Below are positions 1 through 26,874 of a DNA stretch of 26,874 nt, in pieces. The translations under genes were made by a program, and so were the position numbers. Origin of the DNA: a virus. Taxonomy: Duplodnaviria; Heunggongvirae; Uroviricota; Caudoviricetes. The stretch lies in IMG/VR virus record IMGVR_UViG_3300046453_000093, positions 1 through 26,874 of that record; one strand, given 5' to 3'. Below the pieces are notes generated by a model. It had not been told where the DNA came from, did not search any database, and saw only the letters and a list, made by a program, of their open reading frames with translations. Numbering within the stretch: position 1 is the first letter of the stretch; each line of letters opens with the position of its first letter.

Positions 1-12
1 TTCTGCCATGCA

Positions 13-92
13 TACCCTACCCCCTATACCCTATACACTACCCCCTATTTCAAATGATACCCCCTACCCTATACCCTATACCCTACCCCCTA
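13..92. repeat. C-rich short-repeat cluster (TACCC / TACCCCCTA units)
   Basis: TACCCCCTA at 18, 39, 58 and 84; TACCCTA at 13, 27, 65, 72 and 79; the minus strand reads as G-tracts. Confidence 0.9.
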
Positions 93-727
93 TGGTATGC
101 CTTTTTATCTCCTAAAATTTACCAATTACATCATAACCCCTCTTATGGGGTTAACACTATGGGGGGGTAGTTTACAAATCAATCCGCTTTCTTCTCAGGG
201 CAAAAGGGGTGCAACACATCTAATTCGACAGGTCATTATTGTTTCTTCCATTTTATTCCAACTGACCCACCTTCCCTATCTCCACACCCATTATTCTCTC
301 ATTCTCCCACCTTACCAATCTATATGACTCCTCATTTCACCTGCCACTCTCCTCTCTTATTCACTAATTATTCCTATCTAATATTCCATCATTATCCAAT
401 TATACCAATATATCCCAATATCACCCTTCTATTCTAGGCATTCTTGCCTTCGTATTTCTATCGCTATTCTAATGTTAAATATAACCAATTTACTTTTATT
501 TTTTACCTCCCTTTCTACCTATCTCTCACTCTCATTTCCTTCTTATATCCTACGAATACAGCACTCTACGACAATATCTGTCTTTTATTCTATCACTCGA
601 CATTTTTTTCGAATCCATATTGACCGTTTTTCCCATCAAGTGTATAATATAATTAAAAGTGGAAAAAAGTTTACCTTTTTAGATTTTCAAAGAACGATAG
701 ATTGGAACGATTAGAGAGAAGGGAAGA

Positions 728-931
728 TTGAAAATGACAAAACTATACCCATATGAACTATACTGCCTTATACAAGCCTACCGTATCATTGATAAGACAA
801 CAGATGAAATGAATTCAGACGATAGATACAATGAAGCTTTAGGTGAAACATGGTCTATTCTCCATGATGAAATTATCAAACAAACAGGTCAAGAAGATGT
901 ATATGCCTACATACGAACCTTGAATCTATAG
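728..931 (+). CDS. small hypothetical phage protein (67 aa)
   Basis: RBS-like GAAGGGAAG before the TTG/ATG start; 11 bp before the next gene; no recognisable motif. Confidence 0.65.
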   Translation: MKMTKLYPYELYCLIQAYRIIDKTTDEMNSDDRYNEALGETWSILHDEIIKQTGQEDVYAYIRTLNL

Positions 932-942
932 GATGTGATATA

Positions 943-1695
943 TTGGCAACTGAACATATTTATCTACCAAACGAGGTCTTTACCGACCTGAAACTACATA
1001 TTCCTAATGGAAGTCAGACAGCCTTTGCTTACTCCTATTTGTACTATATTACTTATCTTTATCGGTACTGTAAGTACATAAGTGACAATGGCGATAAAGT
1101 CACTCAGGAAGCCATAAAGGAAGTCTTGGGATACTCCCCCAAAAATAAGAAGGTAGATTACATCATAAAGAAGGGGGGGGTACTTGACAACCTAATGTAC
1201 TCAGAGACTACTACAGACTACCCTATCCAGTATTTTTATGATGATGATGACCTACTTACTTTTGAAACTATCAGCAACTATAAAGGGATAATCAAGAATC
1301 TTAATGACCGTAATTTCAAGATTAAAAAACCACTTAGAGCCTTCCACCGTAGCCTAAAAGCCATTGAAGACAAAGAATTATCAGGCACATTCTATGAAGT
1401 GGAAAACACCCATCGGATTGATTTTCGTGTGTTCCTTACGATTATTATGAATGGTGATTTAGGTACAGCAGGGTTTTACCTGTACGGATACCTGAAGCAT
1501 AAAAACGACATCTTCAAGTCAGGTTATCAACGCTCATATGAAAAACTTGGGTTTGATACTGGATTCTCAGAAAAAACAGTTCGGAAATACGTCAATCTTC
1601 TTGAGTTCAACAATCTTATCAGCGTAGAAAGGAAATTGTTCGACATAAAACTTTCACAAGAAGATTATGAAGCAAACATATATAATGTAGTATAG
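943..1695 (+). CDS. winged-HTH DNA-binding protein, possibly two HTH domains
   Basis: 250 aa, TTG start after AGGATGTGA; C-terminal SYEKLGFDTGFSEKTVRKYVNLLEFNNLI is a typical wHTH; TQEAIKEVLGY is a second HTH-like segment. Confidence 0.7.
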   Translation: MATEHIYLPNEVFTDLKLHIPNGSQTAFAYSYLYYITYLYRYCKYISDNGDKVTQEAIKEVLGYSPKNKKVDYIIKKGGVLDNLMYSETTTDYPIQYFYDDDDLLTFETISNYKGIIKNLNDRNFKIKKPLRAFHRSLKAIEDKELSGTFYEVENTHRIDFRVFLTIIMNGDLGTAGFYLYGYLKHKNDIFKSGYQRSYEKLGFDTGFSEKTVRKYVNLLEFNNLISVERKLFDIKLSQEDYEANIYNVV

Positions 1696-1879
1696 GTCGC
1701 ACCCATTGAGAGGATTGACATTTAATGCTAACAATTGACAAAAACAATATTTATAAGCAATTCGCAAAAGTCGAATTACTACTTCAGTTAAAAAGAGTAG
1801 AAGAACAATTTAACTTAACACATAAAGAAATTGTCAACATATTGGAAGAACTTCTTTCAAACATTAAGGAAAAATAGTT

Positions 1880-2746
1880 TTATGATTCCATCCAGTTATA
1901 GAAAGGTACAGGGGGGTAGTAAACATCCTCAGAATCTTGTACCCCCTCTATTTTGGGCAACAATAAAGCTACCCCATTGGCAAAGAATGTTGGTGGATAG
2001 ATTACTTTTTTCACTTTTTCATTATGCTCTAACATGTTTCGATAGGCAACAGCTAAATCTATCAACTTGAACTTAGTTATCCCTTTTGTAACAAATTGTT
2101 TCGCAGTTTCTTTAATCATATGTTTAGAGAATCCTTTTTCCTGTAAAAAATTATCCAATATACACATATTTCTTTTAATCATCACATCTTCAACATTACT
2201 ACTCTCAGACTTTATCTGTTTAAGAGAAGAAGATTTATTAGGTTTTAATATTTTATTATGGTTTTTATCTTGGGTTTTTATAACTGCCTTTTTATATATA
2301 GGGAATTTCCCTTTGGGCAAAACTAGTTTTCTCTTTTGGGCATTTCTTGAATTTTCTTTTGGATTATCTGTTTTTGCCTTTGTGACTTTCTTAGAGAATC
2401 GTTCAATCAGAGATTTAACATTATCTATTAATATCTGAAAATACCGAATGTTCCCTCTCTTGTTCGTTGCTTTAATCAATCCTTTTTCCTCTAATATTTT
2501 AATCGCAGTTGCTTGTGCCTTATATTTCAATGTGGTTAATTCTTCTAATTTTTCAGTAGTACAATAGAAAGAACCATCTTTGTCTAGTTCCTTCTTACTA
2601 GCGTGATAGTTAAATCTACTTAGTAATTCCGACAATACAATAGTAGGATTTACCCCTAGTTCCCTCATTACTCCCCTATTCAACAGGACGAATTCACAAG
2701 ATTGATAGGATTTGGTTAGTTCTTTTACAGTTTCTAAAAAAGACAT
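1880..2746 (-). CDS. replication initiator (N-terminal wHTH, phage/plasmid Rep-like)
   Basis: GGAGG RBS; N-terminal PTIVLSELLSRFNY...FYCTTEKLEELTTL...AIKILEEKGLI wHTH; basic low-complexity linker; C-terminal PFYNWME, which I recall from Bacillus Rep-like HTH proteins; antisense-RNA layout upstream. Confidence 0.75.
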   Translation of the reverse strand: MSFLETVKELTKSYQSCEFVLLNRGVMRELGVNPTIVLSELLSRFNYHASKKELDKDGSFYCTTEKLEELTTLKYKAQATAIKILEEKGLIKATNKRGNIRYFQILIDNVKSLIERFSKKVTKAKTDNPKENSRNAQKRKLVLPKGKFPIYKKAVIKTQDKNHNKILKPNKSSSLKQIKSESSNVEDVMIKRNMCILDNFLQEKGFSKHMIKETAKQFVTKGITKFKLIDLAVAYRNMLEHNEKVKKVIYPPTFFANGVALLLPKIEGVQDSEDVYYPPVPFYNWMES

Positions 2747-2812
2747 AATAAAAAACCTCCATTTCCCCCATGAAAAACTTAAAAAAGTCAGTAGGAAATT
2801 AAAGGTTTGTAC

Positions 2813-2841
2813 TTCACATTTTTGAAATTACATGCTATACT
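2813..2841 (+). promoter_or_regulatory. sigma-A promoter for the counter-transcript
   Basis: TTCACA-N17-TATACT with extended -10 TG at 2833-2834. Confidence 0.75.
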
Positions 2842-2847
2842 TAACAC

Positions 2848-2950
2848 ATAAATCAAATAGATGAATACAAACCCCCTACTTTTAGGTTAATAATATTCGT
2901 GGTCGCCAAACTTTGAAATATTATTAACTCGTCTATGGGGTTTCTTTTTT
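2848..2950 (+). ncRNA. putative antisense copy-control RNA (ctRNA) against the rep leader
   Basis: promoter upstream; 12-bp stem 2886-2897/2917-2928 with loop containing CGCCAA; outer AAACCCC/GGGGTTT stem then a T-run; lies opposite the rep 5' leader; ends approximate. Confidence 0.7.
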
Positions 2951-2972
2951 TGTTATTTTTTGGTTAATAGTT

Positions 2973-3281
2973 TTATTTTTTATTTTCTGTTTGCCAGTAC
3001 CCTTTTGGGTTATATGGACTATGGTAATCTTTTTGCAGTTCTATTTTTTCTGCATCTTTATATTTCTCTAATAACTCCACAGCTTTCAATAATGCTATGT
3101 TAAAATCTTGATTTCTATATTCTATATCGCAGACACCTAAATGTCCCCTCTCAGTAACATGGACACGATAAAAGCCAATCATTTTTTCTATGTATGCTAC
3201 TACATTACCTTCGCAACGCTGATAGTATTTCCACCTATCTGTATAGAACCATCCCTCTATTTGGTTATGTCCCCAAATCAT
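2973..3281 (-). CDS. hypothetical protein (102 aa, MIWGHNQ...)
   Basis: start moved to ATG 3281, which follows GAGGGTG RBS; the ORF-track start at 3356 has no RBS. Confidence 0.65.
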   Translation of the reverse strand: MIWGHNQIEGWFYTDRWKYYQRCEGNVVAYIEKMIGFYRVHVTERGHLGVCDIEYRNQDFNIALLKAVELLEKYKDAEKIELQKDYHSPYNPKGYWQTENKK

Positions 3282-3431
3282 CTTATTCACCCTCTTCATT
3301 ATTTTTGGGTAACACAAAAACACCCAAGTATAACTTGCGTGTGCATAAGATGGCACAGCAAAAAATACAAATAAACCTATTTATGACACTGCTACAAAGG
3401 TGGCAATCCTACAAAAAGTTAATACAAAGGT

Positions 3432-3457
3432 AAAGTTATCAACATGTGGATAACTTT
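3432..3457. promoter_or_regulatory. inverted pair of DnaA boxes
   Basis: TTATCAACA (3436-3444) abutting TGTGGATAA (3445-3453, a perfect TTATCCACA on minus), inside a 26-bp near-palindrome. Confidence 0.7.
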
Positions 3458-3521
3458 GGTTTTTCTACGCAAATAAATCATAACATATTTCGATATATTT
3501 TGTAAACAATAAAAAAAGATG

Positions 3522-3550
3522 TTGCATGTTATTGTCGATTGTTGTATTAT
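3522..3550 (+). promoter_or_regulatory. sigma-A-like promoter
   Basis: TTGCAT-N17-TATTAT. Confidence 0.5.
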
Positions 3551-3627
3551 AACTATAGAACTTAATATTTGCCAAAGCAAAAAACAAAAACCTATAATCT
3601 ACAAAAGAAGTACACTACGCTGAAACA

Positions 3628-3658
3628 GCCCCTTACCAATTTTGGTAGGGGGTTTTTT
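3628..3658 (+). terminator. intrinsic terminator
   Basis: GCCCCTTACCA/TGGTAGGGGGT stem followed by a T-run. Confidence 0.75.
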
Positions 3659-3680
3659 CATTCTATTATTTAATTCTCTA

Positions 3681-3720
3681 CAATAAAAAGCCCTCACCAT
3701 AAGGTAAAGGCTTTTTATTG
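3681..3720 (-). terminator. bidirectional terminator closing the parMR operon
   Basis: CAATAAAAAGCC/GGCTTTTTATTG perfect 12-bp stem immediately after the parR stop. Confidence 0.8.
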
Positions 3721-3721
3721 T

Positions 3722-4006
3722 TCACAGCTTGTCAAACTTGCTTGCTACATGCCTTATTAATTCTTCTTGATTAATAATTGACGGTTCAAGCTTCTTAACG
3801 ACAGATTCTGATAGTTTTACCATTGGCTTGGGAAGTATAACTTTATTTTGTTTAGGCGCTAGTCCTCTATATTTTAGTCCATCCCTCATGAGTTCCTTGC
3901 AATATCCTGCAAAGTTATAATTCACTTCTTGAAGAATTGCAATTAGGTCAGCATCACCGATTTCACTAAAACTGATAGAAGCCCTATTGTTCTTGTCTAA
4001 GCCCAT
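3722..4006 (-). CDS. parR: ParR-like ribbon-helix-helix centromere adaptor
   Basis: 94 aa, 3 bp downstream of parM; N-terminal beta-alpha-alpha pattern RASISF-DADLIAIL-NFAGYCKELMRDGL; basic tail. Confidence 0.7.
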   Translation of the reverse strand: MGLDKNNRASISFSEIGDADLIAILQEVNYNFAGYCKELMRDGLKYRGLAPKQNKVILPKPMVKLSESVVKKLEPSIINQEELIRHVASKFDKL

Positions 4007-4009
4007 GTT

Positions 4010-5113
4010 TTACCCTTCCTTTGCTACTAACCCTTCTTTGCTTTCAGTGATTTTATACGAGCCACCTGAAGTCCTTACAACCTGTTTGCCATTCTTCTTA
4101 GCATGACGAACACCATATTTGCGTAAACCTCTTGCTGTATTATGAACACCAAGAAAGATTTTTTCGAATTCGTATTCTTCAAGGTATCTCTCCAAATACT
4201 CTTTTAAAACCACTGTTCCACCACCAGTGAAAATTACAGCGTCTAGGTACGGAATAGAGTTTCTAAATAAGGTTTCCCATTCGGAAATCAATTCACCCGC
4301 ATGTAATTCAAATACTTCGTCTACAATTGGTTGGATATTAGTCCCGCCTGAAATATACCCTTGCTTGATTAGTTTTGGCAATACCCCCTGTGGATATTTT
4401 TTGCCAAAAGTTTCTTCAATACGTCTACCAATCTCAACATAAGCTGAGTACATCCCATTATTATTATGTTTTGTCAGGTCTGTAATTGGGTCTAAATCAT
4501 TTAAAGTAAGAAAGTTGACTGTTCCTGCACCAATATCCACTACAGAGACAAATTTGGTTGCTAATTCAGGGTTTGAAATTTCACCATCATCACTTAAGAT
4601 AAGGTCACAAAATGTTCCGAAAGGCTGTGACACCACAAGTACTTCTTTGATATCAACAGTTTTTTCAAAATCAGAACCATCAGCTAAAGTCAGCTTAATA
4701 ACGTGCTTTTTTTTGAAGATTTTTTGTAAATCACTTATTCTACTCTCGTTTTCAGAATGTTCCACAGGTAAGCCTAATACAATTGGGTCAACTTTAACAA
4801 CGTCATGGTCTTCAGCTAACATTGCCAATCCTGCTTTTGCAAGTGCGGGGAACATCGGATGTTTGTGTTTGTTGTTCCCACCAATCCAAGTGGTCTGCAT
4901 GTCTTGGTCTACTGCACCCTGACCAACTAAGAATTTCTTATTGTCATACTCTACTACAATATGAGATAAAGGGTCTTTTTCCTTACTGCTTAATACTGTG
5001 TCGTGTTTCTCCTTATATGTAGTTACATTGGATGGATAGTAAACTTGTTGTTTTCCGTTAAAGCCTTTTCCTTCACCGTATCCATCATCATAGCCCCATA
5101 CTTCTATTGTCAT
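4010..5113 (-). CDS. parM: ParM/StbA-family actin-like partition ATPase
   Basis: actin-fold motifs GYDDGYGEGK (phosphate 1), VDIGAGT (phosphate 2), FTGGG (adenosine); GGGGAGG RBS. Confidence 0.92.
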   Translation of the reverse strand: MTIEVWGYDDGYGEGKGFNGKQQVYYPSNVTTYKEKHDTVLSSKEKDPLSHIVVEYDNKKFLVGQGAVDQDMQTTWIGGNNKHKHPMFPALAKAGLAMLAEDHDVVKVDPIVLGLPVEHSENESRISDLQKIFKKKHVIKLTLADGSDFEKTVDIKEVLVVSQPFGTFCDLILSDDGEISNPELATKFVSVVDIGAGTVNFLTLNDLDPITDLTKHNNNGMYSAYVEIGRRIEETFGKKYPQGVLPKLIKQGYISGGTNIQPIVDEVFELHAGELISEWETLFRNSIPYLDAVIFTGGGTVVLKEYLERYLEEYEFEKIFLGVHNTARGLRKYGVRHAKKNGKQVVRTSGGSYKITESKEGLVAKEG

Positions 5114-5220
5114 AGTTAAATATTCCTCCCCTATTGTGATAATACTACATTATTAGAATATCATTAATAGAGGTCAAAATCAACAAAATTATGCCATTTT
5201 CTCTTACATTTTCCTACAAA

Positions 5221-5360
5221 ATCCGACTTTATCCTATAATATCTTAAAATATCGGAGAAAATCTTATAATATCGCAGAAAATCTTATAATATCATACAAT
5301 ATCAGATAAAATCTCATAAAATAAGATAATATCGGAGAAAATCTTACTTTATCCTACTTT
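5221..5360. repeat. 14 tandem 10-bp units, putative parC centromere
   Basis: exact 10-bp phase; 13 of 14 units start ATC and all have A at position 6 (e.g. ATCTTATAAT x2, ATCGGAGAAA x2); directly upstream of parM. Confidence 0.8.
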
Positions 5361-5389
5361 TCCAGTTATTTACAAATAAAATCCAACCA

Positions 5390-6451
5390 TTATAGTTGGA
5401 TTTTCTTCAAATTATTCATTAATTCAATTTGAACATTTCTACTCGATTGTTGCACAAGTTTCATCAATTGTTCTTGAGTCAAGTTTTCCAATGATGATAT
5501 GTCAACCTTCTGACCAATTTTCAATCCAACCATTTCACTAAATTTTTTCTTCTTTTTCATGTAGTGTTTCATGGTTGTACCAAATGATTTATGGTCGCCT
5601 TGTTCTGCCACTGCCATAATGTCCCCGCCACTGATTTCATACGCTTCATTGATTCCGCATTTCTTTAAACTGTGAAATGTAATGTCATCATCTAATTTTA
5701 ATTTCCCTCTTAAACGTTGCATCATTACAACAACTGTCTTTTTCTCTAATGGAAAAATACGTCTATCTTTATGCTTCTTTTTTAATCCCATTAGTCTGTC
5801 ATGAAGTTCATCAGTTATTGGTTTTTTGCTGATTTGTTTTCCTTTACCGATAGCTTCCTCTTCAGCACAAAGTACCCAAACTCCATCAATATTTTCAATA
5901 TTATCCCAAGTCAGGTTGAGTAGTGAGTTTTGTCTAAAACAAGTAATAACAGCAGTTTCCATCAAAGATGCTTTTATATCGCCTTTCTTTTCATCTTTTA
6001 CCAACTCAATCATATCCAATACTTCTTCCCAAGATAATACTCCATAAGATTCGGATTCGCCTTTAATCTTGTCAACATTAAACCAAGCTTCTTTTACTGG
6101 CAGGTCTTTTGCTTCAAGTCTACTGTATAATTTTTTGACTGAACTAATTTTTCTAGCAATTGAACTAGGGGCATAAGGCTTTCCGTCATTGTAAGCAATG
6201 TCATTATTTTTTGCTAATTGTAATTGATATGCTTCAACATCATCAACAGTAATGATTAAATCTTCAATTGTTAACATTTCAAGTGCCTTGTATCGAACTG
6301 CTCTAAAAAATTGTTTAATATCAGCTTCATAACTGGATGCAGTATTGGTACTGTTTAATGCCTTGGTTTCTAAAAAACATGAGATATAAGAATAAGCGTT
6401 CTTTTTCAGTTTGGATACATTGTTATCATATTTGGGTTGTTTCTTTGCCAT
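5390..6451 (-). CDS. tyrosine-recombinase-fold protein (resolvase, or SPbeta YopP/YopR-like regulator)
   Basis: SAM-like N-terminus (NTASSYEADIKQFF, SSIARKISSVKKLY); box I CFRQNSLLNLTWDNI; box II TFHSLKK...GDHKSFGTTMKHY; start set at ATG 6451, 9 nt from AGGAG. Confidence 0.85.
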   Translation of the reverse strand: MAKKQPKYDNNVSKLKKNAYSYISCFLETKALNSTNTASSYEADIKQFFRAVRYKALEMLTIEDLIITVDDVEAYQLQLAKNNDIAYNDGKPYAPSSIARKISSVKKLYSRLEAKDLPVKEAWFNVDKIKGESESYGVLSWEEVLDMIELVKDEKKGDIKASLMETAVITCFRQNSLLNLTWDNIENIDGVWVLCAEEEAIGKGKQISKKPITDELHDRLMGLKKKHKDRRIFPLEKKTVVVMMQRLRGKLKLDDDITFHSLKKCGINEAYEISGGDIMAVAEQGDHKSFGTTMKHYMKKKKKFSEMVGLKIGQKVDISSLENLTQEQLMKLVQQSSRNVQIELMNNLKKIQL

Positions 6452-6484
6452 AATTACCATCTCCTAGAATTATTTTCTAAATAC

Positions 6485-6513
6485 ATCATAACACCGTTTA
6501 TGATGTCCGTCAA
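6485..6513 (-). promoter_or_regulatory. sigma-A promoter of the recombinase-like gene
   Basis: TTGACG-N17-TATGAT on minus. Confidence 0.7.
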
Positions 6514-6635
6514 TGATAAATGGAATAATTTTCTGTATATTTTTTAAGAGGTCGGGGCATACCTATTCTGAAGTCACAAAATGACTCGTACAGCATTGTA
6601 ATCGCTCCATGACTAAACCCTTTGACTTCCATTTG

Positions 6636-6666
6636 AAAGCCCTGTAGAAGACCACGCAGGGCTTTT
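6636..6666. terminator. hairpin / possible terminator
   Basis: AAAGCCCTG/CAGGGCTTT stem followed by a short T-run; direction unclear. Confidence 0.5.
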
Positions 6667-6821
6667 GGTGACGAATTATGGGATTTGGTTTTCTTGTTTT
6701 TATTAGAAATCTATCTGTCAGTAAAATACGTTAACTTTTTACCAATGTGTTTAATATAGGTTATATTTATCATTAATATTAAAAAGGTAAACTATTTACC
6801 AATGTAAAAATATAGACTAAT

Positions 6822-6862
6822 ATACTCTACTACTTTAATACTCTACTACTTTAGTATACTAA
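6822..6862. repeat. 16-bp tandem duplication plus palindrome
   Basis: ATACTCTACTACTTTA at 6822 and 6838; TTAGTATACTAA palindrome at 6851-6862. Confidence 0.85.
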
Positions 6863-6982
6863 AATAAAGTGATTATATTATTATTAAATAAGAGAGAATA
6901 AGAGGATTATTAGTCTGTATTATATTACCGTAAAAAAGATAACCTATTTCCAAAAAAGTTGTGTTTACAAGGATTATTAACT

Positions 6983-7018
6983 AAAAACCCATCTATCCCT
7001 GTCGGTAGATGGGTTTTT
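6983..7018 (-). terminator. bidirectional terminator after tubZ
   Basis: AAAAACCCATCTA/TAGATGGGTTTTT 13-bp stem. Confidence 0.85.
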
Positions 7019-7046
7019 GAGTATGCATTTCTCCTGTCTTCTATCT

Positions 7047-8159
7047 TTATCTCTTATATCTACTGAGGATGTCTGTTACCGATTTCTTAGACTGTTTTGG
7101 CTTTGTTCTTAATCTTGCAGAAAAATCTTGGTTGACCGTTACTTTATAATTTTGGTTTTCTTCATCATCAAACATTTGTTCCATTCTTGTTTCCTGTTCT
7201 TTAATGATTTGAGAAATATCATTCAACCTTGTATTAATCCATGAAAGACCAGTTAGGATAGATAAAACAGTACCTCTCTTTTCATGATAATTTCCCTCAA
7301 ATAAATCAATAGGCATTCCTTTGTCAAATGCTCCAAAGATGGATTTATAATTTAAGAATTGCATAAGTGATTCTTCAGCATCCAGTACAATACCTGATTT
7401 CATAACTCTATTATATTCAATAGGGGAGAACACTGATTCTTCCCAAGACATCCGAATTTTATCAGTAACAGTCTCAACACTGAATTTTATATCCTCACTG
7501 AATTTAGATATATCTGTTTCTGCAATTAGACCAATTCCTTTTGTGTTCAAGATGGATAGCAAATCTTTCCTGTCAAGGTTTCCATTCTTAGATGTCTTGG
7601 TTGTGTAGGAATACAATTCGTCTAAGAGATTAACAGTGGTTTCGTTTATTGTCTTGTATAGTTGATTTTTTGCATTAACATTAATTCTGACTTTTTCATT
7701 ATCAATTGGCATAATGCAAATATCTAATTTAGATAATTCTTCAAAGGTTTGCAAACAATTCATTTGATTGCTGACAACCTCTGTTTTGTCAGGGATGATT
7801 GGCATAGCTACAAAAGTTTTTTCAGGCATTTCATTCGCCAAAATTTCTAGAAGGATAGGGGCTATTCCACTACCACTACCACCACCTGTAGAAAAAGTCA
7901 CAATGATAATTTCAGGATTGATAAATGTCTGTTTGACAAAATTTAAAGCTGATTCCCAATTGTTTGCCATTAGTCTGATAGCTTCATCACGATTATGACC
8001 TACACCTTCAGAACCAACTAGCTTAAGTGTGTTCTCAACATGTTCCAAAGAATCTAAATCAGACTTAGAAAAGTTAATTGCCCCTGTTAGAAAATTATGC
8101 TTACTGGATTCGTCTGCAATATTGCCACCCGCACCACCAACACCTAATATTCCTATCAT
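7047..8159 (-). CDS. tubZ: tubulin/FtsZ-superfamily GTPase (TubZ/RepX-like)
   Basis: GVGGAGGNI T1 loop; STGGGSGSG tubulin signature; IDNE; T7-like NLDRKDL; basic C-terminal tail; ATGA overlap with the upstream wHTH gene. Confidence 0.88.
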   Translation of the reverse strand: MIGILGVGGAGGNIADESSKHNFLTGAINFSKSDLDSLEHVENTLKLVGSEGVGHNRDEAIRLMANNWESALNFVKQTFINPEIIIVTFSTGGGSGSGIAPILLEILANEMPEKTFVAMPIIPDKTEVVSNQMNCLQTFEELSKLDICIMPIDNEKVRINVNAKNQLYKTINETTVNLLDELYSYTTKTSKNGNLDRKDLLSILNTKGIGLIAETDISKFSEDIKFSVETVTDKIRMSWEESVFSPIEYNRVMKSGIVLDAEESLMQFLNYKSIFGAFDKGMPIDLFEGNYHEKRGTVLSILTGLSWINTRLNDISQIIKEQETRMEQMFDDEENQNYKVTVNQDFSARLRTKPKQSKKSVTDILSRYKR

Positions 8160-8452
8160 TCTTCCATCTCTCCCTCTAATGATTTTTCAATTGCCAACAC
8201 GCCTAAATCTGTAACATAGAGCTTATGTTCCCTAATGCCTGTCACAGTTTCAACAAAGTTTGCTACATCTAGTCTGTAAATGGTTTTTCTTAGATTGGCT
8301 TCAGATATATCAGCTACTTCAGATAACTCCTTTTTCTTCATTGCTTTAAATGGTGCAGTTGCTTTATTGTCAATCAAAACGCCTAAGACAGAAATATCAT
8401 CAATAGTTAGACGATTAACAATATGAAGAAAGTAGTTTTCACTATCAATCAC
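8156..8452 (-). CDS. tubR: TubR-like winged-helix adaptor
   Basis: 98 aa wHTH (KKELSEVADISEANLRKTIYRLDVANFV...LYVTDLG), translationally coupled to tubZ; GTG start after AAAGGGG. Confidence 0.7.
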   Translation of the reverse strand: MIDSENYFLHIVNRLTIDDISVLGVLIDNKATAPFKAMKKKELSEVADISEANLRKTIYRLDVANFVETVTGIREHKLYVTDLGVLAIEKSLEGEMEE

Positions 8453-8536
8453 TAAAAATCAACCCCTTTCAATCGTGATATTAAAATATATTGATTGATA
8501 CTACTATATTAAAAAACATCTAAAAATATACCTTTT

Positions 8537-9142
8537 TTATACATTTTTTCTTAACCCTAAAATACTCCACTCTCTCGCTTCATCAATCAGCATTTCTACA
8601 ATTTCAATAAAAGTTATCTGTTCTTTAAAGGGATTGTTCTTATATAGATACTTTAAAGTATCTCTTAGCAATTTTTTTTGTAGTTCGCTTAAATTTGTCG
8701 TATATAAACGGATTAATCTGTCTATAATGTCAATATCACGTATAGCACACTCAAGTAGAAGTCTTGTAGCTGATGATACAGACGTTAAACCCAATGAGAA
8801 TGCTAATACTTCCATACTCTCATTAAATTCCTTGTTGAAGCGTGTAGAGACTCTTTTAGATGGTACGTTCTTAACAATGTATCGGCTATGGGCTAAATTC
8901 GGATTTCCTCTATATATAGTGTTTTCGTGTTGGTAATCTCTTCGGAAATATTGAGAAATAAAATCAAGAACTTTCCTTGAACGCAAGCCATCCATACAGA
9001 TAAATTCAACTACATTTTTAATGGGTTGACCTGTGATGTCTGCAAGGTTGGCAATGCAATTGTAGAGATGAATTGGAACTGTCGGCTTAACATCCACCTT
9101 CTTATCACTTCTTTCCTTCCTATTACTTACCTTCTCCCTCAT
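8537..9142 (-). CDS. DNA-binding protein with two RHH-like motifs
   Basis: KPTVPIHLYNCIANLADITGQPIKNVVEFICMDGL and KRVSTRFNKEFNESMEVLAFSLGLTSVSSATRLLLECAI both fit beta-alpha-alpha; GAGGTG RBS. Confidence 0.6.
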   Translation of the reverse strand: MREKVSNRKERSDKKVDVKPTVPIHLYNCIANLADITGQPIKNVVEFICMDGLRSRKVLDFISQYFRRDYQHENTIYRGNPNLAHSRYIVKNVPSKRVSTRFNKEFNESMEVLAFSLGLTSVSSATRLLLECAIRDIDIIDRLIRLYTTNLSELQKKLLRDTLKYLYKNNPFKEQITFIEIVEMLIDEAREWSILGLRKNV

Positions 9143-9279
9143 TGATTATCACCTCAAAATTGATAGATTTTCCCTAGAACACTGTACATCTGTCCCTGCT
9201 TTAATAAAGTATATGGCAGGGGAGGGAGGAGTATGATAGTATCATATAAATATATCTTAAAAATATATTTAAAATATTC

Positions 9280-9308
9280 TAGACAAGTGATAAATATAAT
9301 GATAGAAT
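9280..9308 (+). promoter_or_regulatory. sigma-A promoter containing the 19-bp box
   Basis: TAGACA-N17-TAGAAT with extended TG; box ACAAGTGATAAATATAATG at 9283-9301. Confidence 0.8.
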
Positions 9309-9340
9309 AAGATTATGATAAATTGAGAGGAATGAAGTGC

Positions 9341-11551
9341 ATGATTGAAATTGAGGTGAAAATTGATAGATTGGTATGGTCAAGCACAAGCAATGATTTT
9401 AAGATTTATGGTGCTTTGCCTACAAACGAAGATGATATTAACCTACATGATTTGAAATTCAACCAATATAACAATCTTTCAATAAGTGGCGTAATGCCAA
9501 AATTAGAAGTGGGTTCTGTATATAATGTTAAAATGGTAGAAAAGAATAATCCCAAATATGGAATAGGATATGAAGTGCAAAATGTGTTTCAGAACCTACC
9601 AACATCAGTTGATGAACAAAAAGCATACTTATCTACATTATTAACAGAATTGCAAGTTCAAAATATCTATGAAGTATACAATGATGGGGAAGACATTATT
9701 GAACTAATGAAGACCAATAAGTTTGATTACCGTAAAATTAAAGGTATGGGAGAAACAACTTATAATGTTGTTAGAACAAAAGTTGTAGCTAACTTAGAAC
9801 TCCAAGAAGCTTTGATTGCATTGTCAAAATATGGATTAACATACAACATTGTCAGTAAACTTGTTAAAAAATATGGGTCTGCTAAACTAGTGGTTGATAA
9901 AATCACTGAGAATCCATATACACTTACAGAAGTGGATGGAATAGGATTTGCAAAATGTGATACATATGCTTTGAGCATGGGTGTTGAACCAACATCAAAC
10001 TACAGGATTGAAGCCTGTATTAAATACGTGCTAGACGATGTAGGGAATAACTCAGGTCATTCATGGTTGTCTATAACTGGACTAGTAAAGAAATGTACAG
10101 AGATGATGAAAATTGACCAAAAATATTCTGAGGAATATTTAAACAAATATAGTGGTAAGACTTTATACATAAGTGATGATAGAGTGGCTAGGATTAATCT
10201 TTACAATTATGAGAAGTGGATTTCTGAATCCGTCAAGCGACTTCTTTCAACAAAACCAAAACCAGTTGAAAACTTAGATGAAAAAATCAATAAAGCTGAA
10301 GAAAAACAGGGTTTTAATTTTACTGATGAACAAAGAGATGCTATCAAAATGGCTGTTGAAAATAACTTTGTTGTCATAACAGGTAAGGCAGGAACAGGTA
10401 AAACAACCATATTAAAAGGAATTGTAGAAGTATTAAAATCAGATGATGAATTTAAAGATTATTATGCATGTGCGCTGAGTGGAAAAGCGGCTCAACGTAT
10501 TGCTGAAAGTACAGGTCTAAATTCATCAACTATACATAGATTACTAGGTTGGAATGCTGAATCAAATGGTTTCCTTCATGATTATAATAATACATTGCCT
10601 AAAGGCGCAGGTGTACTTGATGAAGCTTCAATGGTAAATAGTTATATTTGCAATGCTTTATTTGGAGCAATGCCAACATGTGGAAAACTTATCGTATTAG
10701 GAGATGTCGAACAACTTGAACCAATTGGGGCAGGAAATGTATTTAAAGACCTAGTTGATAGTAAGTTTGTACCAAAGGTATATCTTACACAAGTTCACAG
10801 ACAGGCAATGAAAAGTGGAATTTTAAGTACTGCCAACAACATAAGAGAAGGTATTCAGTTTAATACGAAAGATAACTATGAAGAAAGAGTTATCGGAGAA
10901 TTAAAAGACCTTCACTTTAAACCATACAGAAAAGTAGAGACAGTTAAAAAGGCGATTATTAAAGCATGTAAACAATATTTGAATGCACCAAACTTTGATT
11001 TGATGAACTTTCAAGTAATTGTGCCACTAAAAAATCGTGGAGAGATTTGCACAAAAAAATTGAATATAGAGTTACAAGAAATATTTAACCCTGAAATGAA
11101 ACCTGTAATTAATAGAAATGGATACGATTTCAAAGAAGGGGACAAAGTAATACAGCAAGGAAACAATTATGATATTAATTGTTGGAATGGAACTCTAGGT
11201 ATTGTCAAGGAAGTGGACACTATCTTAAAGGAAATAACCATCGACTTTGTTGGAGTCGGCAGTGTTAAATATAATCAAGAAGATATGGGACAAATTGATA
11301 TGGCATACGCACTGACTGTACATCGAGTACAGGGAAGTCAGTTTGACAATGTTGTAATAGGATTAGACTATTCTTCATATGTTTTATTGTCAAGACAACT
11401 TGTTTATACTGCACTAACAAGAGCAAGTAAATTGGCAATCCTTATTTGTGAGAACGAAGCTTTGATACATGCCATTCGAACTGATAACGCTTCAAAAAGA
11501 AATACCTTCCTCAAGGACATGTTAGCAGAAAATTTGACAAATGATAAATAA
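9341..11551 (+). CDS. recD2: RecD2-family SF1B helicase
   Basis: N-terminal OB/HhH region (EVDGIGFAKCD); GKAGTGKTT, LDEASM, GDVEQL, HRQ, YALTVHRVQGSQF, YTALTRA; start moved to ATG 9341 after GAGG. Confidence 0.93.
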   Translation: MIEIEVKIDRLVWSSTSNDFKIYGALPTNEDDINLHDLKFNQYNNLSISGVMPKLEVGSVYNVKMVEKNNPKYGIGYEVQNVFQNLPTSVDEQKAYLSTLLTELQVQNIYEVYNDGEDIIELMKTNKFDYRKIKGMGETTYNVVRTKVVANLELQEALIALSKYGLTYNIVSKLVKKYGSAKLVVDKITENPYTLTEVDGIGFAKCDTYALSMGVEPTSNYRIEACIKYVLDDVGNNSGHSWLSITGLVKKCTEMMKIDQKYSEEYLNKYSGKTLYISDDRVARINLYNYEKWISESVKRLLSTKPKPVENLDEKINKAEEKQGFNFTDEQRDAIKMAVENNFVVITGKAGTGKTTILKGIVEVLKSDDEFKDYYACALSGKAAQRIAESTGLNSSTIHRLLGWNAESNGFLHDYNNTLPKGAGVLDEASMVNSYICNALFGAMPTCGKLIVLGDVEQLEPIGAGNVFKDLVDSKFVPKVYLTQVHRQAMKSGILSTANNIREGIQFNTKDNYEERVIGELKDLHFKPYRKVETVKKAIIKACKQYLNAPNFDLMNFQVIVPLKNRGEICTKKLNIELQEIFNPEMKPVINRNGYDFKEGDKVIQQGNNYDINCWNGTLGIVKEVDTILKEITIDFVGVGSVKYNQEDMGQIDMAYALTVHRVQGSQFDNVVIGLDYSSYVLLSRQLVYTALTRASKLAILICENEALIHAIRTDNASKRNTFLKDMLAENLTNDK

Positions 11552-11562
11552 AATGATATTAT
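11534..11562 (+). promoter_or_regulatory. sigma-A promoter containing the 19-bp box
   Basis: TTGACA-N17-TATTAT with extended TG; box ACAAATGATAAATAAAATG at 11537-11555; overlaps the recD2 stop. Confidence 0.8.
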
Positions 11563-11584
11563 ATTACTATAGAAGAAACAAGTA

Positions 11585-12148
11585 ATGCACCAAAGAGGGA
11601 AGTGGCAAGTAGTAATGGGAGTTGTGAAAATAGATATACATAAAAGCGAGAGAAACTTCAAAAATCTAAGTCTATCAGACACAAATGTTGTGAAGTGGCT
11701 AATCCTCTATAGGGATAAGATAGATTTATATTATGGAGAAAAAACAGATAATTTTTATAACCATGCAGGAAACGTAAAAGAGTTAAATGCAGAATTAGTT
11801 AATCTTTTCGTTTGCTTGGATGATTTAATAGATAAATGTAAATTCAAAGAAGAACAGTTGGCACTTTTAAAATTGTTGTTTATGGGTTACACATTTAAAG
11901 ATATTGAAGATGCCACACAAAAAGCCACCTCTCGTACAATAAAAAGAAGATTTGAGAGTATTTGTAGGACAATTACAGAAATGAATGAAAGACTTTGGAA
12001 AATCCAAATACATAAGAATTACTTAAGTACTGAATTTAGAAAATGTTCAAAGTGCGAATCAGAATTACCACTGACAGATTACTTCTTCTATAAGGACAAA
12101 AAAGGCAAAGATGGATATAGGAGTAATTGCAAAAAATGTACAGCATAA
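11585..12148 (+). CDS. sigma-70 region-4-like HTH regulator with C-terminal C4 zinc finger
   Basis: QLALLKLLFMGYTFKDIEDAT...TIKRRFESIC HTH; CSKC-x24-CKKC; exact start uncertain (11585, 11615 or 11624). Confidence 0.7.
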   Translation: MHQRGKWQVVMGVVKIDIHKSERNFKNLSLSDTNVVKWLILYRDKIDLYYGEKTDNFYNHAGNVKELNAELVNLFVCLDDLIDKCKFKEEQLALLKLLFMGYTFKDIEDATQKATSRTIKRRFESICRTITEMNERLWKIQIHKNYLSTEFRKCSKCESELPLTDYFFYKDKKGKDGYRSNCKKCTA

Positions 12149-12215
12149 AACATTTCGCAATGTATGTGGTAAATTCATATTTAACAAATTACATTATTAA
12201 TGAGGGGATAATTAC

Positions 12216-12566
12216 ATGAAGTTGAAATTACCTAATGGTGACAGTATAAAATTAGATACTAGCCTACCCCTTGAAGAACGAAAGGAAGTAGTTGATAGGA
12301 TTCTAAAGGAATGGAATTCGTATTTTGAAAGTTCATGGGAACTAATTAATACAAAAGTTTGTTTAGATGTATTATCAAATTATCTTTGTTTAGTTAAAGA
12401 TGGGAATAAGAAGAATAAAGAAGATAAATACATAATGTCAGTAACAAAAATTAAACATATGCAAAGAGGAAATGCAAAATCATCAAACTTTTCCTGTTTG
12501 CCACAAGACCAAAGACAATTACTAGGACTTGTAGACCACAATAACGATGAAAGCAGTGATTACTGA
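12216..12566 (+). CDS. hypothetical phage protein (116 aa)
   Basis: GAGGGG RBS; TGATG coupling to the next gene. Confidence 0.8.
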   Translation: MKLKLPNGDSIKLDTSLPLEERKEVVDRILKEWNSYFESSWELINTKVCLDVLSNYLCLVKDGNKKNKEDKYIMSVTKIKHMQRGNAKSSNFSCLPQDQRQLLGLVDHNNDESSDY

Positions 12567-12814
12567 TGAAAACGATAATTGAAAGACCAGTTGACATAAC
12601 TAATGAATTCTGTTATAATAAAGTAAATTATAGAATTTCACCAAATCTTAAACAATATGAAGTTGTTGATTATCCTGTTGTTACAAATGATAAATATAAT
12701 GATTGGACAAATGATAGTCAAATGGATAGTGTGATAGTGGTGGATGTTGATGGAGAAATAAAATTTTTAGACCAAAGTGGAACAAATATTACGGTTTTTG
12801 TAGAGCAAGTGTAA
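12566..12814 (+). CDS. hypothetical phage protein (82 aa)
   Basis: start overlaps the previous stop; lies just upstream of HU. Confidence 0.75.
   Translation: MKTIIERPVDITNEFCYNKVNYRISPNLKQYEVVDYPVVTNDKYNDWTNDSQMDSVIVVDVDGEIKFLDQSGTNITVFVEQV
12683..12701 (+). promoter_or_regulatory. intragenic copy of the 19-bp box
   Basis: ACAAATGATAAATATAATG; no -10 at the expected position; ~190 bp upstream of HU. Confidence 0.65.
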
Positions 12815-12891
12815 AATATAATCACTAGCTTTATTACATAAATAAAATAAAAAATACAATAATTTTAATGGGAAAAAGGAGATTGATTATT

Positions 12892-13221
12892 ATGGCAAAG
12901 GTACAAACAGAAAAGGTTTCAATGAAAGAATTTCGTCAAGCAATTAAAGAGGAATTAGAAGCTTTACATGCAGGTGTAGAATCTAAGAAAAAAGTAACTA
13001 ATCGTGACGCTGACTTTACAGCTAAAGCAGTAGCAAATGTAGTTTATGGATTCTTAGTTGAAGGTAAGAATGTAGGTCTAAGTGGTCTAGGAACTTGGGA
13101 ATTGCGTGAGCGTGGTTCACGTATGGGTCGTAATCCACAGACAGGTGAAGAAATTGAAATTGAAGCACGACAAGCTGTGGGCTTTGTTCCAAGTGATTCA
13201 CTGAAAAAAGCAGTTAAGTAA
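12892..13221 (+). CDS. hup: HU/IHF-family histone-like protein (SPbeta YonN-like position)
   Basis: VGLSGLGTWELRERGSRMGRNPQTGEEIEIEARQAVGFVPSDSLKKAV; start ATG 12892 after AAGGAG. Confidence 0.93.
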   Translation: MAKVQTEKVSMKEFRQAIKEELEALHAGVESKKKVTNRDADFTAKAVANVVYGFLVEGKNVGLSGLGTWELRERGSRMGRNPQTGEEIEIEARQAVGFVPSDSLKKAVK

Positions 13222-13240
13222 TTTATAAGTAAGCCAATCA

Positions 13241-13284
13241 AGGGAGAGGTAAGACTGAAAAATGTCGTACTTCTCTTTTTTTTA
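13241..13284 (+). terminator. intrinsic terminator after HU
   Basis: AGGGAGAGGTA/TACTTCTCTTT stem plus a long T-run. Confidence 0.7.
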
Positions 13285-13306
13285 TAAGAAGGGTGGCTAA
13301 TAATAA

Positions 13307-14551
13307 ATGAATGATTCAAAACTCTATGCGCCTGATACAAATATATTACTAGGTGATATTGGAAATTTAAGCCAATATAGACTAGTACTATTATCGCATA
13401 CTTTAAGGGAACTAGATAAGCACAAATCATCAAGTGATGAAGATTTGGCTTATAGGGCAAGAAAAGCTGTACGCTTTATTAAAAGGAATAGAAAAAATTT
13501 CTCATTTGACCTAAAGAATTATGATGGTTCTGAATTGGGTAGAGATTTTTCTTCATCGTATCAAGATGATAACATATTGAAGGCTTGTGTGGATAACCAA
13601 TATGGCATTATCACAAAAGATGTTCTTTTACAATTGAAAGCAGAAGGATTTGGTATTGAAGTAGTAGATTTAGAAGATGTAAGAATTGAGTCTGCACAAG
13701 AATATACAGGTATCCATAAGGTCTATCTATCAGAGTCAGAATCAGACCAAGAAGAACTTGCAAAAATTTATCAGAATCCCTCTAGTAATAATTATGGTTT
13801 ACTAACAAATCAATACTTAATAGTTTACAACAAGGATAAACCAATAAAAAATAAAGATGGGTCAATTACATATGAAGTTATTGATAAATTTAGATTTAAT
13901 GGCAAGATTTTAGTCAAGCTTAAAATACCTGATAAGAAGATTGTGAAGGCAAAGAATGAGGAACAGGAATGTGCTTTAGACATGTTGTATAATAAAGAGA
14001 TTCCTATCAAAATAATTGCGGGTACATATGGTAGCGGAAAGACATATTTAGCTGTTAAAATGGCAATTTATCACGTTCTTGAAAAGGGTAATCATGGTAA
14101 AATTATGGTTCTTAGGAATCCAATTGGTAGTGGTGAAGCAATTGGATGGCTTAAAGGCGATAAGGAAGATAAGACCAAAGACTTCTTTAAACCATTTGTT
14201 CAGCATCTTGAAGGTGGAGAACAAGAAGCAGAATTACTTGAAACAAGGGGTCAGCTAGTCAAAGAAATACCTTATTATATCAAAGGTCTTTCAATTGAGG
14301 ATACTTTTGTAGTGGTTGATGAAGCTGAGGACTTAACTTCTAAATTATTAAAATTGATTGGTACTAGGTTAGCAGAGAACTCAGAGATTGTCTTTGCGGG
14401 CGATTTCAAACAAGCAGAAGATAAATATATGGCAAGTAATGGTTTGCTACACGCTATTGATTCGTTAAAAGGGAATCCTCTTGTTGGGATTGTAATTTTA
14501 GAGGAAGATGTACGGTCTGAAGCAAGTAAAGTATTTGCCGAAATGATATAA
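13307..14551 (+). CDS. phoH: PIN-PhoH protein (PhoH2/YlaK-like RNase-helicase)
   Basis: N-terminal PIN (PDTNILL...LRELDKHK...DDNIL...TKD); Walker A GTYGSGKT; VDEAED; GDFKQ; RSEAS. Confidence 0.9.
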   Translation: MNDSKLYAPDTNILLGDIGNLSQYRLVLLSHTLRELDKHKSSSDEDLAYRARKAVRFIKRNRKNFSFDLKNYDGSELGRDFSSSYQDDNILKACVDNQYGIITKDVLLQLKAEGFGIEVVDLEDVRIESAQEYTGIHKVYLSESESDQEELAKIYQNPSSNNYGLLTNQYLIVYNKDKPIKNKDGSITYEVIDKFRFNGKILVKLKIPDKKIVKAKNEEQECALDMLYNKEIPIKIIAGTYGSGKTYLAVKMAIYHVLEKGNHGKIMVLRNPIGSGEAIGWLKGDKEDKTKDFFKPFVQHLEGGEQEAELLETRGQLVKEIPYYIKGLSIEDTFVVVDEAEDLTSKLLKLIGTRLAENSEIVFAGDFKQAEDKYMASNGLLHAIDSLKGNPLVGIVILEEDVRSEASKVFAEMI

Positions 14552-14590
14552 TGAATAATTTGATAATTAAAACATCATTTAGTCGGATAG

Positions 14591-14619
14591 TTGACAAGTG
14601 ATAAATAAAATGCTATAAT
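14591..14619 (+). promoter_or_regulatory. consensus sigma-A promoter containing the 19-bp box
   Basis: TTGACA-N17-TATAAT with extended TG; box ACAAGTGATAAATAAAATG at 14594-14612. Confidence 0.9.
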
Positions 14620-14696
14620 GTTTATAGATAGAGAATATCTACTAAACAACTTAACTCTCTTTTTACCAAGTTATGAGACTAAAATATAAACTTGTG

Positions 14697-14793
14697 TTCT
14701 AAATTAAGTGTGCAACTGGCGAGAGCCATACAAAGAAGGGTCACTCTCCAAGAAAGTGTGATTACTAGAACTCGTTGCACACTTAATTTAGAA
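14697..14793 (+). ncRNA. structured RNA element closed by a perfect 20-bp stem
   Basis: TTCTAAATTAAGTGTGCAAC (14697-14716) / GTTGCACACTTAATTTAGAA (14774-14793); interior has a TGGC-GAGA-GCCA GNRA hairpin. Confidence 0.6.
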
Positions 14794-14796
14794 AAC

Positions 14797-14972
14797 TATT
14801 TGTTAAATTGAGTGTTTGAGTGTGTGAATAGGCTATATGCCGAAATTCTTGGTGTTTCGCTACCATTAAATGCGAGCCTTAAAAGGTTTAGTTCTATGAC
14901 AATTGAATATTAAAAAGTTGAACGTTGTACTGTTGTGCAATGTATTAATTCACACACTCAATTTAGCAAATA
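14797..14972 (+). ncRNA. second structured RNA element closed by a ~25-bp stem
   Basis: TATTTGTTAAATTGAGTGT[TTGAGTGT]GTGAAT pairs with ATTCACACACTCAATTTAGCAAATA (14948-14972); internal hairpins. Confidence 0.55.
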
Positions 14973-15017
14973 CAAATCATAAATATAATTAAATGGGAAT
15001 AAGGGAGATTGATAAAA

Positions 15018-15650
15018 ATGACAGTTGAAGTAATGTCAATTCAAAGAGGACTTTCGGAATTAAAACTACTTGACAAACGTATTAATAATGCAATGTCAGG
15101 GGCTAAGTTAATTAGTGTTAGAGTGGGCGAAAAACCTGTCATTGGTTACAAGGATGATGAAGATTTTTCCGTTCAAGCAAACGCTAAAATTGATTCGATT
15201 ACTGACCTTATCAAACGTAGGGATGCAATTAAAGGTGCAATTGTCGTAGCAAATGCAACAACACCTGTAAAGGTTGGAGATGAAACAATGACTATTGCAA
15301 CTGCAATAGAGAGAAAAGATTCTATTGTTCATCTAAAAAACCTTCATAATTTATTGCGTAATCAATATGTCACAGCTTTAAATGAGTATCAACGTAAGGA
15401 TGATAGCTTTAAAGCTAATCTTGACAAACACCTTGAAACACTTTACGGAAAAGAGGGTAAAGCTAAAGGTTTGGAAAATAGGGATGCATTAAAACCATTC
15501 CTTGATATGAACGAACCACATTTAGTTGACCCACTCCAATTAAAACAGGTAATGGATAAACTTCAAGAGCAAATTGATGTTTTTGAAAGCGAGTGCGATT
15601 TATCACTCAGCGAGGTAAATGTTAAGACTGACATCACAGTTGAGTATTAG
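15018..15650 (+). CDS. coiled-coil protein, DIP1984/DUF6847-like (210 aa)
   Basis: GGGAG RBS; MSIQRGLSELKLLDKRI, VKVGDETMTIATAIERK, and LVDPL...ID.FESECD..LSEVN..T.I patterns; family assignment from memory only. Confidence 0.6.
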   Translation: MTVEVMSIQRGLSELKLLDKRINNAMSGAKLISVRVGEKPVIGYKDDEDFSVQANAKIDSITDLIKRRDAIKGAIVVANATTPVKVGDETMTIATAIERKDSIVHLKNLHNLLRNQYVTALNEYQRKDDSFKANLDKHLETLYGKEGKAKGLENRDALKPFLDMNEPHLVDPLQLKQVMDKLQEQIDVFESECDLSLSEVNVKTDITVEY

Positions 15651-15690
15651 AATCTAAAAGGGTGGGACAACCACCCTATATATCAAATAA

Positions 15691-16067
15691 TTATTACCAA
15701 TTTGTCGAAAACCACGAACTTCAATACGCCTTTATACAAGCGATATTGTATTTATATTTTTGATACTCAGTATCAAGACTAAAGAATTTAGGATGATACC
15801 TAAAATATAACTCATTAAGAGTTGCTATATTACAGGGTATGTCATATAGACGTACATTACATATGCGGAGAAATTCCAATCCTAAAAGTTCAAAGTTGAG
15901 AAATCAAGTATCAGAGTTCAAGATTCAAAACTCTTTTACCGCAATGGGCGGTTCAAAGTTTAGGTCTTAAAGGTGAAAGTTATTCAAAAAACTTGGATTT
16001 AAAGGTTATACCTAGTGCTTATTGATAGACTAAGTGGTTATCCTCCAAGCTGACAAGTTGGTAATAG
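15691..16067 (+). ncRNA. large (~377 nt) structured non-coding RNA of unknown class
   Basis: 15-bp closing stem TATTACCAATTTGTC (15692-15706) / GACAAGTTGGTAATA (16052-16066); several internal hairpins; heptamer array; no ORF of 60 aa or more. Confidence 0.7.
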
Positions 16068-16121
16068 TTACAAAACTGCCACAGACAATTGGGAGAGTTA
16101 TATCTGTGGTAGTTTTGTAAC
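16067..16121 (+). other. 19-bp hairpin (possible RNase III processing site)
   Basis: GTTACAAAACTGCCACAGA / TCTGTGGTAGTTTTGTAAC with one G-U; no U-tract. Confidence 0.6.
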
Positions 16122-16158
16122 TTAATAGTTATAAATAAGGGATGAAGGGGATTGAAAA

Positions 16159-16341
16159 ATGAGAAATAAAAAGTATTATGCTATCTTGCAAGAAAAGTTT
16201 AAAAATGCTCAAGGCGAAACAATCATTAAGGAATACGTTCACGATGTTGAAGGCTTTGCCCCTATGATTGCTAGAAGTGAAGCAGAAGCATATGCAAAAG
16301 AAAGTGGAATGACAGTTTCATTATTCTGTGCATACAAATAA
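16159..16341 (+). CDS. small hypothetical protein (60 aa)
   Basis: AAGGGGA RBS before ATG. Confidence 0.7.
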   Translation: MRNKKYYAILQEKFKNAQGETIIKEYVHDVEGFAPMIARSEAEAYAKESGMTVSLFCAYK

Positions 16342-16606
16342 AGTGATTATTTCGCAATTAGCGAATTAAATTAGTTCTTCGCTGTGGAGGAATTGAAAAA
16401 AAGCACAGAATATTGATGGTCTTTACGACCAAGCCTTAATAGGCATAAGTTTTTCACCCAAAGGTCTTGTTAGAGCGAAGGCACTTGTCCTTGCAAGATG
16501 AAAACTAGTTTTAGGTTGTGGTAGTAATTAATCATGTTGACAAGTGGACATGATTTTCCTAAAACATTGGCACATAAGTAGTGTGGGTTATATGTGCTGT
16601 TTACAC

Positions 16607-16680
16607 GACTCCTTAGCTCAGTTGGTTAGAGCGTCAGCCTGTTAAGCTGAATGTCGTAAGTTCAAGTCTTACAGGAGTCT
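16607..16680 (+). tRNA. tRNA-Asn (GTT), no encoded CCA
   Basis: acceptor GACTCCT/AGGAGTC; D-arm GCTC/GAGC; anticodon arm TCAGC-CTGTTAA-GCTGA; T-arm GTAAG-TTCAAGT-CTTAC. Confidence 0.92.
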
Positions 16681-16787
16681 TAGTTCATTCAAATCCTCCT
16701 CGTCAGTTGATAAAATGAACTTGGTTTGCTGTTGTACCACAAACAACGGTGTTACAAGTTACAATTGTGGGGTAATTCCCACACCAA

Positions 16788-16859
16788 TGGGGTGTAATTC
16801 AGTGGTAGAAGGCAACATTTGGGATGTTGAGGTCGCAGGTTCGAATCCTGTCACTCCAA
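16788..16859 (+). tRNA. tRNA-Pro (TGG), no encoded CCA
   Basis: acceptor TGGGGTG/CACTCCA; anticodon arm CAACA-TTTGGGA-TGTTG; T-arm GCAGG-TTCGAAT-CCTGT. Confidence 0.9.
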
Positions 16860-16889
16860 TAAACAACAATAGGAAAGAAGGTAGAACGA

Positions 16890-17102
16890 ATGTACGGAAT
16901 CAGAAAAGTAAAAACGTTTCATGGTGTCAAATATGCTGTAGTAAATTTAAAGACAAAAAATGTTTTAGGTAAAGATGGGAAAACAACAAAGTTTTTCTCA
17001 AAAGAAATTGACGTGGTTGAGACTAAAGATAAAGTTTTAGTATTCGATTTCACCTTAGAAGGTTTACAACAGGCTAGAGAATGGAAAGCCCAATTAAAAT
17101 AA
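16890..17102 (+). CDS. small hypothetical protein (70 aa)
   Basis: GAAGG RBS; beta-rich basic sequence. Confidence 0.7.
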   Translation: MYGIRKVKTFHGVKYAVVNLKTKNVLGKDGKTTKFFSKEIDVVETKDKVLVFDFTLEGLQQAREWKAQLK

Positions 17103-17119
17103 TCAGAGGTGATATTCAA

Positions 17120-17320
17120 GTGGCAACCGTAACAAAAGCATTGCAAAATAATAATAAAACAATCGGTCTTGTATGGGAAACAAATGGGAAAGAAGTTATT
17201 GTTTTAGATAGAGATGTTGAAATTGATATAAATTGTGGGATTTCAATTATTGATGCAATTACAAATAAAGAAACATATTTAGATATTATAGATTTGATAG
17301 CAGAAGCACTAGACAAATGA
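17120..17320 (+). CDS. small hypothetical protein (66 aa)
   Basis: GTG start at 17120 after GAGGTGA; followed by a terminator. Confidence 0.7.
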   Translation: MATVTKALQNNNKTIGLVWETNGKEVIVLDRDVEIDINCGISIIDAITNKETYLDIIDLIAEALDK

Positions 17321-17343
17321 GATAAAAACAGTATTTTAATTGG

Positions 17344-17370
17344 TCACACCTTTCAGGTGTGATTTTTTGT
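17344..17370 (+). terminator. intrinsic terminator
   Basis: TCACACCT-TTC-AGGTGTGA then a T-run. Confidence 0.85.
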
Positions 17371-17395
17371 TTTTTAGGAAAAAGGGGGAATAGGG

Positions 17396-18670
17396 TTGAG
17401 AAGTTTCACGAACAGAGAAGGTATGACCATAACAGTTGATGAAGAACATTTGGAAAAGGCAGTGGAAGTAAAATTAGCGCTCCAAGAGAAATCCCCATCT
17501 AGAAGAATTTCTTGGTCAGAGCATAAAAAAGTTATGGAAGAAGAAGGTGTATTTAATTCTGACACTTCAGAGAGTTATAGATGCCTTGTAAAAGATTATC
17601 AAAAAATTACAGGCAAGTTAAATAATTTACCAAAACATGCTGACTTAATCTTTACTTCAAAATTGGATGCCATGAAACGTATTGTTGGTGATTTTCGTTT
17701 TGAAAAACAAATCAATCAAGATATTTTAAGGGAAATAAATAAAAATATCAGAGAAATGTCACGTACAGCAGTGATGGTAGATGAATTTAGAAATATTATC
17801 TTGGACGACATAGACTTTAGTGTTCCTCATTATATTTACGAACAACCAAAGCCAAGCAGTGGTACAAAGGGAATATTAATTGTAACTGATTGGCATATCG
17901 GTGTTAAAGTTGACAATTGTCTAGGGAATTATTACAATCTTGAAATCGCTCAAAAAAGATTAGAAGAATTAAAGCGAATTACATTGGATAAATGTAATAC
18001 ACACAACATTTCTGACTTATACATTATTGGATTGGGAGATTGGGTTGAACACATGTATATGAGAGACAACCAATCACAAGATTGTGAATTTGGTGTAAAT
18101 ATGCAGATAGCTAAAGCAGGTAAATTGTTATTTGATTTAATCATCTCTCTTGCTGAATATGCGAATATTAACTTTGCTAGTATAGGTGGAAATCACGATA
18201 GAGCAAATGGTGACAAAAAGAAAAATCATGATGGAGATAATGCAAATGTTGTAATATCAGAAAATATCAAAGATTTAATAGAGGTTCTTAAATCAAATAG
18301 TACCAAAAAGTTGAGAAGAATTAATATGTTGGATGTACAGCCTGATTCAACAGAAATAAAATTAAAGATTAATAACAAGAATTTTAAATTTTTACATGGC
18401 GATAAAGACAGAGGTGACATGAAGAAAAGATTGAAGGCACATATTTCTATGGATAATGAATTTATTGATTATCTAATTCATGGTCATCTGCATCACTATT
18501 ACTGTATTGATGATGATAATGGCAGAATGGTAATTGGTGTTGGTTGCCTAATGGGTAAAAATAATTATAGCAAGGACATTGGTGCAACAACTGACGCAAG
18601 CCAAGCTTTTATCGTTGTAGAAGAAAATGGAGATATAATACCTATTAGAATTGGATTACAAATAATCTAA
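17396..18670 (+). CDS. calcineurin-like metallophosphoesterase (SPbeta YonJ-like)
   Basis: TDWHIG, LGDWVE, GNHDR, LHGD, HGHLHH; helical N-terminal region; position before the terminase genes. Confidence 0.88.
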   Translation: MRSFTNREGMTITVDEEHLEKAVEVKLALQEKSPSRRISWSEHKKVMEEEGVFNSDTSESYRCLVKDYQKITGKLNNLPKHADLIFTSKLDAMKRIVGDFRFEKQINQDILREINKNIREMSRTAVMVDEFRNIILDDIDFSVPHYIYEQPKPSSGTKGILIVTDWHIGVKVDNCLGNYYNLEIAQKRLEELKRITLDKCNTHNISDLYIIGLGDWVEHMYMRDNQSQDCEFGVNMQIAKAGKLLFDLIISLAEYANINFASIGGNHDRANGDKKKNHDGDNANVVISENIKDLIEVLKSNSTKKLRRINMLDVQPDSTEIKLKINNKNFKFLHGDKDRGDMKKRLKAHISMDNEFIDYLIHGHLHHYYCIDDDNGRMVIGVGCLMGKNNYSKDIGATTDASQAFIVVEENGDIIPIRIGLQII

Positions 18671-18684
18671 AAGTTGGTGTAAGT

Positions 18685-19053
18685 ATGGGAATGTTCGATA
18701 AGAATTCAAGTGATAAATATAATAATTATAATAAGTGCAATTGTCCGCATTGTAGAGGTGGACATGGAATAAATAACAATTTAGGTTTAGATTTTAATAA
18801 TGGTTCACAATATGATGTCGAAGAAGAAATTAGTGCTATTGACGTTGATAGAATTGACCCTGAAGACTTGATAGAACAATATATCGAAGCAGTTTTAGAA
18901 TGTGAATGCCCTGAAGAAGTGGAGGAAGTTATGTACGAATTCTTCGATGAAGTTTTCGTTCATGCAATGCAAGAAACTTACATATCAGACATTGAAGGAA
19001 AAATTATGGCATTAAACATACTCAAAGATGGCTTTATAAGTGAGGATGAATAA
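18685..19053 (+). CDS. acidic hypothetical protein (122 aa)
   Basis: CNCPHC motif; very acidic C-terminal half; co-oriented in the operon. Confidence 0.75.
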   Translation: MGMFDKNSSDKYNNYNKCNCPHCRGGHGINNNLGLDFNNGSQYDVEEEISAIDVDRIDPEDLIEQYIEAVLECECPEEVEEVMYEFFDEVFVHAMQETYISDIEGKIMALNILKDGFISEDE

Positions 19054-19121
19054 AAAGGAGAATTCCTCGAATGTCCTTAACTAAGGATTTCTTCTTATTC
19101 AAGGGGAAGGATGACTTAAAA

Positions 19122-20156
19122 ATGAGTAATAATAAAAAGAAGAGATGTGTAACATGTGAGGATGATAGAGTCCTTACAGCGTTCTATAACACTACTAGTA
19201 AGATGTTTCCTGATGGGAAAGTTCCCATATGTAAGAAGTGTATATTAGAACAAATTGATGAAAATGATATTGCTTCCGTAAAAAGAATATTGAGACAAAT
19301 TGATAAGCCTTATATTCACACTTTATGGGAAAGTTCGTTACATTCAAAGAATGACACCTTTGGTGCATATATGAAAAATATTAACTCACTACCTCAGTAT
19401 AAAGGGTTAACTTATGATGACAGCATTGAAGAAAAGCAGTCTGAAAAAGTTGATTCAAATGAAAGAGAGGGTAAAAAATCATATTCAAATAGTGATTTTA
19501 AGATTACTGAAAAAATCATTGATAAGTGGGGCTTTGGTTACGAACCTGAAGAATATCAGCAATTCGAAAGAAAATATAATAAATTAATTCATAATTACGG
19601 TGAAAAGACAGCTTTACATACAGAGGGTCTAATCTCATACATTCGCTTTCGTGTGAAAGAAGAACTGGCAACAGCTAGTGGCAATGTAAAGGAAGCTAAA
19701 GAGTGGGGTGCTTTGGCATCAGGTTCAGCTAAAGACGCAAAACTAAATGTTTCACAATTAAGTAAAAGTGATATTAGTGGTGGGGTAGATGTAGTCTCCC
19801 AATTGTTTGAAGCAGTTGAGACTGAAGTAAGTATTATACCATTGTTACCTAAAATTCTTGAGCAACCTATGGACGATGTTGACATGGTTATTTGGGCAAC
19901 TGTTAATTATAACAGAAGGCTTGAGGATAAAGAAAAAGTTTCGTATAGAGAAATATGGAATTTTTATGATGAAATGCTTGATGAATTCTTTCAGTCTAAA
20001 GGGTACAACTCTGAAGAAAAGGAAAGATTTAAGGCAAGTAGAAATAATGTATTTAGAGATTTGAATGAAGTTTATATAGAGCCACTTTATGATGACGATG
20101 ATGAAATGGTCGAGGGTGGTGAAGAAGATGGCGAGTTACAAGAATTTTCAGAGTGA
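19122..20156 (+). CDS. terminase small subunit (SPbeta YonG-like)
   Basis: N-terminal CVTC-x24-CKKC, then ILRQIDKPY and FGAYMKNI, KWG; directly upstream of and overlapping TerL; start moved to ATG 19122. Confidence 0.75.
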   Translation: MSNNKKKRCVTCEDDRVLTAFYNTTSKMFPDGKVPICKKCILEQIDENDIASVKRILRQIDKPYIHTLWESSLHSKNDTFGAYMKNINSLPQYKGLTYDDSIEEKQSEKVDSNEREGKKSYSNSDFKITEKIIDKWGFGYEPEEYQQFERKYNKLIHNYGEKTALHTEGLISYIRFRVKEELATASGNVKEAKEWGALASGSAKDAKLNVSQLSKSDISGGVDVVSQLFEAVETEVSIIPLLPKILEQPMDDVDMVIWATVNYNRRLEDKEKVSYREIWNFYDEMLDEFFQSKGYNSEEKERFKASRNNVFRDLNEVYIEPLYDDDDEMVEGGEEDGELQEFSE

Positions 20157-21891
20157 CAATAAAAAGCACACTAATGATAGAAGTGATATATATAATCCTT
20201 CTTTTAGTTCTCCTGTAAAGCCAACTGACAGCTCTAACGGAATCAAAAAACATTTGCATAAATGGCTTGAATTTTGTTCATATCTTAGATGGTATCCTGA
20301 TATTTATTATGACATGATAAAACCTGAAGTTGGTGGAATTAAGATAGACCTATATCAAAGAGTCATGATGCGAGTATTAAGCAGATTTCAAGAAAATTAC
20401 TTCTGTATCCCAAGGGGAGGAAGTAAGACACTTGTACAAATAATGGTTGCATATCACACTGCTGTAACACATCCAAATATTACTCTAGCAATTACAGCTT
20501 CTACAAAAGAGTCTGCGGTTAAGATTTGGAAGGAAAAACATGATGAAATATTGAGATTTTATCCTGCAATGGCTGATGAAATAAAAAGTGCCAATTTTTC
20601 TAAAGATACAGGTAGAGTTGAATTTCAAAATGGTGCAGTTATTGATAATTTAGCAAATGCTCAATCATCAAAAGGACTTCGTAGACGTAGAGGTAGTCTT
20701 GAAGAATCAGCTTTGATAGATAAAGATTTATATGAAGATGCTATTGAACCCATTTTCAATATACCACGAACAACTGTTCGGGGTGATATTGACCCTACAG
20801 AATTAAATGGTCAAATAAACCGTTTTTCTACATCAGGTTATAAAAATAGTGACGAATACGAGAAAATCCTTAAAATGGTTCATGATATGACTGATTTAAA
20901 AGGTACATTTGTATTCGGTTCTGATTGGCGAATACCTGTTCACTTTGGAAGACAGAAAATTTCTATTATAAATAAGGCTAGACAGGGTAATGTTACAAGA
21001 TTCCGACAAAATTATCTGTGCGATTGGATTGGCGCAAGTAGTGGGGCTTTGATTAATGTAAGTAAATTAATGAAGGCAAGAACTATAGCAACAATTGAAT
21101 TAGAATGTCCGAAAGATAAAAGAGGGAATCTTGAATTGAATGAATACGTACTTTCAGTTGACGTTGCACGTTCTGAATTAGATGCAAATAATAAATCAGC
21201 AATAGCAGTTTTAAAAATTATTAGAAACGCACAAGGAGTCATCAGACAAGTTCATGTTGTCAATATTATTACTCCACCAAACGGACTAAATTACAAAGAG
21301 CAAGCAGTAGTGGTTAAAAAATTATTTTATAAATATGGTGGAAACCTAGACATTAATAAATCTAGAGTTAAAGCCATTATTGTGGACGCTAATGCTATTG
21401 GTCAAGGATTGGTTGAACAACTCTTAGAAGATTCAACTGACAATGAAACTAATGAAGAATTAGGTTGTTTTGCAACTATTAATACTAATGATAGACCTGC
21501 TGTACCTGACTCTCCACCATTTGTTTATTCCTTGAAGTCTCAGGGGATTAATGGTGAAATTATTCGTACTTTTATCGACTATGTTGAATCTAATAAATTA
21601 AAACTTGTCAAATCATTTGATGACATTAAAGATAATTTACCAAATAATATTGATGATTTAGACGCTGAAGTTGTATCTTCACAGATGCAGTATTTGATTG
21701 ATGAAGTTTCAAATTTAAAGTTAAAAGAGACACAAAACAAATCTGTAACAGTGGAAAGAGTGGTTAAAAGAATAGATAAAGATAGATATTCGGCTTTAGC
21801 CTATGGTTTATATTATATCAGTCTATTTCTTGAAAAAGAAGAAGATGAAGATGATATGGAGGATTTACTATTCTTCATGCACTCACTTTAG
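20128..21891 (+). CDS. terminase large subunit (YonF-like)
   Basis: IPRGGSKT Walker A; GLRR...LEESALID Walker B; RNase H-like SVDVAR...DANAIG...KDRYSALAY; start set at ATG 20128. Confidence 0.92.
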   Translation: MASYKNFQSDNKKHTNDRSDIYNPSFSSPVKPTDSSNGIKKHLHKWLEFCSYLRWYPDIYYDMIKPEVGGIKIDLYQRVMMRVLSRFQENYFCIPRGGSKTLVQIMVAYHTAVTHPNITLAITASTKESAVKIWKEKHDEILRFYPAMADEIKSANFSKDTGRVEFQNGAVIDNLANAQSSKGLRRRRGSLEESALIDKDLYEDAIEPIFNIPRTTVRGDIDPTELNGQINRFSTSGYKNSDEYEKILKMVHDMTDLKGTFVFGSDWRIPVHFGRQKISIINKARQGNVTRFRQNYLCDWIGASSGALINVSKLMKARTIATIELECPKDKRGNLELNEYVLSVDVARSELDANNKSAIAVLKIIRNAQGVIRQVHVVNIITPPNGLNYKEQAVVVKKLFYKYGGNLDINKSRVKAIIVDANAIGQGLVEQLLEDSTDNETNEELGCFATINTNDRPAVPDSPPFVYSLKSQGINGEIIRTFIDYVESNKLKLVKSFDDIKDNLPNNIDDLDAEVVSSQMQYLIDEVSNLKLKETQNKSVTVERVVKRIDKDRYSALAYGLYYISLFLEKEEDEDDMEDLLFFMHSL

Positions 21892-21912
21892 AATGTAAGG
21901 AGGTGGAATTAG

Positions 21913-23460
21913 TTGTCGGAAAATAATACAGAAACACAAAATGAACCCATTGACTATCTATTGGAGTTAAGTAGTGTACAGGACTTTATTTCCCAATATG
22001 GTTCAGGCGCAGGGCTTAAAGACGTTTCCTTAAAGGAAATCTACGATATGTTGAGAAATCCATATAAAAATATTACTAGAATTCAAAATACTTCTAGATA
22101 TTTTAGTAATAGATTTGGGATTGTTAAGGATGTCAATGAAGCATTTAAGACTTTGCCAAGCTTGAACTATCATCTAGTTTGGTCAAATTTTGAAAATCCA
22201 ACCAAGATTGCAAAATTTGAAAAGAAGATTTATGAATTGCTAGAAACAATCAATATTAAAAAGGTTGTACGTGATGGATTATCAGAGCAAGCAGAAGTAG
22301 GAACAGTTGTTGCTGTTAATAGAAAAAACAAATTCGTTCAATTCCTTGATTTAGATAAGACAAGAATAAATTCAATGATTAATGGTAAGTGGATTGTGGA
22401 AGTTGATTTGTCAACTATTTCAGGCTCAGTAAAAGACATTAAGGCTCAAATAGACTCATTACCTGAAGAAGTAACAATTGGTAAATATAATCAATATCGT
22501 GCTAAGGGTCAAGAACATCGTTTTGTACCTATTAAAAATGCACAGGTGTTAAATATTCGTGGTACAAGAAATCAGCCATTTGGTTTACCTTTGACTTTAT
22601 CTGCATGGGGAACTTTATTGCATAAGGCATTGATTGAACAGGTTGAAAAATCTATAGCTGATAGAAAAATAAAATCATTATTAGTTATGTATGTTAAAAG
22701 TATCTTACAGAATTCAGAGCCATATAAGCCACCTAAGAAAGATATTATTGATGATTATTTTAGGAATCTTACCAAGCTTATAAAGAAGAAAGATGAATCC
22801 AATAGGTCTGCAACAGATAATGTTGGCACAGGTGTCATGGTTTTGCCAAGCTTCTTCGACTTAAAAGAGGTTGAATTGGATACAGAGATGTTTTCCAAAG
22901 AGTTGTATGACAAGTTAGATAATGATTTGTTTGCAAACCTTGGAATCTCAAGTGCATTAGTCTATGGCGCAGGAAAAAATAGTAACTATGGTGTATCTCA
23001 AATGAATAGTGAAAAATTCTATCGCTATATATTTACTGCTTTAGAAGATTGGGAATATTTTTTCAATGACTTAATAAAACAATTCTTACCTAGCGGTTTA
23101 GATTGTAAGATATTCTTTGATAGAACAGCTATTGGTGATAGAGAAAGTGATATTACAGCCAAAAAAGATTTCTACATGCAGACAGGTATATTTGTACCGT
23201 ATGCTGAAACCCTTTTAGGTGTTCCTTACAGATACGCTCTTGGTCTTAAAGAATATCAAGATAAAGTACTAAAATTAAATGAGTTAATCTATCCACCAAT
23301 AAATCCTTACACCCAAACCACAGATGGTAGTGGTAATAGTGGTGGAAGTGGTGAAAGTGGCAAGAATGGAAGACCTGCAAATAAGAAAAAAGATGATTCT
23401 GAAAACAATATAAAGGCGAAAGGCAATAAGAGTAATAGTATTCCTTCCCCTTCGGATTGA
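21913..23460 (+). CDS. portal protein (YonE-like)
   Basis: 515 aa directly after TerL; AAGGAGGTGG RBS with TTG; portal-like IRGTRNQPFGLPL and LFANLGISSALVYG segments. Confidence 0.82.
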   Translation: MSENNTETQNEPIDYLLELSSVQDFISQYGSGAGLKDVSLKEIYDMLRNPYKNITRIQNTSRYFSNRFGIVKDVNEAFKTLPSLNYHLVWSNFENPTKIAKFEKKIYELLETINIKKVVRDGLSEQAEVGTVVAVNRKNKFVQFLDLDKTRINSMINGKWIVEVDLSTISGSVKDIKAQIDSLPEEVTIGKYNQYRAKGQEHRFVPIKNAQVLNIRGTRNQPFGLPLTLSAWGTLLHKALIEQVEKSIADRKIKSLLVMYVKSILQNSEPYKPPKKDIIDDYFRNLTKLIKKKDESNRSATDNVGTGVMVLPSFFDLKEVELDTEMFSKELYDKLDNDLFANLGISSALVYGAGKNSNYGVSQMNSEKFYRYIFTALEDWEYFFNDLIKQFLPSGLDCKIFFDRTAIGDRESDITAKKDFYMQTGIFVPYAETLLGVPYRYALGLKEYQDKVLKLNELIYPPINPYTQTTDGSGNSGGSGESGKNGRPANKKKDDSENNIKAKGNKSNSIPSPSD

Positions 23461-23519
23461 TAATATTGTTTAAAAAATGTATAAAAGTAGAGTTTGTATT
23501 TGAAAGGTGGTGAGACAAA

Positions 23520-25103
23520 TTGTTAAAAGATATTGTTAAATTAACTCCGACAATATACGAATTAGAATCATCATCTAATAATATATTTATGACTTTAAAG
23601 ATGGTTATCTTAACTACAAATACAAATTTAAATGGCACTAGATTTAAAGAAGACTTTATTGATGGTATTGTTGAAAATCAGAATAACTATCTAGGAATTG
23701 CCTTAGTGGTAGAAAAAGATAAGTTAGAAGCAGAACAATACGACTCTCTTACTCACAATTTTGATGGAAAAACGCTTGGAACTGATATGATTGGTTCTTT
23801 TATTTCTTTTGAAAAAGGTGAAACTGAAGATGGCGCAGTAAGTCTTATTGGTGAAGCTAGGGTTATGAAAAGATTTGGTAAAACTTGTAGTGCGATAGTG
23901 GATTTATTTCAAGCTGATAGATTACGGTTTTCCTGTGAAGTACTTATAAAAAAGTATGATAATGTTGAAGAAAATTATAGAGAAGTAAGTTATCATGGTG
24001 GAATTAATAGTCTAATAGGAAATACAGTTGTCAGTGAACCCGCTGAAGTTGATGCAAAGCCAACATTATTGGTTGCTTCGCTTAACTACGATTTAAAGAC
24101 AGAAATTTCAAATGGAGGTGCAAATATGGGTTTATCCGTTGCAGAAAAAAGAAAAATGATGAATGAATTTGCTTCTAAATTAGCTAAAAAAATTATGGCT
24201 AAAGTTAGAGCAGACGCAATGTTAGACATGGCTGAATTGGCTGAAATTAATATGGATTTAGTCGATGGTGTTATTGGTTTAATGGGTGAAGATTTCAACG
24301 CAAATTCTTATTGCGGTTTTTGGGTTGGAGAAGAATTAGTGTTTGATGAATATTTTGTGGCACAAGATTATTACAATGGCGACTTGTATATGTTTGATTA
24401 TTCAGTGAGTGAAGAAGGTGCATTATCTGTATCTAGCCCACGAAAAGCAAAATTCGAACTAGTCGAAATTGCAGAGCAAGTATTAGCTTCTATTAGCAAA
24501 AGAGCGTCAGAAATTAAAGCAGAATTGGAAGCTAAAGAAGTAGAAATCTCTTCTTTACAAACTGCTAAAGGTGATGTTGAGCTAGAATTAGAGGTTAAGA
24601 AAACTGAAATTGCTAATCTTCAGACAGAGAAAGAGAAAGTTGATAATGAATTGGCAACAGTGAAAGACGAAGTTCAATCTAAGGATGAAGCTTTATCACT
24701 TTCTGAATCACAAGCTAATGAGAGAATCATTGCGCTTGGTCAGGTTGTTGATGGCTTGAAAGATAAGCTACAGGAAGTTGAACCAATTGTAGAACAATAC
24801 AAGCAAGTTCAACAAGAATTAGCTGAGAAAGCTAAATCTGACAAGCAAAAAGAACTTGTTGAATATGCTCTTAATTCTAAAATGATTGACCAAAAAGAGA
24901 TTGAAGAAGACGAAGAAATTAAGTTAGCAATCACTGAATTGAATGAATTAAAGATTAAGGGTATTGTTGCTGACCGTATTGTTAAAAGCAATATTGAGTT
25001 AAGCAATCTTCAAGTTGAAGAAAAAAATGAAGATGTTGTAATCAATGTTAACAATACTAAAGATTATATTGCTCCTTCGTTAGAAGAGAAGTATGGTCTT
25101 TAA
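23520..25103 (+). CDS. prohead protease / scaffold fusion (YonD-like)
   Basis: N-terminal protease-like domain (TNLNG.RF, H, FSCEV, LIGNTVVSEPA); long acidic coiled-coil C-terminus; position between portal and capsid. Confidence 0.8.
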   Translation: MLKDIVKLTPTIYELESSSNNIFMTLKMVILTTNTNLNGTRFKEDFIDGIVENQNNYLGIALVVEKDKLEAEQYDSLTHNFDGKTLGTDMIGSFISFEKGETEDGAVSLIGEARVMKRFGKTCSAIVDLFQADRLRFSCEVLIKKYDNVEENYREVSYHGGINSLIGNTVVSEPAEVDAKPTLLVASLNYDLKTEISNGGANMGLSVAEKRKMMNEFASKLAKKIMAKVRADAMLDMAELAEINMDLVDGVIGLMGEDFNANSYCGFWVGEELVFDEYFVAQDYYNGDLYMFDYSVSEEGALSVSSPRKAKFELVEIAEQVLASISKRASEIKAELEAKEVEISSLQTAKGDVELELEVKKTEIANLQTEKEKVDNELATVKDEVQSKDEALSLSESQANERIIALGQVVDGLKDKLQEVEPIVEQYKQVQQELAEKAKSDKQKELVEYALNSKMIDQKEIEEDEEIKLAITELNELKIKGIVADRIVKSNIELSNLQVEEKNEDVVINVNNTKDYIAPSLEEKYGL

Positions 25104-25147
25104 TATTAAATAAAAAATATAATTAAAATCAAGGAGGAAATAAATAA

Positions 25148-25630
25148 ATGGCAATCGAAAAATTTGGTACTCATGCAGTTGGTAATTTAAATTCACGTCA
25201 TGTTGTAACTATCCCTGAAGTAATGGCGAAAGAAGCACTTGAAAATTATTCATTAGTCGAATTCGTTTATGAAGGCGGTGTTCGTAAGGCACAACCACTT
25301 TCAGATGCAACTAAGAAAGGTTTCTTAGCTTGTGCAGTTGAAATTCTTTATGGTAACGAACCAATGAAGGAATTCTATATTGGTGCGGGTGAATATTTCC
25401 GTACAATTCACGCTGAAACAGGTGTTCGTTTTGAAACATCAGGATTTGTTCAAATCACTGCTGTTGCTCCTGCTGTTGGTCAGTATGCTTCATGGGATGC
25501 TACAGCTAAAAAATTCCAGTTAGAAGCAGTTGCTAGTGCAACATCAGCACAAGTATTTCAAGTCGTAGATGTATTAAATGGCGAATATGGCTTTGGTTTA
25601 CCAATGGTGCGTTTAGAAACAGTAAAGTAA
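25148..25630 (+). CDS. head decoration / cement protein (YonC-like)
   Basis: 160 aa beta-rich; strong AGGAGG RBS; between scaffold and capsid. Confidence 0.7.
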   Translation: MAIEKFGTHAVGNLNSRHVVTIPEVMAKEALENYSLVEFVYEGGVRKAQPLSDATKKGFLACAVEILYGNEPMKEFYIGAGEYFRTIHAETGVRFETSGFVQITAVAPAVGQYASWDATAKKFQLEAVASATSAQVFQVVDVLNGEYGFGLPMVRLETVK

Positions 25631-25671
25631 TTCAAATAAAAAATGATTAATTTTTAAGGAGGAAATAATAA

Positions 25672-26637
25672 ATGGCAAATCAAGCATTTTTCGAACTTTG
25701 TTCAAAAGTAGTTAATGATAAAGCAACAGTGGAAGAATTGGCTGAATTCAGTCAAGCAATGAGCGTAATTAAATCTAAGGGTGCATCTCCGCAAGCAATT
25801 TGGGAGTTAAACGAAATTATCGTTAAGCAAGCACAAGAAATCTTAAAGCCTAAAATGGACTTCTTAAACTATGTTGCTGAGACTTCTCATGTTGCACATG
25901 GTCAAAAGATTGAATGGAGAAAGCCAAAAGGCAAAATCAAAATGAAATGGTCTGCTCGTGGTACTACTGTAGACTACACTCGGATTGGTTTCCAAGAGAA
26001 ATTTACTGCTGAACCAGTAAAAATTCAAGGTGGCGCATATTATGAGTATGACCAATTATTGTCAGGTTCTTCAGAAGGTTTCAAAGGTGTAGTTGAAATG
26101 TTAGTTCAAGATATGGAAGACCAAATTGTTGCTAAAGCAATTGCTGTCCTACATACTGCAATGTCTTCTGCTCCATCACCAAATCGTTGGGCAGGTGCGG
26201 GAATCGCTCTTAACAACTTCAACGCTGTTACTTCTGTGGTTCAACGTTACAATCGTAAAGCTTCTGCTTTATGTGATATTGATTTCGCTAAGAAGTTGGT
26301 AGGTCTAGTTGGTGCAGATAAAATGTCTGATGGCATGAAAGATACATTAAATCAGAATGGTTTATTCTCTGTAATTAATGGAGTTGATATTGTAGTTTAT
26401 ACTAACCCATTTGCTGATGAAACAAATTCTAAGACAGTTGCACCTAGAGAGTTTGCTTACATCTTACCTGCGGGTGTAGATAAACCAATTAAAATTGGTT
26501 TTGAAGGTGAACTTTATCAGTTATCTGATACTGACATTGATTCAGAACGTGTGTTCTTAAAGGTTGGTCAAAAAGTTTCTGTTGACGTATTTGATACTGT
26601 CAATATCGGTGAACTTAACGACACTACTTTAGCATAA
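25672..26637 (+). CDS. major capsid protein (HK97 fold expected, YonB-like)
   Basis: 321 aa; AGGAGG RBS; high-expression codon use; followed by a terminator; gene order. Confidence 0.85.
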   Translation: MANQAFFELCSKVVNDKATVEELAEFSQAMSVIKSKGASPQAIWELNEIIVKQAQEILKPKMDFLNYVAETSHVAHGQKIEWRKPKGKIKMKWSARGTTVDYTRIGFQEKFTAEPVKIQGGAYYEYDQLLSGSSEGFKGVVEMLVQDMEDQIVAKAIAVLHTAMSSAPSPNRWAGAGIALNNFNAVTSVVQRYNRKASALCDIDFAKKLVGLVGADKMSDGMKDTLNQNGLFSVINGVDIVVYTNPFADETNSKTVAPREFAYILPAGVDKPIKIGFEGELYQLSDTDIDSERVFLKVGQKVSVDVFDTVNIGELNDTTLA

Positions 26638-26664
26638 TAATAAATATAATTAGTTTTTAAAATT

Positions 26665-26699
26665 AGGGAGAAGTTAAATACTTCTCCCTTTTATTTTTT
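26665..26699 (+). terminator. intrinsic terminator after the capsid gene
   Basis: AGGGAGAAGT-TAAAT-ACTTCTCCCT then a T-rich run. Confidence 0.85.
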
Positions 26700-26748
26700 A
26701 ATTTTTTTCAAAATAAAATATTTTGATGGATGAAGGGAAGTTTTATAA

Positions 26749-26874
26749 ATGGCATTAGATAGCAAAACATTAATTCCAGTATTAAATAAAAGAAGCACTG
26801 TATATACCGCATCACTTAGAAATGGTGAATATTTTGAATGGCTACCTGCCACTGAAAGTTATGAAGACACTATC
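26749..26874 (+). CDS. 5' part of the next morphogenesis gene (YonA-like position), truncated by the window
   Basis: GAAGGGAAG RBS; open 42 codons MALDSKTLIPVLNKRS... to the window end. Confidence 0.7.
   Translation, partial: MALDSKTLIPVLNKRSTVYTASLRNGEYFEWLPATESYEDTI

Follow-up and report, generated by a model that had tools for sequence, protein, structure and literature searches.

Why would one phage carry two filament systems for moving DNA, an actin-like ParMRC and a tubulin-like TubRZ, side by side? The question was raised by an initial annotation of a 26,874-nt stretch of the viral record IMGVR_UViG_3300046453_000093 (hereafter the window), and the locus was analysed computationally. 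The source contig (90.9 kb, 57% complete) is part of an SPbeta/Tsamsa-like phage. It was confirmed that this large soil Bacillus-type phage holds two intact, adjacent systems. Our preferred explanation, to which we give about even chances, is that both work, are of separate origin and serve different functions within a single temperate phage.

Anatomy and integrity of the locus

The genes for ParM, the ParR-like adaptor, the recombinase, TubZ and TubR all lie on the minus strand (Table 1). As initially annotated, an intact ParM with an RHH adaptor and a centromere-like array stands 1.9 kb (1,933 bp from parM to tubZ) from an intact tubulin GTPase with a winged-helix adaptor. The two systems lie within 5 kb (4,731 bp), and a recombinase gene and cis DNA separate the motors. 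An Rfam search of positions 1–9500 gave terminator-like matches alone, all sub-threshold.

Table 1. Features of the locus, in window coordinates
Feature	Position	Strand	Basis
Rep-like initiator, wHTH N-terminus, 288 aa	1880..2746	-	RepA_N E=0.01; PHROG replication initiation O-like E=2e-9
Conserved 127-aa protein within the parMR-rep cassette, function unassigned	2973..3356	-	Counterpart at this location in L091, 66% identical
Inverted DnaA-box pair, candidate origin element of cassette	3436..3453	.	Sole such pair in the 90.9-kb contig
Terminator-like hairpin at end of parMR unit	3680..3721	-	19-nt arms, 89% complementary, 4-nt loop
ParR-like adaptor, 94 aa: RHH domain, linker, C-terminal helix	3722..4006	-	Family pattern, fold matches
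ParM actin-like ATPase, 367 aa	4010..5113	-	ALP_N, MreB-like_C, PHROG; Bastillevirinae phage ParM family
parC-like centromere, 17 degenerate units, 10-bp period	5192..5361	.	Autocorrelation, co-inheritance with parM
Tyrosine recombinase, Izhevsk/Tsamsa 'Xer family' type	5390..6460	-	Domain match; residues R, H, H, Y kept
Conserved cis element, repeated palindromes; candidate oriT, distal tubC or origin	6724..6960	.	
TubZ tubulin-like GTPase, 370 aa, pBM400 type	7047..8159	-	Tubulin E=1e-14; 43% identity to pBM400 TubZ
TubR winged-helix adaptor, 98 aa	8156..8452	-	pBM400 TubR 4asn E=3.8e-22; 44% identity
Candidate TubR operator/minimal tubC	8474..8501	-	About three 10-bp-phased units between -10 element and ribosome-binding site
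Probable RHH-type regulator, 201 aa, upstream of tubR, not TubY	8537..9142	-	RHH_5 E=0.02

The ways out allowed for in the initial annotation included an assembly chimera and an unexpressed or inactive system. A false join of two replicons would suit a metagenomic contig of 57% completeness; a second study contains near-identical fragments of both modules with none bridging them, and no independent contig across both was found. However, a single 13.5-kb unitig of even depth, from a run that may be the source sample, covers window positions 14–12000 with one mismatch and spans both modules. Each junction also agrees with gene orders present in relatives. No chimera is visible, and one is extremely unlikely. 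The motifs of both motors are intact, and both systems are under purifying selection relative to their nearest relatives (parM, dN about 0.11 with dS above 1.2; parR-like gene, dN/dS about 0.14–0.3 against locus L091; tubZ, about 0.07–0.18), the dN/dS values being averages over long branches that are blind to very recent relaxation.

ParMRC and its cassette

ParM was matched to the Pfam families ALP_N (E=4.8e-21) and MreB-like_C and to a PHROG partition protein (E=4e-63). The phosphate-1, connect, phosphate-2 and adenosine motifs of a type II actin-fold ATPase are all intact (residues 9, 162, 193 and 296). The ParR-like protein gave no significant match in Pfam, PDB-profile or Foldseek searches. 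Its family has a strand-helix-helix pattern and a conserved C-terminal helix, kept in 21 homologues. The top structural matches of its model (pLDDT 66) were RHH proteins, including pB171 ParR (2jd3, Z 4.2), and 2q2k aligned over 43 residues (Z 4.3, rmsd 2.0); a fold-match Z of about 4 is low but consistent. Family pattern and model point, with modest strength, to a small RHH adaptor with a C-terminal helix directly downstream of parM.

The phased direct repeats of a type II operon were found next to its promoter: the array adjoins the parM promoter-like site (5177–5149), on the upstream side of that site, its period is clear (autocorrelation z about 9) and it is co-inherited with parM. Its core resembles words of the tubR leader, and it was considered as a tubC. 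This was excluded and the array was kept as parC because it scores with the parM-side motif (z 2.7), not with the tubR-side motifs (z 0.1–0.8), and aligns with the 10-bp arrays found ahead of closely related ParM genes whose neighbouring genes differ.

Homologues of the Rep-like gene lie downstream of parMR in L090, L091 and L106. The link between parMR and the Rep-like gene is present in each of the three close loci for which DNA was available, and a fourth has the identical order relaxase-recombinase-ParM-ParR-281aa. The inverted DnaA-box pair is conserved in L091 and L106; single boxes in the contig are not more frequent than by chance. The Rep-like gene is absent from 19 near-complete tubZ-bearing relatives, and its product had no match on plasmids and only weak Lactobacillus O-like matches among phages. 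By these gene orders, ParMRC, the Rep-like gene and the paired DnaA boxes travel together as an accessory cassette.

TubRZ and its leader

TubZ has the intact G-box and T7 loop and the flexible C-terminal tail of a type III tubulin/FtsZ-fold GTPase, and the winged-helix tubR lies immediately upstream of tubZ, with a 4-nt overlap. The structural model of TubZ was nearest to c-st TubZ. A TubY-type third protein was not found downstream, where the recombinase comes after tubZ, and a tblastn search with c-st TubY found nothing in the 57%-complete contig or in the loci compared. The 201-aa regulator was also considered as TubY and rejected, as c-st TubY gives no match to it. It has a homologue at the matching place in L003 only (67%), and its structural neighbours, which are RHH/TraY-like, are weak (TM under 0.5).

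The tubR leader measures 84 bp, and the periodicity of its roughly three phased units is not significant in this single copy. When 42 tubR leaders were pooled, 10-bp periodicity reached z=12.4, control DNA giving 2.9, and the candidate operator is conserved in the closest relatives. No long iteron array was found upstream of tubR. Centromeres of studied systems measure 130–350 bp (PMC6009700).

The recombinase and the lost block

In the recombinase the second Arg is replaced by K, likewise in its phage relatives; no match was found among solved structures. The family is also core in relatives without ParMRC. The distance from tubZ to the recombinase is 586 bp here against 5.9–8.0 kb in the closest relatives, where a 6–8 kb block of M23, coupling-ATPase and relaxase genes intervenes. 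These genes were not found in the 90.9-kb contig. The cis element lies inside the block in relatives and is its only remnant here. The two motors lie within 2 kb because the intervening block was lost; their 5-kb proximity is secondary and does not mark a designed unit. An FtsK or coupling ATPase is encoded within 10 kb at 30 of 41 dereplicated tubZ loci, and tubRZ without the block also occurs in several other lineages. A weak relaxase tblastn match was seen at contig positions 33506–33919 (E=3e-4).

Distribution of the pairing

ALP_N was detected in one of 19 near-complete tubZ-bearing viral records, the other 18 being without detectable ParM, and Alp7A_C, ParA and the present Rep in none; these searches were a loose first look that divergent actins can escape, so the counts are lower bounds on co-occurrence. 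Other relatives combine TubRZ with ParA. Proviruses make up 17 of 36 tubZ-bearing records, and a serine integrase is present in 9 of 29. TubRZ is the only detected motor in five complete relatives free of serine integrase (G001, G004, G010, G011 and G032). No serine integrase was found in the 57% of the present genome covered by the contig.

All 18 Priestia plasmids with a pBM400-type TubZ, which form one near-identical lineage, also carry Alp7A; on about 70 further plasmids from Priestia, Alp7A occurs without this TubZ. The initial annotation overstated the rarity of such combinations in holding that replicons usually carry a single partition type: of the plasmids on which a system can be recognised, about 19% have several (bioRxiv 10.64898/2025.12.10.693275), and both pBM400 and phage G pair an actin with TubRZ. 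This pairing is uncommon but recurrent. By sequence comparison, TubRZ is lineage-core and ParMRC accessory, and the two come from separate gene blocks. Both components are of known kinds and multi-system replicons are common; the locus represents an arrangement that recurs elsewhere and is not a one-off machine.

Comparison with known systems

The nearest parallel is pBM400 of Priestia megaterium (NC_004604.2), source of the solved TubR (PDB 4ASN), with TubZ 43% and TubR 44% identical. An actin-like gene with a small downstream gene, a tyrosine recombinase and tubRZ lie there within 6.7 kb. The actin-like product, BMQ_RS26010, is annotated 'membrane protein' but matches Alp7A 5EC0 at E=7e-117; its gene is 3.7 kb from tubRZ. 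pBM400 differs in being a plasmid, in its Alp7A-type actin, outside the present ParM family, and in its divergent operons with an HTH gene between them. The initial statement that the pairing is not known to have been characterised holds in that no study of a type II and type III combination, and no paper joining Alp7A, megaterium and TubZ, was found in literature that comprised few subscription papers; yet the pairing itself recurs, unannotated, on pBM400.

TubZRC(Y) of Clostridium botulinum phage c-st (3V3T, 4XCQ) is the best structural match to TubZ (TM 0.72/0.88), with the same tubR-tubZ order and an FtsK-like gene nearby. Identity is 26%, and the present locus is without TubY or a long split tubC. 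ALP_N had no match in c-st. ParM shares the ALP_N fold with pSK41 ParMRC (3JS6, E=1.7e-12). In the Bastillevirinae Bp8p-C/T, B4 and Troll, ParM-like proteins are about 35% identical and the downstream RHH adaptor is related, but ParMR heads an M23-FtsK block there, whereas here it is tied to the Rep-like gene. TubZ was found in none of 39 records for those phages. Bacillus phage Izhevsk and other Tsamsavirus (Joanripponvirinae) have the same recombinase family (36%). Their layout is that of the present phage's relatives (RecD2/motor pair/M23/coupling ATPase/Replic_Relax/recombinase), with a 276-aa ParM-like protein and ParG where those have TubRZ. No tubulin was found in Izhevsk/Tsamsavirus. 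Bacillus phage G, described as lytic, combines TubR-TubZ with a ParM-like pair in one genome (gp137/gp138 and gp506/gp505), but in this jumbo phage of 497 kb some 308 kb separate the two, and its TubZ is 29% identical.

Possible roles of the two systems

Anatomy, intactness, selection, distribution and synteny are established here; expression, the functions of both systems and a plasmid lifestyle are inferred. [quoted passage not shown] It is about an even call that ParMRC partitions such a prophage and that TubRZ acts at a different stage, on phage DNA outside the chromosome. ParM, ParR and parC, with the Rep-like gene and the DnaA-box pair, would form an accessory replicon cassette in a variable slot after the recombinase. 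By analogy with known type II systems, ParR would bind the 10-bp array, repress parMR and cap ParM filaments, and sister plasmid-prophage copies would be pushed apart. TubR-TubZ would be the older, lineage-core pair, TubR binding the short phased site in its own leader and linking DNA to TubZ filaments that treadmill. The pair stands, in most relatives, at the head of a block that encodes an M23 peptidase, membrane proteins, an FtsK or TrwB-like ATPase and often a Replic_Relax protein. Its most likely role would be to bring extrachromosomal phage DNA to a pole or the septum, whether following infection or excision or during sporulation, lysogen maintenance being a less likely role. Loss of the block here left the motors within 2 kb of each other.

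The division of labour proposed initially is plausible and gains support from comparison, as TubRZ mostly occurs without a second motor, often in integrated prophages, and ParMRC travels with the Rep-like gene. Block synteny and the surviving cis element explain the proximity, the Priestia TubZ plasmids all have Alp7A, and the ParM family includes Bp8p-C, for which a lysogeny effect is reported (PMC6669507, citing Yuan 2015). Several points weigh against it. TubRZ, as sole detected motor in the five serine-integrase-free relatives, may be their partition system; ParM-ParG in the TubRZ slot of Izhevsk suggests that both may do the same job; and the Bastillevirinae block indicates that this ParM family is not specific to plasmid partition. 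Furthermore, the Rep-like gene is without a plasmid match, an integrase may lie outside the 57% covered, and the 18 Priestia plasmids count as one lineage.

The main rival, rather unlikely in our judgement, is redundant partition, in which an ancestral TubZRC was joined by a ParMRC-Rep cassette and both segregate the lysogen, as backup or as escape from incompatibility. The five relatives, the frequency of multiple systems on plasmids and the motor exchange in Izhevsk, a proposed plasmid prophage (PMC7685451), speak for it. Retention of TubRZ in many integrated proviruses, a leader of some three phased units against the far longer known centromeres, and the failure to find TubY speak against it. 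That TubRZ is a decaying leftover, orphaned by deletion of its partner block, agrees with the missing M23, coupling-ATPase and relaxase genes but is improbable given the intact motifs, the long-branch dN/dS of tubZ and the other lineages that retain tubRZ without the block.

Quite improbable, too, is a TubZ that acts like PhuZ in centring DNA during lytic growth, or that disturbs the FtsZ of the host; both variants were put forward in the initial annotation. Phage G, with its two pairs, and a weak PHROG PhuZ match (E=2.5e-14) favour it, but the fold is nearest to c-st and Bacillus TubZ, the TubR partner and the phased operator are conserved, and the same pair occurs on non-phage plasmids. The tubulin is thus a TubZ coupled to TubR and no PhuZ. 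PhuZ chains matched it at E about 3e-4, whereas c-st TubZ reached 2e-17, and PhuZ was not among the top 50 fold matches of the model; nothing pointing to FtsZ interference was found. Very unlikely is a replication function of TubRZ as a minireplicon, the locus being two fused replicons. In the B. cereus group, tubZ/tubR minireplicons support replication and second replicons co-occur on megaplasmids (PMC4219350), and a conserved palindromic element lies just downstream of tubZ. Those TubZs are distant (16–20% identity in structural alignment), and TubRZ is present in integrated prophages.

Besides the favoured division of labour, we tentatively consider that pBM400-type TubR-TubZ, although cited as type III plasmid partition, is mainly not a partition system of dividing cells but an interchangeable motor of a widespread Bacillus phage DNA-translocation module (M23 peptidase plus FtsK/coupling ATPase) that delivers phage DNA to the pole, the forespore or a neighbouring cell. 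Together with this, the motor would vary by lineage, TubRZ in SPbeta-like and ParMR in Tsamsa-like and Bastille-like phages. If true, this would explain why integrated prophages have TubRZ and why, on plasmid-like elements, it coexists with Alp7A, ParM or ParA. The question is testable now in a cultured host, P. megaterium QM B1551, whose plasmid pBM400 has an Alp7A-like pair and the TubRZ of the crystallised TubR. Should TubRZ be dispensable for pBM400 stability but needed at sporulation or transfer, one textbook example of type III partition would have to be read anew, and the M23/FtsK/coupling-ATPase block, common in phages yet so far without an explanation, would gain a function.

Components of the two systems

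All elements named by the initial annotation (ParM, RHH adaptor, array, TubZ and wHTH adaptor) were recovered intact by domain matches, motifs and fold. ParM, in which all four actin motifs are preserved, matched ALP_N and a PHROG partition family. The 94-aa ParR-like product encoded behind parM has the ParR layout (strand-helix-helix and a C-terminal helix); with its low-confidence model, RHH proteins ranked first, pB171 ParR among them. The long 10-bp array was attributed to the ParM system on alignment evidence, since close ParM homologues in different gene contexts have upstream 10-bp arrays alignable with it. The ParM clade of the window is small. Because it co-travels with ParR and a Rep-like gene, accompanied in two relatives by an inverted DnaA box pair, the ParM-ParR-Rep-like unit looks like an accessory replicon cassette. 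Ahead of the Rep-like gene, the leader has a conserved layout, with a promoter-like site and a hairpin between complementary runs. It had no match in Rfam and is possibly a copy-number control element.

TubZ has an intact G-box and T7 loop, and its fold resembles that of TubZ from the Clostridium botulinum phage c-st. The wHTH gene matched TubR of the Priestia megaterium plasmid pBM400 (E=3.8e-22). TubY was sought and not found. Among 206 TubZ homologues, a tubR gene lies nearly always ahead. The tubR leader of the window is only 84 bp, with about three phased units common to its closest relatives; over 42 distinct pooled tubR leaders the 10-bp periodicity was strong (z=12.4 versus 2.9 in control DNA). 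It looks like an operator or minimal tubC; at 130-350 bp, characterised centromeres exceed it in length (PMC6009700). At L073, which encodes a close pBM400-type TubZ, the tubR leader carries a tandem repeat of 40 bp, strong at z=16, and TubRZ is partnered there by ParA in place of Alp7A. Where the M23 block is missing, a pair of ~100-aa genes with RHH-like N-termini is conserved 3' of tubZ.

Coordinates of features in the window and in loci (L) of relatives
Feature	Window	Relatives	Detail
ParM	4010-5113
10-bp array	5192-5361		17 units, z about 9
Tyrosine recombinase	5390-6460
TubZ	7047-8159
Conserved cis element	6724-6960	L107:12715-12898; L004:12446-12621; L002:12407-12472; L003:3912-4050	~150 bp or more, repeated palindromes
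Rep-like leader	2750-2970	L091:2528-2775; L106:2480-2735; L090:12410-12670
Motor-headed blocks		Izhevsk L165:2044-11020; Bp8p-C L168:7001-13303; L013:9711-16683
RHH-like gene pair after tubZ		L006:11284-11873; L015:11409-12016; L038:11419-12008
tubR leader with tandem repeat		L073:9760-9960
pBM400 Alp7A homologue, then 124-aa gene		L092:4391-5964	NC_004604.2 39136-40709
Phage G motor loci		L105:2880-4377; L097:5641-7068
Actin-like gene of G009/G036		L098:743-1962; L100
Priestia 175-kb contig		L166:15248-20656

Frequency and precedents of the pairing

The pairing is real, intact and uncommon. Within 10 kb of tubZ, an actin was present at 3 of 41 dereplicated loci and ParA at three (one further ParA case was found besides), against 30 with an FtsK or coupling ATPase. 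The pairing arose several times, because the paired actins differ (25% identity between those of the window and Chengkuizengella) and sit on separate parts of the TubZ tree. The clearest precedent is pBM400, where the product of BMQ_RS26010, listed as a 'membrane protein', is homologous to Alp7A (5EC0, E=7e-117) and a 124-aa gene lies 3' of it; this actin-type pair lies 3.7 kb from tubRZ, and the homologue, a recombinase and tubRZ fall within 6.7 kb. The homologue was found in 18/18 Priestia plasmids with pBM400-type TubZ, as a split match in two of the plasmids; all 18 are of one lineage. A literature search gave no paper on P. megaterium that treats Alp7A and TubZ together. In phage G both motors are present, gp137 (TubR-like, E=3e-8) with gp138 TubZ, and gp506 (ALP_N) with the small gp505, ~308 kb apart. 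According to the available part of a plasmid survey (bioRxiv 10.64898/2025.12.10.693275), ~19% of plasmids with any partition system carry several; the type II + III combination is not singled out there. A 175-kb Priestia contig has tubRZ with M23 and FtsK and, after them, genes for a ParB_N protein and a small acid-soluble spore protein, then a ParA pair.

By their distribution, ParMRC and TubRZ have separate histories, TubRZ being widespread. An ALP_N protein was found in 1 of 19 near-complete viral records with pBM400-type TubZ, far from tubZ, and ParA, Alp7A and window-type Rep in none of the 19. Proviruses made up 17/36 TubZ-bearing records, and 9/29 carried a serine integrase. Conversely, no tubulin was detected in 39 records carrying a ParM-like protein, with a profile that did match in three control records. 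Two TubRZ proviruses (G009, G036) also have a 315-aa actin-like gene with a 93-aa gene 3', near the provirus edge and far from tubZ.

Proximity of the two motors

The 5-kb spacing stressed by the initial annotation is real in the window, but is most simply the result of a deletion. Between tubZ and the recombinase, the nearest tubZ relatives have 5.9-8.0 kb with M23 peptidase, TrwB-like ATPase and Replic_Relax genes; the window keeps 586 bp, with a palindromic cis element that lies inside this block in relatives. On one contig the block precedes genes for the recombinase, ParM, ParR and a 281-aa product, in the downstream order of the window. The pairing consists of known parts, apparently brought close by deletion, with precedents on the classic plasmid pBM400 and in the known phage G. 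The cis element is a candidate oriT, tubC or origin. In the recombinase and all its phage relatives, the second catalytic Arg (H-x-x-R box) is Lys; these proteins may catalyse recombination or serve as repressors.

The slot ahead of the M23/ATPase block is occupied by TubRZ in SPbeta-like phages, by a ParM-ParG pair in Izhevsk and by ParM of the window's own family in Bastillevirinae such as Bp8p-C, so the motors are interchangeable there. Among large Bacillus phages, three groups have a block with M23 and an FtsK or TrwB-like ATPase that is headed either by TubRZ or by a ParM-adaptor pair. Slot sharing suggests a common job tied to DNA translocation, which could serve integrated and lytic phages too.

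Proposed roles and alternatives

The window forms the left end of a linear viral contig of 90,874 bases (completeness estimate 57%) from a rhizosphere metagenome. Gene content and the tyrosine recombinase (36% identity to those of Izhevsk and Tsamsa) indicate a member of the large SPbeta/Tsamsa-like phages of Bacillaceae. Most probably, though at roughly even odds, a plasmid-form prophage would replicate from the cassette linked to ParMRC and be segregated by ParMRC, and TubRZ would move extrachromosomal phage DNA at another stage. Slot sharing weakens a clean split between an actin for lysogeny and a tubulin for something else. The main rival, redundant partition by both systems, is possible at about half that weight, because TubRZ is the sole motor in five complete relatives lacking a serine integrase.

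The other readings are less likely than these two. A vestigial TubRZ is improbable; dN was well below dS for ParM, ParR-like, TubZ and TubR relative to their nearest relatives. Slightly less probable still is the PhuZ-like lytic or anti-FtsZ role of TubZ entertained initially, given its c-st-like fold. TubRZ may serve replication, as in the tubZ/tubR minireplicons of B. cereus (PMC4219350), but this is quite unlikely here. A contig chimera is the least credible: a single unitig of uniform depth covers both modules, although in a run that is perhaps the source sample itself. Near-identical fragments of both modules occur in a second study.

What the first reader, a model, noticed from the sequence alone, without database searches (positions are those of the whole stretch)
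15018..16067. Candidate protein + large ncRNA system: DIP1984-like coiled-coil gene followed by a 377-nt closed RNA
Seen: a 210-aa helical protein, a short hairpin (15659-15677), then 377 ORF-free nt whose ends pair over 15-16 bp and enclose at least five hairpins (15760-15776, 15787-15804, 15809-15823, 15838-15856, 15938-15952) and a heptamer array, followed at once by another 19-bp stem. It lacks tmRNA, RNase P and group I/II hallmarks. Recollection, unverified: similar proteins in Bacillota are followed by a similar repeat-bearing non-coding stretch. Inference: an uncharacterised ribonucleoprotein, with an oligomeric protein and its cognate RNA co-transcribed from the strongest box-controlled promoter. 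Best candidate here for an undescribed system.
Basis: partly seen in the sequence, partly recalled or inferred. Interest (0 to 1): 0.88.

Follow-up and report, generated by a model that had tools for sequence, protein, structure and literature searches.

The report
Phage heptad-repeat RNA with partner protein
The gene-free stretch after this 210-residue phage gene encodes a real, knotted non-coding RNA of about 375 bases that follows the same uncharacterised protein in hundreds of phages, including the model phage T5, so the two look like an undescribed RNA-protein pair whose job is still unknown.

Summary
Window 15692-16066 (+) is a conserved, structured non-coding RNA gene. It has a 16-bp closing stem, two nested long-range helices, a helix that crosses them to form a pseudoknot, several hairpins, and about 12 single-stranded 7-nt units with consensus AAAGUUC.

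On 11 relatives, 47 base pairs are 94% kept and 27 show compensatory changes; column shuffles give 82% and about 13. Variation has no 3-base period, and G-U pairs mark the + strand.

The RNA always follows the 210-aa gene (PHROG 1491, T5.085 family, mislabelled "tail fiber"). It does so in all 24 phage loci inspected: SPbeta-like and Bastille-like phages, Brevibacillus, Lactococcus and C. difficile phages, T5/BF23, Vequintavirinae, Vibrio, Pseudomonas and an Erwinia jumbo phage. All 80 prophage-type loci in bacterial genomes show the 7-nt repeat signal in the same place. An iterated nhmmer profile hits 101 of 104 downstream regions and nothing in 1.32 Mb of control DNA.

No Rfam 15 family matches, RAGATH-27 included. 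No paper was found, and T5's reference annotation leaves the site blank.

The protein has a DIP1984-like helical fold (Z 11.3 to 3kdq). RNA-protein binding, expression and function are not shown.

This scan found the same RNA family earlier on other DNA (T5-like phages and others).

The parts
14591..14619 (+). Consensus promoter (TTGACA, 17-nt spacer, TATAAT, with TG) that probably drives the leader, the 210-aa gene and the RNA
   Evidence: 12 of 12 hexamer matches plus an extended -10. It is the only perfect site in 14500-16900. Function is inferred.
15018..15650 (+). 210-aa helical protein of the PHROG 1491 / T5.085 family, with a DIP1984-like fold
   Evidence: phrog_1491 E 1.2e-63. 738 phage records by tblastn. 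AF2 model pLDDT 91.8. Structural match to 3kdq with Z 11.3, 150 of 152 residues aligned.
15659..15677 (+). GC-rich hairpin between the gene and the RNA, possibly an attenuator or processing site
   Evidence: Sequence. Conserved in the closest relatives (alignment). There is no U-run on the + strand.
15692..15707 (+). P1, 5' strand of the closing stem. It ends in CG and is followed by the conserved AAA(A) junction
   Evidence: 16 pairs, 94% kept, 8 with compensatory change. An unguided long-range-stem search finds the same stem and junction in 23 of 24 phage loci.
15711..15715 (+). P2, 5' strand (ACCAC). It pairs with 16034-16038
   Evidence: 100% paired on 11 sequences, 3 pairs with compensatory change. 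The equivalent helix has a different sequence in Ro1, TH18, Jenst, JBP901 and Psa374.
15721..15726 (+). P3, 5' strand (UCAAUA). It pairs with 16020-16025
   Evidence: 95% paired; U-A changes to C-G in 4 relatives. The equivalent helix is present in distant phages.
15733..15752 (+). P4 hairpin with a conserved (G)CGAUA loop
   Evidence: 6 of 7 pairs show compensatory change. The same loop occurs in JBP901.
15753..15884 (+). Variable domain with four hairpins (15760-15776, 15787-15804, 15809-15823, 15838-15856)
   Evidence: Sequence and length vary among relatives. In Erwinia phage RAY this domain holds a YrlA-type tRNA mimic.
15885..15933 (+). Heptad array A: seven phased 7-nt units of the type UUCAAAG
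   Evidence: Lag-7 autocorrelation. Unit consensus AAAGUUC is shared by Gram-positive and Gram-negative members. Many alignment columns are invariant.
15938..15952 (+). Hairpin H5 (ACCGC / GCGGU) that splits the array
   Evidence: 3 pairs with compensatory change.
15953..15991 (+). Heptad array B: about five to six further units running into an A-run
   Evidence: sequence.
15992..16005 (+). Px, 5' strand: CUUGG (15992-15996) and AGG (16003-16005). They pair with 16042-16049
   Evidence: 100% paired. The helix has at least 8 different sequences across the family and is picked without guidance in 17 of 24 loci. It crosses P2 and P3, making a pseudoknot.
16020..16049 (+). 3' strands of P3 (16020-16025), P2 (16034-16038) and Px (16042-16049)
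16051..16066 (+). P1, 3' strand, preceded by the conserved RGC junction
16066..16122 (+). 19-bp stem-loop directly after the RNA, probably a terminator or 3'-end-defining element
   Evidence: Sequence, fold. Kept in the five closest relatives. Distant members carry a canonical rho-independent terminator or a tRNA at this place.

Best explanation
Window 15692-16066 is the gene of a roughly 375-nt non-coding RNA. It is transcribed on the + strand behind the 210-aa gene, probably from the consensus promoter at 14591-14619.

The RNA folds into a closed, pseudoknotted core (P1, P2, P3 and the crossing helix Px). That core holds out about 12 single-stranded 7-nt units (consensus AAAGUUC) and a variable, exchangeable domain.

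RNA and protein form one hereditary module, found from T5-like coliphages to SPbeta-like Bacillota phages and their prophages.

Most likely mechanism (inferred, not shown): several copies of the helical DIP1984-like protein bind the repeated units, with the knotted core as scaffold. The resulting ribonucleoprotein would be made early in infection and act on RNA or tRNA metabolism. That role is suggested by the module's constant place inside or beside phage tRNA arrays and by a Y-RNA-type tRNA mimic in the variable domain of one member.

Shown here: the structure, its conservation, the coding strand, and the linkage to the protein gene. Inferred: co-transcription, binding, stoichiometry and role.

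The confidence of 0.5 is for the whole statement including the ribonucleoprotein. For 'a real conserved RNA gene coupled to this protein gene' alone it is about 0.9.
For: Structure:
- RNAalifold on 11 relatives gives 44 pairs, 22 of them with compensatory change.
- My own count with the pseudoknot included gives 47 pairs, 94.2% of cells paired, and 27 pairs with changes on both sides. 1000 column shuffles give a mean of 81.9% (maximum 84.8%) and 12.6 pairs (maximum 18). Slid partners give 34-47%.
- There are 34 G-U cells against 8 A-C cells, which fits the + strand.
- Variation by codon phase is 33/33/31, so the stretch is not coding.
- P1, Px, P2 and P3 are recovered in distant phages with quite different sequences.

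Linkage:
- Every relative fetched keeps a 360-1000 nt gene-free gap after the gene.
- 80 of 80 genome loci show the 7-nt period downstream of the gene and not upstream.
- Iterated nhmmer hits 101 of 104 downstream regions. Gram-negative members score 4e-8 to 2e-6 before they are included in the profile.
- The same profiles give 0 hits in 1.32 Mb of control DNA.

3' end: terminators or tRNAs follow P1 directly.

Protein: confident helical model with a DIP1984-like fold.

Y-RNA-type module in RAY: RF02553 positions 23-87, 44.5 bits, E 9.5e-9.
Against: - There is no expression data and no binding data.
- The protein is mildly acidic overall (pI 5.5) and has no recognised RNA-binding domain.
- Linkage alone would also fit an RNA that regulates or is regulated by the gene, or two parts that act separately on one target.
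- The many loci are related to each other, so the counts overstate the number of independent events.
- nhmmer E-values refer to a small database, and the periodic A-rich array could inflate them.
- Earlier follow-ups of the same family in this scan were later marked 'part of it fell'. The reason is not given.
Confidence: 0.5

Rival explanations
1. The RNA works without the neighbouring protein, as a decoy or sponge. Its phased single-stranded units would soak up a conserved host factor, such as a ring-shaped or multi-site RNA binder, Rho, cold-shock proteins, or a nuclease that cuts 7-nt anticodon loops. The protein would be a separate player in the same pathway.
For: - About 12 phased units with conserved sequence lie in a region with no supported pairing.
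- The unit reads as pyrimidine-U-N-A-A-purine-purine. That fits the general pattern of a 7-nt anticodon loop (own knowledge).
- The module sits in tRNA arrays.
- The protein is acidic and has no RNA-binding domain.
Against: - The strict co-inheritance of RNA and protein gene, in the same order, in every locus examined (104 loci) is more than a shared pathway usually gives.
- No host factor is known to read this 7-nt unit.
- The hosts range from Lactococcus to Pseudomonas, so the target would have to be nearly universal.
Confidence: 0.2
2. The element is a cis-acting part of the transcript, not a free RNA. It could be a structured 3' UTR, insulator or processing platform that stabilises the upstream mRNA or sets the 5' end of the downstream tRNA or gene transcript.
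For: - It lies between a coding gene and tRNAs or further genes on the same strand.
- In Vequintavirinae and some relatives a tRNA begins 2-9 nt after P1, so RNase P would cut there.
- In the window, a hairpin without a U-run separates the gene from the RNA.
Against: - The downstream gene differs from phage to phage: a 60-aa ORF, a tRNA, gyrase, a phosphoesterase, T5.084.
- Many members end in their own strong terminator.
- A pseudoknotted core of 250-440 nt with invariant junction bases is far more elaborate than known stabilisers.
Confidence: 0.12
3. A type III toxin-antitoxin-like pair: the protein is toxic and the repeat-bearing RNA neutralises it.
For: A protein gene is tightly coupled to an RNA with short repeats, with a hairpin between them that could set their ratio.
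Against: - Known type III systems have the repeats upstream of the toxin, repeats of about 34-36 nt, and a ToxN/Kid-like beta-rich endoribonuclease (own knowledge).
- Here the order is reversed, the period is 7 nt, the repeats sit inside a knotted scaffold, and the protein is an all-helical DIP1984-like fold.
- The PADLOC library was not searched.
Confidence: 0.04
4. The stretch acts as DNA: an origin or partition-type site whose 7-bp iterons are bound by the upstream protein.
For: A gene followed by phased short repeats resembles initiator-iteron and ParB-centromere layouts.
Against: - Compensatory changes occur in helices whose strands lie 300-370 nt apart, and in a pseudoknot.
- The G-U against A-C asymmetry shows selection on one transcribed strand.
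- Terminators and tRNAs follow on the same strand.
- None of this is expected of a double-stranded DNA site.
Confidence: 0.03
5. The RNA is a catalytic RNA, either self-processing or acting on tRNA or other RNA, and the protein is its cofactor.
For: - The size, closed architecture, pseudoknot and invariant junction bases (CG-AAA on the 5' side, RGC on the 3' side) are of the kind seen in large ribozymes.
- The setting is a tRNA array.
Against: No match to any ribozyme family in Rfam 15. No candidate cleavage site or substrate was identified. The long single-stranded repeat array is unlike known ribozyme cores.
Confidence: 0.06

Closest known systems
Y RNAs / YrlA with the Ro60 (Rsr) protein (Rfam RF02553 and relatives)
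   Same: - A non-coding RNA closed by pairing of its 5' and 3' ends.
- It is encoded next to the gene of a protein partner.
- It has a modular distal domain.
- It occurs in phages as well as bacteria.
- One member of the present family (Erwinia phage RAY) carries a YrlA-type tRNA mimic in its variable domain: T arm, capped acceptor stem and D arm.
   Different: - The partner is a 210-aa helical DIP1984-like protein, not a TROVE-domain ring.
- The window RNA has no YrlA or Y RNA match.
- Y RNAs have neither the pseudoknot nor the heptad array.
- Binding is shown for Ro-Y RNA and is not shown here.
ROOL and GOLLD RNAs (Rfam RF03087, RF01998)
   Same: Large, ornate, non-coding RNAs of unknown function, found in phages and prophages of Bacillota and often beside tRNA genes (PMC5737381, PMC12286853).
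   Different: - No sequence or structure match.
- ROOL and GOLLD are larger (about 580 and 800 nt), are reported to form RNA-only multimers, and have no fixed protein-gene partner.
- The present RNA is 250-440 nt, always follows one protein gene, and also occurs in phages of Gram-negative hosts.
Multi-site protein-binding RNAs: CsrB/RsmZ with CsrA, and the trp leader with TRAP
   Same: An array of short, phased, single-stranded sequence units that could each bind one subunit or one copy of a protein.
   Different: - The unit here is 7 nt (AAAGUUC), not GGA or (G/U)AG triplets.
- The array is embedded in a pseudoknotted closed scaffold.
- The candidate binder has an unrelated fold.
- No binding has been shown.
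RAGATH-27 motif (Rfam RF03100, 86 nt, function unknown)
   Same: Earlier follow-ups in this scan (e1-5390134, e1-4039112) reported that the first 86 nt of a relative of this RNA match this orphan motif.
   Different: - Not reproduced here. There is no RF03100 hit on the window RNA at E up to 10.
- There is none on 29 related loci.
- There is none over cut-off in 5 genomes that carry the module.
- There is none in 151 Clostridia genomes.
DIP1984 / 'septicolysin' protein family (PDB 3kdq; NCBIfam NF038048)
   Same: The protein model superposes on 3kdq over 150 of 152 residues. VIA Z is 11.3 against 7.3 for the next hit, and Foldseek probability is 1.0.
   Different: - The sequence score is 13.3 bits against a cut-off of 70.
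- The phage protein is about 60 residues longer.
- The function of DIP1984 proteins is itself unknown.

Membership tests
PHROG 1491 (T5.085-type phage protein, annotated 'tail fiber protein') | Significant full-length match to the family profile | tested here: met
   E 1.2e-63, residues 5-209 on profile positions 4-210 of 211. T5.085 lies at the syntenic place in NC_005859.
DIP1984 family (NCBIfam NF038048) | Score at or above the curated cut-off (70 bits) | tested here: not met
   13.3 bits, E 0.069.
DIP1984 family (NCBIfam NF038048) | Same fold as the solved member 3kdq | tested here: inconclusive
   VIA Z 11.3 with 150 of 152 residues aligned and rmsd 8.2, well above the next hit at 7.3. 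For helical proteins, Z under about 13 may be a common arrangement. Foldseek gives E 9e-3 and probability 1.0.
RAGATH-27 (RF03100) | Covariance-model match at or above 76.1 bits | tested here: not met
   No hit even at E up to 10 on 396 nt. None on related loci.
Y RNA / YrlA (RF02553) | Covariance-model match including the Ro-binding stem | tested here: not met
   No hit in the window. In phage RAY only model positions 23-87, the tRNA-like part, match, at 44.5 bits against a cut-off of 69.
Y RNA / YrlA (RF02553) | Adjacent gene for a Ro60/TROVE protein | tested here: not met
   The gene directly upstream of the RNA is the helical 210-aa protein, which has no TROVE match in Pfam. No TROVE family is listed among the called neighbour genes of the relatives. 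The rest of the window was not scanned for TROVE.
ROOL / GOLLD / OLE / HEARO and other large Rfam RNAs | Covariance-model match | tested here: not met
   only tRNAs reach threshold near the element.
tmRNA, RNase P RNA, group I/II introns | Covariance-model or ARAGORN match | tested here: not met
Type III toxin-antitoxin (ToxIN-like) | Tandem repeats of about 34-36 nt upstream of a ToxN-fold endoribonuclease gene | tested here: not met
   The period is 7 nt, the RNA is downstream of the gene, and the protein is all-helical.
Type III toxin-antitoxin (ToxIN-like) | Toxicity of the protein relieved by the RNA | not testable with these tools
   Needs expression experiments.

The most novel reading that the evidence does not exclude
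The T5.085-family protein and this heptad-repeat pseudoknotted RNA form a previously unknown, widespread phage ribonucleoprotein. Copies of the protein would line up on the 7-nt units. The particle would act as a Y-RNA-like adaptor or decoy in the contest over tRNAs, for example by shielding phage tRNAs from, or baiting, host anticodon-loop nucleases. This would explain its fixed place in phage tRNA arrays and the anticodon-loop-like pattern of its units.
Probability: 0.12. Interest if true: 0.92.

Novelty: categorically new. Interest (0 to 1): 0.8.

Why it matters
If the reading holds, a large structured RNA with a dedicated protein partner has gone unannotated in hundreds of sequenced phages. 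These include T5 and BF23, Bastille-like Bacillus phages, Vequintavirinae used in phage therapy research, and SPbeta-like prophages of Bacillus, Lysinibacillus, Sporosarcina and Brevibacillus.

It would add a new class to the short list of large bacterial and phage non-coding RNAs. This one comes with an obvious handle for experiments: a partner protein, a model phage and a laboratory host.

It also corrects a misleading 'tail fiber protein' label that has spread through phage annotation.

Tried and rejected
1. Covariance models: A2 was too long (412 columns).
2. DNA pattern scans of IMG/VR and of the metagenome collection gave only chance matches. nhmmer found no true member among them.
3. 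A single-protein scan of IMG/VR found nothing.
4. blastn of the region against the phage collection gave no match.
5. Complex prediction (two copies of the protein) could not be reached in four tries, so oligomerisation is untested.
6. Sequence search of PDB chains gave only weak HslU coiled-coil noise.
7. ESM Atlas gave only unnamed viral clusters.
8. Literature searches (T5 non-coding RNA, T5.085, septicolysin/DIP1984, ROOL/GOLLD context, candidate structured RNAs in phages, T5 transcriptomes, RAGATH-27) gave no description of this RNA or protein. The library lacks most subscription journals, so absence is not proof.
9. The RAGATH-27 lead from earlier notes was not reproduced.
10. Ideas considered and dropped:
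   - Hammerhead core: the CUGA and GAAA are not conserved outside this lineage.
   - T-loop decoy: GUUCAAA is lineage-specific.
   - Pairing between arrays A and B: only 4 of 7 positions could pair.
   - Hidden small ORF: no codon periodicity.
Full report
**What is there.** The window is the first 26.9 kb of a 90.9-kb uncultured phage record. Its genes include a YonG-type gene, an HU-like gene, PIN-PhoH and a phosphoesterase.

The finding covers three things:
- A 210-aa ORF at 15018-15650, with an ATG start and a ribosome-binding site 10 nt upstream.
- A 508-nt gap with no ORF above 52 aa on either strand.
- A 60-aa ORF at 16159-16341. Two tRNAs follow at 16607 and 16788.

These are the hairpin 15659-15677, the closing stem 15692-15707 with 16051-16066, five internal hairpins, the heptamer run, and the 19-bp stem 16066-16122.

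The gap folds far better than shuffled sequence. The z-score is -8.8 overall, -5.6 for the closed element and -3.5 for its interior. A perfect promoter lies upstream at 14591-14619.

**It is a conserved, structured RNA.** Proteins 58-81% identical to the 210-aa product were found in metagenome assemblies, and their contigs were fetched. Each keeps a gene-free gap after the gene, and the gaps align at 71-81% identity.

The alignment shows three zones:
- A conserved 5' block.
- A variable middle.
- A strongly conserved 3' half of about 175 nt.

RNAalifold predicts 44 pairs, 22 with compensatory change. I added a helix seen by comparison, Px: CUUGG at 15992-15996 with CCAAG at 16045-16049, plus AGG with CCU. 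I then counted 47 pairs:

| Measure | Observed | 1000 column shuffles | Slid partners |
|---|---|---|---|
| Cells paired | 94.2% | mean 81.9%, max 84.8% | 34-47% |
| Pairs with changes on both sides | 27 | mean 12.6, max 18 | 3-7 |

G-U cells outnumber A-C cells 34 to 8, so the + strand is the one under selection. Variation is even across codon phases (33/33/31), so the stretch is not coding.

Px encloses the 3' strands of P2 and P3, whose 5' strands lie near the 5' end. The core is therefore a pseudoknot.

**The RNA follows the same protein gene everywhere.** The protein belongs to PHROG 1491 (E 1e-63) and has tblastn matches in 738 phage records. I inspected 13 of them:
- Brevibacillus Jenst, Bacillus JBP901, Lysinibacillus LC76P1, Lactococcus AM8, C. 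difficile phiCDIF1296T.
- E. coli BF23, Pseudomonas phiPsa374, Vibrio pVp-1 and Thalassa.
- Erwinia pEp_SNUABM_01 and RAY, E. coli TH18, Raoultella Ro1.

Each has 360-640 unannotated bases after the gene.

Three unguided searches recover the same architecture in these loci:
- A search for the best long-range stem returns, in 23 of 24 loci, a P1 whose 5' strand ends in CG followed by AA(A). Its 3' strand is preceded by RGC.
- A duplex search with the 12 nt before P1's 3' strand picks, in 17 of 24 loci, a site just after an A-run. This gives Px with at least eight different sequences, for example CCUAG/CUAGG, CCUGG/CCAGG, CCCAG/CUGGG and CCUUG/CAAGG.
- P2 and P3 equivalents are found as well.

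A scan of one genome per prokaryote species found 105 relatives of the gene. The 80 kept loci lie mostly in Bacillus pumilus-group, Brevibacillus, Paenibacillus, Lysinibacillus and Sporosarcina genomes. In 80 of 80, the 350 nt after the gene carry the 7-nt periodic signal, while the 350 nt before it and the gene itself do not.

An nhmmer profile started from the window's lineage and iterated hits 101 of 104 downstream regions. Gram-negative members appear at E 4e-8 to 2e-6 before they are included. The same profiles give no hit in 1.32 Mb of control DNA.

Element length ranges from about 250 to 440 nt.

**The repeat array.** Whole-element autocorrelation peaks at lags 7 and 14 in every lineage. 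Distances between AAAG words are mostly multiples of 7.

Phase-aligned counts give the same unit, A-A-A-G-U-U-C, in three groups: the window's lineage, other Gram-positive phages and Gram-negative phages. The first A is at about 0.87 and one U at about 0.8.

In the window there are seven units (15885-15933), a covarying hairpin (15938-15952), and five to six more units that run into the A-run before Px. No supported pairing covers them, and their sequence is more conserved than that of the helices. This argues for sequence-specific recognition as single strand.

**Ends and transcription.** Distant members carry a canonical terminator right after P1: Jenst, JBP901, LC76P1, phiPsa374, AM8, pVp-1 and Thalassa. 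Others have a tRNA that starts 2-9 nt after P1: TH18, Ro1, L009 and L011.

The window has the 19-bp stem-loop instead, as do its five closest relatives. Everything points to transcription of the + strand together with, or just after, the protein gene. Transcription itself was not tested.

**The protein.** The AlphaFold model is confident (pLDDT 91.8). It shows long helical hairpins packed on a small four-stranded sheet.

The only solved relative is 3kdq, the Corynebacterium diphtheriae protein of unknown function. Foldseek gives probability 1.0 and E 9e-3. VIA gives Z 11.3 over 150 of 152 residues, with the next hit at 7.3. AlphaFold DB and BFVD return only unnamed phage and bacterial proteins plus a 'septicolysin'.

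By sequence the DIP1984 model scores far below its cut-off. The protein is mildly acidic (pI 5.5) and has no known RNA-binding domain. The 'tail fiber protein' label comes from T5.085 and has no support. In T5 the gene lies in the early region among tRNA genes.

**Comparison with what is known.** Rfam 15 has no match to the RNA:
- In the window, at E up to 10.
- In 29 related loci.

T5's reference record annotates other stable RNAs but leaves 43142-43504 blank. Literature searches found nothing on the RNA or on T5.085, within the limits of an open-access library.

Earlier follow-ups in this scan met the same family in T5-like and other phages. Two of them named RAGATH-27 (RF03100) as an 86-nt fragment of a relative. 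I could not reproduce that link for this lineage.

One new lead is in Erwinia phage RAY. There the variable domain contains a YrlA-type tRNA mimic: T arm, capped acceptor stem and D arm. It matches RF02553 positions 23-87 at 44.5 bits, E 9.5e-9. This shows the variable domain is an exchangeable module. It makes Y RNA with Ro the nearest functional analogy, although the defining Y RNA features are not met.

**Mechanism and confidence.**
- A real, conserved RNA gene coupled to this protein gene: about 0.9.
- Protein and RNA form a particle, with the heptads as multiple binding sites: my best reading, about 0.5. It rests on co-inheritance and architecture only.
- Rivals: a protein-independent decoy or sponge (0.2), a cis-acting transcript element (0.12), a ribozyme (0.06), a type III toxin-antitoxin-like pair (0.04), and a DNA site (0.03).

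The function remains open. The tRNA-array setting and the tRNA mimic suggest RNA or tRNA metabolism, or the conflict over tRNAs, but that is conjecture.

**Limits.**
- The loci are phylogenetically related, so counts are not independent events.
- No covariance model could be built.
- nhmmer E-values refer to a small database.
- Oligomerisation could not be tested because the complex-prediction tool was unreachable.
- Earlier reports on this family were later marked as partly fallen, without the reason being available to me.

Noticed in passing
L145 (Brevibacillus phage Jenst) 3625-3702: A skipping-rope RNA (RF02924, 67.6 bits, E 4e-14) lies exactly between the homologous protein gene and the start of the heptad RNA. 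In the window, only a simple hairpin (15659-15677) occupies that place.
   Followed up: partly
L155 (Erwinia phage RAY) 2253-2316: A YrlA-type tRNA mimic (T arm, acceptor stem capped by a loop, D arm) is inserted in the variable domain of RAY's 443-nt version of the RNA. That version overlaps the annotated ORF gp203.
   Followed up: partly
L145 4160-4434: A full-length BsrG (RF01412, 119 bits), the RNA of the SPbeta type I toxin-antitoxin, lies just downstream of the module in phage Jenst.
   Followed up: no
L002 4062-4499: One close relative has an HNH_3 homing-endonuclease ORF inserted right after the RNA, before the conserved 60-aa ORF. JBP901 and Ro1 also have HNH genes within the neighbouring tRNA arrays.
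   Followed up: no
window 14620-15017: The roughly 400-nt ORF-free leader between the promoter and the 210-aa gene has no Rfam hit. It occupies the position where relatives (L007, L009, L011, L012) carry tRNA arrays right up to the gene.
   Followed up: no
window 16159-16341: The 60-aa ORF after the RNA is kept (59-64 aa) in most of the close relatives fetched, but has no Pfam, NCBIfam or PHROG match and is absent from distant phages.
   Followed up: partly
L158 (phage T5, NC_005859) record 43505-44143 and 40848-41566: T5.085 is annotated 'tail fiber protein' although it lies in the early region. This label seems to be the source of the PHROG 1491 name. T5 also has an annotated 719-nt 'RNAX, stable RNA with unknown functions' about 1.6 kb away.
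   Followed up: no
L154 2499-2502; L157 2521-2527; L009 4027-4036; L011 4016-4025: In several phages a tRNA gene begins 2-9 nt after the last base of the RNA's closing stem. RNase P cleavage of the tRNA leader would therefore create the RNA's 3' end.
   Followed up: partly

What the first reader, a model, noticed from the sequence alone, without database searches (positions are those of the whole stretch)
15885..15982. Eleven phased 7-nt units inside the large RNA
Seen: AAAGTTC AAAGTTG AGAAATC AAGTATC AGAGTTC AAGATTC AAAACTC (15885-15933), a GC hairpin ACCGC-AATGG-GCGGT, then AAAGTTT AGGTCTT AAAGGTG AAAGTTA (15955-15982). The purine-then-pyrimidine phase is kept while the sequence varies, and the tract looks single-stranded. 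Known: ring proteins such as TRAP and Hfq bind periodic ssRNA repeats, one per subunit. Inference: a docking track for an oligomer of the adjacent protein; unit number may match subunit number.
Basis: partly seen in the sequence, partly recalled or inferred. Interest (0 to 1): 0.75.

Follow-up and report, generated by a model that had tools for sequence, protein, structure and literature searches.

The report
Phage RNA with seven-base repeat track
The eleven 7-base units are real and are the hallmark of an uncatalogued folded RNA that always follows one small helical-protein gene in many phages (coliphage T5 included), most likely a row of docking sites for copies of that protein, though no binding has been shown.

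Summary
Observation confirmed. 15885-15933 holds seven 7-nt units and 15955-15982 four more. This is the strongest period-7 signal in the window (54.4 bits; window mean 15.1, sd 4.6).

The tract is conserved. It sits in a 376-nt RNA (15692-16066) closed by a 15-bp stem, with a pseudoknot and an inner helix. Relatives support all three helices by compensatory changes. The RNA starts 42 nt after the 210-aa DIP1984/DUF6847-like gene (15018-15650).

The link holds both ways:
- 58 metagenome, viral and GenBank-phage loci and 42 of 47 bacterial loci fetched through the protein carry the RNA.
- All 23 testable degenerate tracts fetched by a DNA pattern alone have the gene 148-284 nt upstream.

Phage T5 has the pair (T5.085 plus an unannotated gap).

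The conserved core is U-C-A-R with three free bases. The first block is 49 nt in 25 of 32 relatives. Spacing peaks at 7 and 14 nt across the family.

The in-phase link of the two blocks here is an accident of an inserted hairpin.

Best reading (0.45): a multi-site docking track for an oligomer of the co-encoded protein, working like TRAP or HutP sites. Binding is untested. No Rfam family or paper matches.

This scan had already noted the same family on at least seven other genomes.

The parts
14591..14619 (+). consensus sigma-70-type promoter (TTGACA-17-TATAAT with TG), probable start of the transcript that carries the leader, the gene and the RNA
   Evidence: 12 of 12 hexamer matches. Whether it drives the RNA is inferred.
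14620..15017 (+). about 400-nt leader with long stems ahead of the gene; not analysed further
   Evidence: sequence read; no ORF of 60 aa or more; no Rfam match
15018..15650 (+). partner gene: 210-aa helical protein, phrog_1491, DIP1984/DUF6847-like fold
   Evidence: phrog_1491 E 1.2e-63; 738 GenBank phage records; AlphaFold2 model pLDDT 89; 3KDQ is the only match with Z of 8 or more (Z 9.8); DUF6847 below cut-off (13.8 bits against 27; 13 of 27 relatives match)
15659..15677 (+). short G+C hairpin between the stop codon and the RNA
   Evidence: no T-run follows on the + strand
15692..15706 (+). P1 5' arm (TATTACCAATTTGTC) of the closing stem
   Evidence: pairs with 16052-16066 with one G-U; homologous stem 95.6% paired, 12 of 13 pairs with compensatory change
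15707..15713 (+). conserved unpaired GAAAACC box
   Evidence: near-invariant CGAAAA in alignments A2 and A3
15721..15726 (+). pseudoknot 5' strand (TCAATA)
   Evidence: complementary to 16020-16025; homologous helix 85.7% paired, 5 of 5 pairs compensatory
15742..15884 (+). variable hairpin region; holds a whole tRNA gene in some relatives
   Evidence: unalignable between relatives; tRNA inside it in L073, L081 and L094
15885..15933 (+). block 1: seven 7-nt units (the finding)
   Evidence: 49 nt long in 25 of 32 relatives
15938..15952 (+). lineage-specific 5-bp hairpin inserted in the linker between the blocks
   Evidence: absent from most relatives; other hairpins sit at the same spot in L066, L003 and L040
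15955..15982 (+). block 2: four 7-nt units (the finding)
   Evidence: aligns with the conserved AAAGTTT AGNNNTT AAAGNTN AAAGTTN of relatives
15992..15997 (+). Px 5' arm (CTTGGA)
   Evidence: pairs with 16044-16049; homologous helix 100% paired, 4 of 5 pairs compensatory
16020..16025 (+). pseudoknot 3' strand (TATTGA), lying inside Px
16044..16049 (+). Px 3' arm (TCCAAG), followed by the conserved GCTG
16052..16066 (+). P1 3' arm (GACAAGTTGGTAATA); 3' end of the RNA fold
   Evidence: nhmmer match 15831-16061, E 9e-24
16070..16118 (+). hairpin of at least 16 bp straight after the RNA; relatives have an intrinsic terminator at this place
   Evidence: terminators with T-runs read in L012 and L006 and in L002, L114 and L115

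Best explanation
The tract is the repeat module of an uncatalogued, pseudoknotted RNA (15692-16066). This RNA is most likely made as the 3' part of the mRNA of the DIP1984/DUF6847-like protein gene at 15018-15650. Each unit carries the core U-C-A-R (heptad positions 6, 7, 1, 2) followed by three free bases. Seven units form block 1, and four more follow after a variable linker. Every unit is under the same constraint at a fixed 7-nt pitch, so the partner should offer a row or ring of identical sites. The simplest candidate is a homo-oligomer of the co-encoded protein, one protomer per unit. The closed P1/pseudoknot/Px core would hold the track as a long loop, giving a particle of fixed stoichiometry. 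This works like TRAP on the trp leader or HutP on hut mRNA. Shown here: the periodicity, its conservation, the RNA fold, the folding strand, and the two-way gene-RNA linkage. Inferred: co-transcription, binding, oligomer, stoichiometry. What the particle does for the phage is unknown.
For: (1) Periodicity is an outlier in the window. It recurs at the same place in relatives whose proteins are only 31-49% identical. In 66 of 113 loci the locus-wide best period-7 stretch lies within 700 nt after the gene, mostly 97-235 nt after it. The same holds for 44 of 47 bacterial loci. (2) Unit logo over 25 sequences x 7 units: A1 99%, A2 86%, U6 98%, C7 63%/U 26%, and position 5 nearly free at 0.16 bit. 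This is a motif-plus-spacer design. (3) Block 1 is 49 nt in 25 of 32 relatives, with no 7-nt insertion in any; two differ by 1 nt and L088 by 3 nt, while the four shorter rows (42-46 nt) look like alignment or hit-end artefacts. Hairpins are inserted only between blocks. (4) Successive UCAR motifs peak sharply at 7 and 14 nt even in relatives with short runs (17% and 10%, against 2.2% and 1.3% in control DNA). UCAR is 2-5 times commoner on the + strand than on the - strand of the RNA zone (Wilcoxon p from 1.6e-3 to 4e-8). Its complement YUGA is depleted, 3.6 against 9.3 per kb, in the short-run group. (5) The scaffold is real: P1, pseudoknot and Px are 95.6, 85.7 and 100% paired, with 12/13, 5/5 and 4/5 compensatory pairs; 0 of 500 shuffles reach this, and it collapses when partners are slid. 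Frequent G-U pairs show that the + strand folds. (6) Linkage holds both ways. All 58 nhmmer matches lie directly after the gene on its strand. All 23 testable degenerate tracts found by DNA pattern alone have the gene 148-284 nt upstream on the same strand. (7) In most relatives the RNA starts about 6-40 nt after the stop codon, leaving no room for its own promoter.
Against: There is no binding, expression or oligomer evidence of any kind. The protein model is a helical bundle with no recognised RNA-binding domain, and its only structural relative (3KDQ) has no known function. Conserved polar and basic residues are the same in relatives with long and short tracts. Thermodynamic folding does not single the tract out as unpaired. 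In T5 and many freshwater relatives the array is short or irregular, so a strict 7 x 7 array is not essential to the family.
Confidence: 0.45

Rival explanations
1. RNA-only role: the periodic strand makes tertiary or intermolecular RNA contacts, for instance in a homo-oligomeric assembly as in ROOL and GOLLD. The neighbouring protein would then act on the RNA in some other way, or not at all.
For: It is a large, pseudoknotted, phage-borne RNA, sometimes next to or enclosing tRNA genes, as ROOL and GOLLD are. Those form RNA-only cages (bioRxiv 10.1101/2024.12.08.627333, listed; only its title and abstract start were read). The protein has no known RNA-binding fold.
Against: No covarying partner for any tract column. 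Eleven units with the same two invariant bases need a periodic partner, and no other periodic strand exists in the RNA. A fold-back or self-duplex would put purine opposite purine at positions 3 and 4 (logo). Rfam's ROOL and GOLLD models give no match.
Confidence: 0.2
2. Decoy or sponge: the multivalent UCAR display soaks up a host RNA-binding protein or ribonuclease during infection. The adjacent protein would be a helper or unrelated.
For: The RNA carries about seven single-strand-biased UCAR motifs, and the complementary motif is depleted. This is the design of CsrB/RsmZ-type sponges (my own knowledge).
Against: By my own knowledge, sponge arrays usually drift in copy number, whereas block 1 is held at 49 nt in 25 of 32 relatives. 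Hosts range from Bacillota to Proteobacteria, Deinococcus and Bacteroidota, so the target would have to be universal. The strict two-way linkage to one phage gene is not needed for a host-protein sponge.
Confidence: 0.15
3. Cis-acting 3' UTR: the element only stabilises, terminates or autoregulates the mRNA of the upstream gene.
For: It starts a few bases after the stop codon and is often followed by an intrinsic terminator.
Against: A 260-380-nt fold with a pseudoknot and an 11-unit periodic strand, kept across phyla, is far more than a stabiliser needs. Heptad runs at the gene's own ribosome-binding site, as expected for autoregulation, occur in only 2 of 97 loci and not in this window.
Confidence: 0.08
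4. DNA-level element: iterons, an origin, primase sites or a protein-binding array on double-stranded DNA.
For: Phased short repeats are typical of iterons and centromere sites. G(T/C)T inside the units resembles some primase recognition triplets (my own knowledge).
Against: The tract is embedded in helices that covary and use G-U pairs, which would be A-C mismatches on the other strand. Motif counts are strongly strand-asymmetric. A 7-bp pitch does not put sites on one face of B-DNA.
Confidence: 0.03

Closest known systems
HutP bound to hut mRNA (Bacillus subtilis antiterminator)
   Same: Short conserved motif plus spacer repeated at a 7-nt pitch (UAG-N4) in single-stranded RNA, with one motif per subunit of a homo-oligomer (my own knowledge of the published structures).
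   Different: HutP sites have 3 + 3 units in a regulatory leader. Here there are 7 + 4 units of UCAR-N3 inside a closed, pseudoknotted RNA of about 380 nt at the 3' end of the partner's own mRNA. The partner is a helical DIP1984-like protein, not an alpha/beta HutP fold. Binding is untested.
TRAP bound to the trp leader (11 (G/U)AG repeats, 11-subunit ring)
   Different: The pitch there is 5-6 nt, the motif differs, the protein is a beta-sheet ring, and the role is regulatory. No ring is shown here.
OLE RNA with OapA/B/C; ROOL and GOLLD RNAs
   Same: Large, ornate bacterial or phage RNAs of unknown or poorly known function. OLE has dedicated partner proteins encoded nearby. ROOL and GOLLD are phage-associated and often near tRNA genes.
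   Different: There is no sequence or structure match (no Rfam match at E up to 10). ROOL and GOLLD are RNA-only assemblies. None of them has a heptad-register strand.
DIP1984 / DUF6847 protein family (PF20935; PDB 3KDQ)
   Same: Best and only clear fold match of the partner protein (Z 9.8, 151 of 152 residues aligned; Foldseek probability 1.00). 13 of 27 relatives give weak DUF6847 matches.
   Different: The window protein scores 13.8 bits against a cut-off of 27. It is about 60 residues longer than 3KDQ, and the rmsd is 9.4 A. The family has no known function.
RAGATH-27 RNA motif (Rfam RF03100), named as closest by earlier notes of this scan
   Same: Nothing that I could verify here.
   Different: No RF03100 match at E up to 10 in the window RNA or in the T5-like copy, nor above the gathering score in 12 related loci.

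Membership tests
Heptad-repeat RNA that follows phrog_1491 genes (uncatalogued family defined here and in earlier notes of the scan) | lies directly after the gene, on the same strand | tested here: met
   The RNA starts 42 nt after the stop codon. All 58 nhmmer matches have this arrangement.
Heptad-repeat RNA that follows phrog_1491 genes (uncatalogued family defined here and in earlier notes of the scan) | closing stem P1, pseudoknot and inner helix Px | tested here: met
   The window has 15-, 6- and 6-bp complements at the homologous places. The family helices covary.
Heptad-repeat RNA that follows phrog_1491 genes (uncatalogued family defined here and in earlier notes of the scan) | sequence profile match | tested here: met
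   nhmmer with a profile of 14 relatives matches 15831-16061 at E 9e-24. The 5' half aligns only by MAFFT.
Heptad-repeat RNA that follows phrog_1491 genes (uncatalogued family defined here and in earlier notes of the scan) | 7 + 4 units with A1 and U6 kept | tested here: met
Any Rfam 15 family (including ROOL, GOLLD, OLE, RAGATH-27, tmRNA, 6S) | covariance-model score at or above the gathering threshold | tested here: not met
   No match above the gathering score. Only noise at E up to 10 in 15651-16158.
TRAP/HutP-type periodic protein-docking track | short motif plus spacer repeated at a fixed pitch | tested here: met
   UCAR-N3 with a 7-nt pitch
TRAP/HutP-type periodic protein-docking track | the track is single-stranded | tested here: inconclusive
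   No covarying pairs and the complement motif is depleted. But the predicted unpaired probability is no higher than for the rest of the RNA.
TRAP/HutP-type periodic protein-docking track | homo-oligomeric partner that binds one unit per subunit | not testable with these tools
   Only a monomer model could be made. No protein-RNA or multimer prediction was available.
DUF6847 / DIP1984 (PF20935) | Pfam gathering score for the whole protein | tested here: not met
   13.8 bits against 27; E 0.06
DUF6847 / DIP1984 (PF20935) | shared fold with 3KDQ | tested here: met
   Z 9.8, the only chain with Z of 8 or more among 48,161. This is below the caution level the tool gives for helical bundles, so the support is moderate.

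The most novel reading that the evidence does not exclude
A new class of phage ribonucleoprotein. A closed, pseudoknotted RNA presents a heptad-register track of UCAR sites. On this track a fixed number (7 + 4) of copies of a DIP1984-like protein assemble, all made from one transcript. The pair is present in hundreds of phages from T5 to Bacillus and Clostridium phages and in prophages.
Probability: 0.4. Interest if true: 0.85.

Novelty: categorically new. Interest (0 to 1): 0.75.

Why it matters
If the reading holds, a model phage studied for seventy years (T5: gene T5.085 plus an unannotated 363-nt gap) and hundreds of other phages encode an RNA-protein particle that nobody has described. 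The geometry is simple and testable: one 7-base unit per protomer. That would give a function to the DIP1984/DUF6847 fold, for which there is a crystal structure but no known role. It would also correct the widespread 'tail fiber protein' label of phrog_1491 and add a large structured RNA class to the few known in phages. Even if the protein does not bind, the RNA itself is well supported by covariation and deserves a family entry.

Tried and rejected
- Chance or low complexity: rejected.
- Coding: the only open frame over the tract has no start codon and begins right after a stop. A 7-nt period is not a codon period.
- Simple tandem repeat: TRF finds none. Perfect (AAAGTTC)n-type arrays do exist in other viral contigs, but without the gene, and they are a different thing.
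- Fold-back hairpin or self-duplex of the tract: A1 could pair with U6 in any register that is a multiple of 7. But positions 3 and 4 would be purine opposite purine, and no covariation is seen.
- 'Always beside tRNA genes': only 16 of 97 unique loci have a tRNA within about 3 kb. The window has tRNA-Asn and tRNA-Pro 540 nt downstream.
- T-loop mimicry (GUUCAAA resembles G53-A59 of tRNA): position 5, the U54 equivalent, is free and no stems flank the units. I kept it only as a lead.
- RAGATH-27, ROOL, GOLLD: no Rfam match.
- Protein-tract co-variation: none found.
- Defence-system models (PADLOC): only a noise-level match.
- Literature: no paper for DUF6847, one irrelevant paper for DIP1984, and nothing on heptanucleotide-repeat RNA in phages or a T5 non-coding RNA.
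- DNA searches of GenBank phages found no near or distant match.

Full report
**1. The observation**

Seven consecutive 7-nt units run from 15885 to 15933. A 5-bp hairpin follows at 15938-15952, then four more units at 15955-15982, 70 nt (10 x 7) from the first. Against shuffles, the period-7 phase information is z 8.2 for the 49-nt block and 9.2 for the whole 98 nt. No other period from 2 to 12 stands out.

15885 is the maximum for period 7: 54.4 bits, against a mean of 15.1 (sd 4.6) and a runner-up of 37.6. Tandem Repeats Finder reports nothing. This fits units that keep their phase but not their sequence.

**2. Setting**

The window is the first 26,874 bases of a 90.9-kb virus record. It carries RecD2, HU, PhoH and terminase-like genes.

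The tract lies in a 508-nt stretch (15651-16158) with no ORF of 60 aa or more, after a gene at 15018-15650. That gene belongs to phrog_1491. The family is labelled 'tail fiber protein' without visible basis. It occurs in 738 GenBank phage records: T5-like phages of Salmonella and E. coli, and Bacillus, Brevibacillus, Vibrio, Pseudomonas, Erwinia and Klebsiella phages.

In the six annotated records I opened, the gene is followed by an unannotated or only doubtfully annotated gap of 250-1200 nt.

**3. The tract is conserved**

I fetched loci through the protein: 80 metagenome and 29 viral loci, with protein identity 30-49%. I added three annotated GenBank phage records and the window itself.

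- In 66 of the 113 loci, the strongest period-7 stretch of the whole ~6.6-kb locus lies within 700 nt after the gene. Most lie 97-235 nt after it and share the consensus AAAGYTC.
- An independent set of 47 bacterial genome loci gave the same result in 44. These are mostly Bacillus, Brevibacillus, Domibacillus and Clostridia, probably prophages, with single loci from Deinococcus, Cyclobacteriaceae and Polyangiales.

**4. It is part of a structured RNA**

Alignment of the regions after the gene shows a conserved element of 260-380 nt. Three helices covary:

| Helix | Cells paired | Pairs with compensatory change |
|---|---|---|
| P1 (closing stem) | 95.6% | 12 of 13 |
| Pseudoknot | 85.7% | 5 of 5 |
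| Px (inner helix) | 100% | 4 of 5 |

The pseudoknot joins a 5' strand to a strand inside Px. Zero of 500 shuffles reach the observed values, and sliding the partners by 1-3 columns collapses the pairing. G-U pairs are common, for instance 15 of 17 sequences at one P1 position. So it is the + strand that folds.

In the window the parts are:
- P1: 15692-15706 with 16052-16066, 15 bp including one G-U.
- Pseudoknot: 15721-15726 with 16020-16025.
- Px: 15992-15997 with 16044-16049.

A sequence profile of 14 relatives matches the window at 15831-16061 with E 9e-24. It matches 58 sequences in all: the window plus 57 loci, some of them duplicate records of one contig. Every match is on the gene's strand and directly after it. 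In most relatives the RNA begins about 6-40 nt after the stop codon, and 42 nt here. It is therefore most simply the 3' part of the gene's mRNA; this is inferred. Many relatives have an intrinsic terminator right after P1.

Rfam 15 has no match, even at E up to 10.

**5. Anatomy of the units**

Over 25 relatives x 7 units, the base frequencies are:

| Position | Content |
|---|---|
| 1 | A 99% |
| 2 | A 86%, G 13% |
| 3 | mostly purine |
| 4 | G 56% |
| 5 | nearly free (0.16 bit) |
| 6 | U 98% |
| 7 | C 63%, U 26% |

The conserved core is therefore U-C-A-R, read across the unit boundary, followed by three loosely constrained bases.

- Units 1 and 7 are the best conserved (AAAGYTC). Block 1 is 49 nt in 25 of 32 relatives. 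Two of the rest differ by 1 nt and L088 by 3 nt; four aligned rows are 42-46 nt, which look like alignment or hit-end artefacts. No relative has gained a 7-nt unit.
- Hairpins are inserted only at two spots: between the blocks (window, L066, L003, L040) and inside block 2 (L001, L088).
- The linker between the blocks is 8-10 nt in most relatives I read, so the two blocks are out of phase there. The window's in-phase 21 nt results from its own 13-nt hairpin insert. 'Eleven phased units' should read '7 + 4'.
- No tract column covaries with any other column.

**6. The register is a family-wide feature**

By a strict A1/U6 test, 48 of 90 unique loci have four or more in-phase units after the gene. 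Only 1 of 80 control zones upstream does. The run lengths pile up at seven: 14 loci, more than at six (3) or eight (5).

Relatives with short runs, many of them freshwater, and T5 itself still have the RNA. In all groups the RNA zone holds about seven UCAR motifs. That is 2-5 times the count on the opposite strand (Wilcoxon p from 1.6e-3 to 4e-8). The distance between successive motifs peaks at 7 and 14 nt: 17% and 10% in the short-run group, against 2.2% and 1.3% in control DNA. The complementary motif YUGA is depleted in the short-run group, 3.6 against 9.3 per kb.

**7. Reciprocal test**

I searched the viral contig collection with a degenerate DNA pattern of the tract alone: unit 1, five units of A-N4-T-N, then unit 7. 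By my own rough estimate, far less than one match is expected by chance. It gave 34 places.
- Twenty-three have the protein gene 148-284 nt upstream on the same strand.
- Three lie too close to a contig end to tell.
- The other eight are perfect tandem repeats of 7 or 14 nt, a different kind of sequence, and lack the gene.

So every degenerate tract that could be tested is linked to the gene.

**8. The protein**

The AlphaFold2 model is confident (pLDDT 89). It is a bundle of long helices capped by a small sheet. Its only clear structural relative is 3KDQ, the DIP1984 protein of Corynebacterium diphtheriae, which has no known function:
- Foldseek E 8e-3, probability 1.00.
- Z 9.8 with 151 of 152 residues aligned; the next hit has Z 7.3.

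Pfam DUF6847 matches 13 of 27 relatives weakly, and the window protein below the cut-off. No PDB sequence match, no NCBIfam name and no defence-system model applies. Conserved polar and basic residues (K16, K20, R21, R67, R68, K72, N79, K100 and others) are kept alike in relatives with long and short tracts.

**9. How it most likely works**

Eleven units under the same two-base constraint at a fixed pitch imply a partner with repeated, identical sites. The RNA has no second periodic strand, and self-pairing is ruled out by the logo. A homo-oligomeric protein is therefore the simplest partner.

The co-encoded and probably co-transcribed protein is the obvious candidate. It is linked in both directions across hosts from several phyla. 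The first block is held at a nearly constant length, and hairpins enter only between blocks. This argues for a defined architecture rather than a sponge of drifting copy number.

I put this at 0.45. The alternatives are:
- RNA-only tertiary or quaternary contacts: 0.20.
- A decoy for a host factor: 0.15.
- A purely cis-acting 3' UTR: 0.08.
- A DNA-level element: 0.03.

Binding, oligomeric state, stoichiometry and biological role are all untested.

**10. Comparison with what is known**

In working principle the closest cases are HutP (UAG-N4, also a 7-nt pitch, one motif per subunit) and TRAP. In gene organisation the closest is OLE RNA with its Oap proteins, and in habitat ROOL and GOLLD. It is a member of none of these families.

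I found no paper on it. Phage T5 carries the pair: T5.085 (43505-44143, minus strand) and an unannotated gap (43142-43504) that the profile matches at E 9e-10. That makes the idea directly testable in a model phage.

**11. Earlier notes of this scan**

I tested their claims independently.
- Confirmed: the gene-RNA pair, the pseudoknotted fold, the DIP1984-like fold, the T5 copy, and tRNA genes embedded in some copies.
- Not confirmed here: the RAGATH-27 resemblance, and heptads at the gene's ribosome-binding site.

**12. Limits**

- The alignments come from MAFFT and nhmmer, and the variable region is not alignable.
- All functional statements are inference from sequence.

Noticed in passing
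L073:3701-3775, L081:3705-3789, L094:3706-3781: A whole tRNA gene (Leu, Phe, Ile) sits inside the RNA's variable region, between the 5' hairpin and the heptad tract. Either the RNA tolerates being cut by tRNA processing, or the tRNA stays as a domain.
   Followed up: partly
L173, L184, L190, L191, L194, L197, L198, L200 (coordinates): Perfect tandem arrays such as (AAAGTTC)n and (AAAGCTCAAAGTTC)n, up to 14 copies, occur in other viral contigs without the partner gene. Two of them lie inside open frames of about 1,600 residues that run to the end of the fetched stretch. They use the same word as the tract's consensus unit but are another kind of repeat.
   Followed up: partly
window 14591-15017: A perfect sigma-70-type promoter (TTGACA-17-TATAAT with TG) is followed by a leader of about 400 nt with two very long stems before the partner gene. 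It has no Rfam match. Two in-phase heptad-like units (AAAGTTG AACGTTG) lie at 14914-14927.
   Followed up: no
Relatives have ordinary intrinsic terminators at this place.
   Followed up: no
L001:3625-3702 and 4160-4434; L003:4422-4529: Other phage RNA motifs cluster at the same loci. In Brevibacillus phage Jenst, a skipping-rope RNA lies between the gene and the heptad RNA, and a BsrG-like RNA lies after it. In Clostridium phage D-1873, a drum RNA lies after the heptad RNA.
   Followed up: no
NC_005859 43142-44143 (locus L167): T5.085 is annotated 'tail fiber protein', as are many phrog_1491 members. I saw no evidence for that label. The 363 nt after it are unannotated and hold the RNA.
   Followed up: partly
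L132 (DASQNU010000236.1): A contig binned as 'Candidatus Bathyarchaeia archaeon' carries a gene-RNA pair of the Brevibacillus prophage type (44% identity; tract AAAGCTC AAAGGTT ...). It is probably a mis-binned bacterial or phage contig.
   Followed up: no
L098:3797-3845: A different repeat with a 14-nt period (TCTTAGC GAGGGGG, 3.5 copies) lies right after the gene in one viral contig.
   Followed up: no
window 16607-16680 and 16788-16859: tRNA-Asn(GTT) and tRNA-Pro(TGG) lie about 540 nt downstream of the RNA. A 60-aa ORF (16159-16341) with no family match lies in between.
   Followed up: no
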